64,000 nt of DNA, taken from assembly GCA_965228895.1 (NCBI GenBank), contig OZ245842.1:1152001-1216000 (forward strand), in the 5' to 3' direction. Below, piece after piece: positions 1-64,000 of this stretch; positions within the stretch are counted from its first letter, which is position 1, and each line of letters starts with the position of its first letter. Made by a program: the position numbers and the translations under genes. This DNA comes from Alphaproteobacteria bacterium. GTDB lineage: Bacteria; Pseudomonadota; Alphaproteobacteria; SP197. The notes beneath the pieces were generated by a model, which saw nothing but the letters and a program-made list of their open reading frames with translations, made no database searches and was not told where the DNA came from.

Positions 1-122
1 GGTCGGTATCGACCCCGCCCGTTTTGTTACGTCCATTCACGATTGATTTGATGGTGCTCTCAACGCTGTGTCGCATAACATTCGCGCCGGGCCGCAGGAT
101 CAATCGGACAAAGGACAGGCTT

Positions 123-776
123 ATGATCTCGGCGATCAAACACGCGGTGTCGCGCATGGTAAGGATCTGTCTGCTGGGATCCTTTGCAGCCGTATCCTTG
201 GCCTTTGCTCCAGCACACGCCGAATCGATGTTTGTCCGCATACCCACCCAGTACATCGCGGCGTTGGGCGATTCATCGGCCACATCGGGCTTGGATGCGG
301 GAACGTGGGGGCTTTGGCCCGTGGATCCGGGTCCCCGCGGGGTCTGGACCAGGGACTATGACGACCTGATCGCCAATGCCGGCATCGCACCAAGCGGCTG
401 GCAGTTCAACAGTTCCGCATGGTGGCTGGAAGAGAATGGGCTGATTATGGAAGCGCCAACCTTTCCGCTACCGGCTGGCCAGTATGTCGTGACGGGCGGA
501 CGCGAAGTGACGTCGATCCTGACCGTGGAGCCTGCCGATGCGACGGGTACGCAAGCCTGGAGCCTGGCCGATGGCGCGACAATCTATGACGTGACCCATC
601 TGCGCTGCCGCGCCGCTCTTTACACGGCGCAAAGTGACAGCCAACCCTGCACGCCCGACAAAACACCGACGGGTGTCTTCCCCATGAGTCCAGGCGTTTC
701 CATGCCCATGGTAGAAGGCTGCAGCAAGCGCGACTATCAGGTCCTCATTGTCGTGGGGATGGTCATCGAAGGGTGA
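123..776 (+). CDS. Hypothetical secreted protein
   Basis: ORF 24..776; ATG at 123 follows AAGGA; signal-peptide-like segment ending APAHA; Trp-rich core (WGLWPVDPGPRGVW, WWLEENGLIME); no family recognised. Confidence 0.7.
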   Translation: MISAIKHAVSRMVRICLLGSFAAVSLAFAPAHAESMFVRIPTQYIAALGDSSATSGLDAGTWGLWPVDPGPRGVWTRDYDDLIANAGIAPSGWQFNSSAWWLEENGLIMEAPTFPLPAGQYVVTGGREVTSILTVEPADATGTQAWSLADGATIYDVTHLRCRAALYTAQSDSQPCTPDKTPTGVFPMSPGVSMPMVEGCSKRDYQVLIVVGMVIEG

Positions 777-885
777 GATGATCAGGCTGAGGTCGCTTGC
801 CAGGTTTTCCTTTGCAACCACACTGAACGATCCGGCACCAGACGGAGGCTCGCGCGGGCTCGGGTCTGCTAGAACTCTAGCCGAC

Positions 886-975
886 TCAGGGTGAGGGGAT
901 GGGTCGCACCAACTGGATAGCTTCCCGTTGCGCGCGACCCCTCACTCAGGCCCACCCTTCTCGAACGGGAGGGCG
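886..975. repeat. Palindromic intergenic element (REP-like, two hairpins), possibly terminating the EF-G-like gene
   Basis: GTGAGGGG (891-898) pairs with CCCCTCAC (938-945); second stem CCCTTCTCG/CGGGAGGG (955-973); lies between convergent genes. Confidence 0.45.
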
Positions 976-980
976 ACTGG

Positions 981-3008
981 TTATGCCGCTTCCAACTGAC
1001 CCTTGCGGTCTTCGACAACCTGGTCGGCGACGCGCCCCGAAAGCTCCTGCAGATGGTCGTAAGATGCGGTGTAGGACGCGACACCCTGGCTCAGCGAGCG
1101 AAGCTCGGCGACCAGGTCCTGGATTTCCGACTGCGGCATATGGGCGGTCACGGTGTCCCAGCCCTTCCAACCGTCGCGCACCTCATAGCCCAAAAGCTGA
1201 CCACGCCGACCGGTCACCAATTGCTGCACCTTCGAGGTCGCCGTGTTGGGTGCGTGGATATGCACCTCCATGATCGGCTCCAGCAGGATCGGGTTGCAGT
1301 TCGGCATGCCCTCGCTCATCGCCGAGCGGGCGGCGAGCTTGAACGCCATCTCGTTGGAATCGACGTCGTGATACTTGCCGTCAAACAATTCGACGGAGAC
1401 ATCGACCACCGGGAAACCGAGCGGGCCGCGTTCCAGATACTCTTTCACACCGGCTTCGACAGCCGGGATGTACTGGCGAGGCACCGAGCCACCGGAGATC
1501 GAGTTGATGAACTCGAACCCGGTGCCGCGTGCCATCGGCTTGATGTTGACGTGGACGTCACCGAACATGCCGCTGCCGCCGGTCTGGCGTTTGAAGCGGC
1601 CATGCTGGGTTATCGGTTTGCGGATCGCCTCGCGATAAGGCACGCGCGGTCGTTCCGCACTGACCGCGACGCCATAACGTTCGCGCAGCTTTTCAAAAGC
1701 GACATTCAGATGCATGTCGCCCTGGCCCCACATGACGAGCTGGTTGATGTCGCTGTCCTGCTCGGCGATCAGGGAGGGATCCTCGTCCTGGATCTTTTGC
1801 AGCGCGGCCGACAGCTTGACCTCGTCGTCGCGCCGTTCGGCATGGATTGCCAGACCATAAAGGCGCGGCAGTTCCTCGGCGCGCGCGATTTCGTCGGCGG
1901 ACGAGGGGGCGGACCCGCCTATCAGCAGCGTGTCGCCGGTGCGCGCTTCATCAAGGCGGCCAAAGGCGACGATGTCGCCGGCCTCGGCCTTGTCGATCTT
2001 GTCCTGGTTGGCGCCCATCATGTGATACATGCCGCCGATACGCTCACCATTGACGGTTTCGCCATCCTTGATCGTGCCGGCCCAAACACGCGCGAGAGAG
2101 AGCTTGCCGCCGTGCGGTGTGTGGAAGGTCTTGAGCACCTGCGCTGACGGTTTTGTTTTTTCGATGCCGCGATGCTCCACGGTCGTGGACGCGTCCGGTG
2201 TCCACTCCGCGAGATGTTGCAACAGACGGCGCACGCCGTTCTCCTGTTCGGCGGCACCGATCAGGACCGGAACAAGGTTGCCGTCGCCCAAGGTGTCGTG
2301 CAGGTCGTTGATGATCTCTTCGACCGAGGGGACTTCGTCCTCCAGCAGCTTCTCCAGAAGCGTGTCGTCGAAGTCGGCCAGGGTCTCCAGCATCATGGTG
2401 CGCGCTTCCTGCTCGCGCTCCTTGACGGAGTCCGGCATCTCGGTTTCTTCCGAGGCGGCTCCTTCTTTGTAGTGATAGGTCTGCTCTGTCACCAGGTCGA
2501 CATAACCCGTGACATCCTCACCTTCGCGCACGGGGACCTGGTTGATCAGCAGGGGTTTGTCGGAGACTTCCTGCATTGCCGGGATCAGATCGCGCATCAA
2601 CGTGCTGGTGCGATCCATCTTGTTGATGAAGACGATATGCGGGATGTCGTTGTCGCTGAGAAAGCGGAAGATCGGAGCGAGTGTCGTGGCCCGCTCGATG
2701 ACCGGTTCGTAGACGACGACGGCGGCGTCGCAGCCGATCAGCGCGTTGCGCGCTTCGGCCTGGAACTCGATCGATCCGGGGCAGTCGAGAAAGTTGAACG
2801 TGACGTCGTCGAACGTGGCGCGCGCGGCGCTGACTTCTGTGCTCATCTGGCGCGCGCGGGCTTCCGGCGCGCTATCGCCGACCGAATTGCCGTCCTTGAC
2901 CGTGCCCTTGCGTCCGATCGCTCCGCTGACAAAGAGCATGCTTTCCAAAAGCGTGGTCTTGCCACTCAATGAGGGGCCGACAATAGCGACATTTCTAACG
3001 TCAGACAT
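981..3008 (-). CDS. Elongation factor G-like protein (EF-G2 / EFG II type)
   Basis: GPSLSGKTT P-loop, DCPG, NKMD, PYREAIR, KRQTGGSGMFGDV, DGKYHDVDSNEMAFK, LLEPIM; start MSDVRN with GGAGG RBS. Confidence 0.9.
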   Translation of the reverse strand: MSDVRNVAIVGPSLSGKTTLLESMLFVSGAIGRKGTVKDGNSVGDSAPEARARQMSTEVSAARATFDDVTFNFLDCPGSIEFQAEARNALIGCDAAVVVYEPVIERATTLAPIFRFLSDNDIPHIVFINKMDRTSTLMRDLIPAMQEVSDKPLLINQVPVREGEDVTGYVDLVTEQTYHYKEGAASEETEMPDSVKEREQEARTMMLETLADFDDTLLEKLLEDEVPSVEEIINDLHDTLGDGNLVPVLIGAAEQENGVRRLLQHLAEWTPDASTTVEHRGIEKTKPSAQVLKTFHTPHGGKLSLARVWAGTIKDGETVNGERIGGMYHMMGANQDKIDKAEAGDIVAFGRLDEARTGDTLLIGGSAPSSADEIARAEELPRLYGLAIHAERRDDEVKLSAALQKIQDEDPSLIAEQDSDINQLVMWGQGDMHLNVAFEKLRERYGVAVSAERPRVPYREAIRKPITQHGRFKRQTGGSGMFGDVHVNIKPMARGTGFEFINSISGGSVPRQYIPAVEAGVKEYLERGPLGFPVVDVSVELFDGKYHDVDSNEMAFKLAARSAMSEGMPNCNPILLEPIMEVHIHAPNTATSKVQQLVTGRRGQLLGYEVRDGWKGWDTVTAHMPQSEIQDLVAELRSLSQGVASYTASYDHLQELSGRVADQVVEDRKGQLEAA

Positions 3009-3151
3009 GGAACCTCCCTGCATCTCGTTTGTACCTGCCCCGTCCTCTATGGCGGGACTTTCCAACTGGCGGACGATAGTCTGCGGCAAACTCTTAGCCA
3101 TGGCGAGTCCTGTACGAGCCGTTTCATGCCCTCTGCTTCTTGCCCCCGACG

Positions 3152-3871
3152 ATGATTGAAAGACCCTCGCCCAATCACGGCCCGCGGCCGGCCGGAACGG
3201 CCATTTCCATGCTCGTCCTGCACTATACCGGCATGACGTCCGCGGAGGCGGCGCTTGAGCGGCTGACGGCACCGGAGGCCGGGGTCAGCGCCCATTATCT
3301 GATTGACCGGGAAGGGGACGTTTACCGGCTGGTGCCCGAGACGGAGCGCGCCTGGCATGCCGGCGTCGCCTCTTGGCGTGGGATTTCAGACGTGAACAGC
3401 GCCTCGATCGGCGTCGAGCTGGAAAACAAAGGCCATGAGTTCGGCCCGGAGCCCTATTCAGACACCCAAATGGCGGCGCTCCTGACGCTGGCCGGCGACA
3501 TTGCGGCGCGCCACGCTATCGCAGCGCGGAACGTGGTCGGCCACAGCGATGTCGCGCCATCGCGCAAAGAGGATCCGGGCGAATGGTTCGATTGGGCCGG
3601 TCTGGCAGCGGCTGGGATCGGGCTCTGGCCCACGCCGCGGCCGTCGCGCGGGCGCGTGCTGGCAGCGGGCGATCAGGGCGAGGATGTCGAGCGGTTCCAG
3701 GCCGCCTTGGCGACCTATGGCTATGGACTGGTCGCCGATGGGCGTTTCGGCCCGGTCACCCGGGACACGGTGGCGGCGTTCCAACGCCACTTTCGGCCCC
3801 GAACCGTCGATGGCGTCGCCGATTTGGAGACATTGGACCGCCTGACCGGCCTGCTCGCGATGCTGGATTGA
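3152..3871 (+). CDS. N-acetylmuramoyl-L-alanine amidase (Amidase_2, AmiD/AmpD-like) with C-terminal peptidoglycan-binding domain
   Basis: PSPNH, LHYT, SAHYLI, RAWHAG, SIGVELEN, GHSDVAPSRKEDPG; C-terminal YGY...DGRFGP.T..VAAFQRHF. Confidence 0.92.
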   Translation: MIERPSPNHGPRPAGTAISMLVLHYTGMTSAEAALERLTAPEAGVSAHYLIDREGDVYRLVPETERAWHAGVASWRGISDVNSASIGVELENKGHEFGPEPYSDTQMAALLTLAGDIAARHAIAARNVVGHSDVAPSRKEDPGEWFDWAGLAAAGIGLWPTPRPSRGRVLAAGDQGEDVERFQAALATYGYGLVADGRFGPVTRDTVAAFQRHFRPRTVDGVADLETLDRLTGLLAMLD

Positions 3872-3896
3872 CCCGCCCGGCCCGGATGACTACGTA
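3868..3896 (+). promoter_or_regulatory. Putative sigma70 promoter of rnpB
   Basis: TTGACC-N17-TACGTA a few nt before the rnpB 5' end. Confidence 0.6.
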
Positions 3897-3903
3897 GAAA
3901 GCC

Positions 3904-4306
<403 letters not shown>

Positions 4307-4360
4307 GTTTCTGTTTGCGATAACTGGCAGCCAGAATAATCAATACACAGTTAAGTAACG

Positions 4361-4375
4361 GAACAAAAAAGGAAC
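4361..4375. promoter_or_regulatory. Putative alphaproteobacterial LexA (SOS) box
   Basis: GAAC-AAAAAAG-GAAC is an exact GAAC-N7-GAAC in AT-rich intergenic DNA. Confidence 0.5.
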
Positions 4376-4383
4376 ATACTAGA

Positions 4384-4399
4384 CATCTACATGTAGTGT
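4384..4399. promoter_or_regulatory. Palindromic operator resembling an NrdR box
   Basis: CATCTACATGTAGTGT vs consensus acaCwAtATaTwGtgt; part of near-palindrome GACATCTACATGTAGTGTC. Confidence 0.4.
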
Positions 4400-4512
4400 C
4401 TGCATAATGTCAGACTACGAGACCTTGATCGTAGGAACGAGCATCGGATGCAGCACGGCAATCAAACGAAAGAGAAAGCACCGCTAGCCCAGGGATTTAC
4501 TTGGTAATGGCA

Positions 4513-4553
4513 TTGACGCCCATGTAGTCCCATGATATCCCATGCTGTCCCAA
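4513..4553 (+). promoter_or_regulatory. dcw promoter with MraZ operator direct repeats
   Basis: -35 TTGACG at 4513; CCCAT/CCCAA at 4519, 4529, 4539 and 4549 (10-bp period; reverse complement of the TGGG-N repeats MraZ binds). Confidence 0.7.
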
Positions 4554-4623
4554 CGGTTAAGTGGTGTCGGCATGCGCAGCCAATACCTCACCGCCGGGAC
4601 ACGGCGGGCAAGGGGATGGCGAC

Positions 4624-5097
4624 GTGCCAATATTCGTCGGGACACACATCAACAAGATCGATCGCAAGGGACGGGTCTCTGTGCCCGCGCCCTTTCGTGC
4701 GGTCCTGGCGACCCAGAACCAGCCTGGCATCTACATCATGCGCTCAATCCGCCGGGTTCAGGCGCTTGAGGCGTTCGCCCCCGATGCCTTCACCGACCTC
4801 GCCAACAGTATTTCCAACCCCTTTGCCGCCAAGCATGAAGACGTCACCAGCGCCATTTTTGGCGCCGCGATTCACTTACCCTGCGATAGCGAAGGCCGGA
4901 TGGGCATCCCCGACCATCTGCGTGACTTCGCCGGTATTGTTGATCAGGCGTGTTTTATTGGTCGTGGTCCGTTCTTCCAGATCTGGGAGCCCGAAGCGGG
5001 CATGCGATTCCAGGAAGAGGCGTTCCAGCGGGTCTCCGACAACCCCGAAGACGTCGAACTCGCCTTCGCCAGCAAGCTGGGAGGCGGCGATGGCTGA
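4624..5097 (+). CDS. mraZ: Transcriptional regulator MraZ
   Basis: GTG start; FVGTHINKIDRKGRVSVPAPFR, DSEGR, FQIWEP; first gene of dcw cluster. Confidence 0.93.
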   Translation: MPIFVGTHINKIDRKGRVSVPAPFRAVLATQNQPGIYIMRSIRRVQALEAFAPDAFTDLANSISNPFAAKHEDVTSAIFGAAIHLPCDSEGRMGIPDHLRDFAGIVDQACFIGRGPFFQIWEPEAGMRFQEEAFQRVSDNPEDVELAFASKLGGGDG

Positions 5098-6058
5098 CCA
5101 GCGCACAGACAACGTCCATATCCCGGTCCTGCTGGATGAGGTTCTCGCGGTCTTGGCGCCGGGTGATGGTGAAACCCATGTCGACGGGACGTTCGGCGGT
5201 GGCGGCTATAGCCGCGCCATGCTGGACGCGGCCGACTGCATGGTCTTCGGCATCGATCGCGATCCCGACGCGATCGCGCGGGGTCAGGCCATGGCGGCGC
5301 AGTACGGCCCGCGTCTGACCCTGGTGCAGGGCACTTTTTCGTCGATGGACCGACTGTTGAGCGATTGCGCGATCGAGGCCGTCGACGGTGTCGTGCTGGA
5401 CATCGGTGTTTCGTCCAATCAGCTCGAAGACGCTGCGCGCGGGTTCTCATTCCGCGTCGACGCTGAACTCGACATGCGTATGGAGCCGGTCGGCGAGGAC
5501 GCGGCCGATGTGGTCAACCGGCTCAGCGAGCGCGACCTCGCCACGATGATCGCCAAGCTGGGCGAAGAGCGGCGTGCCCGTGCGGTTGCCCGCGCCATCG
5601 TCGCGGCGCGCCAGAATTCACCGATCACACGCACCGGCGAACTCGCCGATATCGTGCGCTCCGTCGTGCGGCCGTCGGCCGATGGCATCGACCCGGCGAC
5701 GCGGACGTTTCAAGCGCTCAGGCTTTATGTGAATGACGAACTCGGCGAGTTGGAGCGTGGTTTGGCCGCGGCCGAGCGGGTCCTCAGAGCCGGTGGCCGC
5801 CTGGTCGTCGTCGCCTTCCATTCGCTTGAGGATCGTATCGTCAAAAAGTTCCTGCAGGAACGCAGCGGTGCGGCGGCGCGGCCCAGCCGGCATCTTCCCG
5901 AACTGCCGGACGCAGAGCGCGCGCCCAGCTTCCGTCTCATCGGCCGCAAGCCCGTGACGGCGAGTGAGGCAGAAGTGCGCGACAATCCGCGCGCCCGTTC
6001 GGCGCGCCTGCGCGCTGCCGTGCGTACCGACGCGCCGGCATGGGCGGAGGCGGCCTGA
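5090..6058 (+). CDS. rsmH: 16S rRNA m4C1402 methyltransferase
   Basis: HIPVLLDEV, DGTFGGGGYS, LDIGVSS, RGFSF, DPATRTFQALR, FHSLEDRIVK, NPRARSARLR. Confidence 0.97.
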   Translation: MADQRTDNVHIPVLLDEVLAVLAPGDGETHVDGTFGGGGYSRAMLDAADCMVFGIDRDPDAIARGQAMAAQYGPRLTLVQGTFSSMDRLLSDCAIEAVDGVVLDIGVSSNQLEDAARGFSFRVDAELDMRMEPVGEDAADVVNRLSERDLATMIAKLGEERRARAVARAIVAARQNSPITRTGELADIVRSVVRPSADGIDPATRTFQALRLYVNDELGELERGLAAAERVLRAGGRLVVVAFHSLEDRIVKKFLQERSGAAARPSRHLPELPDAERAPSFRLIGRKPVTASEAEVRDNPRARSARLRAAVRTDAPAWAEAA

Positions 6059-6396
6059 TGCGGCGCAGTAGTCCAATCTGGATGGTGGCGGCTGTCGGCG
6101 CGGCCGTGGCGGCCTTCGTCATCAAGTATGAGGTGCGCAGCCTGGAAGACGAGCTGTCGCGACTGGAAAACGAACTGGTCGACCGTCGTGAGGCCATTCA
6201 CGTGTTGAGGGCCGAGTGGAGCTATCTCAACCGGCCCGATCGTCTGACCGAGCTTGCCAAGCGTCATCTTGATCTCGTGCCGATGGCGCCGGCCCAGATG
6301 AGCATTCTGGTCGATGTGCCCTATCGCACCGATGGGCTGCCTGACTATGTCCTGTCGACAGACATCTCGCTGGTGACGTTTGAGGCGGTGCCATGA
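6058..6396 (+). CDS. ftsL: Cell division protein FtsL
   Basis: Single TM plus coiled coil, LRAEWSYLNRPDRL; TGATG overlap with rsmH. Confidence 0.88.
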   Translation: MRRSSPIWMVAAVGAAVAAFVIKYEVRSLEDELSRLENELVDRREAIHVLRAEWSYLNRPDRLTELAKRHLDLVPMAPAQMSILVDVPYRTDGLPDYVLSTDISLVTFEAVP

Positions 6397-8150
6397 GCGA
6401 TCACGTGCACACCGATCGTCAGTGGTATGGCGGTGCCATGGAACCGCAGCCGACGCTGCGCCTTGAGGGTGCCATCAAACAGGCGGCCGACGTCTGCCGC
6501 TCGCGCCTGGTCGTTCTGACTGTGGTCTTTTGCGCCGCGTTCCTGCTGATCGCCGGCCGTCTGGTCGAGGTCATGTTGATCGAGGCGGGCGACAGCGACG
6601 CGCTTGCCTACAGTACGGCGCTGGCGCCGATTGGCCGCGCCGACATCGTCGATCGCAACGGCATTTTGCTGGCGACCGACCTGCCGACCGCGTCGCTCTA
6701 TGCCAACCCGCGTGACGTGATCGATGCGGAAGAAGCGGCGGTGATGCTGGAATCGGCGTTGCCGGAACTGGACTTCGATGATGTCGTTCGCAAGCTATCG
6801 ACCGACCGTGGCTTTGTCTGGTTGAAGCGTAACCTGACGCCGCGTCAGCAAGCCGACATCCACAGCCTCGGTATCCCGGGCCTGGGTTTTGTGCGCGAGG
6901 AGCGGCGGATCTATCCGCAAGGTCACCTTGCCGCTCATGTCGTCGGATTTACCGATATCGACCGCCACGGTTTGGCTGGCGCCGAACAGGCCTTCGACCA
7001 TGAACTTCAGGCGCGCGCGGAAGCCGATGAAACACCGTTGGCGTTGTCGCTGGATCTTCGTTTCCAGCAGATCGTGCGTGAGGAGCTGACCGCCACGATC
7101 GAGCGCTTCGACGCCATCGGCGGTACCGGCATCGTCCTGGACGTGCACACCGGTGAAGTCCTCGCCATGGTTTCCTTGCCCGACTTCGACGGCAATCGTG
7201 CCGGCGAGGCCGATGGCGACACGCGTTTCAACCGGGCGACCCTCGGCGTCTATGAGGTCGGTTCGGTCTTCAAGGTCTTCACCGCCGCCATGGCGCTTGA
7301 CGCTGGTCTTGTGAACATGACCAGCGGCTACGACGCGACCGATCCGATCCGCATCTCGCAATTCACGATCCGCGACTACAAGCCGAAGAACCGCTGGCTG
7401 TCACTGCCTGAGATCCTGATCTATTCGTCGAACATCGGCGCGGCGAAGATGGCGCTTGATGTCGGTGCCGAAGGTCAGCAGGCATTCTTGCAGCGCATCG
7501 GTCTCTTGTCGGCGTCGCAGCTTGAGCTGCCGGAAAATGCCATGCCGATGGCGCCGGCGCCGTGGCGCGAGATCAACACGATGACCATCGGGTTTGGCCA
7601 CGGCATCGCCGTGACGCCGATCCAGGTCGCGAGCGCGATGGCCGCCATGGTCAATGGCGGCACGCTCTATCAGCCGACCATTCTGCGCTGGGCCTCCGAT
7701 CAGTCGCCGCCGGGTGTGCAGGTGATTCAGCCCGAGACGTCGGATGCCGTGCGCATGCTGATGCATCTGGTCGTCGAGTACGGTAGCGGCCGCAAGGCGC
7801 AGGTCGACGGTTACATGATCGGCGGCAAGACCGGCACGGCCGAGAAACTGGATAGCTGGGGCGGCTACAACGAGGACAAGCTGTTGTCGTCGTTCGTTTC
7901 CGCGTTCCCGATCGATGATCCCCGCTTCATCGTTCTGGCGATGATCGATGAGCCCAACGGCATCGAAGAGACCTACGGCTATGCGACCGGCGGCTGGACT
8001 GCGGCGCCGACGGTCGGAAACATCATTGCGCGCATCGGCCCCTTGGCCGGTATCGCGCCGGACGAAGACGCCATGCCTGACTTGCCTCGGGCCGTGGCCG
8101 GACAGGATCTGGAACTGGAGGCCATCCTTGCGGCTTACGGCGCTCATTAA
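6393..8150 (+). CDS. ftsI: Peptidoglycan D,D-transpeptidase FtsI (PBP3)
   Basis: RADIVDRNG, YEVGSVFK (SxxK), YSSN (SxN), GKTGTAEK. Confidence 0.96.
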   Translation: MSDHVHTDRQWYGGAMEPQPTLRLEGAIKQAADVCRSRLVVLTVVFCAAFLLIAGRLVEVMLIEAGDSDALAYSTALAPIGRADIVDRNGILLATDLPTASLYANPRDVIDAEEAAVMLESALPELDFDDVVRKLSTDRGFVWLKRNLTPRQQADIHSLGIPGLGFVREERRIYPQGHLAAHVVGFTDIDRHGLAGAEQAFDHELQARAEADETPLALSLDLRFQQIVREELTATIERFDAIGGTGIVLDVHTGEVLAMVSLPDFDGNRAGEADGDTRFNRATLGVYEVGSVFKVFTAAMALDAGLVNMTSGYDATDPIRISQFTIRDYKPKNRWLSLPEILIYSSNIGAAKMALDVGAEGQQAFLQRIGLLSASQLELPENAMPMAPAPWREINTMTIGFGHGIAVTPIQVASAMAAMVNGGTLYQPTILRWASDQSPPGVQVIQPETSDAVRMLMHLVVEYGSGRKAQVDGYMIGGKTGTAEKLDSWGGYNEDKLLSSFVSAFPIDDPRFIVLAMIDEPNGIEETYGYATGGWTAAPTVGNIIARIGPLAGIAPDEDAMPDLPRAVAGQDLELEAILAAYGAH

Positions 8151-9597
8151 CGGACTCGACCTGACGGTCGAGCGCTGTGGCGGGGATGTCGACATCCTCG
8201 GCCTGAGCGCGGACTCGCGCGACTGCGGGCGTGACTACCTGTTCGCCGCCGTGCCGGGCGTCGAGACCGATGGTCGCGGCTTCATCGACGACGCGGTGGC
8301 GCGTGGCGCGGCGTGTGTGCTGACAACGACGGATGCCGCGGCCAAGGCGGCGAAGCATGACGTCGCGGTACTGACCAGCGATCGGCCGCGCCGTGTGTTG
8401 GCGCAACTGGCTGCCCGTTTTTTCGGCGACCAGCCGGAACGCGCTGTCGCCGTGACCGGGACGAACGGAAAAACATCGGTCGCCGTTTTCTGTGCGCAGT
8501 TGTGGCGCGCACTCGGTATCAAGGCGGCAGCCATTGGTACCTTGGGCGTTTGCGGTAACGGTTATCGCGCCAGCCTTGCGCACACGACGCCGGACCCGGT
8601 TACCTTGCACAAGGTGCTGGCCGACCTTGGCGTGCGCGACTTCAAGCGCGTCGCGCTTGAAGCGTCGAGCCACGGTCTCGATCAAAACCGTGTCGATGGC
8701 GTGCGCCTTTCCGGTGCCGGCTTCACCAACCTGACCCAGGATCACTACGACTATCATCCGAGCCTGGAGGCGTATCGCGACGCCAAGTTCGGCCTGTTCG
8801 GACTGGTCGAGACCGGTGGTGTGGCGGCACTGAACGCCGACAGCGATCAGTTCGACGCCTTGGCCGGTCTTTGCCGCGACAACGGCTTGCACGTTGTCGG
8901 CTATGGCCGTGCTGGCAAAGACCTGCGGCTTGTCGACAGCCGCTACCGCGGTCCGGTTCAGATCCTGACGATCGAGGCGGACGGTGAGCGCATCGACACG
9001 GAATTGCCGCTGCCCGGACACTTCCAGGCCATGAACGCCTTGTGTGCTGCGGCCATGGTCGCAGGTGTCGAAGGCATTGAGGTCGCACGGGTGCTGGAAC
9101 TGCTGCCGTCGCTGACCGGCGTGCGCGGACGCCTGGAGCGTGTCGCGGAACATCCCGATGGCGGCCCGATCTATGTCGACTATGCGCATACGCCGGATGC
9201 CCTGCAGACGGTGCTGGCAGAGGTGCGTCCGGCGGTGACCGGCAAGCTGTTTGTCGTCTTTGGCTGCGGCGGTGACCGCGACCGCGACAAGCGCGCACGC
9301 ATGGGCGCAATCGCCGCGCGCCTTGCCGACAAGGTGTTTGTCACCGACGACAACCCGCGCACCGAAGAAGCCGCTGACATCCGTCAGGAGATCATGGCGG
9401 GCTGCCCCGACGCGACCAATGTCGGCGGTCGGGCCGAAGCGATCCGCGCGGCGATCGGCGCGATGAGCGATGGCGATGTTTTGGTCGTCGCCGGTAAAGG
9501 TCACGAGCAGGGTCAGATCGTCGGCAAGCAGGTTCTGCCGTTTGACGATGGCGACGAAGTGCGTCGCGCGGTCGACGAGCTGGGACGCGCGGCATGA
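8128..9597 (+). CDS. murE: UDP-MurNAc-tripeptide synthetase
   Basis: TTG start after GGAGG; VTGTNGKTS, HTTPD, EASSHGLDQNR, DYAHTPDAL, DNPR (meso-DAP type), AGKGHE. Confidence 0.96.
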   Translation: MRLTALINGLDLTVERCGGDVDILGLSADSRDCGRDYLFAAVPGVETDGRGFIDDAVARGAACVLTTTDAAAKAAKHDVAVLTSDRPRRVLAQLAARFFGDQPERAVAVTGTNGKTSVAVFCAQLWRALGIKAAAIGTLGVCGNGYRASLAHTTPDPVTLHKVLADLGVRDFKRVALEASSHGLDQNRVDGVRLSGAGFTNLTQDHYDYHPSLEAYRDAKFGLFGLVETGGVAALNADSDQFDALAGLCRDNGLHVVGYGRAGKDLRLVDSRYRGPVQILTIEADGERIDTELPLPGHFQAMNALCAAAMVAGVEGIEVARVLELLPSLTGVRGRLERVAEHPDGGPIYVDYAHTPDALQTVLAEVRPAVTGKLFVVFGCGGDRDRDKRARMGAIAARLADKVFVTDDNPRTEEAADIRQEIMAGCPDATNVGGRAEAIRAAIGAMSDGDVLVVAGKGHEQGQIVGKQVLPFDDGDEVRRAVDELGRAA

Positions 9598-11015
9598 CCG
9601 GCCCGGTGCTTTGGAACGATCGCGATGCGGCGGCGGCGACCGGCGGCGAGAGCCTGCAGCCGTGGTCGGCGTTCGGTGTCGCGTTCGACAGCCGGCAGAT
9701 CGCCCCGGGTGATCTCTTTGTCGCGCTCAAGGGTGAGACATCGGACGGCCATAACTATATCGGCCAGGCATTTGATGGCGGTGCGGCGGCCGCAATGGTG
9801 GCGCGCTCGTTCGACCACGACGAGCCGGCGCCACTGCTGCTGGTGCCTGACACGATGGCCGGTCTGAACGATTTGGCGCGCGCCGCCCGTGCGCGTTGCA
9901 AGGGCCGGATTTGCGCGGTGACCGGCAGCGTTGGTAAGACCGGCACGAAAGAAATGCTCCACCACGTGCTGGCGCCCCAAGGCGCAACCCATGTCAGCGA
10001 GAAGAGCTTCAACAATCATGTGGGAACGCCGCTCAGCCTGGCGCGTATGCCGGCGTCGACACGTTTTGGCGTTTTTGAGATTGGTATGAATGCACCAGGT
10101 GAGATCGCGCCGCTGGCCGGTCTGGTGCAGCCGAACATCGCCGTGATTACCGCAGTCGAGCTGGTCCATGGCGCGACCTTTGACGGTATCGACGGCATTG
10201 CCGCGGAGAAGGCTGACATCTTCACGGGTGTGGCCGATAACGCTATCGCCGTCATCAACGGCGACAGCACGTTTGCCGACTATTTGACACAGCGTGCTCG
10301 CGACGGCGGTGCAGCGCGTGTCGTGCGGTTCGGTGAGACGGACGGCTGCGATGTTCGGTTGCTGGATTGGCGGCTGGACGACGTGGGCACCGCGGTCAAG
10401 GCGGACGTCTTCGGCCGAGCGGTGAACTTCCATCTGGGAACGTGGGGCCGTCATCAGGCGCTCAACAGCCTCGCCGTGCTGGCCGTTGTCTCGCTGATGG
10501 ATGCCGATGTCGAAGAAGCTGCTGCGGCACTGAGCACGGTAACGCCGCCGACCGGAAGGGGCCAGCGCCATCGTATTGCGACCGATGGCGGCGACGTTCT
10601 CGTCATCGATGAGTCGTATAACTGCAGCCCCGCTGCGCTGCACGCCGCGCTGCGCGTCTTGCACGCGACGCCGGTTGGCGAGGGTGGTCGGCGTATAGCC
10701 GTGATCGGCGATATGCTGGAGTTGGGCGAGCGGAGTGCCGAAACGCACAAGGCGCTGGCTGAGCACATTGTCGATAACGACGTCGATTTTGTCATCCTGA
10801 TTGGTGACGAGGTCGCGCATACCAAACATGCCCTGCCTGCGAAGCGCTGTGCGGCTCACGTCGCTACGGCGAGTGATGCTATCGCGCCGGTTCTCGATGC
10901 GCTGCAGGCAGGCGACGTGGTGATGGTCAAGGGGTCGAGGCGCGTGGGTCTTGAAGCCGTTGTCGAAGAGCTGGTGCGGCATGGCGCCGTCCAGCCCATG
11001 GTCGGCAACGGCTGA
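9594..11015 (+). CDS. murF: UDP-MurNAc-pentapeptide synthetase
   Basis: VTGSVGKTGTKE, SFNNHVGTP, FEIGMN, DESYN, GDMLELG, VMVKGSR. Confidence 0.96.
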   Translation: MTGPVLWNDRDAAAATGGESLQPWSAFGVAFDSRQIAPGDLFVALKGETSDGHNYIGQAFDGGAAAAMVARSFDHDEPAPLLLVPDTMAGLNDLARAARARCKGRICAVTGSVGKTGTKEMLHHVLAPQGATHVSEKSFNNHVGTPLSLARMPASTRFGVFEIGMNAPGEIAPLAGLVQPNIAVITAVELVHGATFDGIDGIAAEKADIFTGVADNAIAVINGDSTFADYLTQRARDGGAARVVRFGETDGCDVRLLDWRLDDVGTAVKADVFGRAVNFHLGTWGRHQALNSLAVLAVVSLMDADVEEAAAALSTVTPPTGRGQRHRIATDGGDVLVIDESYNCSPAALHAALRVLHATPVGEGGRRIAVIGDMLELGERSAETHKALAEHIVDNDVDFVILIGDEVAHTKHALPAKRCAAHVATASDAIAPVLDALQAGDVVMVKGSRRVGLEAVVEELVRHGAVQPMVGNG

Positions 11016-11027
11016 GGGGGACGAGCG

Positions 11028-12116
11028 ATGCTGTTTAATCTCCTGTCGCCTCTGTCCGAAGATATTGGTGCGCTCCGGTTGTTCTCGTTCATTACGTTCC
11101 GGACCGGCGGCGCGATCCTGACGGCGCTTTTGATCAGCCTGATCTTTGGCCCGCTGGTGATCCGGTGGCTGAAGTCGGTTCAGGGTAAGGGTCAACCGAT
11201 CCGCAGCGACGGACCGGAGAGCCACATCATTACCAAGGCCGGCACGCCGACCATGGGCGGTGTCCTGATCCTGCTGTCACTGGGCGTCGCGACGCTGCTC
11301 TGGGCCGACCTGTCGAACGGCTTCGTTTGGATCGTCCTGCTGCTGACGCTTGGCTTTGGCGCCATCGGTTTTGCCGACGACTATCTGAAGGTCACCCATC
11401 AGACCAGCAAGGGTCTGTCGGGTTACGTTAAGCTGGCGATGGAAATCGTGCTGGCATTGGTCGCAGCGTTCGCCATCGCCGCGTTGACCGAAAGCCATCT
11501 GTCGTCGCATCTGGCTATGCCGTTCCTGAAAGACGTCCTGGTTAATTTCGGCTGGTTTTTCTTGGTCGTCGTTGTCTTTGTCATCGTCGGCGCATCAAAC
11601 GCCGTCAACTTGACCGATGGGCTGGACGGTCTGGCGATTGGCCCGATCATCATTGCGGCGATGACGTTCGGTATCATCTGCTATCTCGCCGGTAACACGG
11701 TTTATGCGTCCTACCTGCAGCTTCCGTTGGTCGTTGGCGCCGGTGAATTGGCTGTGCTGTGTGGCGCGCTGGTTGGCGCTGGGCTCGGCTTCCTGTGGTT
11801 CAACGCACCGCCTGCCATGGTGTTCATGGGCGACACCGGCAGCCTTGCCAGCGGGGCCGCGCTGGGCAGCATCTCCGTCGTGACCAAGCACGAGCTGGTG
11901 CTGGCGATCGTCGGCGGTCTTTTCGTTCTTGAGACGGTCTCGGTGATTGTCCAGGTCGTCTCGTTCAAGGTCACCGGCCGCCGTGTCTTCCGTATGGCCC
12001 CGATCCATCACCACTTCGAAAAAATGGGCTGGGCTGAACCGACAATCGTGATCCGGTTCTGGATCATCGCCATTGTGCTGGCGCTTGTCGGTCTTGCCAC
12101 CCTGAAGTTGAGGTGA
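11028..12116 (+). CDS. mraY: Phospho-MurNAc-pentapeptide transferase
   Basis: [44 protein letters not shown]. Confidence 0.98.
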
Positions 12117-12120
12117 GCCG

Positions 12121-14031
12121 ATGATCGATCTTTCACGCCACGCAGAGTCATCGATCGCGGTCTTCGGGCTGGGACGTTCCGGCGTTTCGAGTTCCCTTGC
12201 GCTGGCCGCGGCCGGCGCACAGGTCCATGCCTGGGACGATGATCCCGCGCGGCGCCGTCTGGCCGCCGACAAGGGCGTCACGCTCAATGACCTCTATCGT
12301 CTGGAGTGGGACATCGTGCGCGCGCTCGTTCTGAGCCCCGGCGTGCCGCTGACCCATCCGGCACCACATCCGCTGGTCGCCCGCGCGATGGCGGCCGGTG
12401 TCGAAGTGATCGGCGACATGGAGCTGTTTGCCCGCTCGCGTCCGCCGGGTCGCGTCGTCGGCGTTACCGGCACCAACGGCAAGTCGACGACGTCGGCGTT
12501 GATTGCCCACCTGATCCGCGCGTCCGGCCGCTCGGTGCAACTGGGCGGCAACATCGGTACGCCGGTCCTGGACCTCGACCCGCTGGACGAAGACGGCATC
12601 TATGTTCTCGAGCTGTCGTCTTATCAGCTCGATCTGATTCGCTCGCTGGTCAGCGATGTCGCGGTCCTGTTGAATTTGTCGCCCGATCACGTCGAACGCC
12701 ATGGCGATTTCGCCAACTATATCGCAGCGAAAACGCGCATCTTCTCGCGCCGGGCATCCCATCAGACATCGGTCATCGGCGTTGATGACGACATCTGCCG
12801 GCGCATTCACGCCGAGCTCGCGGGCCGGCGCGGCCGCACCATCATTCCGGTGTCGGTACTGCGCCGTGTCGCCGACGGTGTCTATGTCAAGAAGGGCGTT
12901 GTGATCGACGAGACGTCAGGTAAACCGGACGAGGTCGTCGACCTCAGCAAGGTCAAGGTGCTGCCCGGCGTGCACAACTGGCAAAACGCCGCGGCCGCAC
13001 TTGCCGCTATTCGTGCGCTTGGTATTCCCGCCGACGAAGTGGCGAAGGCATTCAAGACATTCCCCGGCCTGGCGCACCGCCAGGAAGTCGTGTGCAAGGT
13101 CGGCCGGGTTACCTTTATCAACGACAGCAAGGCGACCAACGCGGCCGCGGCCGCGCGCGGCCTTGCCTGTTACGACCGTATCTACTGGATTGCCGGTGGA
13201 CGCGCCAAGGAGGGCGGCATTGCGACGCTCTCTCCGTACTTCCCACGGATGGCTCACGCCTTCCTGATCGGGGAGTCCGCCGGCGCATTCGCCCAGACAT
13301 TAGAAGGACGCGTGCCGTACTCCGTAAGCGGCGATCTTGCGACAGCCGTCAAGCAGGCTAGCGATATGGCGCTGGCTGACCGACGTGCCGGCGCGATCGT
13401 TTTGCTGTCACCGGCATGCGCGTCTTTCGATCAGTTCTCCGATTTTGAAGATCGGGGGAACAAGTTCCGTGAAATCGTGCTCGCAGAAAAGAGAAAGCGC
13501 GATCAGGAACTTGAGAAGGACACATCTCTTGTCCCACCCGCAACACGCAAAAGGGGGTCTGACATGGCCACGAAACGTTCTTCGGCCAAGAAGTCAACTG
13601 CCAAAAAGAAAGCTGCCAAACGCAAGGCTCCGGCCAAGCGCAAGGCCGCGACCAAGAAGAAAGCCGTCAAGCGCAAAGCGCCGGCGAAACGTAAGGCTGC
13701 GACCAAGCGTAAGGCTCCGGCCAAGCGCAAAGCCGCAACCAAGAAGAAAGCCGCCAAGCGTAAGGCTCCAGCCAAGCGCAAAGCAGCGACCAGGAAGAAA
13801 GCCGCCAAGCGTAAGGCTCCGGCCAAGCGTAAAGCAGCCAAGCGGAAGACGGCTAAGCGTAAGGCTCCGGCCAAGCGCAAAGCGGCCAAGCGCAAGGCTC
13901 CAGCCAAGCGTAAGGCAGCGAAGAAAAAAACCGCCAAGCGCAAGGCTCCGGCCAAACGCAAGGCAGCCAAGCGCAAGGCTCCGGCCCGGCGTAAGGCTCC
14001 AGCCAAGAGGAAGACCGCTAGGAAGAGATGA
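12121..14031 (+). CDS. murD: MurD (UDP-MurNAc-L-Ala:D-Glu ligase) read in frame into a C-terminal histone H1-like basic repeat
   Basis: FGLGRSG, LSPGVP, TGTNGKSTT, ELSSYQL, NDSKATN, LLSPACASFDQF; no in-frame stop until 14031. Confidence 0.93.
   Translation: MIDLSRHAESSIAVFGLGRSGVSSSLALAAAGAQVHAWDDDPARRRLAADKGVTLNDLYRLEWDIVRALVLSPGVPLTHPAPHPLVARAMAAGVEVIGDMELFARSRPPGRVVGVTGTNGKSTTSALIAHLIRASGRSVQLGGNIGTPVLDLDPLDEDGIYVLELSSYQLDLIRSLVSDVAVLLNLSPDHVERHGDFANYIAAKTRIFSRRASHQTSVIGVDDDICRRIHAELAGRRGRTIIPVSVLRRVADGVYVKKGVVIDETSGKPDEVVDLSKVKVLPGVHNWQNAAAALAAIRALGIPADEVAKAFKTFPGLAHRQEVVCKVGRVTFINDSKATNAAAAARGLACYDRIYWIAGGRAKEGGIATLSPYFPRMAHAFLIGESAGAFAQTLEGRVPYSVSGDLATAVKQASDMALADRRAGAIVLLSPACASFDQFSDFEDRGNKFREIVLAEKRKRDQELEKDTSLVPPATRKRGSDMATKRSSAKKSTAKKKAAKRKAPAKRKAATKKKAVKRKAPAKRKAATKRKAPAKRKAATKKKAAKRKAPAKRKAATRKKAAKRKAPAKRKAAKRKTAKRKAPAKRKAAKRKAPAKRKAAKKKTAKRKAPAKRKAAKRKAPARRKAPAKRKTARKR
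13564..14031 (+). CDS. Histone H1-like Lys/Arg/Ala/Pro-rich protein (155 aa), in frame with murD, with its own initiation site
   Basis: AAGGGGG RBS then ATG at 13564 (MATKRSSAKK...); ten RKAPA units; no acidic residue; stop overlaps ftsW ATG. Confidence 0.7.
   Translation: MATKRSSAKKSTAKKKAAKRKAPAKRKAATKKKAVKRKAPAKRKAATKRKAPAKRKAATKKKAAKRKAPAKRKAATRKKAAKRKAPAKRKAAKRKTAKRKAPAKRKAAKRKAPAKRKAAKKKTAKRKAPAKRKAAKRKAPARRKAPAKRKTARKR
13610..14025 (+). repeat. Degenerate coding tandem repeat (AAGCG(C/T)AAGGCTCCGGCCAAGCG(C/T)AA core)
   Basis: Repeated KRKAPAKRKAA(T/KKK) units with synonymous third-position variation. Confidence 0.9.
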
Positions 14032-15152
14032 CAACTTTCGCCCGCACGGACCGCAGCTTACTAGGAAGATGGTGGTGGACCGTCGACCGGTGGACGCTGG
14101 CCGCGCTCGTGATCCTGATGCTCTGCGGAGTCATCTTGATCATGGCGGCCAGTCCGCCGGTCGCGGACCGCATTGGTGCGGACTCGTTCTATTTCGTGCG
14201 GCGACAGTTCATCTTTTTACCGATTGCACTGGCCGTGTTGATGGCCGTTTCCCTGCTATCGCCGCAGGGCGTGCGTCGGCTTGCTGTTACTGTATTCGGA
14301 ATCTCGGTCGTGCTTTTGGTGCTGACCCTCTTCATTGGGGCCGACATCAAGGGTTCACGTCGTTGGATTGCTTTGCCGGGATTCTCATTGCAGGCGTCGG
14401 AGTTCGTAAAGCCGGCTTTTGCCGTCGTTGTCGCCTGGATGTTTGCCGAACAGCGTACCCGCCCGGGATTTCCGGGCGACCTTGTAGCTCTTTGCCTGTT
14501 CATCTTGGTTGTCAGTCTTATCGTGCTGCAACCCGACTTTGGCATGGCCGCCACGGTTACGGCGATCTGGGGCGGCCTATTTTTCCTCGCCGGCATGCCG
14601 CTCATCTTGGTAGCCGGCGTGGCGGGGGTCGTCGTGGTCGGGCTGATAGCCGGCTACACCTTCCTGCCGCATGTCGCGGATCGGATCGATCGCTTTCTCG
14701 ATCCGACATCCGGTGACAGTTTTCAGGTGAACACGGCATTGAGAGCGTTTGAATCCGGAGGAGTCTTTGGACGGGGGCCGGGCGAAGGCGTCGTTAAGGA
14801 CGTCCTGCCCGATGCCCATTCGGACTTTATCTTCGCCGTCGCCGGCGAGGAGTTTGGTCTGCTCGTCTGTTTGCTGATTGTCGCGTTGTTCGCCTTCGTC
14901 GCATTACGCGGATTGATCCGCTTGATGTCGGAGAAGGATCTTTTTGTCTTGTTGGCTGTCGCCGGACTGCTGATTCAGTTCGGGGCCCAGGCGGTGGTCA
15001 ACATGGGCGTTACGCTGCGTCTGGTGCCGTCGACCGGGATGACGCTGCCGTTCATGTCCTATGGCGGGTCGTCGCTGGTGGCGATTGCCATCGCCATGGG
15101 CATGGTGCTGGCGCTGACACGGCGCCGGCCCGAACACGGGAGGCCGTCATGA
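14028..15152 (+). CDS. ftsW: Peptidoglycan polymerase FtsW
   Basis: WWWTVDRW, GSRRWI, QASEFVKP, QPDFG, LPDAHSDFIFAV, GMTLPFMSYGGSS. Confidence 0.97.
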   Translation: MTTFARTDRSLLGRWWWTVDRWTLAALVILMLCGVILIMAASPPVADRIGADSFYFVRRQFIFLPIALAVLMAVSLLSPQGVRRLAVTVFGISVVLLVLTLFIGADIKGSRRWIALPGFSLQASEFVKPAFAVVVAWMFAEQRTRPGFPGDLVALCLFILVVSLIVLQPDFGMAATVTAIWGGLFFLAGMPLILVAGVAGVVVVGLIAGYTFLPHVADRIDRFLDPTSGDSFQVNTALRAFESGGVFGRGPGEGVVKDVLPDAHSDFIFAVAGEEFGLLVCLLIVALFAFVALRGLIRLMSEKDLFVLLAVAGLLIQFGAQAVVNMGVTLRLVPSTGMTLPFMSYGGSSLVAIAIAMGMVLALTRRRPEHGRPS

Positions 15153-16285
15153 CCGGCCCCGTGATGCTGGCAGCTGGCGGAACGGGCGGACATTTGTTCC
15201 CCGCCCGCGCGCTAGCCAGTGTGCTGCTTGACCGTGGCCGCGACGTGGTCTTTGTAACCGATCGTCGCGGTGTCAACCTCGGCGCTGGTCTGGAAGGTGT
15301 GCCGGTCCACACCGTGCGTTCGGCCGCCATGGCCGGGCGCAAGCTGACCGGCCGAGTCACCGGCGTGGTTGACCTGCTGCGTGGTACCTGGGAAGCGCGG
15401 CGTCTGACCAAGAGCCTCGGCGCATCCTGTGTCGTCGGTTTTGGTGGCTATCCATCAGTGCCGCCGGTGCTTGCTGCGACCCGGTTGGCGTTGCCCACGG
15501 TCATTCACGAACAGAACGCGGTGCTGGGACGGGCCAATCGCCTCCTGGCACCCCGTGTCGATGTGATTGCAACGTCGTTCCTCGATACGGCGCGGCTTGA
15601 TGTGTCGGGCCACGCACGTGTGGCGCTGACCGGCAATCCCGTGCGTCCGGAAATCACCGCGCTGGCTAACCAGCCCTACGTACCGCCAAACGGCGACGGT
15701 CGGTTGCGTGTCCTCATTGTCGGCGGCAGCCAGGGCGCCAGCATCCTGAGCCGCGTGCTGCCTGAAGCGCTTGCCACCATGCCGTCCGGCGCGCGTCGTC
15801 TTCTGGTCATCACCCAGCAGTGCCGGCCGGAAGACCTGGATGGCGTACGTGCGGCCTATGAGACGCTGGGCGTGCAGGCGACGCTGAAGAGTTTCTTTGA
15901 CGATATGGCTGATCGCCTGGGCGAAGCCCAACTGGTCATCGGGCGCGCCGGCGCGTCGACGGTCGCCGAGATCGCCGCGGCCGGTAAGCCTGCGATTCTG
16001 GTTCCCTATCGTTATGCTGCCGATGACCATCAGACCGTAAACGCCATGGCGGTTGAGGCTGATGGCGCGGGGTGGTTGATGCCTGAGCAGGCGTTTACCG
16101 CCGAAGCCCTGGCTGCGCGTTTGGAAGCGTTGACGGCGACGCCGCAGACGCTTCAGGCGGCCGCCGAGAGCGCGCGCCAGCGTGCCCGCCTTGATGCCGC
16201 ATCGGCATTGGCCGATGTGGTCGAGCGACTGGTGCCCGGCAATGGTGACAGCCACGACGCTTTGATGCGTCCGGAGGCCGCATGA
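15149..16285 (+). CDS. murG: Lipid II GlcNAc transferase
   Basis: [48 protein letters not shown]. Confidence 0.97.
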
Positions 16286-17721
16286 GAGCGCTGCCTCGTG
16301 AGATAGGGCCGATCCACTTCATCGGCATGGGCGGCATCGGCATGAGCGGCATCGCCGAGGTGCTGCACAATCTGGGTTATAGCGTCCAAGGTAGCGACCT
16401 TGCCGAGAGCGCCAACGTGCGCCGGCTGCGCGCCATGGGTATCACGGTGCATATCGGCCATAGCGCGGAAAATCTGGACGAGGCGGCGATCGTTGTAACG
16501 TCGTCGGCGGTCAAGCCCGACAATCCTGAAGTGCTTGCCGCGCGCGACCACTGGATTCCCGTCGTGCGTCGCGCCGAGATGCTGAGCGAGTTGATGCGCT
16601 TGCGCTGGTCTGTCGCTGTTGGCGGCACCCACGGCAAGACGACGACGACCTCGATGATCGGCTGGGTCATGGAGTGTGGCGGATTTGATCCGACGGTCAT
16701 CAATGGCGGCATCATCAACGCTTACGGGACCAACGCCCGGCTTGGCGCCGGCGAATGGATGGTGGTCGAGGCCGATGAATCCGACGGCAGTTTTGTCAAG
16801 CTGCCGGCGACCGTGGCCGTCGTCACCAACATGGATCCCGAGCACCTGGAAAACTACGCCTCGTTCGACGAGGTGCGTCAGGCCTATGACGCCTTTGTCG
16901 GCAACGTGCCGTTCTATGGTTTCGCCGCGCTGTGTCTCGATCATCCGGAAGTCCAGGCACTGATCGGCCGCATTGCCGACCGGCGAGTCGTGACCTACGG
17001 CATGACGCCGCAGGCTGATGTCTACGGGACTAACCTGCGGCCGACCGGCAATGCCTATGAGTTCGACGTCGTCATCCGCGACCGCATCTCCGAGACGACG
17101 CGCCAGGTCGACAACGTCTTCCTGCCCATGGTCGGGCGCCACAACGTGTCGAACGCGCTTGCCGCGATCGCCGTCGCCCAGGAGATGCGCATTCCTGATG
17201 CTGCGATTGTCGACGCGCTCAAGCGTTTCGAAGGTGTGAAGCGGCGCTTCACCAAGACAGGCGAGGTCGGCGGCATCACGGTGATCGATGATTACGGTCA
17301 TCACCCCGTCGAGATTTCGGCCGTGCTGTCGGCTGCGCGCGATGCCTATGAAGGGCGCATCATCGCGATCGTCCAGCCCCATCGCTATACGCGCCTGCGC
17401 GACCTGTTTGATGACTTCTGCACCTGCTTCAACGATGCGGACGCCGTGATCGTGGCCGACGTCTATCCTGCCGGCGAGGCGCCGATACCAAACTTCGATC
17501 GCGACGCCCTGGCACAGGGATTGAGCACCCACGGTCACCGTGAGGTCGAGGTCTTGGACGATCCCGCCGACTTGCCGGCCATGGTCGCGAGCAAGGCGCG
17601 GTCGGGCGATGTCGTGATTTGTCTGGGCGCCGGGTCCATTACGACCTGGGCGAACGACCTGCCGCAACAATTGGAGGAACTGGTTGGCGACAAGGCTGTG
17701 TGCGCGGGAGGTCGGACATGA
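16282..17721 (+). CDS. murC: UDP-MurNAc-L-alanine ligase
   Basis: [49 protein letters not shown]. Confidence 0.97.
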
Positions 17722-18656
17722 TGGCCGCATCCAAGCATAACGGTCTGGCCGACCGTCTGCCCGAGGTGCGTGGTCGTTACAGCTTCAATGTCGAACTGTC
17801 GAAGACCACGTGGTTCCGCGCCGGCGGTCCCGCGGAGGTCGTCTTCAAGCCGGCAGATGAAGAAGACCTGGCGGCATTCCTGCAGAACCGACCCGAAGAT
17901 ACGCCGGTGATGGTCATCGGCGTCGGCTCCAATCTATTGATCCGCGACGGCGGCATCCCAGGCGTTGTCATCCGCTTGGGCCGTGATCTCGCGCGCGTAA
18001 CGGTCGACGGCGAGACGGTCGTGGCCGGTGCCGGCGCGCTTGACGTGAACGTCGCGAAGACAGCGCGCCTTGCCGGCCTTGCGGGACTGGAGTTTTTGGT
18101 TGGTGTGCCCGGCACGATCGGCGGTGCGCTGCGCATGAACGCCGGCGCCTATGAGCGCGAACTGAGCGATGCACTGATCGAAGCACGGGCGATCGATCCG
18201 CGTGGTGAGGTTCAAGTCCTGACGCCCGAGCACCTTGGCCACGGCTATCGCTTCTGCAGCCTGCCCGAAGGGTGGATCTTCACCCAGGCGATCTTGCGGG
18301 GCGAGCCCGGTGACGCGGCGGCCATCGAAAAGCGCATGGCGGCGATCCAGTCGCAGCGCAGCAGCACACAGCCCGTGCGTTCGCGCACCGGTGGCAGCAC
18401 GTTCAAGAACACGCCCGATGCCAAGGCCTGGGAGCTGATCGACCGCTCGGGTTGTCGCGGCCTGACGCGCGGCGCGGCCATGGTGTCGGAACAGCACTGC
18501 AATTTCCTGATCAACACCGGCGGGGCGACGTCGGCGGATCTGGAAGGGCTCGGCGAAGAAGTGCGGCGCCGGGTCTTCGAAAAAACCGGCGTTCGGTTGG
18601 AGTGGGAGATCCGTCGCATCGGGCGGCACGCAACGGGGCCCGAGGAAGTCGCATGA
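17718..18656 (+). CDS. murB: UDP-N-acetylenolpyruvoylglucosamine reductase
   Basis: [56 protein letters not shown]. Confidence 0.96.
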
Positions 18657-19573
18657 GCCGGCATGTCGCCGTTTTGATGGGTGGATGGAATTCCGAACGC
18701 GAGGTCTCGCTGGTCAGCGGGCGCGAATGCGCCGACGCGCTGGAAGCCAGTGGTTACCGCGTAACGCGGATCGATGTCGATCGCGACATCGCCCATGTGT
18801 TGATGGAGATGGACCCCAAGCCGGATGTCGTCTTCAACGCGCTTCACGGCCGCTTTGGCGAAGACGGCTGCATTCAGGGTCTCTTCGAAATCCTGCAGCT
18901 GCCCTATACCCATTCCGGCCCGCTCGCTTCGGCGCTTGCGATGAACAAGCAGGCGGCCAAGCGCGTCTTTCGCACCGCTGGTATCCCGTGTGCTGAGAGC
19001 GAGATCGTCACCCGCGAGGCGATCGGGCAGTCGGCGCCGATCGAGCGGCCGTTCGTCGTCAAACCGAACCGTGAAGGCTCCAGCGTCGGTGTCCGGATCG
19101 TCGAGAAGAACGACAACGACGACCGGCTGCAGCCCGAAGACTTCCGCTATGGCGACGAGGCGATCGTCGAGCGTTTCGTGCCCGGCCGCGAATTGACCGT
19201 GGCGGTGATGGGTGATCGCGCGCTGGGTGTCACCGAGATTACGACGCCCCAGGGTTTCTACGATTACGACAACAAGTACACCGAGGGTGGCTCCGTCCAC
19301 ACAATCCCTGCGCCGGTCCACGGCGACGTCTACCGCGAAGCATCGGCAATGGCCGTGAGCGCGCACGAGGCGCTGGGCTGCCGCGGGGTGACACGTTCGG
19401 ATTTCCGCTATGACGATACCGATGGCGAGCCCGGCGAGCTCGTCATGCTCGAGGTCAATACGCAACCCGGCATGACGCCGCTGTCGCTGGTGCCCGAACA
19501 AGCGGCCTATGTCGGCATCGACTTTGGCGAACTCGTCTCCTGGATGGTGGAGGAGGCGCAATGCGGTCAGTGA
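18653..19573 (+). CDS. ddl: D-alanine--D-alanine ligase
   Basis: MGGWNSEREVSLVSG, FNALHGRFGEDG, EGSSVG, FYDYDNKY, EVNTQPGMT. Confidence 0.97.
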   Translation: MSRHVAVLMGGWNSEREVSLVSGRECADALEASGYRVTRIDVDRDIAHVLMEMDPKPDVVFNALHGRFGEDGCIQGLFEILQLPYTHSGPLASALAMNKQAAKRVFRTAGIPCAESEIVTREAIGQSAPIERPFVVKPNREGSSVGVRIVEKNDNDDRLQPEDFRYGDEAIVERFVPGRELTVAVMGDRALGVTEITTPQGFYDYDNKYTEGGSVHTIPAPVHGDVYREASAMAVSAHEALGCRGVTRSDFRYDDTDGEPGELVMLEVNTQPGMTPLSLVPEQAAYVGIDFGELVSWMVEEAQCGQ

Positions 19574-20415
19574 AGTCACGACAGACCCGGAAGAACGCGC
19601 GCAACCGCAGTCCTGCGCAACGCTGGCGTGCGGCCGCAAAACGCTGGTGGCCGCTGGTTGGTTCTATTGCTGTCGCGACAGTTGCGGTTGTTGTACTTTT
19701 CGTGAGTGGCGCCGCCGACAGGCGTTGGGCCGAGACACGCTACGTGTTCGCCAACGCCACCGCGGACATGGGATTTTCGGTTGAGCGTGTCTACGCGACG
19801 GGGCGGTTCCAAACCGACCGTCAGACGCTGATCGAAGCCCTTGGCGTCGATATCCACCAACCGATCTTCGAGGTGTCGCTGGAGACGGCGCGTCAGCGTG
19901 TCGAGGCCTTGCCCTGGGTTAGTGAAGCGTCGGTCGAGCGGCGGCTGCCGGATACGATCATCCTGCGCATCGATGAGCGCACGCCGCTGGCGTTGTGGCA
20001 GAACGACGGGCGGCTCGCGGTCGTCGATGACAATGGCGACGTGATTGACGGCGCCCGCCCGCAAGACTTCCGCGAGTTGCTGCTTGTGGTTGGTCCCGAC
20101 GCCGCCGACGTTGCTGCCGACCTGATCGCCGTGATGAACCTGGTCCCAGAAGTAAGGGATCGCGTTAGGGCCGCCGTCAGGATCGGCAACCGGCGCTGGA
20201 ACCTGAAACTTGACGACGGCATTGATGTCCAGCTGCCCGAGGACGACCTGGACGGCGCCCTCTACCGGTTGGCAGACCTCGACAAGGCCGAACAATTGCT
20301 GGCGCGCGATGTCCAGACTGTCGATTTGCGCCTGCCCGACAAACTGGTGCTGCGCCTGACACCCGAAGCGCAGGCACGCATGTCTGTCGACCCCGAAGAG
20401 GGCGAAGACACATGA
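19561..20415 (+). CDS. ftsQ: Cell division protein FtsQ
   Basis: TM segment, POTRA-like LPWVSEASVERRLPD, ERTPLALWQ, RRWNL, VDLRLPD; synteny. Confidence 0.92.
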   Translation: MRSVKSRQTRKNARNRSPAQRWRAAAKRWWPLVGSIAVATVAVVVLFVSGAADRRWAETRYVFANATADMGFSVERVYATGRFQTDRQTLIEALGVDIHQPIFEVSLETARQRVEALPWVSEASVERRLPDTIILRIDERTPLALWQNDGRLAVVDDNGDVIDGARPQDFRELLLVVGPDAADVAADLIAVMNLVPEVRDRVRAAVRIGNRRWNLKLDDGIDVQLPEDDLDGALYRLADLDKAEQLLARDVQTVDLRLPDKLVLRLTPEAQARMSVDPEEGEDT

Positions 20416-20428
20416 GGACACGGAAACC

Positions 20429-21676
20429 ATGACACCGCGCTCAGGGCTCGTCGCAGCCATCGACATCGGCAGCACCAAGGTGTGCTGTTTCGTCGCGCGT
20501 CCGGACGACAACGGTGGCCTGCGTGTCACCGGCATCGGTTGCCAGGCGTCGCGTGGCGTTCACGCCGGCACCGTCGTCAACATGGAAGCCGCCGAGGAAT
20601 CGATCGCGGCGGCCGTCAACGCGGCCGAGGAAATGGCCGGCGAGACCTTGCGCGATGCCTGGGTCAACATTACCGCTGGCCAGCCGCGTTCGCACACGGT
20701 CGCCGTCGACGTCACCATTGCCGGCCATCAGGTCGGCGAGGCCGACCTGCGCCGCGTGATGATGCAGAGCCGTCAGACGATCGACACGGTCGATCAATCG
20801 ATCATTCACGCCATGCCGGTTGGCTACAGCATCGATGGCAACCGGGGCATTCGCGATCCCCGCGGCATGGTCGGCGATCGGTTGGGCGTCAACGTGCATC
20901 TGGTGACGACGGGCGAAGGCCCGCTGGCCAACCTCGAGACCTGCGTCACCCGTTGTCACCTGGATGTGGCGGGCCGGGCGTCGACTCCCTATGCGTCAGC
21001 GCTCGCGGCCCTGGTCAAGGACGAGATGGATCTGGGCGTCACCGTGGTCGACATGGGCGGCGGTACGACAACCGTGGCCGTCTTCTTCGACGGCGACTGC
21101 ATTCACGTCGACGCGGTGCCGGTTGGCGGCATGCACGTCACCAACGATATCGCGCGCGTGCTGTCGACGCCGGCCGAAATGGCGGAGCGGCTGAAGATCC
21201 TCTACGGCAGCGCCTATGGCTGCAGCGACGACGACCGCGAGATGATCGATGTGCCGATGATCGGCGAGCACGACAACGGCAACGTCAATCAGGTGCCGCG
21301 CTCGATGCTGGTCAGCATCATCCGGCCGCGGATTGAAGAGACACTAGAGATGGTGCGCATGCGCCTGGCGTCGGTTGGGCTGGAAAAGCTCGCCGGACGC
21401 CGGCTGGTTCTGACCGGTGGCGCGTGCCAACTCCATGGCGTGAGAGATCTTGCCGGCCAAATCCTCGGCAAGCAGGTCCGCGTCGGCAACCCCCTTTGGC
21501 TCAAGGGCCTTGCCCAAGCAACGTCAGGCCCGGCGTTTACCACCTGCGCCGGTCTTCTGCGTTACGCGGTCAAGGAACACGACGAAGTCGAGATGAGCTT
21601 TTCCCACTGGCCCGCCCATGGCGGCCTGCTCGGCCGGTTCGGTCGGCTGGGACAGTGGTTCCGGGAGAACTTGTGA
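20429..21676 (+). CDS. ftsA: Cell division protein FtsA
   Basis: IDIGSTKV, DPRGMVG, VDMGGGTT, AERLK, LVLTGG, C-terminal amphipathic WFRENL. Confidence 0.96.
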   Translation: MTPRSGLVAAIDIGSTKVCCFVARPDDNGGLRVTGIGCQASRGVHAGTVVNMEAAEESIAAAVNAAEEMAGETLRDAWVNITAGQPRSHTVAVDVTIAGHQVGEADLRRVMMQSRQTIDTVDQSIIHAMPVGYSIDGNRGIRDPRGMVGDRLGVNVHLVTTGEGPLANLETCVTRCHLDVAGRASTPYASALAALVKDEMDLGVTVVDMGGGTTTVAVFFDGDCIHVDAVPVGGMHVTNDIARVLSTPAEMAERLKILYGSAYGCSDDDREMIDVPMIGEHDNGNVNQVPRSMLVSIIRPRIEETLEMVRMRLASVGLEKLAGRRLVLTGGACQLHGVRDLAGQILGKQVRVGNPLWLKGLAQATSGPAFTTCAGLLRYAVKEHDEVEMSFSHWPAHGGLLGRFGRLGQWFRENL

Positions 21677-21773
21677 TGAAGGTGTGGGTTCGGGCGGGCG
21701 CGGTCCGGACCGGCGGTGGTAGGCCAAGCGGCCAACAGAAGATGGGCGTCATTCTTTGTGCTGGAGGCAACAT

Positions 21774-23633
21774 ATGACAATCAACTTAGGCGTTCCCGAA
21801 ACGCAATGCCTGAAGCCGCGTATCACCGTTATTGGTGTTGGCGGTGCCGGCGGCAACGCCGTCAACAACATGATCGCCTGCGGGCTTAACGGCGTCGAGT
21901 TCGTCGTCGCCAATACCGATGCGCAGGCCCTTAACCAGACGATTTCCGAGCGCAAGATCCAGCTGGGAACGTCAATCACGCAAGGTCTGGGCGCCGGTTC
22001 CAGGCCTGACATCGGCAAGGCCGCGGCCGAAGAAGCGATCGAAGAGATCATGGAGCAGCTGATCGGCTCGCACATGGTCTTCATCACTGCCGGCCTTGGC
22101 GGTGGTACAGGTACCGGTGCGACGCCGGTGGTGGCGCGCGCCGCCCGTGAGCAGGGCATGCTGACGGTCGGCGTCGTCACCAAGCCGTTCCACTTCGAAG
22201 GTGGTCAGCGCATGCGCTTGGCCGAAGAAGGTCTGCGCGAGCTGCAGCAGTTTGTCGACACGCTGATCATCATCCCGAACCAGAACCTGTTCCGGGTGGC
22301 CAATGATCAGACGACGTTCGCCGATGCCTTCAAGATGGCGGACGATGTGCTGCACGCCGGTGTCAGGGGTGTCACCGATCTGATGGTGCAGCCCGGCCTG
22401 ATCAATCTGGACTTCGCCGATGTGCGTTCGGTGATGAGCGAGATGGGCAAGGCCATGATGGGCACCGGCGAGGCCGGTGGCGACCGCCGGGCGCTGGAAG
22501 CGGCCGAGGCGGCAATCGCCAATCCGCTGCTGGACGAAGTGTCGATGCAAGGCGCCAAGGGTGTTCTGATCAACATCACCGGCGGTCCCGACATGACGCT
22601 GTTCGAAGTCGACGAAGCGGCCAATCGGATCCGCGAAGAGGTCGATACCGACGCCAACATCATCTTTGGCGCCGCCTTCGACGACAGCATGGAAGGGTCG
22701 ATCCGCGTTTCGTTGGTTGCCACCGGTATCGAAGCCGAAGGTATGGCTGTTGGCACACCGGGTCGCCCGTCGTTGACCGCCATCGAAGGTGGCCAGTCGA
22801 TCAGGACGCCGGTCGCCGGCGGCGGTATCACGGCCAGTGCCGGTCAGCACGCTCTGGCGCTGAACACACAGCGTCAGGCCGAAACGGAAGAGCCGCAGTC
22901 CATGTTGAACCCGGCGGAGAACCTGGCGCCTGAGCCGGTCACTGTCCGTCCGGCCATGCCCCAGCAGGCGGCTAAGCCGACTTATGCCGCCCAGCCGGCC
23001 GTGCAGGCGAAGTCGTTGTCGGAAACGATGGCGGCAACGCAGCCTCAGGCTGCGGTGCAGCCCCAGGTCTCTGTACCGTCCGCCATGCCGGCGCAGGCTC
23101 CGACGCAGGTGCAGGCACCGGTTCAGCCCCAGGCGCCGGTGCAGCCCCAAGTGCGTACGCAGTTGGAGCCGCAAGCCAAGCCTGTTCCTCAGGCGCCGGC
23201 TATGCCAAAGGCCACCGCAATGCCAGCGGCTCCGGCCCCGGCTCAACCCGCCCAAGCAGCGCAACCGGCCAAGGAGGCAAGTTTCATTGCCCCGGCGCCG
23301 GTCGAGCCGCAACGTCGGCGGGAGCCCGAGGCCACGGCCGATCCCTCGGCGGCGGCGGCACTCGCCAACGGTACAGGGGAGTCGCGTCGTCCGAGCTTGT
23401 TCGAACGGATGACAGGTACCGGCCGCGCCAAGGACACGCGACCCGAGACCAAGGTGCGTTCGGAACCGGCCATGCGTGCCGAACCAAAGGTCGAGCAGCC
23501 GGCGCCTGAGCCGGCGCGTCCGGCCCGCTCGGAACCGTCGCTCTCCAGCGGTGCCGACACCAGTATGGAAATCAGCTCTGTCGAAGACGATGTGCTTGAT
23601 ATTCCAGCATTTTTGCGTCGTCAGGCCAACTGA
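21774..23633 (+). CDS. ftsZ: Cell division protein FtsZ with long Pro/Gln/Ala-rich linker
   Basis: [28 protein letters not shown]-terminal [12 protein letters not shown]; GGAGG RBS. Confidence 0.98.
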
Positions 23634-23816
23634 TCGACGGTTCCTGCAGGACTGAAACATCCTGTAACAAAGAGTGACTTGAGGGCTCCAGAGGCGGTTG
23701 TTAGGTAACGTCTCTGGAGCGCTCGCCCGCAGGACAAATGTTTTTCCGCTGGTGACCGGGTGCGATGGGGATCCGGGGGGTGGATCCGTTGGACCTATTT
23801 TAAGGAGGGCCAGACC

Positions 23817-24728
23817 TTGGCCACAACACAACAAACGACGCTGAAGACGCCGATTTCATGCACAGGCATTGGCCTGCATTCCGGCGAGAAGACGTCGATG
23901 ACGCTGCGACCTGCTCCAGCCAACTCTGGCATCGTCTTTGAGCGCACCGACCTTCAGAATGGTGGCCGGCTGTTTCCGGCTCGCTATGACTATGTCTCCG
24001 ACACGTTTCTATGCACGACCCTGACCAATGCCTCCGGCGCCACGCTGGCGACGATTGAGCATGTCATGGCTGCGTTGGCTGGCTGCGGTATCGACAACGC
24101 GGCGGTCGAAGTCAACAGCGCCGAGCTGCCGATCATGGATGGCAGTGCGTCGCCCTTCGTCTTTTTGATCGAGTGTGCCGGTATCGAGACGCTTGATGCG
24201 CCGCGCCGCGCCATTCGCATTCGCAAGCCTGTGGCCGTCGAAGACGGTGACAAGCGCGCCAGCCTGATGCCGTTTGACGGGCGTCAGGTCAGTTGTGAGA
24301 TCATTTACGACAACAGCCGGATCGCCCGTCAGCGCGCGACCGTCAATGTGTCATCCGAGACGTTCAAGAACGAGGTGTCGCGTGCCCGCACGTTCGGCTT
24401 GATGGAAGACGTCGCGGGACTGCAGGCGAACGGCCTCGCGCTTGGTGGTTCGCTTGACAACGCCATCGTCGTCAGTGGCGACAAGGTGCTGAACGATGGC
24501 GGTCTGCGCTTCGACGATGAGTTTGCCCGCCACAAGGTACTCGATGCCATCGGTGACCTTGCGCTTGCCGGTGCGCCGGTGATCGGTTCGTTCGACGGCC
24601 ATTGTTCGGGCCACGCGCTGAACATCGAGTTGCTGAAGGCCGTATTTGCCGATGACAGCGCTTGGGAATGGTCGGACTACGTGGAAGCGAGCGATTGGCC
24701 TGAGATGCCGATGGTGGCCAGCGCCTGA
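23817..24728 (+). CDS. lpxC: UDP-3-O-acyl-GlcNAc deacetylase
   Basis: TTG start after AAGGAGG; GIGLHSG, TIEHVMAAL, PIMDGSA, ARTFG, RHKVLDAIGDL, SGH. Confidence 0.96.
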   Translation: MATTQQTTLKTPISCTGIGLHSGEKTSMTLRPAPANSGIVFERTDLQNGGRLFPARYDYVSDTFLCTTLTNASGATLATIEHVMAALAGCGIDNAAVEVNSAELPIMDGSASPFVFLIECAGIETLDAPRRAIRIRKPVAVEDGDKRASLMPFDGRQVSCEIIYDNSRIARQRATVNVSSETFKNEVSRARTFGLMEDVAGLQANGLALGGSLDNAIVVSGDKVLNDGGLRFDDEFARHKVLDAIGDLALAGAPVIGSFDGHCSGHALNIELLKAVFADDSAWEWSDYVEASDWPEMPMVASA

Positions 24729-24793
24729 TTACTCTCCTTGTATCTCTCTGCCCTACAGGCCGTCATTCACCGTGATACGTGACGACGGTCTCA

Positions 24794-24830
24794 AGCAGAT
24801 CCCAACACATTGGGATCTGCTGTTTCTTTT
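24794..24830 (+). terminator. Rho-independent terminator closing the dcw/lpxC transcript
   Basis: Perfect 12-bp stem AGCAGATCCCAA/TTGGGATCTGCT, loop CACA, followed by GTTTCTTTT. Confidence 0.8.
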
Positions 24831-24866
24831 GGGTGCCGTTCGGATTCACGCCGATCGGCTGTACCC

Positions 24867-25553
24867 TTGACGGGTTCAGCCGATCTACGATCCCGACTGA
24901 TTGTTTTCGATTGTGATGGCGTTCTGATCGACAGCGAACCGGTGTCGTGCGTCGCCACGTCGGCCGAACTGCACGATGCGGGCTTTCCCATCAGCGCGGA
25001 GGTCATCGGTGAGCGTTTTACCGGCATGTCGACTGACAGCATGTTGGCGACCATCGAACGTGAGGCCGGGCGGCCGTTGCCGGATGATATCGCCGAGCGC
25101 ATCCACGACCGAGAGATGGCCCTTTTCCGAGAGGACCTGGAGGCCGTTGCGCATGTCGCCGACGTGCTGGACCACCTGGATGCCTCAGGCATGGCCTATT
25201 GCGTGGCGTCGAGCAGTACGCCGGAGCGGCTCAAGGTGACCCTGGGCCATGTCGGGCTTTACGATCGATTTCCCAAGATCCTGAGCGCCACCATGGTGAA
25301 GAACGGGAAGCCGGCGCCTGACTTGTTCCTGCTGGCTGCCCGGGAAATGTACGTGCCGGCAGAGGCCTGCATTGTCATCGAAGACAGCGTGCCTGGCGTG
25401 CGCGGCGCGCGGGCTGCGGGGATGGTGGTTCTGGGTTTTTGCGGTGCCAGCCACTGTCAGGCTGGCCATGGCGACGACCTTGTCGCTGCTGGGGCCAAAA
25501 CGGCATTTGACACGATGCGCGATCTGCCCAAATTGCTCTCAACTTTGCTGTAA
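24867..25553 (+). CDS. HAD family hydrolase (YieH/CbbY-like); start uncertain
   Basis: FDCDGVLIDSE, VASSS, GKPAPDLFL, IEDSVPGV. Confidence 0.9.
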   Translation: MTGSADLRSRLIVFDCDGVLIDSEPVSCVATSAELHDAGFPISAEVIGERFTGMSTDSMLATIEREAGRPLPDDIAERIHDREMALFREDLEAVAHVADVLDHLDASGMAYCVASSSTPERLKVTLGHVGLYDRFPKILSATMVKNGKPAPDLFLLAAREMYVPAEACIVIEDSVPGVRGARAAGMVVLGFCGASHCQAGHGDDLVAAGAKTAFDTMRDLPKLLSTLL

Positions 25554-25619
25554 CGGCCGAACGTCGTATAGGACGGCGCGCCCTCCGGTGCTATGATCCA
25601 ATGCTTGGAAATATGGCGG

Positions 25620-26462
25620 ATGTCACAATTGTCTCTACGCACCTTGATTGAACGGTCCAGCCGCGGCGGCGCAATGCTTCTGGTCGCCACCGCGCTTGTG
25701 CTCGGCGCCTGTGAATCTGAACCGGAGCCCTATGTCGAACGGCCTGTCGACGACATCTACAACGGTGCGCTCAACCTTCTGATCGCCGGCCAATACGCGG
25801 ATGCCGCCCGGGAGTTTGACGAAGTAGAGCGCCAGCACCCCTATTCCCAGTGGGCGACGCGCGCGCAGCTGATGTCGGCGTTCGCTTACTATCAAAACGA
25901 CAATTACGACGACGCGATCTTGGCGGCCGACCGCTTCATTCAGCTTCACCCCGGCCACAAAGACGTCGCCTATGCCTACTACCTGATCGGTCAAAGCTAC
26001 TATGAGCAGATATCGGATGTCGCGCGCGATCAGCGCATGACACAGCTGGCGCGCCAGGCGTTCACCGAGGTCCTGCGGCTGTTCCCCAACACCGAGTATG
26101 GCCGAGATGCGCAGTTGAAGCTGGAACTGACCGACGACCACCTGGCCGGCAAGGAAATGGCCATTGGGCGCTGGTATCAGAATCGCAACCAGTGGATCGC
26201 CGCGCTTAACCGTTACCAGGTGGTTATCGTCAACTACCAGACAACAAGTCAGGTGCCGGAAGCGCTGATGCGCCTGACCGAGACCTATCTGGCCATCGGC
26301 GTGATCAGCGAGGCCCAGACGGCCGCCGCGGTGCTGGGTCATAACTTCCCCGGCAGCGTCTGGTACGAGGACAGTTACAACCTTCTCGCCGAGCACAACC
26401 TGGTTCCCCAATTGTATGAAGACTCCTGGATCGCCGAGAAGACCACCGAGTTAGAGGGCTAG
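25620..26462 (+). CDS. bamD: Outer membrane protein assembly lipoprotein BamD (ComL)
   Basis: Lipobox LGAC; ERQHPYSQWA, RFIQLHPG, HLAGKEMAIGRWY, PEALMRL; lpxC-bamD-recN synteny. Confidence 0.94.
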   Translation: MSQLSLRTLIERSSRGGAMLLVATALVLGACESEPEPYVERPVDDIYNGALNLLIAGQYADAAREFDEVERQHPYSQWATRAQLMSAFAYYQNDNYDDAILAADRFIQLHPGHKDVAYAYYLIGQSYYEQISDVARDQRMTQLARQAFTEVLRLFPNTEYGRDAQLKLELTDDHLAGKEMAIGRWYQNRNQWIAALNRYQVVIVNYQTTSQVPEALMRLTETYLAIGVISEAQTAAAVLGHNFPGSVWYEDSYNLLAEHNLVPQLYEDSWIAEKTTELEG

Positions 26463-26536
26463 GGGTCATGCGCATGCGTGGTGCGGACTGGTGATGTCAG
26501 CCCATCCAAGATCGCGATAGCGGCGGCGGGCTTGCC

Positions 26537-30321
<3,785 letters not shown>

Positions 30322-30403
30322 GCTGCTCGCGCAATGGTGACTGGCCTTATGCCGTGCCCGCGTGTTTGGTTTTCGACGGGGGCGTGCTGCCGAGGACGAA
30401 ATT

Positions 30404-31036
30404 ATGGCGCCAACACAAGACCGATTGTCGCGACGATCCCTCATGGCCACGGGGCTGGCCGCCGGCGGTGCCGCTGCGTCGCCGGCCTGGGCCTCTTTGG
30501 TGGCGACACCGGGTCAAACGTCCGGACCGTTCTATCCCCTTGAGCTGCCGCTCGACGATGACAACGACCTGACGTCGGTTGACGGCTCATCGGTTGGCGC
30601 TACGGGTGAAGTGATCCACGTGGCCGGGCGTATCCTCGGGATCGACGGGACACCACTGGAAGGTGCCCGTGTTGAGTTATGGCAGGCCAACGCGGCTGGT
30701 CGCTATCACCATCCCCTGGACTCCAGCAGTCGCGACGTCGATGCCGGGTTCCAGGGTTTCGGTCACACGATGACGACGGCAGACGGCGCGTATCGCTTCA
30801 AGACCATCAGACCCGGATTGTATCCCGGCCGTACGCGGCATCTGCACTTCGCGGTTCTGGCGCCCGACGGCAGAGAGTTGGTGACACAGATGTACTTTGC
30901 CGGCGAACCAGGCAATGCCAAGGACGGGCTCTTGCGCCGCATCGGTGATCCCGCGCAACAGCAAAGTGTCATTGTCGACTTTGCACCGGCTGATGATGGC
31001 AGCGCGCTCGGCCAGTTCGACATGGTGCTGGCTTAG
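30404..31036 (+). CDS. Tat-exported intradiol ring-cleavage dioxygenase-like protein
   Basis: SRRSLM twin-arginine signal; TSGPFYP, VELWQANAAGRYHH, PGLYPG, RTRHLHF, LVTQMYF. Confidence 0.88.
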   Translation: MAPTQDRLSRRSLMATGLAAGGAAASPAWASLVATPGQTSGPFYPLELPLDDDNDLTSVDGSSVGATGEVIHVAGRILGIDGTPLEGARVELWQANAAGRYHHPLDSSSRDVDAGFQGFGHTMTTADGAYRFKTIRPGLYPGRTRHLHFAVLAPDGRELVTQMYFAGEPGNAKDGLLRRIGDPAQQQSVIVDFAPADDGSALGQFDMVLA

Positions 31037-32172
31037 CTAGGCAGGCCAGGAGGCTCGACCCAGCGTTTGTGATCCTTCAGCACCTCGACGAGACGGTCGC
31101 GGTCGAGCGCCTCGGCCGGGTTGCCGTTGATGCCGGTCATCGGCTCGCTCACCGCCAGAACATTCATGATCGCCTCATCCACAGACTGCACGACCGCGTC
31201 GAAGAACGGATCGAGCCGGTGGTCGGGAATGCAGGAGAGCTCCAGATAGCTGCCGCCGGCCATCAACGCGTCCGAGCCTGCCGTCGTGAAGGCCAAAAAG
31301 ATATCGCCGGAACCGTGACCGGAATAGGAACCGCCCCGGCCGATACCCAGGCTGATACGCCGCGCCAGGCGCTTACACTGATGCGACAGAAGTGGCGCGT
31401 CGGTGCCAACGATGGCGATGATGGAGCCGGTGTCGAAGTCGTAGGGTTCCGGGCCCGGCAGCAATTCAGCCATCGGGATGCCGGCGATCATCAGATCCCT
31501 GCGCAAGCCGAAATTTGCCTGGACGAACGCGCCGACCGTATAGCCGGTGCCGTCGTGATCGACGACACGTGACGCCGTCCCCGATCCACCCTTCATGCCA
31601 TAGAGCATCATGCCGGTGCCGCCGCCGATGCTGCCTTCCTCGATCGGACCGGATTGCGCGCCGTCGATGGCTTCGAAGACGTGCTCGCGCTTGATGTGGA
31701 AGCCGTTGATATCATTGAGATATCCGTCATAAGTCTCACCCGCCACCGGCAGGCCCCATGACGGCCCGTCGCCGTAGCTGTTGGCGTTCTGATACAGCCA
31801 TTCGATGGTCGCATCGCGCGCCACGCCACAGGAATGGGTGTTGGTGATGGTGATCGGCCCGTCACAGTGGCCGGCTTCGTCAACCCACCAACTGCCCGTC
31901 AGTTCGCCGTTGCCGTTGAGGCTGAACATACCGGACCAGACGGGGAAGGCCGCCTTGGCGCGGCCACGCGGAATGATCGCGGTGACGCCGGTTCGGACCG
32001 GTCCTTGACCGACCACCAGGTCACCGTTGCCTTCGATCAGCGTCGCGTAGCCGACTTCGACGCCCGGCACATCGGTGATGGCATTGTTGGTTCCGGGCGA
32101 CCCCTTGAACGGAATACCGAGCGCGCGGGCGCGCGTTTTGCCGGCGGGGGTGGCGAGCAGGGAATTCGTCAT
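31033..32172 (-). CDS. DmpA-like L-aminopeptidase/D-esterase (peptidase S58/P1)
   Basis: NAITDVPGVEVG, LNGNGELTG, TNTHSCG, GGGTGM, QANFG, autocleavage DTG|SIIAIV, HGSGDIF. Confidence 0.92.
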   Translation of the reverse strand: MTNSLLATPAGKTRARALGIPFKGSPGTNNAITDVPGVEVGYATLIEGNGDLVVGQGPVRTGVTAIIPRGRAKAAFPVWSGMFSLNGNGELTGSWWVDEAGHCDGPITITNTHSCGVARDATIEWLYQNANSYGDGPSWGLPVAGETYDGYLNDINGFHIKREHVFEAIDGAQSGPIEEGSIGGGTGMMLYGMKGGSGTASRVVDHDGTGYTVGAFVQANFGLRRDLMIAGIPMAELLPGPEPYDFDTGSIIAIVGTDAPLLSHQCKRLARRISLGIGRGGSYSGHGSGDIFLAFTTAGSDALMAGGSYLELSCIPDHRLDPFFDAVVQSVDEAIMNVLAVSEPMTGINGNPAEALDRDRLVEVLKDHKRWVEPPGLPS

Positions 32173-32199
32173 GAGTTGGCTCCGGAAACGTCGGCGTGA

Positions 32200-32463
32200 T
32201 CAGGTCTGGTGAAGGGCCTGCGCAACGCGACTTAGCACATCTTGCTGCTGACGGGAGGTGGTTACCTGAAATCGCTCGAAGTCTGCGTTGGCGGAAAGCC
32301 TGATGTCGCAGAACAGGCCGGCATCATCCTCATGAAAGTGCAAGAACGCACGGGACTTGCGATAGAAGACACCGCGTTTGCGTTCGGCAATGCCATCCAG
32401 GTCCCGTAGCTTTTCGAGCAGCGGTTCCAGCGTATCGAGCGCGGTCGGACCGGCGTGTCTCAT
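32200..32463 (-). CDS. Small conserved hypothetical protein
   Basis: MRHAGPTALD...GVFYRKSRAFLHFHED; ATGA overlap with pepP stop. Confidence 0.75.
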   Translation of the reverse strand: MRHAGPTALDTLEPLLEKLRDLDGIAERKRGVFYRKSRAFLHFHEDDAGLFCDIRLSANADFERFQVTTSRQQQDVLSRVAQALHQT

Positions 32464-34520
32464 GCCCCATCGGTCAGCGGGCGGGTGACCGCGTCCAGCC
32501 ATTTGGCGGTTTCCGCGTCCAGTCGAGGGGTCAAGGTTTCGCGGACATCGCGGTGATAGGCATCGACCCAGGCGATTTCGTCGCGACTCAGGTCGTCGAC
32601 CGCGATCAAACGACGGTCAAGAGGCGCCTTGGTGATCGTCTCGAACCGCAGCATGGGGCGTTCGCCGTCGGTCTCGTCCTCGCGCACGACAACAAGGTTC
32701 TCGATGCGAATGCCATAAGCGTTTGTCTTGTAGTAGCCGGGCTCGTTGGAGACGATCATGCCGGGTTTGAGCGCGACGTCACTGGGCCTTTTCGAGATAC
32801 TCTGCGGTCCTTCGTGCACCGCCAAGTAGCTGCCGACACCGTGGCCTGTGCCGTGATCATAGTCGAGGCCCATCTGCCACAGGGGCGCGCGGGCGAGCGC
32901 ATCGATCTGCGCGCCGCTGGTGCCGGCCGGCACGCGCGCCGTTGCGATGGCAATGTGACCCTTTAAGACCGCCGTGAAGTGACGGCGCTGATCGTCGCTG
33001 GGCTCGCCGACGGCGATGGTGCGGGTCACGTCGGTGGTGCCGTCAACGTACTGACCACCGGAATCAACCAGGTAGAGCTCGCCTTGTTCCAGCTTGCGGT
33101 TGGTCCTTTCGGTCGAGTGGTAGTGCACGATCGCCCCATTCGGACCCGCACCGGAGATCGTGTCGAAGCTGGGCCCCTGATAACGCTCGCCTTCGGCGCG
33201 AAAGGCACCAAGGCGTTCGGCGACGCCCATTTCGTCGAGCTCTTGGTTGCTGCCTGGCGCGGTCTGAATGGCCATCCAGTGCAGGAAACGGGTCAAGGCG
33301 ACGCCGTCGCGAACATGGGCGGCCTTCGATCCCTCGACCTCCACCTCGTTCTTGCACGCCTTGGGCAACCGGCAGGGATCGGCGCCTTCAACAACCGTGC
33401 CGCCGGCCTTGTCAATCCGGTCGGCAAACCACATGGGACCGCTGGCGGCATCCAGGCGGATCGGTTGACCCTTCCTGGCGAGATCGTCGACCGCGGCTGC
33501 CAGGGCCCCCGGCGTGTTGACGATGACGTTGCTCTCCAGGGCTTCAACCAGGGCAGGCGTCAGTTTCCGTCGGTCAACGAAGAGCTGCACGCGACCATTG
33601 GCCTCGACGATAGCCCAGCTCAGGCAGAACGGTGTATTCGGCAAGTCGTGGCCGCGCAGGTTGAGGAGCCAGGCGATCGACGCTGGGTCCGAGAGGATTG
33701 CGGCGCCGTGGCCGTCTTCGGTCAGGGCGGCGGCGACCTCCTCAATTTTATCGGCTGAAGCACGACCGGCCAGTTCGAGCGGATGAACATCAGCCGGTGT
33801 CAGGGGCGCCGCAGGCTGGTTCGACCAGACCGCATCGAGCGGATTGCTGTCGAGCGCCGCAAGATCACCGCCTGCCTTGGCACAGGCCTGTTCCAAGCGC
33901 CGCACCGAAGGCGGCGTGTGGAGCCAGGGATCGAAGGCGAGTGTCTTGCCGTCGCCCAGGTGCTCGGCGATCCAGTCGGCGGGCGGCTCTTCAATCAGGT
34001 GGCGGCGCTCAAAGAGATCGCCGTTGACTTCGCCTTCGGCCTGTAAGGTGTAGCGACCATCGACAAAGACCGCTGCCTTGTCGGTCAGGACGACGGCGAG
34101 GCCGGCGGAACCGGAAAAGCCGGTCAACCACAGAAGCCGGTTGCTGCGGGCGGCGACGTACTCACCCTGGTGCTGGTCGGCGCGCGGTATGAGAAATCCG
34201 TCGACGCCGCGCCGGGTCAGTTCCTCGCGCAGCGCCTTCAAGCGCCAAGCCGGGGCGGGTGGTCCGGCGGCGAGGCCATCCTGGTGATCGGCAGCCATGA
34301 CCTGTTTGAGCGCCTTGAGCTCGTTCGCAAGTTCATCATCGGGATCCGGGTCGATCAGCCCGATCCAGGCCTCGGGCTGCCAGATCGGTGGCGCCGCGAT
34401 AACGCCGGCCAGCAGATCGCGGACATCGGCCACGCTCTTGCCCGACTTCGCCCGCGCCAGCAGGCCGGCGAGCACGGCGTCGCCGCGATAGGATCCTTGA
34501 TTCTTGTTTGCTGCGGTCAT
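32460..34520 (-). CDS. pepP: Xaa-Pro aminopeptidase (M24B) with extra N-terminal domain
   Basis: DQHQGEY, TGFSGSAG, FVDGRY, DSGGQYVDGTTDVTRT, HGTGHGVG...VHEGP, SNEPGYY, GIRIEN. Confidence 0.93.
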   Translation of the reverse strand: MTAANKNQGSYRGDAVLAGLLARAKSGKSVADVRDLLAGVIAAPPIWQPEAWIGLIDPDPDDELANELKALKQVMAADHQDGLAAGPPAPAWRLKALREELTRRGVDGFLIPRADQHQGEYVAARSNRLLWLTGFSGSAGLAVVLTDKAAVFVDGRYTLQAEGEVNGDLFERRHLIEEPPADWIAEHLGDGKTLAFDPWLHTPPSVRRLEQACAKAGGDLAALDSNPLDAVWSNQPAAPLTPADVHPLELAGRASADKIEEVAAALTEDGHGAAILSDPASIAWLLNLRGHDLPNTPFCLSWAIVEANGRVQLFVDRRKLTPALVEALESNVIVNTPGALAAAVDDLARKGQPIRLDAASGPMWFADRIDKAGGTVVEGADPCRLPKACKNEVEVEGSKAAHVRDGVALTRFLHWMAIQTAPGSNQELDEMGVAERLGAFRAEGERYQGPSFDTISGAGPNGAIVHYHSTERTNRKLEQGELYLVDSGGQYVDGTTDVTRTIAVGEPSDDQRRHFTAVLKGHIAIATARVPAGTSGAQIDALARAPLWQMGLDYDHGTGHGVGSYLAVHEGPQSISKRPSDVALKPGMIVSNEPGYYKTNAYGIRIENLVVVREDETDGERPMLRFETITKAPLDRRLIAVDDLSRDEIAWVDAYHRDVRETLTPRLDAETAKWLDAVTRPLTDGA

Positions 34521-34616
34521 GATCCCGTCCAGATTTGAAGCCCGGAGGGTAGCGGGCCGCGGGCGCGTGTGGCAACAAGGGGTCTCACGAACAACCGCAA
34601 GGCACGGCGAGGTACG

Positions 34617-35384
34617 ATGACCGGCGGCGTCGACATCCTTCAGATTACCGATTTGCACATCCACAGCGATCCGGCAAGGCGCGTTCACGGTCGTGATACG
34701 CTTACCACGCTTCAGCACGTTGTCGATGCGATTGGCCGCGACGAGACGGCGCCGGCCATGGTCTTGGCGACCGGCGACCTGACCGATAATGCCGACCCCA
34801 TCGCCTATCAGCGGCTGCGGCCGCTGCTGTCGGCGTTGGGCTCGCCCGTTTACGTCATTCCCGGCAACCACGATCTTGTACCCGCCATGGACGAGCACCT
34901 GGTCGGCGAACCCATCCGCCATGTGGGTTCTGTGACGGCCGCCGATTGGACGCTGGTGTTTGTCGACACGACGATTCCCCACCAGACCGAAGGGCATCTC
35001 GACGATGACCGGTTGGCCGACGTGGACCGCGAAATCAGCAAGGCGGCCACGCCCTTTGTCATGGTTGTCATGCATCACCAGCCGGTGCCGATCGGTAGTC
35101 CGCTCGACACGTGCGGATTGATGAACGCCGATGCGCTCTATGAGGTGCTGGACCGGTACCCGGCCGTGAAGGGGCTGCTATGGGGTCACATCCACCACAC
35201 ACACGACAGTGACCGCAATGGCGTCAGACGGTTGGGGACGCCCTCGACCTGCGCACAGTTTCTCAACAAGATGGGGACCGATGCTGAGTTTACCGATGAG
35301 CCGCCGGCCTATCGCCGACTTCGGCTGAAGGATGACGGCACGATCGAGACCGCTGTCGTCTGGGTCGACGAGGCGCTCGCTTAA
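34617..35384 (+). CDS. cpdA: Metallophosphoesterase, CpdA/Icc-like cyclic nucleotide phosphodiesterase
   Basis: QITDLH, TGDL, IPGNHD, MHHQP, WGHIH, TPSTCAQF. Confidence 0.82.
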   Translation: MTGGVDILQITDLHIHSDPARRVHGRDTLTTLQHVVDAIGRDETAPAMVLATGDLTDNADPIAYQRLRPLLSALGSPVYVIPGNHDLVPAMDEHLVGEPIRHVGSVTAADWTLVFVDTTIPHQTEGHLDDDRLADVDREISKAATPFVMVVMHHQPVPIGSPLDTCGLMNADALYEVLDRYPAVKGLLWGHIHHTHDSDRNGVRRLGTPSTCAQFLNKMGTDAEFTDEPPAYRRLRLKDDGTIETAVVWVDEALA

Positions 35385-36265
35385 CTCTTGTTTGTCATCA
35401 CCAGAGCGGTCCAGCCGCGCAGATCGTGGCGGTCGACAAGGACCAGACCATGACGTTCGTGCGCGGCCACGGCAGCTTTGGCCTGGTCGACCAAGAGGCC
35501 CGACAGAACAGCCGTCCCGCCAGACGCCAGATGATGCGCCAGGTCGCCCGCCATGGCGATTAACGGACGCAGAAGGATGTTGGCGGCGATCAGATCGTAA
35601 GGACCATGTACGCCGACCTCTGGCGCGCTGTAACCATCGCCTTCTACGATGACGACCTGCTTGTCGACATGATTGGCCATGACGGCCTCGCGCGCGAAAC
35701 GAACGGAGGGCGTGTCGTTGTCGACACCCAGTACCGTTGCGGCGGGCCATCGCTTGGCCATCGCGATGGCCAGAATGCCGGAACCGCATCCCATATCGAG
35801 GGCACGCTCGACGTCGGCTGTCGCCGCGAGCGCATCGATGGCCATCAAGCAGCCTTCGGTCGTCGCGTGTTCGCCCGATCCGAACGCCGGACCGGCATCG
35901 ATAACGATCGGTATCAGGTCGTTGTCGGGCGCGGCCGTATGGCTGCCGTGGATCCAAAAACCAGCCGCGGCGAGCGGTGGAAATGCCGCGAGGTTCTCGC
36001 TGACCCAATCGCGGGGCTCCAGTTGCGCGATGTCGAGATCATCGATCACATGGGTCTCGGTACCCAATGCCGCAACAAGGGCATTAATCAAGGCGTTATG
36101 CGCGGGCTCATCGGCAAATAGCGCGGTGACACGCCATGATGGGCCGCCGTCCGACTCAAAACTGCTGATCGATTGCGCGCCGGTTTCGCTCAAGACGGCA
36201 TCGACCGCTTCGACATCGCCCGGCGCGACGGCCAATGTGACTTGCCAAAGTGGCTGATCAGTCAT
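35381..36265 (-). CDS. prmA: Ribosomal protein L11 methyltransferase
   Basis: AFGSGEHATT, LDMGCGSGILAIA, DLIAANIL, LSGLL. Confidence 0.94.
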   Translation of the reverse strand: MTDQPLWQVTLAVAPGDVEAVDAVLSETGAQSISSFESDGGPSWRVTALFADEPAHNALINALVAALGTETHVIDDLDIAQLEPRDWVSENLAAFPPLAAAGFWIHGSHTAAPDNDLIPIVIDAGPAFGSGEHATTEGCLMAIDALAATADVERALDMGCGSGILAIAMAKRWPAATVLGVDNDTPSVRFAREAVMANHVDKQVVIVEGDGYSAPEVGVHGPYDLIAANILLRPLIAMAGDLAHHLASGGTAVLSGLLVDQAKAAVAAHERHGLVLVDRHDLRGWTALVMTNKS

Positions 36266-36291
36266 GGATGGGGAGCGCTCGGCGATCGTGC

Positions 36292-38559
36292 TCAGACCGG
36301 CTCGACAAACTCGGCCATGACCTTCTTGTCACCGGCCTTGTCGAAGGCGATGTCGAGTTTGTTGCCATCAATCGCCTGGACTTGGCCGTAGCCGAACTTC
36401 TGGTGGAACACGCGGGTGCCGATATCCGGCACGCCGCGCCCCTGGCCGACGGGGATGTAGACCTCGCTGCCGTCATCGAAGCGCTTGGCGCGGGCTTCGA
36501 CGACCCGGTAGTAGTTCGACTGCCGGCCACCGAAACTGGGTCGACGCATGGCAGATTCCCAGAGCGACTCGTCGTCCTGTTCGATGTCGTAACCGGTGTT
36601 GTCGCCGCGGTCGATGTGCTCGGTGGGCAATTCGTCGATAAAGCGCGATGGGATGTTGTTCTGCCACTGACCGTGCACGGTGCGGTTGCCGGCATAGAGG
36701 ATGATCGCGCGCGTCTTGGCGCGCGTGATGCCGACATAAGCGAGCCGGCGCTCTTCTTCGAGCCCGGCGTAACCGTTTTCGTCGATGGCCATCTGGTTGG
36801 GGAAGACGCCTTCCTCCCAGCCGGGCAGAAACACCGTCTCGAACTCCAGCCCTTTGGCGCTGTGCAGCGTCATGATGTTAGCCATGTCTTCATCGGGGCC
36901 GGTCTCGACATCCATGACCAGGCTCACGTGGTCCAGGAAGTCGGCGAGGGTTTCGAACTCCGCCATGGCGCGGACCAGCTCTTTCAGGTTCTCCAGCCGG
37001 CCCGGTGCCTGCACGGATTTGTCCTGCATCCACATCATGGTGTAGCCGGACTCATCCAACACCAACTCGGCCAGTTCCGAGGGTGGCATGGTGGCCGCTT
37101 CGGATCGCCAGCGCGCGAGGTCCTCGACAAAGCCGCGCAATGAGGAACGGCGTTGCGGCGGCAGTTCGTCGGTCTCCACGACAAGCTGGGACGCCGTCAG
37201 CAGCGACTGGCCGCGGCTGCGCGCGATTGCGTAGAGGGTCTGCAGCGATTTGTCGCCTAAGCCGCGCTTGGGCGTGTTCACGACCCGTTGGAAGGCGAGG
37301 TCGTCGTCAGGCTGGTTCAACAGGCGGAAATAGGCGATGGCGTCGCGGATTTCCTGGCGCTCGTAGAACCTGAGGCCGCCGATGACCCGGTAGGGTACGC
37401 CGATGGTAATCAGACGTTCCTCGAAAGCGCGGGTCTGATAGCCCGCGCGCACCAGGATCGCCATGTGATTGAGCCGATGATCCTGGCGCTGCAACTCCTC
37501 GATCTTTTCGCCGACCGTGCGGGCCTCTTCGGCCTCGTCCCAGACGCCTTGAACATGCACGGGCTCGCCGTCGTCGCCGTCAGGCGGCTCGGTAAACAGC
37601 GTCTTGCCGAGGCGGCTCTGGTTGTGCGCGATGAGACCGGAAGCGGCGCCCAGGATGTTGGCCGTCGAGCGATAGTTGCGCTCCAGCCGAACCACGGTGG
37701 CGCCGGGGAAGTCGTCTTCGAAGCGCAGGATGTTGCCGACTTCCGCGCCGCGCCAGCCATAGATCGACTGGTCGTCGTCGCCGACGCAGCAGATGTTGCG
37801 CTCGCCCTGGGCCAGTAGCCGCAGCCACAGGTATTGTGAGACGTTGGTGTCCTGGTATTCGTCGACCAGGATGTAGCGGAAGCGCCGCTGGTAATCGGCC
37901 AGCACGTCCTCGTGCTCGGTAAAGAGTTTCAGGCAGAGCAGCAGCAGATCGCCGAAATCGGCGGCGTTGAGGGTTGCCAGCCGTGCCTGATAGTCCCGAT
38001 AAAGCTCGACCGCCTTGCCGTGGGCGAAGTCGCCGACGTCTTCGGCCGGCACCTTGTCCGGCATCCAGCCCTTGTCTTTCCAGCGGCTGATGATGGCGGC
38101 GAGCGCGCGGCCGGGCCAGCGCTTCTCGTCGATCCGCGCGGCCTCGATGACCTGTTTGATCAGGCGCAGCTGGTCGTCGGTATCCAGGATCGTGAAGTTC
38201 GACTTCAGCCCGACCAGTTCGGCATGACGGCGCAGGATGCGCGCGCCAATGGCGTGGAAGGTGCCCAGCCACATGCCGTCGGTCGGCCGGCCGATCAGGC
38301 CGGCGATCCGGTCCGACATTTCGCGCGCGGCCTTGTTGGTAAAGGTGACCGCCAGAATCTGACCGGGCATGGCGCGGCGTGTCTGCAGAATGTAGGCGAG
38401 GCGCACAGTCAGCACGCGTGTCTTGCCGGTGCCGGCGCCGGCCAGCACCAGAACCGGGCCGTCGGCGGCCTCGACCGCCTGGCGCTGCGCGTCGTTCAGA
38501 TTGCGCAGCAGGTGGTCGGCCGGCGCAGGAGCAGGTGTTGCGATTTCCATCTGGGACAT
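36292..38559 (-). CDS. uvrD: ATP-dependent DNA helicase UvrD/PcrA
   Basis: LAGAGTGKT, TFTNKAA, DEYQD, GDDDQSIYGWRGA, ERNYRS, TLHSAKGLEF, EERRLAYVGITRA. Confidence 0.93.
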   Translation of the reverse strand: MSQMEIATPAPAPADHLLRNLNDAQRQAVEAADGPVLVLAGAGTGKTRVLTVRLAYILQTRRAMPGQILAVTFTNKAAREMSDRIAGLIGRPTDGMWLGTFHAIGARILRRHAELVGLKSNFTILDTDDQLRLIKQVIEAARIDEKRWPGRALAAIISRWKDKGWMPDKVPAEDVGDFAHGKAVELYRDYQARLATLNAADFGDLLLLCLKLFTEHEDVLADYQRRFRYILVDEYQDTNVSQYLWLRLLAQGERNICCVGDDDQSIYGWRGAEVGNILRFEDDFPGATVVRLERNYRSTANILGAASGLIAHNQSRLGKTLFTEPPDGDDGEPVHVQGVWDEAEEARTVGEKIEELQRQDHRLNHMAILVRAGYQTRAFEERLITIGVPYRVIGGLRFYERQEIRDAIAYFRLLNQPDDDLAFQRVVNTPKRGLGDKSLQTLYAIARSRGQSLLTASQLVVETDELPPQRRSSLRGFVEDLARWRSEAATMPPSELAELVLDESGYTMMWMQDKSVQAPGRLENLKELVRAMAEFETLADFLDHVSLVMDVETGPDEDMANIMTLHSAKGLEFETVFLPGWEEGVFPNQMAIDENGYAGLEEERRLAYVGITRAKTRAIILYAGNRTVHGQWQNNIPSRFIDELPTEHIDRGDNTGYDIEQDDESLWESAMRRPSFGGRQSNYYRVVEARAKRFDDGSEVYIPVGQGRGVPDIGTRVFHQKFGYGQVQAIDGNKLDIAFDKAGDKKVMAEFVEPV

Positions 38560-38605
38560 GGCTTTACCGGAAACTAGCACAAAATAGCAACATCTGACAT
38601 GGGGA

Positions 38606-40369
38606 CTAAATCGTCCCGCCGCGCGATTCGGTGCTTGCATCGACCAGCGCGCGGTTGTGTTCGCGCACCAGATCGCGCTTTCTGACGATACCTTGAAGCT
38701 GCATGGTCGAGGCGTTATCGACGACGGGGATGAAGTCGTCGTCGCATTTGTCCATGCGGTCGAGCGCTTCGGCCAAGTCGTCCTGCGGCGTCAGAAGAAC
38801 ACGCGGCTCGCGCGCCAGTTGGCCGGCGGTTTTGTGGTCGTCGTCGGCATCGCTGAAAAGCAGCGGGCGTAGATCCTCCAAGGTTACCACACCAAGGAGT
38901 TTTCGGTCGGTGCCGACCACCACGAAGTCACCCTTGGGCGAGTCCGCCAGTGCGGCGAGAATGGTTGTTTTGTCAGCGTCCGGCGCCAGACTTGGGGCCT
39001 CTCGATCAAGGATTTTGCGCACCCTTGTGTCGCGCATCAAGGCGCGGACCTGGCCGCCGGTGACGTCGACGTTGCGGCGTTCAAGATGCCAGCGGAAGAA
39101 TGACTTGCCGATCACGTGATTGGTAATCAGTGACGCCAAGGCGGTGGCGATCATGACAGCGATCGTCAGGTCGAAGTTCGCCGTCAACTCGAACACGATC
39201 AGGATGGTGGAAATTGGCGCACCCAGCACGGCGCCCGCCACCGCGCCCATGCCGACGATGGCATAGACGGAATGGTGGCTGGCGTAGTCCGGCAGGGCAA
39301 GGCTCGCAATCAAGCCAAACGCGCCGCCCAGCATGGCGCCGACGAAGATCGACGGAGAAAAGACGCCACCGCCAAAACCCGATCCCAACGTGATCGACGT
39401 CGCCACGGTCTTCAGGACGACAAGGGTCAACAACAGCGCAATCGTCATGCCGCCGTGCAACGCGGTGTCGGTTGCATCGTAGCCGACACCCAGAACCTGG
39501 GGGTAGAAGATGGCGATGGCGCCGACCAGAAGACCGCCGCCGATGGGACGTAGCATCATCGGGATTTTGAGCGATGACAGGGTGTCCTGAACAAAGAAGA
39601 TGCCGAACATGAAGAGATAGGCGACGGCTGCGGCGACAATGCCGAGCAGGGCGAAGGCCGGTGTTTCCCACAGCGAAACGATGATGTGCGATTCCAAGGC
39701 GAAGGCCGGATAGTCGCCGAAGGCAATGCGCGTCACGATGGTGCCCATGACCGATGCCAGCACCACCGGCGCGAAGGCGGCCAGGCCGTAGTGGCCGATC
39801 ACCACTTCGAGAGCGAAGAAAACGCCGGCGATCGGCGCGTTGAACGAAGCGGCGATGCCGGCCGCCACGCCGCACCCCAGCAACGTCATGGTCAGGCTGC
39901 GCCTGAGCTTGAACCACTGGGCGACGGTCGAGGCGAGGACCGCGCCGATATGAACGACCGGTCCCTCGCGTCCGGCCGACGCGCCGAAGCCGAGCGAGGT
40001 GAAAGACCCGAGCGCGGCGACAAAGCCATCGCGCAGTTTCATGCGCCCGCCATGCAGCGCGCTCGCCTCGATGACATCCGGCACGCCATGGAAGCGCCGG
40101 TCACTTGTCAGAAACCGCGCCATCAGGGCAATGACCAGACCGCCGGCGGCGGGCGCCAGCAGGACCTGCCACCACGGCAGCGATGCGACGAAGGAGTTCA
40201 GCCGATCGGTACCGCTGCCGTAGACGAGGAACTGGACGCCCGAGATAGCGTAGCGAAAGGCGACGCCGCCCAGGCCGGCCGCCAATCCGGTGATGATCGC
40301 AAGGAGCGCCAGCACAATCTGTTCGTTGCGGAAAAAACCGGCAACGCGCGACCACCCCGTCTCCATCAC
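38606..40369 (-). CDS. ClC family chloride channel/transporter with C-terminal CBS domains
   Basis: HGVPD, AGREGP, FNAPIAG..FALE, GGVFSP, APIST; soluble CBS pair. Confidence 0.92.
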   Translation of the reverse strand: MMETGWSRVAGFFRNEQIVLALLAIITGLAAGLGGVAFRYAISGVQFLVYGSGTDRLNSFVASLPWWQVLLAPAAGGLVIALMARFLTSDRRFHGVPDVIEASALHGGRMKLRDGFVAALGSFTSLGFGASAGREGPVVHIGAVLASTVAQWFKLRRSLTMTLLGCGVAAGIAASFNAPIAGVFFALEVVIGHYGLAAFAPVVLASVMGTIVTRIAFGDYPAFALESHIIVSLWETPAFALLGIVAAAVAYLFMFGIFFVQDTLSSLKIPMMLRPIGGGLLVGAIAIFYPQVLGVGYDATDTALHGGMTIALLLTLVVLKTVATSITLGSGFGGGVFSPSIFVGAMLGGAFGLIASLALPDYASHHSVYAIVGMGAVAGAVLGAPISTILIVFELTANFDLTIAVMIATALASLITNHVIGKSFFRWHLERRNVDVTGGQVRALMRDTRVRKILDREAPSLAPDADKTTILAALADSPKGDFVVVGTDRKLLGVVTLEDLRPLLFSDADDDHKTAGQLAREPRVLLTPQDDLAEALDRMDKCDDDFIPVVDNASTMQLQGIVRKRDLVREHNRALVDASTESRGGTI

Positions 40370-40461
40370 CGAACCAACCGGCCCGGAGACGGGACGGCTA
40401 CACCAAAAATTGAACGGGTGACGCGTTCCATCACGGGGCGAACCAGACTGCCAAGCGCGAT

Positions 40462-40659
40462 CTAGCCGGCCTCAGGAGGATCGTTGTCCTCGGATGTCTT
40501 GCTGTTGGACTCGGGGCTTGGCGTGCTGAGGGAGAGCTGGCGGGTCATATCGTCGCTAAAGCCGCGCCCACCGGGAGTTTTTCGCCGTCTCGGCCGTCGT
40601 TTTTCGCCGCCGGCTTCCTTGGCCTGTTTGTACCGGTTGAAATCTACGACTTCGCCCAT
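40462..40659 (-). CDS. Small protein, DUF4169-like
   Basis: MGEVVDFNRYKQAK N-terminus; GGAG RBS; divergent from asmA. Confidence 0.55.
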   Translation of the reverse strand: MGEVVDFNRYKQAKEAGGEKRRPRRRKTPGGRGFSDDMTRQLSLSTPSPESNSKTSEDNDPPEAG

Positions 40660-40789
40660 TGCTCCAACGTTTGTACGCGTTGTTCGTTTCGTCGTTTGTT
40701 CAATGCCCCGTTCGCACCTAGATTAAAGCAAAGGGCCGGGCGCGCAACAAGGCGGGACACCGAATCCGCCAAAAGGGAGGGCAAAGAAG

Positions 40790-43700
40790 GTGCGCAAGTT
40801 GTTTTACGCGGTCATTGGGCTGGTCGCCCTGTTGATCGTGGCTGTGGTTGCCGTGGCCCTGTTTGTCGACCTCAACCAATACAAGGGCGAAATCGCAGCC
40901 GAATTGGAGGCCGCGACCGGGCGTGAAGTCACCCTGGGCGGCGACATCCACGTGACCTTCTGGCCGTCCATCGGCGCGGCGATCGAGAATGTCGAGATTG
41001 CCAACGCGCCTGGCGCCTCCGACGAGCCGATGCTGCGCGCCGAGACGATTCAGGCGGTCGTTGCGATCGCCCCGCTCCTGTCGGGCGAGGTCCAGGTCGA
41101 AAGCGTGCGGATCGTGAACCCCGTCCTCCTGATCGAAACCCTGGCCGACGGATCGAGCAACCTGGATCTCGATGACAGTGCCGGCACAGCGGGCGGCACG
41201 GGTTCCGGTTCGTCGACGGCGGGCGGCGCCCAAACCGATGTAAGGATCGACGAGGTCGAGATCGTTGGCGGTACGGTCATCTACCGCGATCTCGCCACGG
41301 GTTTTGACGAAACGATCGAGAACATTGCTCTGACCGCGCAGGCCCGCACGCTGCAGGGCCCGTTCCAGGCCGATGGCGCCATGACCGCGCGCGGCGTGAC
41401 GACGAGTTTTGCCGTTGATGTCGGCAGTCTGTCACGGCCCAAGATTCCGATCAGCCTGCGGCTGACCGAAGGTGATCAGGCCGTCCGCTTGACGTTCACC
41501 GGCAATCTCGAGGCGATCGACAGCGCCCCAAAGGCGTCTGGCAGTCTGATTGTTCAGGCCGACTCGCTCGCAGCAGCGCTCACGCCTTTTGTCGATGATC
41601 TTTCGCCGGCTGTTCGCGAACTATCCGACGACACGTTCGAGCTGGACGCTCAAGTCTCGGCCAGTGGCGATGCCCTGAGCTTGGTCGACCTGGCATTGTC
41701 GCTCGGTGACCTCAGAGCCACCGGCGATGCTCAGGTCGACATGGGCGAGACCACCGTCGTCGATGTGGCGCTCAGCGCCAATCAGCTCGATGGTGATCGG
41801 CTCGCGGCCATTTTTGCGAGCGAACCGGAGGAGGTTGCCGGTGATGCCGGGGGTGACGACCAGGAGGTCGTTGATGACACGGCGTATGACGACTCTGAGA
41901 CCGAGGACAGTCCGGTGTCGGGACTGTCGGTAACGGCGGACATCCGTGTCGGTGCCGTAACCTATCAAGAAGGCGTTGTACGCCAAGTGCATCTCATCGC
42001 ACAGCTGGACGACGGTGTGATCGCGGTTCAGCAACTCAGCGCTGGTCTGCCTGGTGGAACAAACATTGCTGTGACGGGCGAAATGGACAGCGATGTCGAC
42101 CGTCCGGCGTTCCGCGGCCAGATGGAGTTGGCGTCCGACAACATTCGTGCCGCCCTGGACTGGCTCCAGATCGATCTGCCGAACATGGCCGCCGAACGAT
42201 TGCGCCGCGTCGACCTTTTTACCTCTTTCAGCATCGAACCTGGCGTCGTTGCGCTGGTCGACATGGATCTCAGCGTCGATTCCTCCCGCATGACCGGGAA
42301 TGTGGGCGCGGACTGGACAGGCGTGCCGGCGGTGACCGCCAACGTCGCGCTCGACCGGATCAACCTCGACGCCTATCTGATCGATCAGCCTGTTGATAAC
42401 GGTTCTGGCGAAACAGCCGAAGCGCAGGAAACGGATGGTGCCGCGGAAACCGAGATTGGCCTCGCTCTACCGCCGATGCCGGAAATCAATGCCGACATCA
42501 AGGCACGGGTCGGCGCGTTGACCTATAACGGTGTCGCCGTCGATGCGATGATCCTGGATGGAACACTGATTGACGGCCGAATCGATCTCAGAAACTTCAG
42601 CGCCGATATCGCGGATGCGTCGGTCCGCGCCGCCGGTCTGATCGATCCGGCGACAACGGCGGTCTCGGTGCGTTATGCGATCGAAGCGCCTAACATCGGC
42701 GGGCTTGCGCGCCTGCTGGCTGTTGATCTTCCGGTGTCGCCGGAGGATTTGGGCGCGACCAGTCTGATCGGCAGCGTCGAAGGCGACACGGCGACGGCTG
42801 AGGTCAAGCAGAGGCTCGAGACAGCACTCGGAACGGCGTCGGCCGACGGCACACTCAGCGACGCGTTGGGTGCGCCTGGTTTTGACGGTCGGTTGGGTCT
42901 GCGAAGTGACAGTTATCTGCGTTTGGTGCGTGCGTTTGGTGGCGATATCAGCGGTGCCCGCGACTCCGCCGTCGCCTTTGCCGCCGATGTCGACACCGAT
43001 GGCAACGACGCAACCTTCAATGCCGTGCTTGAAGCCGTCGAGGCGACACTACGGGCCACCGGTAGTGTTGCCGGGCTCGCTGATGCGCCCAGCTATGACG
43101 TGCGCGCGAAAATCGAACACGACGAGTTCGCGACACTGATGGCGGCGATCGGCGCTGTGGATTCGATGCAGCCGGTTGGGCCCCTTGATGTCACGGTCAC
43201 GGCGGAAGGCGACGCGACCGCGGTATCTGGTCATTTGGTGTCGTCGACCATCGGTCCATCGACGTTGAACGGCACGCTGGACGGCAAGCTGGATGGCGAG
43301 CGGCCCTACTTCAATTTGAGACTGGCCGGCGACAATCTGATTCTCGATCCCTTCCTGGCCGGCAGTGCGGATGACACCGGCGGCCAGACAAGTGGTGGTA
43401 CCGGTACTGGCACCGCCGACGGATCGGGCGAGCAGGGCGGCACGTCGCGCTGGTCGTCGGAGCCGCTCGACCTCGCGGCATTGCGCAGCTTGGACGGGCG
43501 TGCCGAAATCACCGGCTCCAGCGCGACCCTGCAGGACCTCACCTTCGACAACCCGGTTATCGTTGCGACACTCAACGACGGTGTGTTGCAGCTTGAACAG
43601 TTCCGAGGCGGCGTGTTCGGCGGACAGATCGACGTGACGGGTCAGATCAGCGACGGGTCGCCGAACACCATGAAGGTCGACTTTGTCGCCAGCGATGTCG

Positions 43701-44677
43701 ACGCCCAGCAGATGCTGCAGCACTTCGCCGACAACAGCGATGTCACCGGGCGTCTCTATCTGAAGGGCAGTGTCAACGGGTCCGGTGGCAGCGAACGTGC
43801 GTTGATCGAGAGTCTCGCGGGCAATGGCGACCTCTCCATGATCGATGGTGTGATCGAAGGTTTCGACTTGCCGAAGATCAGCGAGCGTTTGGACAACCTG
43901 GACAACGAGATTGCCATTGCCGCGCTGATGGACGATGCCACCAGCGGTGGTCAGACGCGGTTCACGGAGGTTGAAGGCACTTTTGTCATCACCGATGGCA
44001 TCGTGCGCTCCGACGACCTGCGCGCGATCATGGAGGCAGGGGCGGCGCGCTTCACGCTGTTGGCCGATCTGCCGCGCTGGCTGATTGACCTGGACGGGGT
44101 CATGGAGTTGACCGAGCACGAGAACTCGCCGCGCATTCTGATATCGATCGACGGCCCGATCGACAATCCCAATCGGGTGGTCGATACACGCGAACTCCAG
44201 GCGTTTCTGGTGCAGCGCGCCGTCGAGACGGCGATCCGCAAGTATGGCGACGATGAGGGCGGGGCAGCCGGCCAGCTACTCAACATTCTGACCGGCAAGC
44301 AGCCCGACGCCGAGGCCGCCACTCCGCCGGTGACGGAAGAAGCCCAGCCCGTGGATCCCGTCATCGAAGACGCGGAGGTCATCGAAGAAGCGCCAAGCCA
44401 AGGTGAGTCCGTCGAGGAAGCGGTACCGGCTGAGGACCAGGCCGTCGTGCAGCCCGAGCCGAAGCCGGAGCCGCCGCCGGAAGAGCCGCTGGACGTCCGG
44501 GAGTTGGATGCCGAGGACCTGCTGAACATCCTGACCGGCAATCAGGGCGAAACGGGCGACAATCAGCAAGCGGAGGAAGCACCGGCCCAGGAGCAGCCGT
44601 CGCAAGAGGGCGGCAACCAGCCGCTGAACACCGAGACGCTGCTCAAGGATCTGCTTGAAGGCCTCGGCAACAACTAG
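40790..44677 (+). CDS. Large AsmA family protein
   Basis: N-terminal TM, DLNQYKGEIAAELEAATGREV, repeated beta-strand-rich modules, WSSEPLDL, GQTRF..GTF.ITDG; strongly acidic. Confidence 0.85.
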   Translation: MRKLFYAVIGLVALLIVAVVAVALFVDLNQYKGEIAAELEAATGREVTLGGDIHVTFWPSIGAAIENVEIANAPGASDEPMLRAETIQAVVAIAPLLSGEVQVESVRIVNPVLLIETLADGSSNLDLDDSAGTAGGTGSGSSTAGGAQTDVRIDEVEIVGGTVIYRDLATGFDETIENIALTAQARTLQGPFQADGAMTARGVTTSFAVDVGSLSRPKIPISLRLTEGDQAVRLTFTGNLEAIDSAPKASGSLIVQADSLAAALTPFVDDLSPAVRELSDDTFELDAQVSASGDALSLVDLALSLGDLRATGDAQVDMGETTVVDVALSANQLDGDRLAAIFASEPEEVAGDAGGDDQEVVDDTAYDDSETEDSPVSGLSVTADIRVGAVTYQEGVVRQVHLIAQLDDGVIAVQQLSAGLPGGTNIAVTGEMDSDVDRPAFRGQMELASDNIRAALDWLQIDLPNMAAERLRRVDLFTSFSIEPGVVALVDMDLSVDSSRMTGNVGADWTGVPAVTANVALDRINLDAYLIDQPVDNGSGETAEAQETDGAAETEIGLALPPMPEINADIKARVGALTYNGVAVDAMILDGTLIDGRIDLRNFSADIADASVRAAGLIDPATTAVSVRYAIEAPNIGGLARLLAVDLPVSPEDLGATSLIGSVEGDTATAEVKQRLETALGTASADGTLSDALGAPGFDGRLGLRSDSYLRLVRAFGGDISGARDSAVAFAADVDTDGNDATFNAVLEAVEATLRATGSVAGLADAPSYDVRAKIEHDEFATLMAAIGAVDSMQPVGPLDVTVTAEGDATAVSGHLVSSTIGPSTLNGTLDGKLDGERPYFNLRLAGDNLILDPFLAGSADDTGGQTSGGTGTGTADGSGEQGGTSRWSSEPLDLAALRSLDGRAEITGSSATLQDLTFDNPVIVATLNDGVLQLEQFRGGVFGGQIDVTGQISDGSPNTMKVDFVASDVDAQQMLQHFADNSDVTGRLYLKGSVNGSGGSERALIESLAGNGDLSMIDGVIEGFDLPKISERLDNLDNEIAIAALMDDATSGGQTRFTEVEGTFVITDGIVRSDDLRAIMEAGAARFTLLADLPRWLIDLDGVMELTEHENSPRILISIDGPIDNPNRVVDTRELQAFLVQRAVETAIRKYGDDEGGAAGQLLNILTGKQPDAEAATPPVTEEAQPVDPVIEDAEVIEEAPSQGESVEEAVPAEDQAVVQPEPKPEPPPEEPLDVRELDAEDLLNILTGNQGETGDNQQAEEAPAQEQPSQEGGNQPLNTETLLKDLLEGLGNN

Positions 44678-44738
44678 CCATGACGCCGGCGCATGGCAGG
44701 CATGCGATCACGAGTTTTCCGGAACGTCGTATCGTGGC

Positions 44739-44781
44739 TTGACGCTATCGTGAAACGATGCGATTGAGAATGAGTTGCAAT
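44739..44781 (+). promoter_or_regulatory. Promoter with Fur-type iron box upstream of the Fe3+-binding protein gene
   Basis: TTGACG at 44739; ATTGAGAATGAGTTGCAAT (44763-44781) resembles the 7-1-7 TGATAAT-N-ATTATCA inverted repeat. Confidence 0.65.
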
Positions 44782-44803
44782 ATCTAGCCACTGAGGCCCC
44801 TCA

Positions 44804-45832
44804 ATGACATTCCGACGACGCGTTCTCGCTGCCGCTGTGCTGGGCAGTCTTCTCCCGGCGGGCTCCGCCGTGTCCGCCGAAGAGGTCAACGTTTACACCT
44901 CCCGCCATTACGACACCGACCTCGCGATCTACGAGTCGTTTACCGACGCAACCGGCATTGAGGTCAACCTGATCGAAGACAAGGCCGGTGCTTTGATTGA
45001 GCGCATCAAAGCGGAAGGGGCGAACAGCCCCGCCGATATCCTGATCACGGTCGATGCTGCCAATCTGGCCGCGGCGTCGGAAGCCGGTCTCTTCCAGCCA
45101 GTCGACTCGGCCACGCTGAATGAACGCGTGCCGGAGACACTGCGACATCCCGATGGCTTATGGTACGCCCTGACCAAGCGCGCGCGGGTTATCATGTACC
45201 GCAAGGCCGATGTCGATGTGACCGGCCTCGAGCGTTACGAAGACCTCGCCGATCCGCGTTTTGACGACATGATCTGCATCCGCTCGTCGAGCAACGTCTA
45301 CAACCAGTCTCTTGTGTCGTCGCTTATCGCCACGAACGGGTCGGAGGCGACGGAGGCCTGGGTCGATGGTGTCATCGCCAACTTCGCGCGCGAACCGCAG
45401 TCTAACGACACCGGCCAGATCAAGGCCGTGGTTGCCGGGGAATGCGACATCGCCGTCGCCAACACATACTACTTGGCCCGGTTGCGCAGCTCCGACGATG
45501 CCGCCGACCGCGCGGTCGGTGAGGCGATTGGCGTCATCATGCCGAACCAGGAAGACCGTGGCACGCACATCAATGTCAGCGGCGCGGGTGTCTTGCAGAA
45601 TGCGCCCAACCGCGACAACGCGGTCGCGCTGCTGGAGTTCCTGGTTGGCGATGAGGCCCAGCGCGCCTTTGCCGAGGGCAACAACGAGTGGCCGGCCGTC
45701 GATGCGGTTCCCCATGCGGTGATCCTGGACGATCTCTACGGCGACTTCGTCGAAGACGATCTGAACCCGGCGCTCTACGGCTCCAACCGAGTCGAAGCCG
45801 TCGAAATGATGGAAGCCCGCGGCTGGGAGTGA
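44804..45832 (+). CDS. Fe(III) ABC transporter substrate-binding protein (FutA/FbpA)
   Basis: VNVYTSRHYDTD, SPADILITVDA, CIRSSSNVYNQSL, ANTYY, GTHINVSG. Confidence 0.93.
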   Translation: MTFRRRVLAAAVLGSLLPAGSAVSAEEVNVYTSRHYDTDLAIYESFTDATGIEVNLIEDKAGALIERIKAEGANSPADILITVDAANLAAASEAGLFQPVDSATLNERVPETLRHPDGLWYALTKRARVIMYRKADVDVTGLERYEDLADPRFDDMICIRSSSNVYNQSLVSSLIATNGSEATEAWVDGVIANFAREPQSNDTGQIKAVVAGECDIAVANTYYLARLRSSDDAADRAVGEAIGVIMPNQEDRGTHINVSGAGVLQNAPNRDNAVALLEFLVGDEAQRAFAEGNNEWPAVDAVPHAVILDDLYGDFVEDDLNPALYGSNRVEAVEMMEARGWE

Positions 45833-45886
45833 CAACCCTCGTCCGCAGGCCATCGGTCGTGAATCGTGAGCGCGGGCCATGGTGCC

Positions 45887-46282
45887 ATGACGACTAGTGA
45901 ACCGTTGGGCCCGTGCTCGCCGATGTTCATCGTCGGCAGCATCGCTCGCTCGCTCGACCATTATGTGGGACACCTAGGTTTCAGTCGCCGCTATGTCGCG
46001 CCCGAAGAAGCCCCGTTCTTTGCCATCGTCGGGCGCGACAGCGCGCAAATCCTGCTCAAGGTGGTTGGCGATGGCATAGAAGCGCTGCCCAACCACCAGC
46101 GCCATCCGTGGGCACCCTGGGACGTCTTCATCTATGTCGCGGATCCTGACACGCTGTTTACTGAGTTCGTTGATCGCCGGGTCGCGTTCCAGCGCGACCT
46201 CGGTGTTACCGACGAGGGCTTGCTGGGGTTCGAGATCGCCGATCCCGACGGTTACGTCTGTTTCTTTGGACGACCGACCTGA
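45887..46282 (+). CDS. VOC/glyoxalase/bleomycin-resistance family protein
   Basis: RSLDHY...LGF, VADPD, FEIADPDGY. Confidence 0.82.
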   Translation: MTTSEPLGPCSPMFIVGSIARSLDHYVGHLGFSRRYVAPEEAPFFAIVGRDSAQILLKVVGDGIEALPNHQRHPWAPWDVFIYVADPDTLFTEFVDRRVAFQRDLGVTDEGLLGFEIADPDGYVCFFGRPT

Positions 46283-48007
46283 CTAGAGCGGTGGATTGGA
46301 CGTCCGCGCAGTTTCTGCCTGCATGCCTGGACGTGAGCGGCTGATCTGCCACGATAACAAGATGATCGGCAAGATACCGACGACGACAATGGCGAGCGCG
46401 GCGGTCGACGCTTCTGCTAGGCGCTCATCGGATGCCAAGCGATAGACGCGGGTCGCCAAGGTCTCGAAGTTGAAGGGCCGCACGATCAGCGTTGCCGGCA
46501 GTTCTTTCATGACATCGACAAAGACGAGCAGGACGCCGGTCAGGAGGCTGGCACGTAGCAGCGGCGCGTGCACCCTTACTAACGTGGCGAGCGGACCGTG
46601 GCCCAGGGTCCGCGCGGCGCCGTCCATCGATGGCGTGATTTTCGTCAGGCCCGCGTCGACGGCGTTGAAGGCGACAGCCAAGAACCGCACGACATAGGCA
46701 AACAGCAAGCCAGCAATGCCGCCGGTCAGCACCAGGCCGACCGAGACGCCGAAGAAGTCGCGTGTCAGGCCGTCGAGCCAGTTATCGAACAGACCAAACG
46801 GAATCAAAATGCCGACGGCGATGACCGAGCCGGGGATGGCATACCCCATCGACGCGACGCTCGTCGCCACGCGCGCCAGGGGCGAAGGGTTCATGCGCGT
46901 GCCGTAACCCAGGATCAAAGCGGCGACGACCGCGAGCAACGACCCCATGACGGCAACGGAGATGCTTGAGAACGCAAAGCGCAGGAACCGGCTGTCGAAC
47001 AGGGGATCGCCGGCCCGGATCGCCATCTCCAGCAGGATCCCCGCCGGCAGAAGGAAACCGCAGAGCACCGGCAGGATACACAAGAAAAGCGCGAGCCAGG
47101 CGCGCGGACCCTTGAGTGCATAGGTCGGCAACGGCGTAAAGCGTCCGGTGGTGCTGTGATAGCGCGCCTCGCCGCGCGACAACCGTTCGGCCAGCATGAC
47201 CGCCATGACGAAGACCAGCAGGCAGCTTGCCAATTGCGCTGCGACCACCGGCGATCCCTTTAGAAACCACGTACGGTAAATGCCGGTGGTGAATGTTTGA
47301 ACGCCGAAGAAGTCGACCGTGCCGAAATCGGCCAGGGTCTCCATCAAGGCGAGCGCAAGCCCGGCGACGATGCCGGGCCGGCCCATGCGCAGCGCAACCT
47401 TCCAGAAGCTGCGCCATGGTCCGTAGCCAAGGGCGCGGCTTACCTCTAGCGCCGCGACCGACTGGTTCAAGAAGGCGGTACGCGCCAACAGGTAGACATA
47501 GGGGTAGAGCACCATCGCCAACATCGCGATGGCCCCGGGCAGGGAACGAATGTTCGGGAACCAGTAGTCGCGCCGGCCCCATTCGAAGATCTCGCGCAGC
47601 CATGTCTGGATCGGACCGGCGTACTCCATGAGATCGGTATAGACATAGGCCAAGACGTAGGCCGGCACGGCAAACGGCAGCAGCAGCGCCCACTCGACCA
47701 CACTGCGTCCGGGAAACCGGCACATGGTGACAAGCCAGGCGGCGCCCGTGCCGATCATGGTCACGAGCACGCCGACGCCAACCATCAAGATGACGGTGTT
47801 GATCAGATAGGTCGGCAGGACCGTGCGCACCAGATTGACCCAAAGGCCTTCGCTGGGCGCGAAGATGTTGGCGACGACCGCGACGATGGGAAGCGCGACC
47901 GCGGCGGAGATCAGCAGCACGGCCCATGTCAGGCCACCCGGCCAACGCAGTCGCAAACCGGCGGAACCCGGCGCCTTTTTTTCGTCAGGCGTCGACACGT
48001 CAGCCAT
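46283..48007 (-). CDS. Fe(III) ABC transporter permease (FbpB/FutB)
   Basis: LYPYVYLLAR, METLADFG, GYAIPGSV, MKELPAT..RPFNFETLA. Confidence 0.93.
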   Translation of the reverse strand: MADVSTPDEKKAPGSAGLRLRWPGGLTWAVLLISAAVALPIVAVVANIFAPSEGLWVNLVRTVLPTYLINTVILMVGVGVLVTMIGTGAAWLVTMCRFPGRSVVEWALLLPFAVPAYVLAYVYTDLMEYAGPIQTWLREIFEWGRRDYWFPNIRSLPGAIAMLAMVLYPYVYLLARTAFLNQSVAALEVSRALGYGPWRSFWKVALRMGRPGIVAGLALALMETLADFGTVDFFGVQTFTTGIYRTWFLKGSPVVAAQLASCLLVFVMAVMLAERLSRGEARYHSTTGRFTPLPTYALKGPRAWLALFLCILPVLCGFLLPAGILLEMAIRAGDPLFDSRFLRFAFSSISVAVMGSLLAVVAALILGYGTRMNPSPLARVATSVASMGYAIPGSVIAVGILIPFGLFDNWLDGLTRDFFGVSVGLVLTGGIAGLLFAYVVRFLAVAFNAVDAGLTKITPSMDGAARTLGHGPLATLVRVHAPLLRASLLTGVLLVFVDVMKELPATLIVRPFNFETLATRVYRLASDERLAEASTAALAIVVVGILPIILLSWQISRSRPGMQAETARTSNPPL

Positions 48008-48052
48008 CGACCGACTGAAGCCCACCGTTGTGCTGGCGGTTCACGCGGATTG

Positions 48053-49228
48053 TCACGGGGTGTCGTAGCACTCGATCACCAGGGTGAAGTCTTTTGCCGC
48101 CTCGGCGATGGCATCGGACGATAAGGTCTCGTCGCTCGATCGCCGGGCAAAGTTGACCTGATGGAGATCCAGGAACTTCTGAGCGACCTGGCCGTTGATC
48201 GCGAAGTTGATGTTTTGGGGCAGGGCGTCGACCGCATCGACCGCGTACCACTCGTCGAGCTGGGCCGACACGATACCGATCACATTGCCGGCGCGGTCCA
48301 GCAAGGGACCGCCGCTGTTGCCCGGTTGGACCGGCGCGCTGATCTGCAGCTCGCCGGCGTAGTCGTCGATCCCCACCATGGCGCTGATGATGCCGGTGGT
48401 GACCGTAAAGCTGGTCGACACGACGTGGCGCATGGGAAAGCCCGCGACCATGACGGGTTCGCCGAGCCGCAGTGTCGGGCCATCGCGAAACGGCGCTGTC
48501 GTATCGAACGTCTTGTCCAGCTTGACGAGCGCCAGGTCGGCGTAGGGATCGACGGCCAACACGTCGACCGACCGGATCCGCTCCTTGCCGACCAGGGCCT
48601 CCAAACGCAGGCAACCCTCGATCACATGATGGTTGGTCAAGACATGACCGTCGCCCGAAACGGCAAAGCCGGTGCCGTCGCCCCACGGCTCGTTCGCGCC
48701 GGGTGCATAGAGTTCGTCTTCGCTCTCGGCCAGGCCCTTCGTGGCGCGCCACGCGCCGATCAGCCGCTCGGCCTGCTCAAGTTCGGTCTTCGTCATGCCC
48801 ATGGCGACATCGTCGGCGGCGTACAAGGCGTCGCGCCGGTCGATGGGATCGGACGTGTCGGCCGCCAGCATGAACCAACGATAGGCCTCGACGGGGTCAC
48901 GCGGCAGACCGATGCCATCGCTATACATGATGGCCAGATTGAACTGGGCATAGACGTGCTGCTGTTCGGCCGCCATGCGGTACCAGCGCGCCGCCTCCGC
49001 CAGATTGTGTTCGACGCCCAAACCGTCGTCATAGAGATAGCCGACCAGATACTGCGCCTCGGCGTCGCCCTTTTCGGCCAGGACAGACCACACCTCGAAC
49101 GCCCGCGCGAAGTCGCCGGCATCATAGGCGTGCCACCCGTCGTCAGTGCTGAACGCCTTAGCCGGCGCCGCGGTGAACAGGCTGGCAGCGAACAGCGCCG
49201 TGATCAGCGCGGCGTTTAGACGACGCAT
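48053..49228 (-). CDS. Secreted Sel1-repeat protein fused to a trypsin-like serine protease
   Basis: Signal peptide; AQYLVGYLY..GLGV and AQFNLAIMY..GIG Sel1 repeats; triad TNHHV / DLALV / GNSGGP. Confidence 0.88.
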   Translation of the reverse strand: MRRLNAALITALFAASLFTAAPAKAFSTDDGWHAYDAGDFARAFEVWSVLAEKGDAEAQYLVGYLYDDGLGVEHNLAEAARWYRMAAEQQHVYAQFNLAIMYSDGIGLPRDPVEAYRWFMLAADTSDPIDRRDALYAADDVAMGMTKTELEQAERLIGAWRATKGLAESEDELYAPGANEPWGDGTGFAVSGDGHVLTNHHVIEGCLRLEALVGKERIRSVDVLAVDPYADLALVKLDKTFDTTAPFRDGPTLRLGEPVMVAGFPMRHVVSTSFTVTTGIISAMVGIDDYAGELQISAPVQPGNSGGPLLDRAGNVIGIVSAQLDEWYAVDAVDALPQNINFAINGQVAQKFLDLHQVNFARRSSDETLSSDAIAEAAKDFTLVIECYDTP

Positions 49229-50631
49229 CACGAGGTCGGCCGGACCATGTTTTCCGGGCGTACCCATTGGTCAAACTCCTCGTCGGTCAGATATCCAAGG
49301 GCGACGGCCGCAGCTTTCAGCGTCGATCCGTCAGCGTGGGCCTTTTTGGCCACCTTGGCGGCCTTGTCGTAGCCGATATGCGGATTCAACGCGGTCACCA
49401 GCATCAGGGATTCATCACGCAATTGGGCGATACGCCCGCGGTTCGGCTCGATCCCGACGACGCAATTGTCGGCGAAACTCATCGATGCATCGGCCAGCAG
49501 GCGGATCGAGTGCAGCACGTTGAAGATGATGACCGGCTTGAAGACGTTGAGCTCGAAATGCCCCTGTGCGCCGCCGAACGTCACGGCGACGTGGTTACCC
49601 ATGACCTGGGCGCACACCATGGTCATCGCCTCCGACTGGGTCGGGTTGACCTTGCCCGGCATGATCGACGACCCCGGCTCGTTGGCCGGCAACGCGAGCT
49701 CGCCAATACCGCACCGCGGTCCCGATCCCAGCAGGCGTATGTCGCTGGCGATCTTGTTGCACGAGACCGCGAGCACGTTGAGTACGCCGGACACTTCGAC
49801 CATGGCGTCGTGGGCGGCGAGCGCCTCAAACTTGTTGGGCGCGGTGACGAAGGGCAGGCGGGTCAACTCGGCGACCTTGCCGGCGAACGCCACATCGAAC
49901 CCGGCCGGCGTGTTGAGCCCGGTACCGACTGCCGTACCGCCCATGGCGAGCGCGTAGACATGCGGCAGGCTCGCCTTGATGCGCGCGATGCCCAGCTCGA
50001 TCTGGCGGGCATAGCCGGAGAATTCCTGGCCCAGCGTCAGGGGTGTCGCGTCCTGCAAGTGCGTGCGGCCGATCTTGATGATGTCGTCGAAGGCCGCGGC
50101 TTTGTCGGCCAGGGCCTGATGCAGATGCTCCAGTGCCGGCACCAGCGAGCGGTTGATTTCGACCGCCGTTGCCACATGCATGGCGGTCGGAAAGCTGTCG
50201 TTTGACGACTGGCTCATGTTGACGTGGTCGTTGGGGTGGACCGGCGCTTTCGAGCCGACCTCACCGCCCAGGATCTCGATCGCGCGGTTCGAGATCACCT
50301 CGTTGGTGTTCATGTTGGTCTGGGTGCCCGATCCGGTCTGCCAGACGACCAGCGGGAAATGATCGGTCAGCGTGCCGTCGATCACCTCGTCGGCCGCTTT
50401 TTGGATGGCAGCCGAAAGGGCGGGGTCGAGCTTGCCGTTAGCCTGGTTCACCTGGGCCGCCGCCTTTTTGACGATGCCATAGGCATGGATCAGCGGGGCC
50501 GGCATGCGATCGTCGCTGATCCGGAAGTTCTGCAACGACCGCTGGGTCTGGGCACCCCAGTAGCGATCGGCGGGGACCGCCATCTCGCCCAGGGAGTCGG
50601 TTTCGGTGCGTGTCTCGGTGGTCTCGGCCAT
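49228..50631 (-). CDS. fumC: Class II fumarate hydratase
   Basis: [44 protein letters not shown]. Confidence 0.97.
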
Positions 50632-50831
50632 GGTGTCTCTTCGTCTTGGCAGATGATTGCTAGCCGGTCGGTTTGGCAACCGGCAGCACCTCATACTACA
50701 GCACACCCCGCGCGTCTGTCCCCGAGAGCAGGGATATGGCGGGCCCTCGCCGGACCGCGTTGCCGAACTGCAAGGTTGAAACAATTGTCCGCTGGCCTCA
50801 GAAGTAGCGCAGCACCAAAGGAGGCATGGCG

Positions 50832-51716
50832 ATGAGCTCGCACCAGTCCGGCATCATGGACCCCGTTCCCGGTCTTTCGCGCTATCTGGAGTTCAGCGCG
50901 CTGCCGGAAGCCGATGTTGCCTCGGGGCTCGCTGCGCTGAAAAGCGACGGCGGCGACGGCGGCATGGTCGTCGGCCTGGGTCCGGGTCTGGTTCTGGGGC
51001 TGGGCCAGTCGATCGACGGTCTCAGGCCGTTTCCGGCCTTGAGTGGTCCGGGTTGCGAGGTGCCGTCGACACAGGCTGATCTGTGGGTCTGGCTGCGCGG
51101 CAGCGACCGTGGTGAGATCTTCCATCGTGGACGCATGGTCGTCGACCATCTCGCGCCTTGCTTTCGGCTGGATCACATGGTTGACGGCTTCAAGTACGGC
51201 CGGGGCCAGGACCTGACGGGTTACGAAGACGGGACCGAAAATCCGGTCGGCGATGAAGCAGTCGAGGCAGCCCTGGTTGCCGGGCGCGGCGTGGGCCTTG
51301 ATGGTTCAAGTTTTGTCGCGGTCCAGCAATGGGCCCACGACCTCGATCACTTCGACACGATCGACCAGGATGACAAGGACAACAACATCATCGGCCGGCG
51401 CTTGAGCGACAACGAGGAACTGGACGATGCGGCCGACACCGCACATGTCAAACGCACGGCGGCCGGTCAGTTCGAGCCGCGTTCGGTCATCCTGCGCCGT
51501 TCCATGCCGTGGGCGGATACATCGGGCGACGGCCTGATGTTCGTCGCGTTCGGCAACACGCTCGACGCATTCGAAGTTCAGATGCGCCGCATGGTCGGCC
51601 TCGACGACAACGTGGTCGACGGCCTGTTCCGATTCACCCGGCCGATATCCGGCGGCTACTTCTGGTGCCCGCCGGTCTCCGGCGGATCGCTCGATCTGAG
51701 CGCGGTCAGTCTTTAG
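50832..51716 (+). CDS. Dyp-type peroxidase
   Basis: [12 protein letters not shown] (GxxDG), AHVKR proximal His, LRRSMPW distal Arg, YFWCPP; AAGGAGG RBS. Confidence 0.92.
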
Positions 51717-51729
51717 GGCAGCGTTTCGC

Positions 51730-52092
51730 TCACCCTTTCTTTCGCTTGCGCGATCGCTTTTTGGCCTGGTTGCGCCGCGCGGCGTTGAGCGCTTTCTCGG
51801 CCCACGCGATCAGGTTGCCGGGCTCTGCCCAGACATCGTCGGGAACCGAGACATAGGACATGGTGATCGGCTTGGCCGCCGCGTCACGGCGATAGGTGAA
51901 CGATTCGCCGCCGGAGGCCAGAAACCCGTCGCGGTTCTCGTCGTCGACCTTCAGCCACAGCCGGTCATAGGCGGTCAGGCCGAACATGACGTCGTCAAGA
52001 TAGATGCCGTGTCCGCCAAACATGGCGCGTGCGCGAACCGGTCCCAGCGGCGTCAGCGCCGCGACCGCGCGCTCGGCAATTGGTGATGCCAA
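51730..52092 (-). CDS. TfoX/Sxy N-terminal domain protein
   Basis: RAMFGGHGIY...MFGL, LWLKVD, MSY..VP; GAGGAGG RBS. Confidence 0.88.
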   Translation of the reverse strand: MASPIAERAVAALTPLGPVRARAMFGGHGIYLDDVMFGLTAYDRLWLKVDDENRDGFLASGGESFTYRRDAAAKPITMSYVSVPDDVWAEPGNLIAWAEKALNAARRNQAKKRSRKRKKG

Positions 52093-52247
52093 GTCGCCAG
52101 TCCCTCCTCGTCGAAATTGTCGGGGGCCATAATCTTGCCCAATCCCTAATTCTAGTCTGATGTAGCGGTTGTCGGAAGGGCGGTGGCCGTTTGTTCGCTT
52201 GCACCAGCCGACTGCGCGGTTGGGTGCACAAACCTTTGGAGGGATTC

Positions 52248-52493
52248 ATGATCAAGCAAACACTGGCGGCCTTGGCGGTGTCGTGTTTTGTCGCAACGTC
52301 AGCCTTGGCGGGAAACTGTCCGTTGATGATCCAGGAAATTGATGACGCTCTTGCTACCAATACCACCCTCAGCGCCGAAGAGGTTGCGGAGGTCAAAGTG
52401 CTGCGGGACAAGGGCGAGGCCGAGCATACTGCCGGCAAGCACGCAGAGTCCGTCGCGACCCTGCAGCAAGCCAAGGACATGCTGGGACTGTAA
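52248..52493 (+). CDS. Small secreted helical protein
   Basis: GGAGG RBS; signal peptide ending SALA; CP..I..ID, GEAEHTAGKHAES. Confidence 0.8.
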   Translation: MIKQTLAALAVSCFVATSALAGNCPLMIQEIDDALATNTTLSAEEVAEVKVLRDKGEAEHTAGKHAESVATLQQAKDMLGL

Positions 52494-52582
52494 TAGGCTT
52501 GCTAGCCGGATCGGTCATCACGCCGGTGTCGCTGAGCAAGATTGCGATCAACGCTCGGCGATGGCGGCGGCCGTGAGGCCGG

Positions 52583-53068
52583 TTATTTCTTGCGGAACTC
52601 GTCCAGCGCAACGACCTTGCCGGACTCGTCGTCTTGTTCCGGTGCGTTCGCCTCGATCGGCTCGTCCTTGGCCACCGCGACCGGCATGGCGGCTGGCTGT
52701 TCGGCGCCATCCAGGGACGGTTTGAATTGCAGGCCGAACTTGACGCTGGGGTCGACGAAAGCGGTGACTGCGCCGAACGGCACGTGCAGCGTCTGCGGCG
52801 ACTGATTGAAACTCAGCGTGACCGAAAAGCCGTCATCGCTGATGTCGAGATCCCAAAACTGGTGCTGCAGGACGATGGTGATCTCTTCGGGATACTTCGA
52901 CTTCAGTTCGTCGCCGACCACGGCCTGCGGGTGGTCCGTGCGGAACGTGACATAGAAATGATGGTCGCCCGCCAGACCGTGTGCCGCAACGTGATGAAGT
53001 GAGCGGACCATGACGCTTCTAAGGGCGTCGTCGACCATGCGTTCGTAATCAAGTTGCTCGTCGGTCAT
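52583..53068 (-). CDS. sspB: ClpXP adaptor SspB (alphaproteobacterial type)
   Basis: HHFYVTF, YPEEITIVLQHQF, FVDPSVKFGLQF, C-terminal VVALDEFRKK; next to ssrA. Confidence 0.93.
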   Translation of the reverse strand: MTDEQLDYERMVDDALRSVMVRSLHHVAAHGLAGDHHFYVTFRTDHPQAVVGDELKSKYPEEITIVLQHQFWDLDISDDGFSVTLSFNQSPQTLHVPFGAVTAFVDPSVKFGLQFKPSLDGAEQPAAMPVAVAKDEPIEANAPEQDDESGKVVALDEFRKK

Positions 53069-53099
53069 TGGTTGTCGCGTCCCAGCCGGCTGCCCATGG

Positions 53100-53362
53100 C
53101 AAAGTGGAGGGCTTCTGTTGCCCGGTGCCCTCCGAACCGCGCTTATTGCTTAAGCAGCAACAGCGAACGCCTCATTATCGTTGGCGTTTGTCATAATGAC
53201 CCGATAACGGTGGTATCATGCCGGGCGAAAGCAAAGCCCTTTACCACGCGCGTCGAACCTGGTTCGCCCCCATAGATGGTGGAGGCGGCGGGTACTGCCC
53301 CCGCGTCCGCTACGCTTATTCCGGCCAGCGTTTATCGCCATAGTCCGGCGAACCGAACACCA
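53100..53362 (-). ncRNA. ssrA: Two-piece (circularly permuted) tmRNA; tag ANDNEAFAVAA*
   Basis: Acceptor piece ends CCTCCACCA at 53277; 5-nt spacer; coding piece starts GGGGGCGAA at 53271; tag frame 53185-53150. Confidence 0.95.
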
Positions 53363-53365
53363 CAG

Positions 53366-53394
53366 AATATAGGGCTTTGGCCTGCCGGTGCCAA
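53366..53394 (-). promoter_or_regulatory. Putative sigma70 promoter of ssrA
   Basis: TTGGCA-N17-TATATT on the minus strand directly upstream of the tmRNA. Confidence 0.65.
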
Positions 53395-53475
53395 CCGAGC
53401 CGCTTGGCCGGGGCCGAACGGTGACGTAAGTTCGCCAATTCGCCCGCCAACCGTTCACAAAGGTGACGACAGCAG

Positions 53476-54399
53476 ATGCACCTGACGCCTGACCAGGAAG
53501 CCGAGATCGCCGCCCAGCGCGCCCAGACCCAGCCGACCCTGCGCACGGTCGCGCCTGAGCTTGAGGACATCCTCTATCAGCCGCTCGGCGTGCTGGATCA
53601 TGGATTCGTCCGGGTCGTCGACTATATGGGCGATGACGCAGCGATCGTGCAGGCGGCCAGGGTGTCCTATGGACGCGGCACCAAGTCGGTACGCAACGAC
53701 GCCGGCCTGATCGGCTATCTGATGCGCCATCGCCATTCGACGCCGTTCGAAATGTGCGAGATCAAGTATCACGTCAAGTTGCCGGTCTTTGTTGCGCGCC
53801 AGTGGATTCGCCACCGCACGGCCAACGTGAACGAGTATTCCGCGCGCTACTCGATCCTGGATCGGGAGTTCTATATCCCCGCGCCGGAGCACCTTGCGGC
53901 CCAGTCGGAAAGCAACCGGCAGGGGCGCGGCGATGTTCTGGAGGGCGACGAGGCGGCATGGGTGCTCGATACGCTCAAGCAGGACGCCGCGCAGGCCTAT
54001 GACCACTATGAGGCGATGCTGAATGAAGGCGAGGGCGCCGATCCCGACAAGCAGGGTCTGGCGCGCGAACTGGCGCGCATGAACCTGCCGCTCAATGTTT
54101 ATACGCAGTGGTATTGGAAGGTCGATCTGCACAACCTCTTCCACTTTCTGGCACTGCGCGCCGACCCCCACGCGCAGTACGAAATCCGCGTCTTTGCCGA
54201 GGCGATGATGGAGACCGTCAAACGCTGGGTGCCGCTGGCCTATGACGCGTTTGTCGAAAACCGGCTGAACGGCGCCGCGTTGACGGCAGGGCAGATCGAC
54301 GTGGTGAAACGTCTGCTGAAGGGCGAAACGGTCGACCAGGAGTCCAGTGGACTGAGCAAGCGGGTCTGGAACGAGCTGGCCGACGTGCTGGAACTGTGA
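53476..54399 (+). CDS. thyX: Flavin-dependent thymidylate synthase
   Basis: [46 protein letters not shown]. Confidence 0.97.
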
Positions 54400-54400
54400 C

Positions 54401-55483
54401 GTGTTGACGTTCGACCACGGCGGGTTGCGTCGCGCGACGGCCGCGGTGTTCAGCGCCGCCGGTGTCGACGATGATATCGCCCAGGCCGTTGCCGATCTTC
54501 TGGTCAATGCCAATCTGGCGGGTCACGACAGCCACGGCATCCAGATGGCCGGCTATTACCTCGATTGCGTCAAGACCGGTGGCCTGGACCCCGGCCAGCG
54601 GGGCCGCGTCGTCAGCGACAACGGTTCCGTCCTGGCGATTGACGGCGGCAGGGGATTCGGTGCGGTGATCGGCGCCTTTGCCATGGATCAAGGTTTGGCG
54701 CGGGTGGCATCGAACGGGGTCGTCTTGGTCGCACTCAGAAACAGCCATCATTTGGGCCGGATCGGAAGCTGGGCCGAGCGCTGTCTCGACAAAGGTGTCG
54801 TCTCGCTCCACTTCGTCAACGCCCACGGCCACCAGCCGCTGGTTGCGCCGTTTAATGGCCTCAATGCCCGCCTGGGCACGAATCCGTTCTGTGCCGGGCT
54901 GCCGGCGACCGGTCGTTACCCGCCCTTCGTGCTGGACTTCGCGACCAGTCGGATTGCTTTCGGCAAGGTTGGCGTCGCATACGATAAGAAAGAGAAGCTG
55001 GCCGACGGCATGATGATCGACCAACAGGGCCGGACGACCACCGACCCGGCGACCATGATTCCAGACTCCACCGGCGGCGCCTTGTTGCCGTTGGGCGAGC
55101 ACAAAGGGTTTGGTTTGGGCCTGCTGTGCGATCTTTTGGGCGGTGCCCTGACCGGTAGCGGCGTCAACCGGCCCGAGCGCCATGGTCAGGAAACGACCAT
55201 CAACGGCATGTTGTCGATCATGATCAATCCGACGGCGTTGGGCGGCTGGGCTCAGATGTCGGACGAGATTGATGCGCTCTACGACTGGGCGCGTTCGTCA
55301 CCGCCCATGCCGGGATCAGATGGTGTTGTTCTGGCCGGCGAGCCCGAACGGCGGAACCGCGCGGAGAGAATCGCCAGCGGCATACCGATCGCCGAGGCCG
55401 CCTGGAACGATCTGGCGGAAGCCGCCGCGGGCGTGGGTATCGCGCGCGACGCTCTCGACCGGCTGGCGGGACGGGCGATATGA
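54401..55483 (+). CDS. Ldh_2 family oxidoreductase (malate/L-lactate/ureidoglycolate dehydrogenase, HcxB-like)
   Basis: GHDSHG, RNSHHLGRIG, GTNP, LDFATS, GEHKGFGL. Confidence 0.9.
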   Translation: MLTFDHGGLRRATAAVFSAAGVDDDIAQAVADLLVNANLAGHDSHGIQMAGYYLDCVKTGGLDPGQRGRVVSDNGSVLAIDGGRGFGAVIGAFAMDQGLARVASNGVVLVALRNSHHLGRIGSWAERCLDKGVVSLHFVNAHGHQPLVAPFNGLNARLGTNPFCAGLPATGRYPPFVLDFATSRIAFGKVGVAYDKKEKLADGMMIDQQGRTTTDPATMIPDSTGGALLPLGEHKGFGLGLLCDLLGGALTGSGVNRPERHGQETTINGMLSIMINPTALGGWAQMSDEIDALYDWARSSPPMPGSDGVVLAGEPERRNRAERIASGIPIAEAAWNDLAEAAAGVGIARDALDRLAGRAI

Positions 55484-55560
55484 TGTCGCCTTACGTCATG
55501 CCGTCGCTTGTTTGCCAAGGCCTCTGACGGCATCAAGTCTGGTGTAGGTTGGAGAGAAAG

Positions 55561-55965
55561 ATGACGCGGCCTCGTCGAAGGATTCTTTGGGTAGCGGTTT
55601 TGGCCTGGGCTTTGGCGCCGGTGCCGGCAGTGGCCGACTTTCAAGTATGCAATGACAGTCTCAAAGACGCGCATGTGGCCGTCGGCTACTACGATAACGA
55701 GAACTATCTGACGCGCGGCTGGTGGGAGGTTCCGTCAAGCGGGTGTCTGGTCATCTATCCCGGTCCGTTGAAGTGGCCCGTTTACTACGTCTACGCAGTC
55801 TCAACAGAGGACGAGTTCGGCAACTTCGAGGTGTGGTCCGGCGACTTCCCAATGTGCATTCATCGGCCGAATCCCTTCGAAATCACGGGCCGAGCTGGTT
55901 GCGATACCATGTTTTTCGAGGTTGAGATTGGCGAGTCCGAAAACATGACGTTCCGCCTCGAATAG
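55561..55965 (+). CDS. Secreted DUF1036-like protein (paralog 1)
   Basis: Signal peptide; FQVCN, AVGY, RGWW, C, YYVYA, WSG...C. Confidence 0.8.
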   Translation: MTRPRRRILWVAVLAWALAPVPAVADFQVCNDSLKDAHVAVGYYDNENYLTRGWWEVPSSGCLVIYPGPLKWPVYYVYAVSTEDEFGNFEVWSGDFPMCIHRPNPFEITGRAGCDTMFFEVEIGESENMTFRLE

Positions 55966-56177
55966 TCGGTGCGGAACGGTCGGGTGCTGCAGACGCTGGC
56001 GACGTTCGGTTGCACCGGAAGCCGTCGGGCCTTATCGGCCAACTTCCGTGGTTTCGTCACGTTGGCGGCCGCCAGACCGGGGTAATCCGTCTGGCGGATT
56101 GACTGGCTTGGCCATCGGGGTTCACATCGGCCCGATTTGACGATGTGTCAAAAGACGGCAAACGGAGATCGAGAGTT

Positions 56178-56594
56178 ATGCGTTGGTTACGGGCAACGTC
56201 TGCGGTTGCGGCCCTGCTTTTGTGCGTGATTGCCCGTCCCGCCGCGGCCGAGTTCAGTGTCTGCAACGATACGGACACGCGCGCCCATGCGGCCGTCGGT
56301 TTCTGGGACAACACCGCCTATGTGACGCAAGGCTGGTACACCGTTGACCCCAATAGCTGTCTCGTTGTCTTCGACGGACCGTTGCAGTGGCAGTGGTACT
56401 ACGTCTATGCCGAGTCCGACCTGGACCCTGAGGGTTACTTTACCGCCTGGGTTGGCTCGACCATGCTTTGTGTGGACCCGGTGCCCAGCAACTTCCGGAT
56501 TTCCGGTGAGGCCGACACCTGCAACACCGCGTTCCACGAGATCAACACGAAGACGTCGGTCAACTGGACCCACAGGCTGGCCGTGACGCCCTGA
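56178..56594 (+). CDS. Secreted DUF1036-like protein (paralog 2)
   Basis: Signal peptide; FSVCN, AVGF, QGWY, C, YYVYA, WVG...C. Confidence 0.8.
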   Translation: MRWLRATSAVAALLLCVIARPAAAEFSVCNDTDTRAHAAVGFWDNTAYVTQGWYTVDPNSCLVVFDGPLQWQWYYVYAESDLDPEGYFTAWVGSTMLCVDPVPSNFRISGEADTCNTAFHEINTKTSVNWTHRLAVTP

Positions 56595-56604
56595 GGGCCA
56601 GGAC

Positions 56605-57717
<1,113 letters not shown>

Positions 57718-57802
57718 GCTGTGTCCTCTGGTGAAAGTCGAAATTCATGGGCATTCGCAGCACGGCTACGTTTGCGGCCGGCTGCGCATCTGTCATATAA
57801 CG

Positions 57803-57830
57803 CTTGATCTCAGCGCAACAACCCACACTT
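57803..57830 (+). promoter_or_regulatory. Possible RpoH (sigma32)-type promoter of hflKC
   Basis: CTTGAT-N13-CCCACACT upstream of a protein quality-control operon; weak match. Confidence 0.3.
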
Positions 57831-57882
57831 AAGCCCTTAACAAGTGTCCGCGCGTGGACAGGGACCGGGAGAGGCAGAACGC

Positions 57883-58998
57883 ATGCCATGGAATAATCAA
57901 GGCGGCGGCGGGGGCTGGCAAGGCCCCGGCGGCGACAACGGTGGAGGACCATGGGGCCGAGGGCCCAGCCGCGGTGGCGGTGGTGGCGGCGGCGGTCAGC
58001 CGCCGGATCTGGAAGACCTGATTCGCAAGGTCCAGGACAAGGGCAAGGGCCTGCTGCCCGGCGGTTTCGGCGGCGGGCGTGGTATTCTGTTGATAGTCGT
58101 TGTTCTGGTTGTCGTTTGGCTGCTGTCAGGCTTTTACCGGGTCTTGCCCGATGAGCAGGGCGTCGAGTTGGTCTTCGGCAAGTGGGAAGCGACCACGCAG
58201 CCGGGCCTGAACTACAACTGGCCGACACCGATTGGTGAGGTCTTCACGCCGAAGGTCACCCGTATCGAGCGAACCGAGGTCGGCTTCAGGGGCGACACCA
58301 ATCGCGATCAGCCGGATGAAAGTTTGATGCTGACCGGTGACGAGAACATCATCGATGTCCAGTTCACCGTCTTCTGGCGCATCAATGACGCCGGCCAATA
58401 TCTGTTTAACGTGCGTGACCCACGCACCATTGTGAAGGACGTGGCCGAAAGCGCCATGCGTCAGGTGATCGGCCAGACGGCGTTGGCGTCTGCCCTTGCC
58501 GAGGGTCGTGGACGGGTCGAAGAGGAGACGCTGGCGCTGATCCAGCAGATTCTTGACGAATACGGTGCCGGTGTCGAAATCCGACAGGTCGAACTGCAGA
58601 AGGTCGACCCGCCAGGCGCGGTGATCGACGCGTTCCGCGACGTCCAGGCGGCACGCGCCGACCAGGAGCGTTTCATCAACGAGGCCCAGGCCTATCAGAA
58701 CTCGATCGTCCCGGTCGCCCGCGGTGAATCTCAGAAGATCATCCAGGAGGCCGAAGCCTATAAGCAGGAGGTCATCAACAACGCTGAAGGTGCGGCAAGC
58801 CGCTTTTTGGCCGTCTACACCGAATACAAGGACTCCGAAGATGTCACCCAGCGGCGGATCTATCTGGAGACCATGGAAGAAATCCTGCGCAGCATGAACA
58901 AGATGATCATCGACGATGGCGCCGTCGGCAGCCAGGGCGTCGTGCCCTATCTGCCACTTGATCAGCTCAGACGCAGCGATAGCGCGGGAGGCCAGTGA
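57883..58998 (+). CDS. hflK: FtsH modulator HflK
   Basis: MPWNNQ Gly-rich N-terminus, PPDLED, TM, MLTGDENI, AFRDVQAA, RIYLETME. Confidence 0.96.
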   Translation: MPWNNQGGGGGWQGPGGDNGGGPWGRGPSRGGGGGGGGQPPDLEDLIRKVQDKGKGLLPGGFGGGRGILLIVVVLVVVWLLSGFYRVLPDEQGVELVFGKWEATTQPGLNYNWPTPIGEVFTPKVTRIERTEVGFRGDTNRDQPDESLMLTGDENIIDVQFTVFWRINDAGQYLFNVRDPRTIVKDVAESAMRQVIGQTALASALAEGRGRVEEETLALIQQILDEYGAGVEIRQVELQKVDPPGAVIDAFRDVQAARADQERFINEAQAYQNSIVPVARGESQKIIQEAEAYKQEVINNAEGAASRFLAVYTEYKDSEDVTQRRIYLETMEEILRSMNKMIIDDGAVGSQGVVPYLPLDQLRRSDSAGGQ

Positions 58999-59942
58999 TG
59001 AAAAAGAGTCTTATCATCGGCGCCGTCGTGATCGCGGCCGTCCTGATTGTCGGGTCAAGTGCGCTCTTCACCATACAGGAGACAGAGCAGGGCATCGTGC
59101 TGCAGTTCGGTGATCCCAAGCAGGTGGTGACCGAACCCGGCCTGCACTTCAAGGTCCCGTTCATCCAAAATGTCGTGATCTACGACAAGCGGGTTCTGGA
59201 GTTTGAGAATCCGCAGCAGGAGGTCATCGCGTCCGACCAGAAACGTCTGGTGATCGACGCCTTTGCCTTCTATCGCATCACCAATCCGCTGGAGTTCTAC
59301 CAGGCGGTCGGTACGGAAGAGGTGGCGCGGGCACGGCTGTCGAACCTGCTTAACGCCAGCATGCGTCAGTTGATCGGTACCGTGCCTTTGGTCGATGTCA
59401 TCTCCGGCGAACGTGAACGGCTGATGGAGGATATCCGGATCCGTATCAACCGCGAGGCCCAGCAATTTGGCGTCGCCGTGATTGACGTGCGCATCAAGCG
59501 TGCTGATCTGCCGGAAGAAAACAGCCAGGCGATCTACCAGCGCATGCAGACCGAGCGTGAACGTGAGGCCCGCGAGATCCGCGCCCAGGGTGAAGAACAG
59601 TCGCTGAGGATCCGTGCCGAGGCGGACCGGACCCGAACCGTGCTGATCTCCGAGGCCAGGCGCCAGTCGGAGATCCTGCGTGGTGAAGGCGATGGTGAAG
59701 CCGTGCGCATCTTCGCCGATGCCTATGGCCAGGATGTCGATTTCTTCACCTTCTATCGGACCATGCAGGCCTATCGCGAAGCGCTCAACGCCGACGACAC
59801 GACGATCATCATGTCGCCGGACGGCGACTTCCTTCAGTTCCTGAACAACGTGCAGGGCATGGGAGGGGCCGGTTTTTCGCTGGATTCGGTAGGCGAGACG
59901 GTAACCGGGAGTGGTTCATCGGATACTGCGGCGCAGCCATAG
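58995..59942 (+). CDS. hflC: FtsH modulator HflC
   Basis: PGLHFKVPF, DVRIKRADLP, RMQTERERE, FFTFYRTMQAY. Confidence 0.96.
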   Translation: MMKKSLIIGAVVIAAVLIVGSSALFTIQETEQGIVLQFGDPKQVVTEPGLHFKVPFIQNVVIYDKRVLEFENPQQEVIASDQKRLVIDAFAFYRITNPLEFYQAVGTEEVARARLSNLLNASMRQLIGTVPLVDVISGERERLMEDIRIRINREAQQFGVAVIDVRIKRADLPEENSQAIYQRMQTEREREAREIRAQGEEQSLRIRAEADRTRTVLISEARRQSEILRGEGDGEAVRIFADAYGQDVDFFTFYRTMQAYREALNADDTTIIMSPDGDFLQFLNNVQGMGGAGFSLDSVGETVTGSGSSDTAAQP

Positions 59943-60007
59943 GGCGTGCCCGGCCCGCTTGACGCGCCGGACGTGCCATATCGTTGCCACAGGCCGGGTT
60001 TAGGCCG

Positions 60008-60193
60008 ATGACCGAGATCCTGGTGGCGATTGCGATTGCCTTGTTTCTGGAAGGCGCGGCCTATGCTCTGTTTCCCAATGCCATGAAGCGGGCAATGCTG
60101 CACGTCCTGGCCCAGCCCGTGACGACCGTTCGGTTGACTGGACTGGCCGTTGCAGTGGCGGCGGTCACATTGATGTGGCTGGTCAAAGGATGA
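60008..60193 (+). CDS. DUF2065 (YjeT-like) membrane protein
   Basis: LEG..YALFP, RLTG; conserved position after hflC. Confidence 0.85.
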   Translation: MTEILVAIAIALFLEGAAYALFPNAMKRAMLHVLAQPVTTVRLTGLAVAVAAVTLMWLVKG

Positions 60194-60262
60194 TCGGCTA
60201 TCCAGGATGTTCCGGGCCGTAGGATTTTGACGGCCCACGACGTGACAGACGGTGATTTGGGA

Positions 60263-61753
60263 ATGAAAGCTGCAACGATGAAACATGTTGGTCTGTGCCT
60301 GGTGGCGGCCTTTTTTGCCGCCGGTTCGCTGGTCACCGACAGTGACCGGGCGTGGTCGCAGTCGGTACCGGAGAGTTTCGCCGACCTAGCCGAAGAGCTG
60401 ACGCCGGCCGTTGTCTCGATCACGACGGAAGAGTTCGTGACCAGTTTTGGCGGCGACCAGATCCCGGAGTTCCCCGAGGGTTCGCCGTTTGAGGATTTCT
60501 TCAAGGACTTCTTCGAGCGCTACGGCAACGGTGACGGTGAAGGCCCGCAGGAAAGCCGTCCGACTTCGCTAGGTTCCGGTTTCATCATCGACCCCAGCGG
60601 CTACGTGGTGACCAACAACCACGTCATCGCCGAAGCCGATACCATCACCGTGCGTTTGAACGACGACACCGAGTATGAGGCAGAGGTCGTCGGTGTCGAT
60701 CCGAAGACCGATCTCGCGCTTTTGAAGGTCGAGGCCGACGAGGATCTGCCCCACGTCGCGTTCGGCAACTCCGATGAGGTGAGGGTCGGTGAGTGGGTGC
60801 TGGCGATCGGCAACCCGTTCGGATTCGGCAGCTCGGTGACCGCCGGCATCATCTCCGCGCGCCAGCGCGACATCAGCGCCGGTCCTTATGACGAGTTTCT
60901 GCAGACCGACGCGCCGATTAACCGTGGCAATTCCGGTGGCCCACTGTTCGATATGGACGGCAACGTGATCGGCGTGAACACGGCGATCTTCTCGCCGTCA
61001 GGCGGCTCGGTCGGTATCGGCTTCGCGGTTCCCTCCAATCTGGTGACGCGTGTCGTCGCCCAGCTTCAGGAGTTCGGTCGGACCCGGCGCGGTTGGCTGG
61101 GCGTGCGCATTCAATCGATTACCCCCGAGATTGCCGAGGGCCTGGGTCTGAAGTCGTCGGACGGCGCGTTGGTTGCCAGCGTGACGCCTGACGGTCCGGC
61201 AGCCGATGCGGGTCTCGAAAACGGCGATGTCATCATCACCTTCGACGGTAAACCGATCGACGAAATGCGCGAGCTGCCGCGTGTCGTGGCCGAAACCGAA
61301 GTCGGTAAGGCGGTCGAGGTCGTGGTGATGCGTCGCGGTGACGAACTGACATTCGATGTCGAGTTGGGCGAACTCGAGGTGTTCGAAGATCAATTGGCCG
61401 CGACAATGAACGGCAGTCAACCTGAAGAACAGCCTGAGAAGGGCAAGGCCCCGACGGATGTGCTGGGCATGGTCTTAGAGCCGGTCAGCCCGCAACTGAG
61501 GCAAGAGTTTGACCTGCCGAACGATGTCGACGGCGTTGTCGTCACGAACGTGGCGCCCGGCAGCCCGGCGGCGCGCGCCGGCATTCTCCCGGGCGATCTG
61601 ATTCCCGAAGTCGGTCAGGAGCAGGTCGGAACCGTTGACGAAGTGGTGGCGCAGATCGACGGCGCACGGGACCGTGCGCTGAAATCCGTGGTCGTGCGCG
61701 TTCTGCGCAGCGATGAAGACGCTCACTATCTGGCCGTCGATATCGAAGGCTAG
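60263..61753 (+). CDS. DegP/DegQ (HtrA) serine protease with two PDZ domains
   Basis: GSGFII, TNNHV, DLALLK, QTDAPINRGNSGGP, RGWLGV. Confidence 0.95.
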   Translation: MKAATMKHVGLCLVAAFFAAGSLVTDSDRAWSQSVPESFADLAEELTPAVVSITTEEFVTSFGGDQIPEFPEGSPFEDFFKDFFERYGNGDGEGPQESRPTSLGSGFIIDPSGYVVTNNHVIAEADTITVRLNDDTEYEAEVVGVDPKTDLALLKVEADEDLPHVAFGNSDEVRVGEWVLAIGNPFGFGSSVTAGIISARQRDISAGPYDEFLQTDAPINRGNSGGPLFDMDGNVIGVNTAIFSPSGGSVGIGFAVPSNLVTRVVAQLQEFGRTRRGWLGVRIQSITPEIAEGLGLKSSDGALVASVTPDGPAADAGLENGDVIITFDGKPIDEMRELPRVVAETEVGKAVEVVVMRRGDELTFDVELGELEVFEDQLAATMNGSQPEEQPEKGKAPTDVLGMVLEPVSPQLRQEFDLPNDVDGVVVTNVAPGSPAARAGILPGDLIPEVGQEQVGTVDEVVAQIDGARDRALKSVVVRVLRSDEDAHYLAVDIEG

Positions 61754-61811
61754 CCCTTTGGATCGTTCCCCGCTCGCGTGGGCCGGTGACGCCAACTGGA
61801 TCGGGAACGCT

Positions 61812-62696
61812 CTAGGCGTCGAGAAACTCTGACCGACGATAGCCCTGCATGAAAAGCAGGGCGGTGAGGTCGCCGTGGCGTATCGCGGCATCGGCAACGG
61901 TGCTCACCGCCTCCACACCGTGATAGGCGACGCCTAAACCAGCGGCCTCGATCATCGCGATATCGTTGGCGCCGTCGCCCACGGCAAGCGTATCGGCCAT
62001 GTCGATGTCATGCTCTCTGGCCAGTTGACGCAACAGGGTCTCTTTGGCGTTGCGGTCCAGAATCGGTTCCACCATGGAGCCGGTCAGCCGGCCATCTTCG
62101 ATATTCAGTCGATTGGCTTGCTGCACGTCGAAGCCGACGAGGTCGGCAACGCGCTTGGTGAACCAGGTAAAACCACCGGATATCAGAGCGGTCAAAGCTC
62201 CGTGACCGCGCATGGTCGCCAGCAGCGTCGTGGCGCCGGGGGTCAGCGCGACGCTGTCGCGCCAGGCGGATTCAAGGGCCTCGATCGGGGTTCCGGCAAG
62301 CAGCGCGACACGTTCGCGCAACGACTGTGCGAACTCCAGTTCGCCGCGGATGGTGCGCGCGGTAATCGCTGCGATCTGGTCGCCGATGCCAGCCTGGGCT
62401 GCCAGAACGTCGATGCATTCGACTGTGATGATGGTGGAGTCCATGTCGGCGACGAGCAGACGCTTGCGACGGTGACGTGCGGCCTGAATCACCACATCCG
62501 CGGGCACGTCGTTCAGCGACTTTTTCAGTGTCGTCGCCAACGCTTGATAACTGCTGCCGTCAACCAGAAGGTCGACGGCGCGGCCGGGATCAAGCCAGTC
62601 GACACGTGCCTCGACCTGGCGGGCGATGTCGTCAATCGTGGTATCGTCAAGCGCCGGACCACCGGTCCCGGCGATGACGGTTGCAACAAGTGTCAT
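61812..62696 (-). CDS. serB: Phosphoserine phosphatase
   Basis: ADMDSTII..ECID, SLRERVALL, ISGGFT, VGDGAND..MI. Confidence 0.95.
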   Translation of the reverse strand: MTLVATVIAGTGGPALDDTTIDDIARQVEARVDWLDPGRAVDLLVDGSSYQALATTLKKSLNDVPADVVIQAARHRRKRLLVADMDSTIITVECIDVLAAQAGIGDQIAAITARTIRGELEFAQSLRERVALLAGTPIEALESAWRDSVALTPGATTLLATMRGHGALTALISGGFTWFTKRVADLVGFDVQQANRLNIEDGRLTGSMVEPILDRNAKETLLRQLAREHDIDMADTLAVGDGANDIAMIEAAGLGVAYHGVEAVSTVADAAIRHGDLTALLFMQGYRRSEFLDA

Positions 62697-63672
62697 GGCA
62701 GATAGCAGTCCCAACGAACGATCAGGCGAGCCGCTAGTGGTGATAGGCGGTCCGACGGCTTCCGGCAAGTCGCCGCTGGCGCTTGACCTGGCGGAGGCTT
62801 TCGGCGGCGAGATCATCAACGGCGACAGCATGCAGGTCTATGAAGAGTTGCGCCTGTTGACGGCGCGGCCCGGCCCCGATGATGAGGCAAGGGTTCCCCA
62901 TCATCTTTATGGGTTCATGTCCGTTGCCGAGCGTTGTTCGGTCGCGGTTTGGGCCGATGCCGCCCGCCGTGTCGTCCATGACTGTCTGACACGCGGCAGT
63001 GTGCCGGTGATCGTCGGCGGGACGGGCCTCTATCTGGGAACCTTCATTCACGGCCTATCACCCATCCCCGACGTGCCGGCAGCGGTCCGCGCCGATGTGA
63101 TCGAACGTGTCCGTGACCTTTCGGCTGAAGGATTTCACGAACTCGCCGAGACTGTCGATCCGGAGCTCGCGCGGCGGATTCCGGTCGGTGACACACAGCG
63201 CCTGATCCGCCTGCTCGAGGTTCAAGAGGCCACGGGTGAGCCGCTTTCGGCCTGGCAGCAGCAACCGCGCCAAAACGCGTGGCCCGGTCCGGTGCTCTAT
63301 CTGGTTGTGCGCCCGGATCGTGACGTCCTCTACCAGGCTTGCAACGACCGGTTCGAGTCGATGATAGAGGCGGGTGTCCTGGATGAGGTTGCCAATCTGA
63401 CCAAACTCGGCCTGCCCGACGATCTGCCGGCCATGCGCGCGCTCGGTGTGCCGCCCTTGATGGCGCATTTAAGAGGCGAAATGCCTCTGGATGACGCGAT
63501 CCAGGCCGCAAAGACGGTGACCCGGCGCTATGCCAAGCGCCAGCTAACGTGGTTCCGCCACCAGGCTGGCGAGGCCATTGCCTTGGACGATTCCGACCCC
63601 GCGCAGCGTCTGGCGTGCGCCCGCGCACATATGTCCGGGTTTCTGTTGACCGCCAAAGGGCCAAAAGCGTAG
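62695..63672 (+). CDS. miaA: tRNA dimethylallyltransferase
   Basis: GPTASGKS, DSMQVY, PHHLYG, VGGTGLY, RRYAKRQLTWFR. Confidence 0.96.
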   Translation: MADSSPNERSGEPLVVIGGPTASGKSPLALDLAEAFGGEIINGDSMQVYEELRLLTARPGPDDEARVPHHLYGFMSVAERCSVAVWADAARRVVHDCLTRGSVPVIVGGTGLYLGTFIHGLSPIPDVPAAVRADVIERVRDLSAEGFHELAETVDPELARRIPVGDTQRLIRLLEVQEATGEPLSAWQQQPRQNAWPGPVLYLVVRPDRDVLYQACNDRFESMIEAGVLDEVANLTKLGLPDDLPAMRALGVPPLMAHLRGEMPLDDAIQAAKTVTRRYAKRQLTWFRHQAGEAIALDDSDPAQRLACARAHMSGFLLTAKGPKA

Positions 63673-63675
63673 TTT
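63646..63675 (+). promoter_or_regulatory. Putative sigma70 promoter for the ilv operon, overlapping the miaA 3' end
   Basis: TTGACC-N18-TAGTTT. Confidence 0.45.
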
Positions 63676-63810
63676 CCGGCCCTTGTTGCGGCGTGCGAGC
63701 CGATCGCGCGTTGCTGTTTTGTGCCCTGATGGGTGGTGATGACATCGTGACAACACCGCTTCTGGCACTGACTTCGCGGGCACGTGCCCGCCTAACCGGA
63801 GGATGAGACC

Positions 63811-64000
63811 GTGGCCAAGGACCGTATGACCGGCTCCGAAATGATCGTCAAAGCCCTGCTGGATCAAGGTGCTGACGTCGTATTCGGCTATCCCGGCGGC
63901 GCGGTACTTCCGATCTACGATGCCATCTTCCAGCAGAATCACCTTCGCCACATCCTGGTCCGCCAGGAAGGCGGTGCCGTTCACGCGGCGGAAGGTTATG
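63811..64000 (+). CDS. ilvI: Acetolactate synthase large subunit (5' part, runs off the window)
   Basis: Not in the ORF track; GGAGG RBS, GTG start; MTGSEMIVKAL..QG..VVFGYPGGAVLPIYDA...VRQEGGAVHAAEGY. Confidence 0.9.
   Translation, partial: MAKDRMTGSEMIVKALLDQGADVVFGYPGGAVLPIYDAIFQQNHLRHILVRQEGGAVHAAEGY

Follow-up and report, generated by a model that had tools for sequence, protein, structure and literature searches.

An in-frame polybasic extension of murD with a predicted internal start in a family of marine alphaproteobacteria

A long open frame between mraY and ftsW

We analyzed a window of 64,000 nucleotides from an alphaproteobacterial genome assembly, in which murD lies between mraY and ftsW in the dcw cluster (Table 1). 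The murG gene is also in the neighbourhood, and mraY, ftsW and murG each score above their own NCBIfam cutoff. A preliminary description of this DNA had claimed that a single open frame runs through murD, a linker and a basic tail to ftsW, and we found this frame intact over 636 codons (12121-14031); from the MurD core up to 14029 it contains no stop. The terminal TGA and the ftsW ATG (at 14028) overlap as ATGA, again as described. Since there is no stop after the core, each ribosome translating murD makes a MurD-linker-tail fusion with a predicted mass of 68.5 kDa. The premise that murD usually abuts ftsW also held, with ftsW being the next gene in 69 of the 79 named outgroup loci listed, at a median offset of -3 nt. 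Within 13300-14200, prediction found no promoter-like site and one terminator-like site, lying on the minus strand and no more than expected by chance.

Table 1. Positions of the extended murD frame, its parts and its neighbours within the window.
Feature	Position	Strand	Details
mraY, upstream gene of dcw cluster	11028..12116	+	TIGR00445, 406 bits (cutoff 192)
Extended murD open frame	12121..14031	+	636 codons + TGA; predicted 68.5 kDa, pI 11.0
MurD catalytic core, residues 1-452	12121..13476	+	TIGR01087 equivalog, residues 12-454
Linker VLAEKRKRDQELEKDTSLVPPATRKRGSD, residues 453-481	13477..13563	+	29 residues
Shine-Dalgarno-like AAGGGGGT	13551..13558	+	5 nt upstream of in-frame ATG
Nested in-frame ORF, equal to the polybasic tail	13564..14031	+	ATG at 13564, 155 codons + TGA
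Tandem-repeat DNA coding KRKAPAKRKAA-type units	13601..14020	+	periods 15-87 nt, 64-84% matches
ftsW	14028..15152	+	TIGR02614, 342 bits (cutoff 337.5)

The MurD core and its disordered tail

The core matches the TIGR01087 murD profile with 358.3 bits against a cutoff of 211.95, with residues 12-454 covering positions 2-440 of the 441-position model. Pfam domains Mur_ligase_M (E 5e-27) and MurD-like_N are found in the same part. Residues T116-S122 (TGTNGKS, which we take to be the conserved nucleotide-binding motif), H190, K204 and D335-N340 are invariant across 40 MurDs. AF2 returned a confident three-domain model with pLDDT mostly above 90 to about residue 460. Judged from its sequence, the fusion contains a full MurD, for which enzyme activity is predicted.

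The linker had been put at about 25 residues; it is in frame as stated but measures 29. Its first part extends the last MurD helix (H442-469 in the AF2 model), and its GC3 is 0.52 versus 0.75 in the core. The tail of 155 residues comprises 57 Lys, 49 Ala, 25 Arg, 10 Pro, 9 Thr, 3 Ser, 1 Met and 1 Val, giving a net charge of +82 with no Asp or Glu. Counting confirmed its KRKAPAKRKAA-type character and ten RKAPA units, and the KRKAPAKRKAA unit itself occurs eight times. The underlying repeats have periods of 15, 18, 33, 51, 69, 81 and 87 nt, all of which are multiples of 3, so slippage would preserve the frame even without selection. Tandem KPAA-type tetrapeptide repeats were not found in the tail, the unit being KRKAPAKRKAA; the KKAPAKKAAA-type units of relatives are closer to the KPAA type. 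AF2 pLDDT is below 50 across most of residues 471-636 (block means 42-51), and the tail is predicted to be disordered, C-terminal to the folded MurD. Composition analysis revealed no hydrophobic or amphipathic element in the tail.

No Pfam family matched the tail. The PF07382 (HC2) profile specifically gave no match to the whole protein, the tail, or the linker and tail together with E-values up to 1 and 10. The tail had been called H1-like, which stands for its composition and fails for membership in the Pfam HC2 family; hence we use H1-like for a compositional likeness rather than a family assignment.

The junction in contigs from four sequencing runs

To check the junction, assembled contigs of four sequencing runs were compared with the window. 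The contig of run X1, which may be the source of this assembly, covers 13200-14200 without differences, and that of run X2, from a separate study, has one substitution and no gaps. Contigs of runs X3 (covering 13200-13829) and X4 (covering 13258-13785) have 19 and 10 substitutions, respectively, and no gaps. An indel restoring a murD stop, which the preliminary description had named as grounds for rejecting the fusion, is absent across the junction from the contigs of all four runs. Assembly error does not account for the junction. Of the 30 substitutions listed up to 14004, 25 hit the third base of a murD-frame codon (10/12 in the core, 3/3 in the linker and 12/15 in the tail). Within the tail, two of the genomes (G000 and G002) have 30 synonymous and 13 non-synonymous codon differences. 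Both patterns speak for selection acting on the murD frame. RNA runs X18-X21 contained only small shares of this DNA.

Distribution of the extension

Ten genomes, spread over three genera of a single marine alphaproteobacterial family, have a long in-frame tail. The fused tail is complete in five (G000, G002, G005, G014 and G042) and cut by contig ends in five (G003, G007, G010, G041 and G045), with other contigs of G041 and G045 leading from K/A/P repeats into ftsW. Other assemblies supply three additional fused proteins, 630-648 aa long. The basic repeat and the open frame are thus conserved at related murD-ftsW junctions. Relatives always encoding the basic protein separately had been named as a contrary outcome; the protein is instead fused in these ten genomes, and the tail query found no free-standing gene in 33 family genomes. 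Repeat units differ among genomes (KRKAPAKRKAA, KKAPAKKKAVPKKAAV and KKALARKKAAPKKAAA) and composition is retained.

The MurD clade composed of groups g1, g2 and g4 (27 rows, support 100/100) has some basic extension in 27/27 members, ranging from 9 to 222 residues and from +1 to +88 in net charge. Members of g3, g5 and six outgroups have 2-11 residues past the MurD end, with net charges of -2 to +2. No polybasic MurD tail was seen at 159 other alphaproteobacterial loci among the matches listed (79 named and 80 metagenome, with an 80th named locus unparsed), which are more distant MurDs and served as negative controls. The extension is nearly gone in G019 (9 residues) and spans 9-34 residues in a 13-genome subclade, being 27 residues long in ten of these genomes. 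These short extensions imply the long tail is dispensable. One genome, G046, has a tail with several frame breaks, which may be draft error or decay. The tail stop and ftsW ATG do not overlap in g4 relatives.

Other basic tails and the origin of the extension

Trigger factor, TopA and a class A PBP bear similar, shorter K/A/P tails in the same lineage, with sizes that tend to follow that of the MurD tail across genera. In this genome, the tail of the class A PBP is cytoplasmic and N-terminal, adjoining the membrane helix, and the trigger-factor tail has a weak PF07382 match of 29 bits, below the cutoff of 40. The MurD tail is the extreme of a lineage-wide habit of K/A/P tails, which weakens a MurD-specific reading and suggests a general tendency.

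A single composition filter detected no free-standing H1-like gene in this genome, and none turned up in 33 family genomes using the tail as a query, which is weak on low-complexity sequence. Matches in the 33 genomes were MurD tails, two contig-end fragments running into ftsW, and a 946-aa frame in G003. Searching proteins of 85-272 aa with the tail gave nine low-complexity matches, all weak, and none to a close free-standing relative. Given that no free-standing H1-like donor gene was found, we consider it likelier that the repeat grew in situ than that an H1-like gene was captured. In the representative library, protein P0107 (854 aa) is a MurD-MurG fusion.

A predicted internal start at the tail boundary

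An in-frame ATG, the position of which we correct to 13564-13566, stands exactly at the first codon of the tail. The arrangement of a [A/G]GGGG core, 7 nt and then the in-frame ATG is invariant in 10/10 long-tail genomes, although these genomes are kin and the count overstates their independence. The duplex of AAGGGGGT with the 3' end of the genome's own 16S has an energy of -12.5 kcal/mol, and an equally strong Shine-Dalgarno (SD) duplex accompanies 23 of 24,671 internal in-frame ATGs (0.09%). For comparison, the value is -12.8 for murD's own start, -9.5 to -10.7 for mraY, murG and murC, and -9.2 to -11.9 kcal/mol for the internal site in other long-tail genomes. The upstream SD of ftsW is weak (-4.5).

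Within the core, Arg is encoded by AGG in 7/7 genomes and Gly by GGG in 3/3, although AGG accounts for 3.7% of Arg codons and GGG for 9.4% of Gly codons. The rare codons AGG, GGG and GGA are retained in 10/10 genomes while adjacent codons switch amino acid, and the two spacer codons between core and ATG vary (SD, AD, TV, ID, KD or ST in amino acids). One genome (G012) retains the SD with GTG as its start codon. Short-tail genomes have ACG at the corresponding codon, the exception being G018 (ATG, -7.1). The site thus combines an SD at working distance with conservation beyond that required by the protein sequence, as assessed in ten kin genomes. SD-like motifs within genes may also act as pause sites. 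We separately rejected the small number of synonymous linker differences as a sign of constraint on ribosome binding, since the low synonymous divergence of G000 from G002 extends over codons about 423-530.

These sequence features suggest that the locus probably yields both the 68.5-kDa MurD-tail fusion and a free H1-like protein of 17 kDa. The product predicted from the ATG at 13564 has a mass of 17.1 kDa and a pI of 12.

Alternative explanations

The unbroken frame could reflect a lost stop or indel that joined murD to a separate downstream gene during sequencing or assembly. Repeats do break assemblies, five of ten long-tail genomes are cut there, and G046 has frame breaks. However, the frame is open without gaps in the contigs of four runs, and it is likewise open in the five complete relatives and in three additional public proteins, leaving an artefact exceedingly improbable. 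A less drastic alternative is that the tail is made solely within MurD, with GGGG...ATG being inherited protein sequence or a pause site. The fusion is obligatory without a stop codon, and public gene callers give a long protein (630-648 aa, one named MurD). Moreover, the tail query detected no separate small protein among those of 85-272 aa, and the linker is conserved at the protein level also. Arguing against this alternative, AGG, GGG and GGA are retained 10/10 while neighbouring codons change amino acid, the core-ATG spacing is fixed, and only 0.09% of internal ATGs have a duplex this strong. The ATG also coincides exactly with the edge of the basic region and, except in G018, is absent from short-tail forms. 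We regard production within MurD only as possible but unlikely.

Slippage might instead have expanded a K/A/P repeat at the 3' end of murD, producing a tolerated tail without a specific role. This would be in keeping with extensions of 9 to 222 residues within a single clade, repeat periods that are always multiples of 3, the K/A/P tails on trigger factor, TopA and class A PBP, and the predicted disorder. It fits poorly with the lack of acidic residues and the +82 charge being kept while repeat units diverge between genera, with substitutions that are mainly third-position, with retention of the tail in three genera, and with the conserved SD and ATG at its start, all of which make mere tolerance doubtful. 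Another putative role is that of a membrane tether, whereby the tail would bind anionic phospholipids, keep MurD near MraY and MurG, and channel precursors. The location of murD between mraY and ftsW/murG is compatible with tethering, as is the similar cytoplasmic tail beside a membrane helix in the class A PBP of the same genome, and the MurD-MurG fusion P0107 shows that physical coupling of these steps is selectable. Yet the tails of AlgP, PhaF, TopA and Ku are reported to bind DNA or polyP (PMC9239181, PMC5714199, PMC3553676), and the MurD tail has no hydrophobic or amphipathic element, so we consider a membrane tether improbable. Lastly, the SD and ATG could mainly restore ribosome loading onto ftsW across the 465-nt insertion, with the peptide as a by-product. 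The tail TGA overlaps the ftsW ATG, the SD upstream of ftsW is weak (-4.5), and ATGA overlaps have been associated with coupling (PMC6728339). However, ribosomes from murD already reach the ftsW start, and the two codons do not overlap in g4 relatives; a role chiefly in ftsW loading is therefore highly unlikely.

Proposed interpretation

On balance, we lean toward a genuine, lineage-specific extended murD with an internal start, inferred from the sequence, and a putative polyanion-binding tail. Under this explanation, murD would have lost its usual end in an ancestor shared by three genera of a single alphaproteobacterial family. In its place the gene would have gained a C-terminal extension, basic and disordered, that grew via in-frame tandem-repeat expansion to a length of 155 residues in this genome and of about 220 at most in relatives. 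As sequence conservation suggests, the strong SD and the ATG that opens the tail would let ribosomes start there too. Such initiation would release a free polycationic, H1-like protein of 17 kDa, expressed together with the operon for division and cell wall; it would also deliver ribosomes to the overlapping ftsW start.

By analogy with other K/A/P tails, we infer that the tail could bind polyanions (DNA, polyP or membrane). The tails of AlgP, PhaF and TopA suggest non-specific binding, most likely to nucleoid DNA, and the MurD tail may work like the C-terminal domain of PhaF in tethering its N-terminal cargo to the nucleoid. The preliminary description had offered a tethered ligase and a co-expressed nucleoid protein as alternatives; because the conserved SD and ATG lie exactly at the tail start, both are probably true. 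A bolder version, which we hold only tentatively and think improbable, is that a nested H1-like nucleoid or polyP protein and the fused MurD couple nucleoid state to precursor supply and division. If true, an abundant free H1-like protein would be made in step with the division genes, and the fused form would tie the cytoplasmic peptidoglycan pathway physically to the chromosome.

If the tail binds the nucleoid, the locus would provide a natural experiment on whether a tethered Mur enzyme works, as well as a handle on the links connecting polyphosphate, cell-wall synthesis and the chromosome. Should ribosomes use the internal start, the locus would be a clear and conserved example of a single bacterial gene that yields both an enzyme and an architectural protein unrelated to it. 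A nested gene of this kind escapes standard annotation. There is also a warning for annotation in that long MurD proteins of the tailed family are real and not fusion errors.

Comparison with known systems

The preliminary description knew of no account of a MurD with such a tail, and none was found in the literature we searched. K/A/P tails are already known on DNA enzymes and granule proteins, whereas a +82 tail on an essential cytoplasmic cell-wall ligase was not found in that literature. The conserved SD and ATG at the start of the tail are likewise new here, as features of the sequence.

Pseudomonas PhaF and AlgP are reported to have a similar layout, in which a folded N-terminal module precedes about 150 disordered K/A/P-repeat residues of variable copy number (PMC9239181). 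The AlgP tail has a reported charge of +55 and length of 154 aa (PMC9239181), versus +82 and 155 aa for the MurD tail. The present protein differs from PhaF and AlgP in that its tail is attached to an essential peptidoglycan ligase, a start codon is nested in the frame, and binding is putative. Their KPAA repeat also differs from the R-rich 11-mer KRKAPAKRKAA, with no detectable homology. Chlamydia Hc2 (PF07382) similarly has lysine/alanine-rich repeats whose number is reported to vary between strains (PMC2848022), but Hc2 is stand-alone, whereas the MurD tail is fused and has no PF07382 match up to E 10.

Low-complexity basic repeats at the C-terminus of an enzyme have been described for actinobacterial TopA and mycobacterial Ku (PMC5714199, PMC3553676). 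The TopA of this genome bears such a basic tail too. However, TopA and Ku act on DNA and their tails serve that substrate, whereas we know of no nucleic-acid substrate for MurD. Streptomyces DdbA is comparable in joining an H1-like basic domain to an unrelated functional domain, although its H1-like part is described as N-terminal and its DksA-like partner as a transcription factor (PMC3643593). In-frame internal starts with their own SD have been reported from genome-wide retapamulin mapping (bioRxiv 10.1101/520783) and for Cas11b (PMC11899642). Relative to these genes, the short product here would consist purely of low-complexity polycationic sequence, with use of its start predicted from conservation only. 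Finally, Mur-pathway fusions such as the MurD-MurG protein P0107 join two enzymes, whereas the part added to MurD here is non-enzymatic and predicted to be disordered.

Results

Recomputing the murD frame reproduced every sequence detail of the preliminary description, which had reported a MurD fused to a histone H1-like basic domain: the ORF, linker, tail composition, repeats and ftsW overlap were all correct. The fusion frame exists, in a source genome (G000) that is a single contig of 5.53 Mb with 62% G+C. Residues 12-454 matched the NCBIfam MurD equivalog at 358 bits (cutoff 212), and the product also matched the Pfam Mur ligase middle domain, with MurD-like_N marginally under its Pfam cutoff (26.8 bits versus 27); the neighboring mraY, ftsW and murG all exceeded their own curated cutoffs. 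Past ...SFDQFSDFEDRGNKFREI, the frame stays open through a 29-residue linker and a 155-residue basic tail (K57 A49 R25 P10 T9 S3 M1 V1; no Asp or Glu; net +82) containing ten RKAPA units, and its TGA overlaps the ftsW start as ATGA. The tail DNA is a tandem repeat in which every period is a multiple of 3.

Coordinates of the extended murD frame and of proteins with K/A/P tails in the source genome
Feature	Coordinates	Strand	Remark
Extended murD ORF	window 12121-14031	+	single open frame, 636 codons
In-frame ATG at tail start	window 13564		
Topoisomerase I, lysine-rich C-terminal tail	G000:C1:2035739-2038444 (L159)	-	composition scan
Trigger factor, C-terminal (KKAAAKKAPA)n	G000:C1:2175634-2177316 (L158)	+	weak sub-threshold HC2 match
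Class A PBP, cytoplasmic N-terminal K/A/P tail	G000:C1:4771843-4773933 (L157), outside window	+	net +25

AlphaFold2, run with an alignment of 40 sequences, predicted the MurD fold confidently, with its final helix (442-469) extending into the linker. The tail is predicted to be disordered (pLDDT below 50 across most of 471-636; 10-residue block means of 42-51). No Pfam family matched it, HC2 included, and no close free-standing relative was found among proteins of 85-272 residues. Nor did the tail as query, which is weak on low-complexity sequence, find a free-standing H1-like gene in 33 genomes of the family.

An indel restoring a murD stop, raised in the preliminary description, was looked for by comparing contigs of four sequencing runs over window 13200-14200. 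Across the whole interval, run X1 (possibly the source) had no substitutions and run X2, from another study, had one; X3 had 19 over 13200-13829 and X4 had 10 over 13258-13785. There were no gaps in any of the four, and a sequencing or assembly artefact is essentially excluded. Third positions of murD codons took 25 of the 30 listed substitutions up to 14004 (core 10/12, linker 3/3, tail 12/15). Between G000 and G002, of the same genus, the core had 128 synonymous and 10 non-synonymous differences over 452 codons, and the tail 30 and 13 over 150 codons, plus 6 gap columns. These substitution patterns indicate that linker and tail are translated in the murD frame, under purifying selection weaker than that on the core. 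Alternative ORFs of 459, 167 and 146 aa across the repeat, at 13337-14716 (+) and 13503-14034 (-), are by-products of the G+C-rich repeat; the third-position pattern fits the murD frame only.

In the same pair, synonymous differences were almost nil at window 13387-13710 (murD codons about 423-530), roughly 100 codons spanning the core end, linker and tail start; outside it, about 28% of codons differed. Recent recombination or a nucleotide-level constraint may account for this stretch.

We surveyed 33 species genomes from the family's five genera (g1-g5). The open frame proved conserved in relatives, with a long in-frame K/A/P tail behind MurD in 10 of the 33. These comprise G000 and G002 in g1; G003, G007 and G010 in g2, all three with contig ends inside the repeat; and five g4 genomes. 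Tails are complete in G005, G014 and G042 (242, 250 and 146 residues past the SPACASFD motif) and broken by contig ends in G041 and G045, where separate contigs start in K/A/P repeats and reach ftsW. Three further fusions of 630, 639 and 648 residues occur in other public assemblies, one of them named MurD by its source annotation. Repeat units vary from genus to genus (KRKAPAKRKAA; KKAPAKKAAA; KKAPAKKKAVPKKAAV; KKALARKKAAPKKAAA); composition is preserved. A tail is also present in G046 (L153, C14), a draft MAG contig in which linker and tail shift frame several times; either the repeat contains indel errors or the tail is decaying.

A tree of the MurD catalytic part (37 rows, including six outgroups; G001, a 90-residue fragment, and the frame-broken G046 omitted) placed the g1, g2 and g4 proteins in one clade (n=27, support 100/100). 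Every one of the 27 has a basic extension, 9-222 residues long with a net charge of +1 to +88; in a 13-genome g4 subclade it is only 9-34 residues long (27 residues in ten). The g3, g5 and outgroup proteins end normally, with 2-11 residues and net -2 to +2. Outside the family, among the matches listed, no polybasic tail was found in 79 named alphaproteobacterial loci (27-56 residues past the motif; an 80th could not be parsed) or in 80 metagenome loci (20-58 residues, net -6 to +2). Within the 150 best matches out of 1.84 billion cluster representatives, extension past residue 470 was confined to two, one of which (P0065) is a family member.

The other, P0069 (614 residues, 45% identity), is an unrelated MurD from another lineage, with a mixed S/A/K-rich C-terminal extension of about 150 residues; its APARKTR motif also occurs in g4 short tails. 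Another representative, P0107, is an 854-residue MurD-MurG fusion with ftsW absent between the parts. At four Caulobacter loci (L087, L088, L094, L096) the ftsW match starts 2.1-2.6 kb past the murD stop rather than adjoining it, which means that an insertion separates murD from ftsW.

The beginning of the tail carries the sequence signature of a start site. In all ten long-tail genomes, which are mutually related, the basic region opens with ATG, and an invariant [A/G]GGGG core lies a fixed 7 nt before this codon. The core uses AGG in 7/7 genomes with Arg and GGG in 3/3 with Gly, codons that make up 3.7% of Arg and 9.4% of Gly codons in G000. The two-codon spacer varies (SD, AD, TV, ID, KD or ST). 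A kept Shine-Dalgarno (SD) sequence, free spacer and kept ATG is the pattern of a putative ribosome-binding site. Pairing with the 3' end of the 16S rRNA of the same genome gave -12.5 kcal/mol at 13564, -12.8 at the murD start, -9.5 to -10.7 at mraY, murG and murC, and -9.2 to -11.9 at the same site in the other long-tail genomes. Only 23 of 24,671 in-frame internal ATGs, drawn from 2,759 long, probably coding frames of the source genome, equalled this SD strength. G012, with its tail down to 28 residues, retains the SD with GTG; short-tail genomes have ACG at this codon, except G018 with ATG and a weak SD (-7.1).

A whole-genome composition scan found just four K/A/P polybasic tracts, of which the MurD tail is by far the longest; the other three are on topoisomerase I, trigger factor and a class A PBP. 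The class A PBP (transglycosylase and transpeptidase) carries its tail, about 50 residues, ahead of the membrane helix; g1 has a long version of this tail, g2 a shorter one, and the short-MurD-tail clade nothing beyond an MKKRKP-type stretch.

Net charge of trigger-factor ends and PBP N-terminal tails by group
Group	Trigger-factor end	PBP N-terminal tail
g1	+12 to +14	+21 to +28
G041	+12	+9
g2	-1 to +2 (K/A/P mixed with acidic)	+12, +17 (2/3 parsed)
Short-tail g4 clade	-7 to -16 (-13 to -16 in 10/13)	+5 to +7 (excluding G019, unparsed)
g3, g5	-2 to -6	+13 to +15

Both tails tend to covary with the MurD tail across the family, the PBP pattern being unclean because of g3 and g5. Elsewhere, HC2-like K/A/P tails are carried by NYN-S1 ribonuclease-like proteins, adenylate kinase, malate dehydrogenase and GAPDH (P0005-P0064); sources of two tailed NYN-S1 proteins name Actinomycetota and Microthrixaceae MAGs.

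Discussion

Basic tails are widespread among housekeeping enzymes, and their presence on other proteins in the family and elsewhere makes the MurD tail the extreme case of a wider habit. Its origin is most likely in-place repeat expansion rather than capture of an H1-like gene. Such tails are already known as a kind, as are in-frame internal starts (10.1101/520783; PMC11899642). What is new is their combination on an essential Mur ligase within the dcw operon; we found no description of a MurD with a histone H1-like or polybasic tail in full-text literature, mostly outside subscription journals.

Judging from sequence, translation probably also initiates at 13564, and the product would be a free protein of 155 residues (17.1 kDa, pI 12). 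The leading rival is that only the fusion is made, with no separate tail product; SD-like motifs inside genes can be pause sites instead of starts. Behind it stands tolerated low-complexity growth. A tendency of the lineage to grow such tails tempers a MurD-specific reading. The fusion itself is conserved and under selection. We place lower the tail as a membrane tether, and lower still the nested start as a ribosome-loading site for ftsW.

The interpretation in the preliminary description, a ligase tethered to a polyanion or a nucleoid protein co-expressed with the divisome, is partly supported and extended. The architecture is genuine, unusual and conserved, and its function is argued by analogy. 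An acid-free K/R/A/P polymer of +82 would be expected to bind polyanions. As a free protein, the tail would be small, associated with the nucleoid or polyP and produced in step with the division operon, and the fusion would retain MurD on the nucleoid or another polyanion through its tail. AlgP binds DNA through a KPAA domain of 154 residues, which is also associated with polyP granules (PMC9239181), and lysine repeats modulate DNA binding in Streptomyces TopA (PMC5714199) and in mycobacterial Ku (PMC3553676). A lysine-rich C-terminal tail, as described for actinobacterial TopA, is here carried by topoisomerase I of an alphaproteobacterium. By analogy with these tails, we expect the fusion to be PhaF-like, with MurD as the cargo.

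Follow-up and report, generated by a model that had tools for sequence, protein, structure and literature searches.

A murD gene with a polycationic C-terminal tail and a conserved Shine-Dalgarno-like sequence and start codon at the tail boundary: a candidate two-product gene

Classic cases of bacterial proteins with a second form made by internal initiation are IF2, ClpB and CheA. In-frame internal starts that give C-terminal proteoforms in bacteria are reported to have been mapped genome-wide by retapamulin Ribo-seq (bioRxiv 10.1101/520783). Lysine-rich, low-complexity modules form a different field of comparison, where Hc2 of Chlamydia (Pfam PF07382) is one of the bacterial histone H1-like proteins rich in Lys, Ala and Pro. 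Lysine repeats are also present in HupB and in the TopA of Streptomyces. AlgP of Pseudomonas is described as another H1-like Lys/Ala/Pro-rich protein (PMC9239181), and the Ku protein of M. smegmatis as carrying a PAKKA tail that is Lys-rich and H1-like (PMC3553676). Our literature search yielded no publication that describes a Lys-rich tail on MurD, which is a weak sign of absence as 'murd' also matches unrelated words; a MurD ligase with a polycationic tail of 155 to 240 amino acids appears to be undescribed.

The window, by which we mean the whole 64,000-nucleotide stretch of DNA analysed, carries a dcw cluster with the ORF order murE, murF, mraY, murD, ftsW, murG, murC, murB and ddl (ftsW was named by Pfam, the others by reading of their translations). 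The murD gene thus occupies its dcw position, between mraY and ftsW. It contains or adjoins the following features:

12121..14031, + strand: murD ORF, 636 codons plus TGA (ORF list; TIGR01087, 358.3 bits with the cut-off at 211.95; Pfam Mur_ligase_M and MurD-like_N)
12154..13482, + strand: complete MurD ligase domain, aa 12-454 (TIGR01087 profile positions 2-440 of 441)
13486..13563, + strand: linker, aa 456-481 (about 27 aa), its sequence poorly kept among relatives (relatives' alignment)
13551..13557, + strand: Shine-Dalgarno-like (SD) AAGGGGG (sequence), whose GGGG core all 9 of the 9 non-redundant tailed relatives keep unchanged
13564..13566, + strand: internal in-frame ATG (Met482) that opens the tail, separated from the SD by 6 nt (sequence)
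13564..14031, + strand: nested frame, a 155-aa Lys/Ala/Arg/Pro repeat tail with the shared TGA (ORF translation)
13601..14020, + strand: tandem repeat array of AKRKAPAKRKAA-type units, its length differing by strain and species (repeat search)
14020..14027, + strand: purine-rich AGGAAGAG, the weak SD of ftsW, -4.2 kcal/mol (sequence, duplex energy)
14028..15152, + strand: ftsW, 374 aa, FTSW_RODA_SPOVE, whose ATG (14028-14030) overlaps the murD TGA as ATGA (14028-14031) (ORF list, Pfam)

The product matches the MurD profile TIGR01087 over its full length and above the curated cut-off, and Mur_ligase_M scores 95.6 bits (Pfam). Because the TIGR01087 profile ends at residue 454, the ligase is complete by residue 455 or so. 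The murD frame (12121-14031) runs from the ligase domain into the tail with no stop codon, so that the joining of MurD to the tail can be read directly from the DNA, and the MurD-polycation fusion is almost certainly real. The tail opens at Met482; its translation begins MATKRSSAKKSTAKKK and ends TARKR.

This tail consists of repeat from about its twelfth residue to its end, in an array whose periods range from 15 to 87 nt, in agreement with the low-complexity block that the original prediction placed after the internal ATG. Over 154 translated residues we counted 57 K, 49 A and 24 R, and the computed values are 53% Lys+Arg, about 32% Ala, a pI of about 12 and a mass of about 17 kDa. The tail had been called H1-like, and this holds for composition: it resembles the C-terminal tail of histone H1 only. 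No Pfam family matches the 155 residues at E<=0.01, and the winged-helix globular domain of the eukaryotic linker histone is absent from them. The profile for histone H1-like DNA-binding proteins (NF038053) gives 12.2 bits where its cut-off requires 80. 'H1-like' is here a likeness of composition and of nothing else. PF07382 (Hc2) is found as a precomputed annotation on the fusions of two relatives, P0004 and P0005. In the Atlas, the clusters nearest to the tail are free-standing bacterial proteins of 98-129 aa, compositional look-alikes that we take as a lead only.

A search of the genome for a paralogue of the tail returned the tail alone, and a six-frame scan (K >=25% in 50 aa) found no free H1-like ORF in it. 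The same genome has similar Lys-rich tails on Tig, TopA, L21 and a PBP-like protein, all as fusions. Three further open frames overlap the tail, one in another frame (13337..14716) and two antisense (13503..14006 and 13594..14034); we rejected them, as they are stop-free merely through the repetitiveness of the sequence. Judging by its charge and by known Lys-rich tails, we expect the tail, free or fused, to bind polyanions, which would be DNA, RNA, polyphosphate or acidic membrane lipids.

At the boundary between linker and tail, the string AAGGGGG-TCTGAC-ATG stands in frame at 13551-13566, exactly as the original prediction had it, with the TCTGAC spacer (13558-13563) placing the ATG at an SD distance within the 5-9 nt of internal initiation sites. 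We computed duplex energies between the region from -20 to -3 upstream of start codons and the anti-SD, that is, the 3' end of the 16S RNA, which is present three times in the genome. The internal site reaches -11.2 kcal/mol, and among the in-frame ATGs inside long ORFs of the same genome (15,155 of them, in 2,439 ORFs) 0.14% have an SD of at least this strength. It is also stronger than the SDs at the real starts of murD (-9.9), mraY (-10.3), murG (-10.3) and murC (-9.5 kcal/mol), the remaining neighbours having values of -3.9 (murF) and -4.2 kcal/mol (ftsW). Set against these genome-wide counts, the combination of SD and ATG at the junction exceeds chance expectation. Rare codons spell out the SD: in this genome AGG makes up 3.9% of Arg codons and GGG 8.9% of Gly codons (AAA makes up 25.6% of Lys codons). 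Nothing comparable is found in this genome at the boundaries of the Lys-rich tails of Tig, TopA and L21, where the best SD with a start is -5.9.

Other properties of the site are less distinctive. Local mRNA folding is -14.0 at the internal site, compared with a gene mean of -18.6 (sd 5.2), which places it at the 80th percentile of openness; the real starts have -9.0 and -9.3. A scan of 11000-15300 for sigma-70-like promoters found none, with 0.7 expected and with the qualification that alphaproteobacterial promoters may escape it. The codon usage of the tail differs from that of ribosomal-protein genes (AAA 28% versus 12%, GCT 27% versus 7%) and of tuf genes, as well as from that of the MurD core, and does not suggest high expression. 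Five public runs labelled as RNA shared 4-10% of words with the sequence; two of them gave short metatranscriptome contigs only, which match the Lys-rich repeat, have numerous loose ends and probably come from other organisms.

How widespread is this architecture? All 31 genomes searched have murD, and we could read the C-terminus of MurD in 24 genomes of the window's family. A Lys/Ala/Pro repeat tail is present in 11 of them (G000, G002, G003, G007, G010, G005, G012, G014, G031, G032 and G036), with a length of 28 to about 200 residues where the end of the tail is assembled; in five relatives, all short-read assemblies, the contigs break inside the repeat. Two more (G015 and G009) have short, Lys-containing C-termini without repeats, and in the remaining family genomes read MurD ends 30-55 residues past its FDQF..RG motif. 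Six further family genomes were left unread, and their 512-aa open frames and match extents look tail-less. Outside the family, none of 12 genomes has the tail. Among loci on genome contigs, all from relatives of <=60% identity that do not include the close family, none of the 60 with the motif is tailed (20 of 80 loci lacked the motif). Among metagenome loci, one of the 62 with the motif is tailed (L120, 91% identical), 18 of 80 lacking the motif. The two sets of more distant MurD loci together thus give one tailed case in 122. A search of 5.8 billion proteins returned, among the 120 matches listed, tailed MurDs in P0001-P0006 only.

In the 11 tailed genomes, the six database proteins and the metagenome contig, MurD and tail form an uninterrupted fusion, and we found the tail as a separate gene neither in relatives nor among the database proteins. 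Four short matches that might have been stand-alone tails proved to be unrelated proteins with similar repeats. In a MurD tree of 26 rows, from which family genomes without the locus and most outgroups were left out, one gain of the tail suffices for the 11 tailed rows (support 73/76). Read from this tree, the tail is a single-origin ancestral character of one small clade, and with a single origin the 11 tailed genomes count as one retained character, not as independent events. The clade that bears it is a small group of marine alphaproteobacteria.

The original prediction could have failed on the conservation of the ribosome binding site and ATG, and it did not: a GGGG-core SD lies 6-8 nt before the start in 11 of 11 tailed family genomes, with ATG in ten and GTG in one (G012). 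SD energies in these genomes are -11.2 in two, -10.0 in three, -9.9 in one, -7.5 in four and -7.4 in one, and on the L120 metagenome contig the junction string is identical to that of the window. The internal Met lies 46 residues from the FDQF..RG motif in 10 of the 11 and 42 residues from it in the other. Once near-copies (L002 and L004) were dropped, nine non-redundant tailed sequences were left, and from -30 to +15 these share no contiguous invariant block other than GGGG (-12 to -9) and the TG of the start codon. The residues that the SD encodes vary (K/E/L, then R/G), as do the codon pairs of the spacer (SD, TV, ID, AD, KA, ST and KD), yet rare codons (AGG, GGG, GGA) are used throughout in the SD of the tailed relatives, and the sole start-codon substitution is from ATG to GTG. 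The SD and start of the nested frame are in this way kept at the DNA level in three genera, while the surrounding linker diverges. In G012 the SD and GTG are retained before a tail of only 28 aa, which is unlikely to be a functional protein.

Is this conservation more than the MurD protein would impose? Five Met columns are conserved in MurD, and the mean SD energy is -8.7 at the junction, compared with -5.0, -3.4, -2.8 and +0.8 at the others. Across 494 ungapped columns, an SD of <=-7.4 is found in every species at two places only. The second of these, which lacks a start codon, comes right after the invariant AKEGG motif; since it is nevertheless kept, the demands of the protein are by themselves enough to preserve an SD-like string. 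At the junction, SD and start appear to be kept beyond the need of the protein in 11 of 11 tailed genomes and L120, a count to be read with the single origin of the tail in mind.

Downstream, the last codons of murD (GCT AGG AAG AGA TGA, 14017-14031) do contain both a purine-rich string, AGGAAGAG, and the ftsW ATG, as originally noted. The ftsW start at 14028 is firm because stop codons close the ftsW frame shortly before it. The murD stop and this start overlap, as in coupled gene pairs, so the geometry behind the proposed translational coupling of the tail to ftsW stands, but it is ordinary for murD and ftsW in this class of bacteria: among 26 loci in which the ftsW start could be placed, 21 have the ATGA overlap, tail-less ones included, one overlaps by 4 nt and four have spacers. 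As tail-less loci share it, the overlap is an inherited state of the murD-ftsW pair and not a feature of the tail. Nor is coupling conserved together with the tail, since three tailed relatives (G014, G005 and G032) have a 23-nt spacer and an ftsW SD of their own (-6.9 to -8.6); ATGA is retained in the tailed G002, G012 and L120. The ftsW SD of the window is the weakest among the family's loci, a hint that makes a dependence of ftsW on upstream ribosomes plausible. In tail-less relatives the ftsW signal is GGGGGA, 7-8 nt before the ATGA, and it resembles the internal site of the tailed genes; that the internal site descends from an ancestral ftsW SD is speculation based on this resemblance.

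These observations suggest the following scheme. Ribosomes starting at 12121 make the 636-aa MurD-tail fusion, and the strong, conserved SD and start at the first codon of the tail would recruit ribosomes internally, yielding from the same frame a free protein of 155 aa, about 17 kDa and pI 12. Both products would share the TGA overlapping the start codon of ftsW and, to judge from this geometry, ribosomes from either start could feed ftsW by termination-reinitiation. No other single reading explains the data better than a second product, a free 17-kDa protein, and we would give it a probability of about 0.5. Of the claim that one ORF gives two products, then, the part that has gained is the start signal, kept across three genera; an internal promoter of sigma-70 type did not turn up, and in its codon usage the tail departs from highly expressed genes. 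A broader version makes murD a two-product gene whose free polycation organises the nucleoid, polyphosphate or the membrane in connection with division, with its synthesis set by its own SD, its tie to FtsW provided by the coupling, and its start signal being a captured ancestral ftsW SD and start. We consider this larger construction unlikely.

The same locus may also be explained by fusion alone, the tail being solely the C-terminal extension of MurD and the pattern G-x-x-M with its purine codons a result of protein constraint, chance or slow decay. This is possible, if somewhat doubtful. It agrees well with the open frame of every tailed genome, with a linker whose length hardly varies, with the purely fused state of the tails of Tig, TopA, L21 and the PBP-like protein in the same genome, and with the failure to find a stand-alone form; the AKEGG site is a precedent for an SD-like string conserved by a protein motif, the single origin reduces the weight of the shared signal, and the codon usage of the tail gives no sign of high expression. 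What fusion alone explains poorly is that the nucleotides of the SD stay the same while the residues encoded by them change, that rare AGG, GGG and GGA are used in every case, that the one change of the start codon gives another start codon, GTG, and that the strength of the SD is extreme for an internal ATG and unique among the conserved Met codons of the gene. The weak SD of ftsW, the weakest in the family, points in yet another direction: internal initiation may be real and selected because it delivers ribosomes to the ftsW start, the free peptide being a by-product. The overlap of stop and start here and in G002, G012 and L120 would suit such a role, as would the resemblance of the internal site to the GGGGGA before the ATGA of tail-less relatives, and G012 in particular keeps SD and GTG with just 28 codons to go before ftsW. 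However, G014, G005 and G032 have a spacer and an SD for ftsW, ribosomes from murD already give coupling in every relative, and a repeat of 155-240 codons would be a costly spacer; we consider this explanation quite improbable.

A last explanation is an artefact, either a misassembled repeat or two genes whose separating stop was lost by sequencing error. Short-read assemblies of five relatives do break in the repeat, but the window's genome is a single contig, a contig from another run (maybe of the same source) spans the stretch with three differences and no gaps, and the 11 genomes, six database proteins and one metagenome contig all read through. All length differences are moreover in frame, among them an 18-nt deletion relative to the window's murD in a 95%-like relative. 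We regard an artefact as extremely improbable.

Use of the internal start would mean that a small protein of abundant charge escapes gene callers inside an essential cell-wall gene, and that the cell links a polycation predicted to bind the nucleoid, polyphosphate or membranes to the division gene ftsW. Together with the tails of Tig, TopA, L21 and the PBP-like protein, the murD tail suggests that this lineage widely uses such tails to place cytoplasmic enzymes, and murD is well suited for finding out if a Lys-rich tail may serve as a protein in its own right too.

With the known internal-initiation proteoforms, the murD locus shares a single ORF, an in-frame internal start with its own SD and a predicted short product that corresponds to the C-terminal module. 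It differs from them in that the case is proposed from sequence and conservation, in that the module is a low-complexity polycation and not a folded domain, and in its host gene, murD. The composition and repeat style (AKKAP/AKRKAP) are those of AlgP, of the Ku PAKKA tail and of Hc2, and as in these comparisons modules are appended to housekeeping proteins; unlike H1-like proteins proper, however, the murD tail fails the family thresholds. The other Lys-rich tails of this genome have no SD and start at their boundary, unlike that of murD. The ATGA overlap between murD and ftsW is the same as that known from dcw clusters, the difference being an upstream frame longer by about 180 codons. Finally, the fused Mur ligases named in NCBIfam (bifunctional MurE/MurF, NF008896, and bifunctional MurC/Ddl, NF011171) are likewise dcw Mur ligase genes extended by fusion, but these fusions join two enzymes, whereas the murD described here joins an enzyme to a non-enzymatic polycation.

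The repeat at the end of murD is an array that grows and shrinks with the frame always preserved. The MurD proteins of close strains measure 636, 632 and 630 amino acids and differ by whole repeat units, and in the public sequencing run X9 a relative of about 95% likeness carries an 18-nt in-frame deletion in the repeat, at window position 13984. The same repeat is a break point of short-read assemblies in five relatives (contigs L003, L004, L005, L032 and L033): these contigs stop within it, so that the tail is partial, readable only to the contig end, and the murD-ftsW junction is not covered.

A second string resembling a Shine-Dalgarno sequence, AAGGAGGG (13220-13240), is kept in all nine tailed relatives, where its predicted SD:anti-SD duplex is at least as strong as -7.7 kcal/mol. 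The string encodes the invariant MurD motif AKEGG and is not followed by a start codon; it shows that protein constraint alone can suffice to conserve such strings inside genes.

Three other long ORFs cross the repeat:

13337-14716, + strand, other frame
13503-14006, - strand
13594-14034, - strand

Their frames stay open solely because the repeat is devoid of stop codons, and none of the three is a likely gene.

Elsewhere in the window, the murE ORF as listed (7948-9597, + strand) begins with an Arg/Pro-rich stretch of some 60-70 residues preceding the usual MurE sequence; the true start probably lies downstream of 7948.

Lys-rich tails are also found on other proteins of the same genome (G000), outside the window, whose names we assigned by reading their translations:

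2175634-2177316, + strand, trigger factor, Lys/Ala/Pro-rich C-terminal tail
2035739-2038444, - strand, topoisomerase I, Lys/Ala/Pro-rich C-terminal tail
874057-874614, - strand, ribosomal protein L21, Lys/Ala/Pro-rich C-terminal tail
4771843-4773933, + strand, PBP-like membrane protein, Lys-rich N-terminal tail

Polycationic tails look like a habit of the whole lineage. Among database proteins, the unrelated P0121-P0124 carry a near-identical AKRKAPAKRKAA repeat as an added segment, one of them containing PF11268 and one an S1 domain (PF00575): this type of repeat module is promiscuous.
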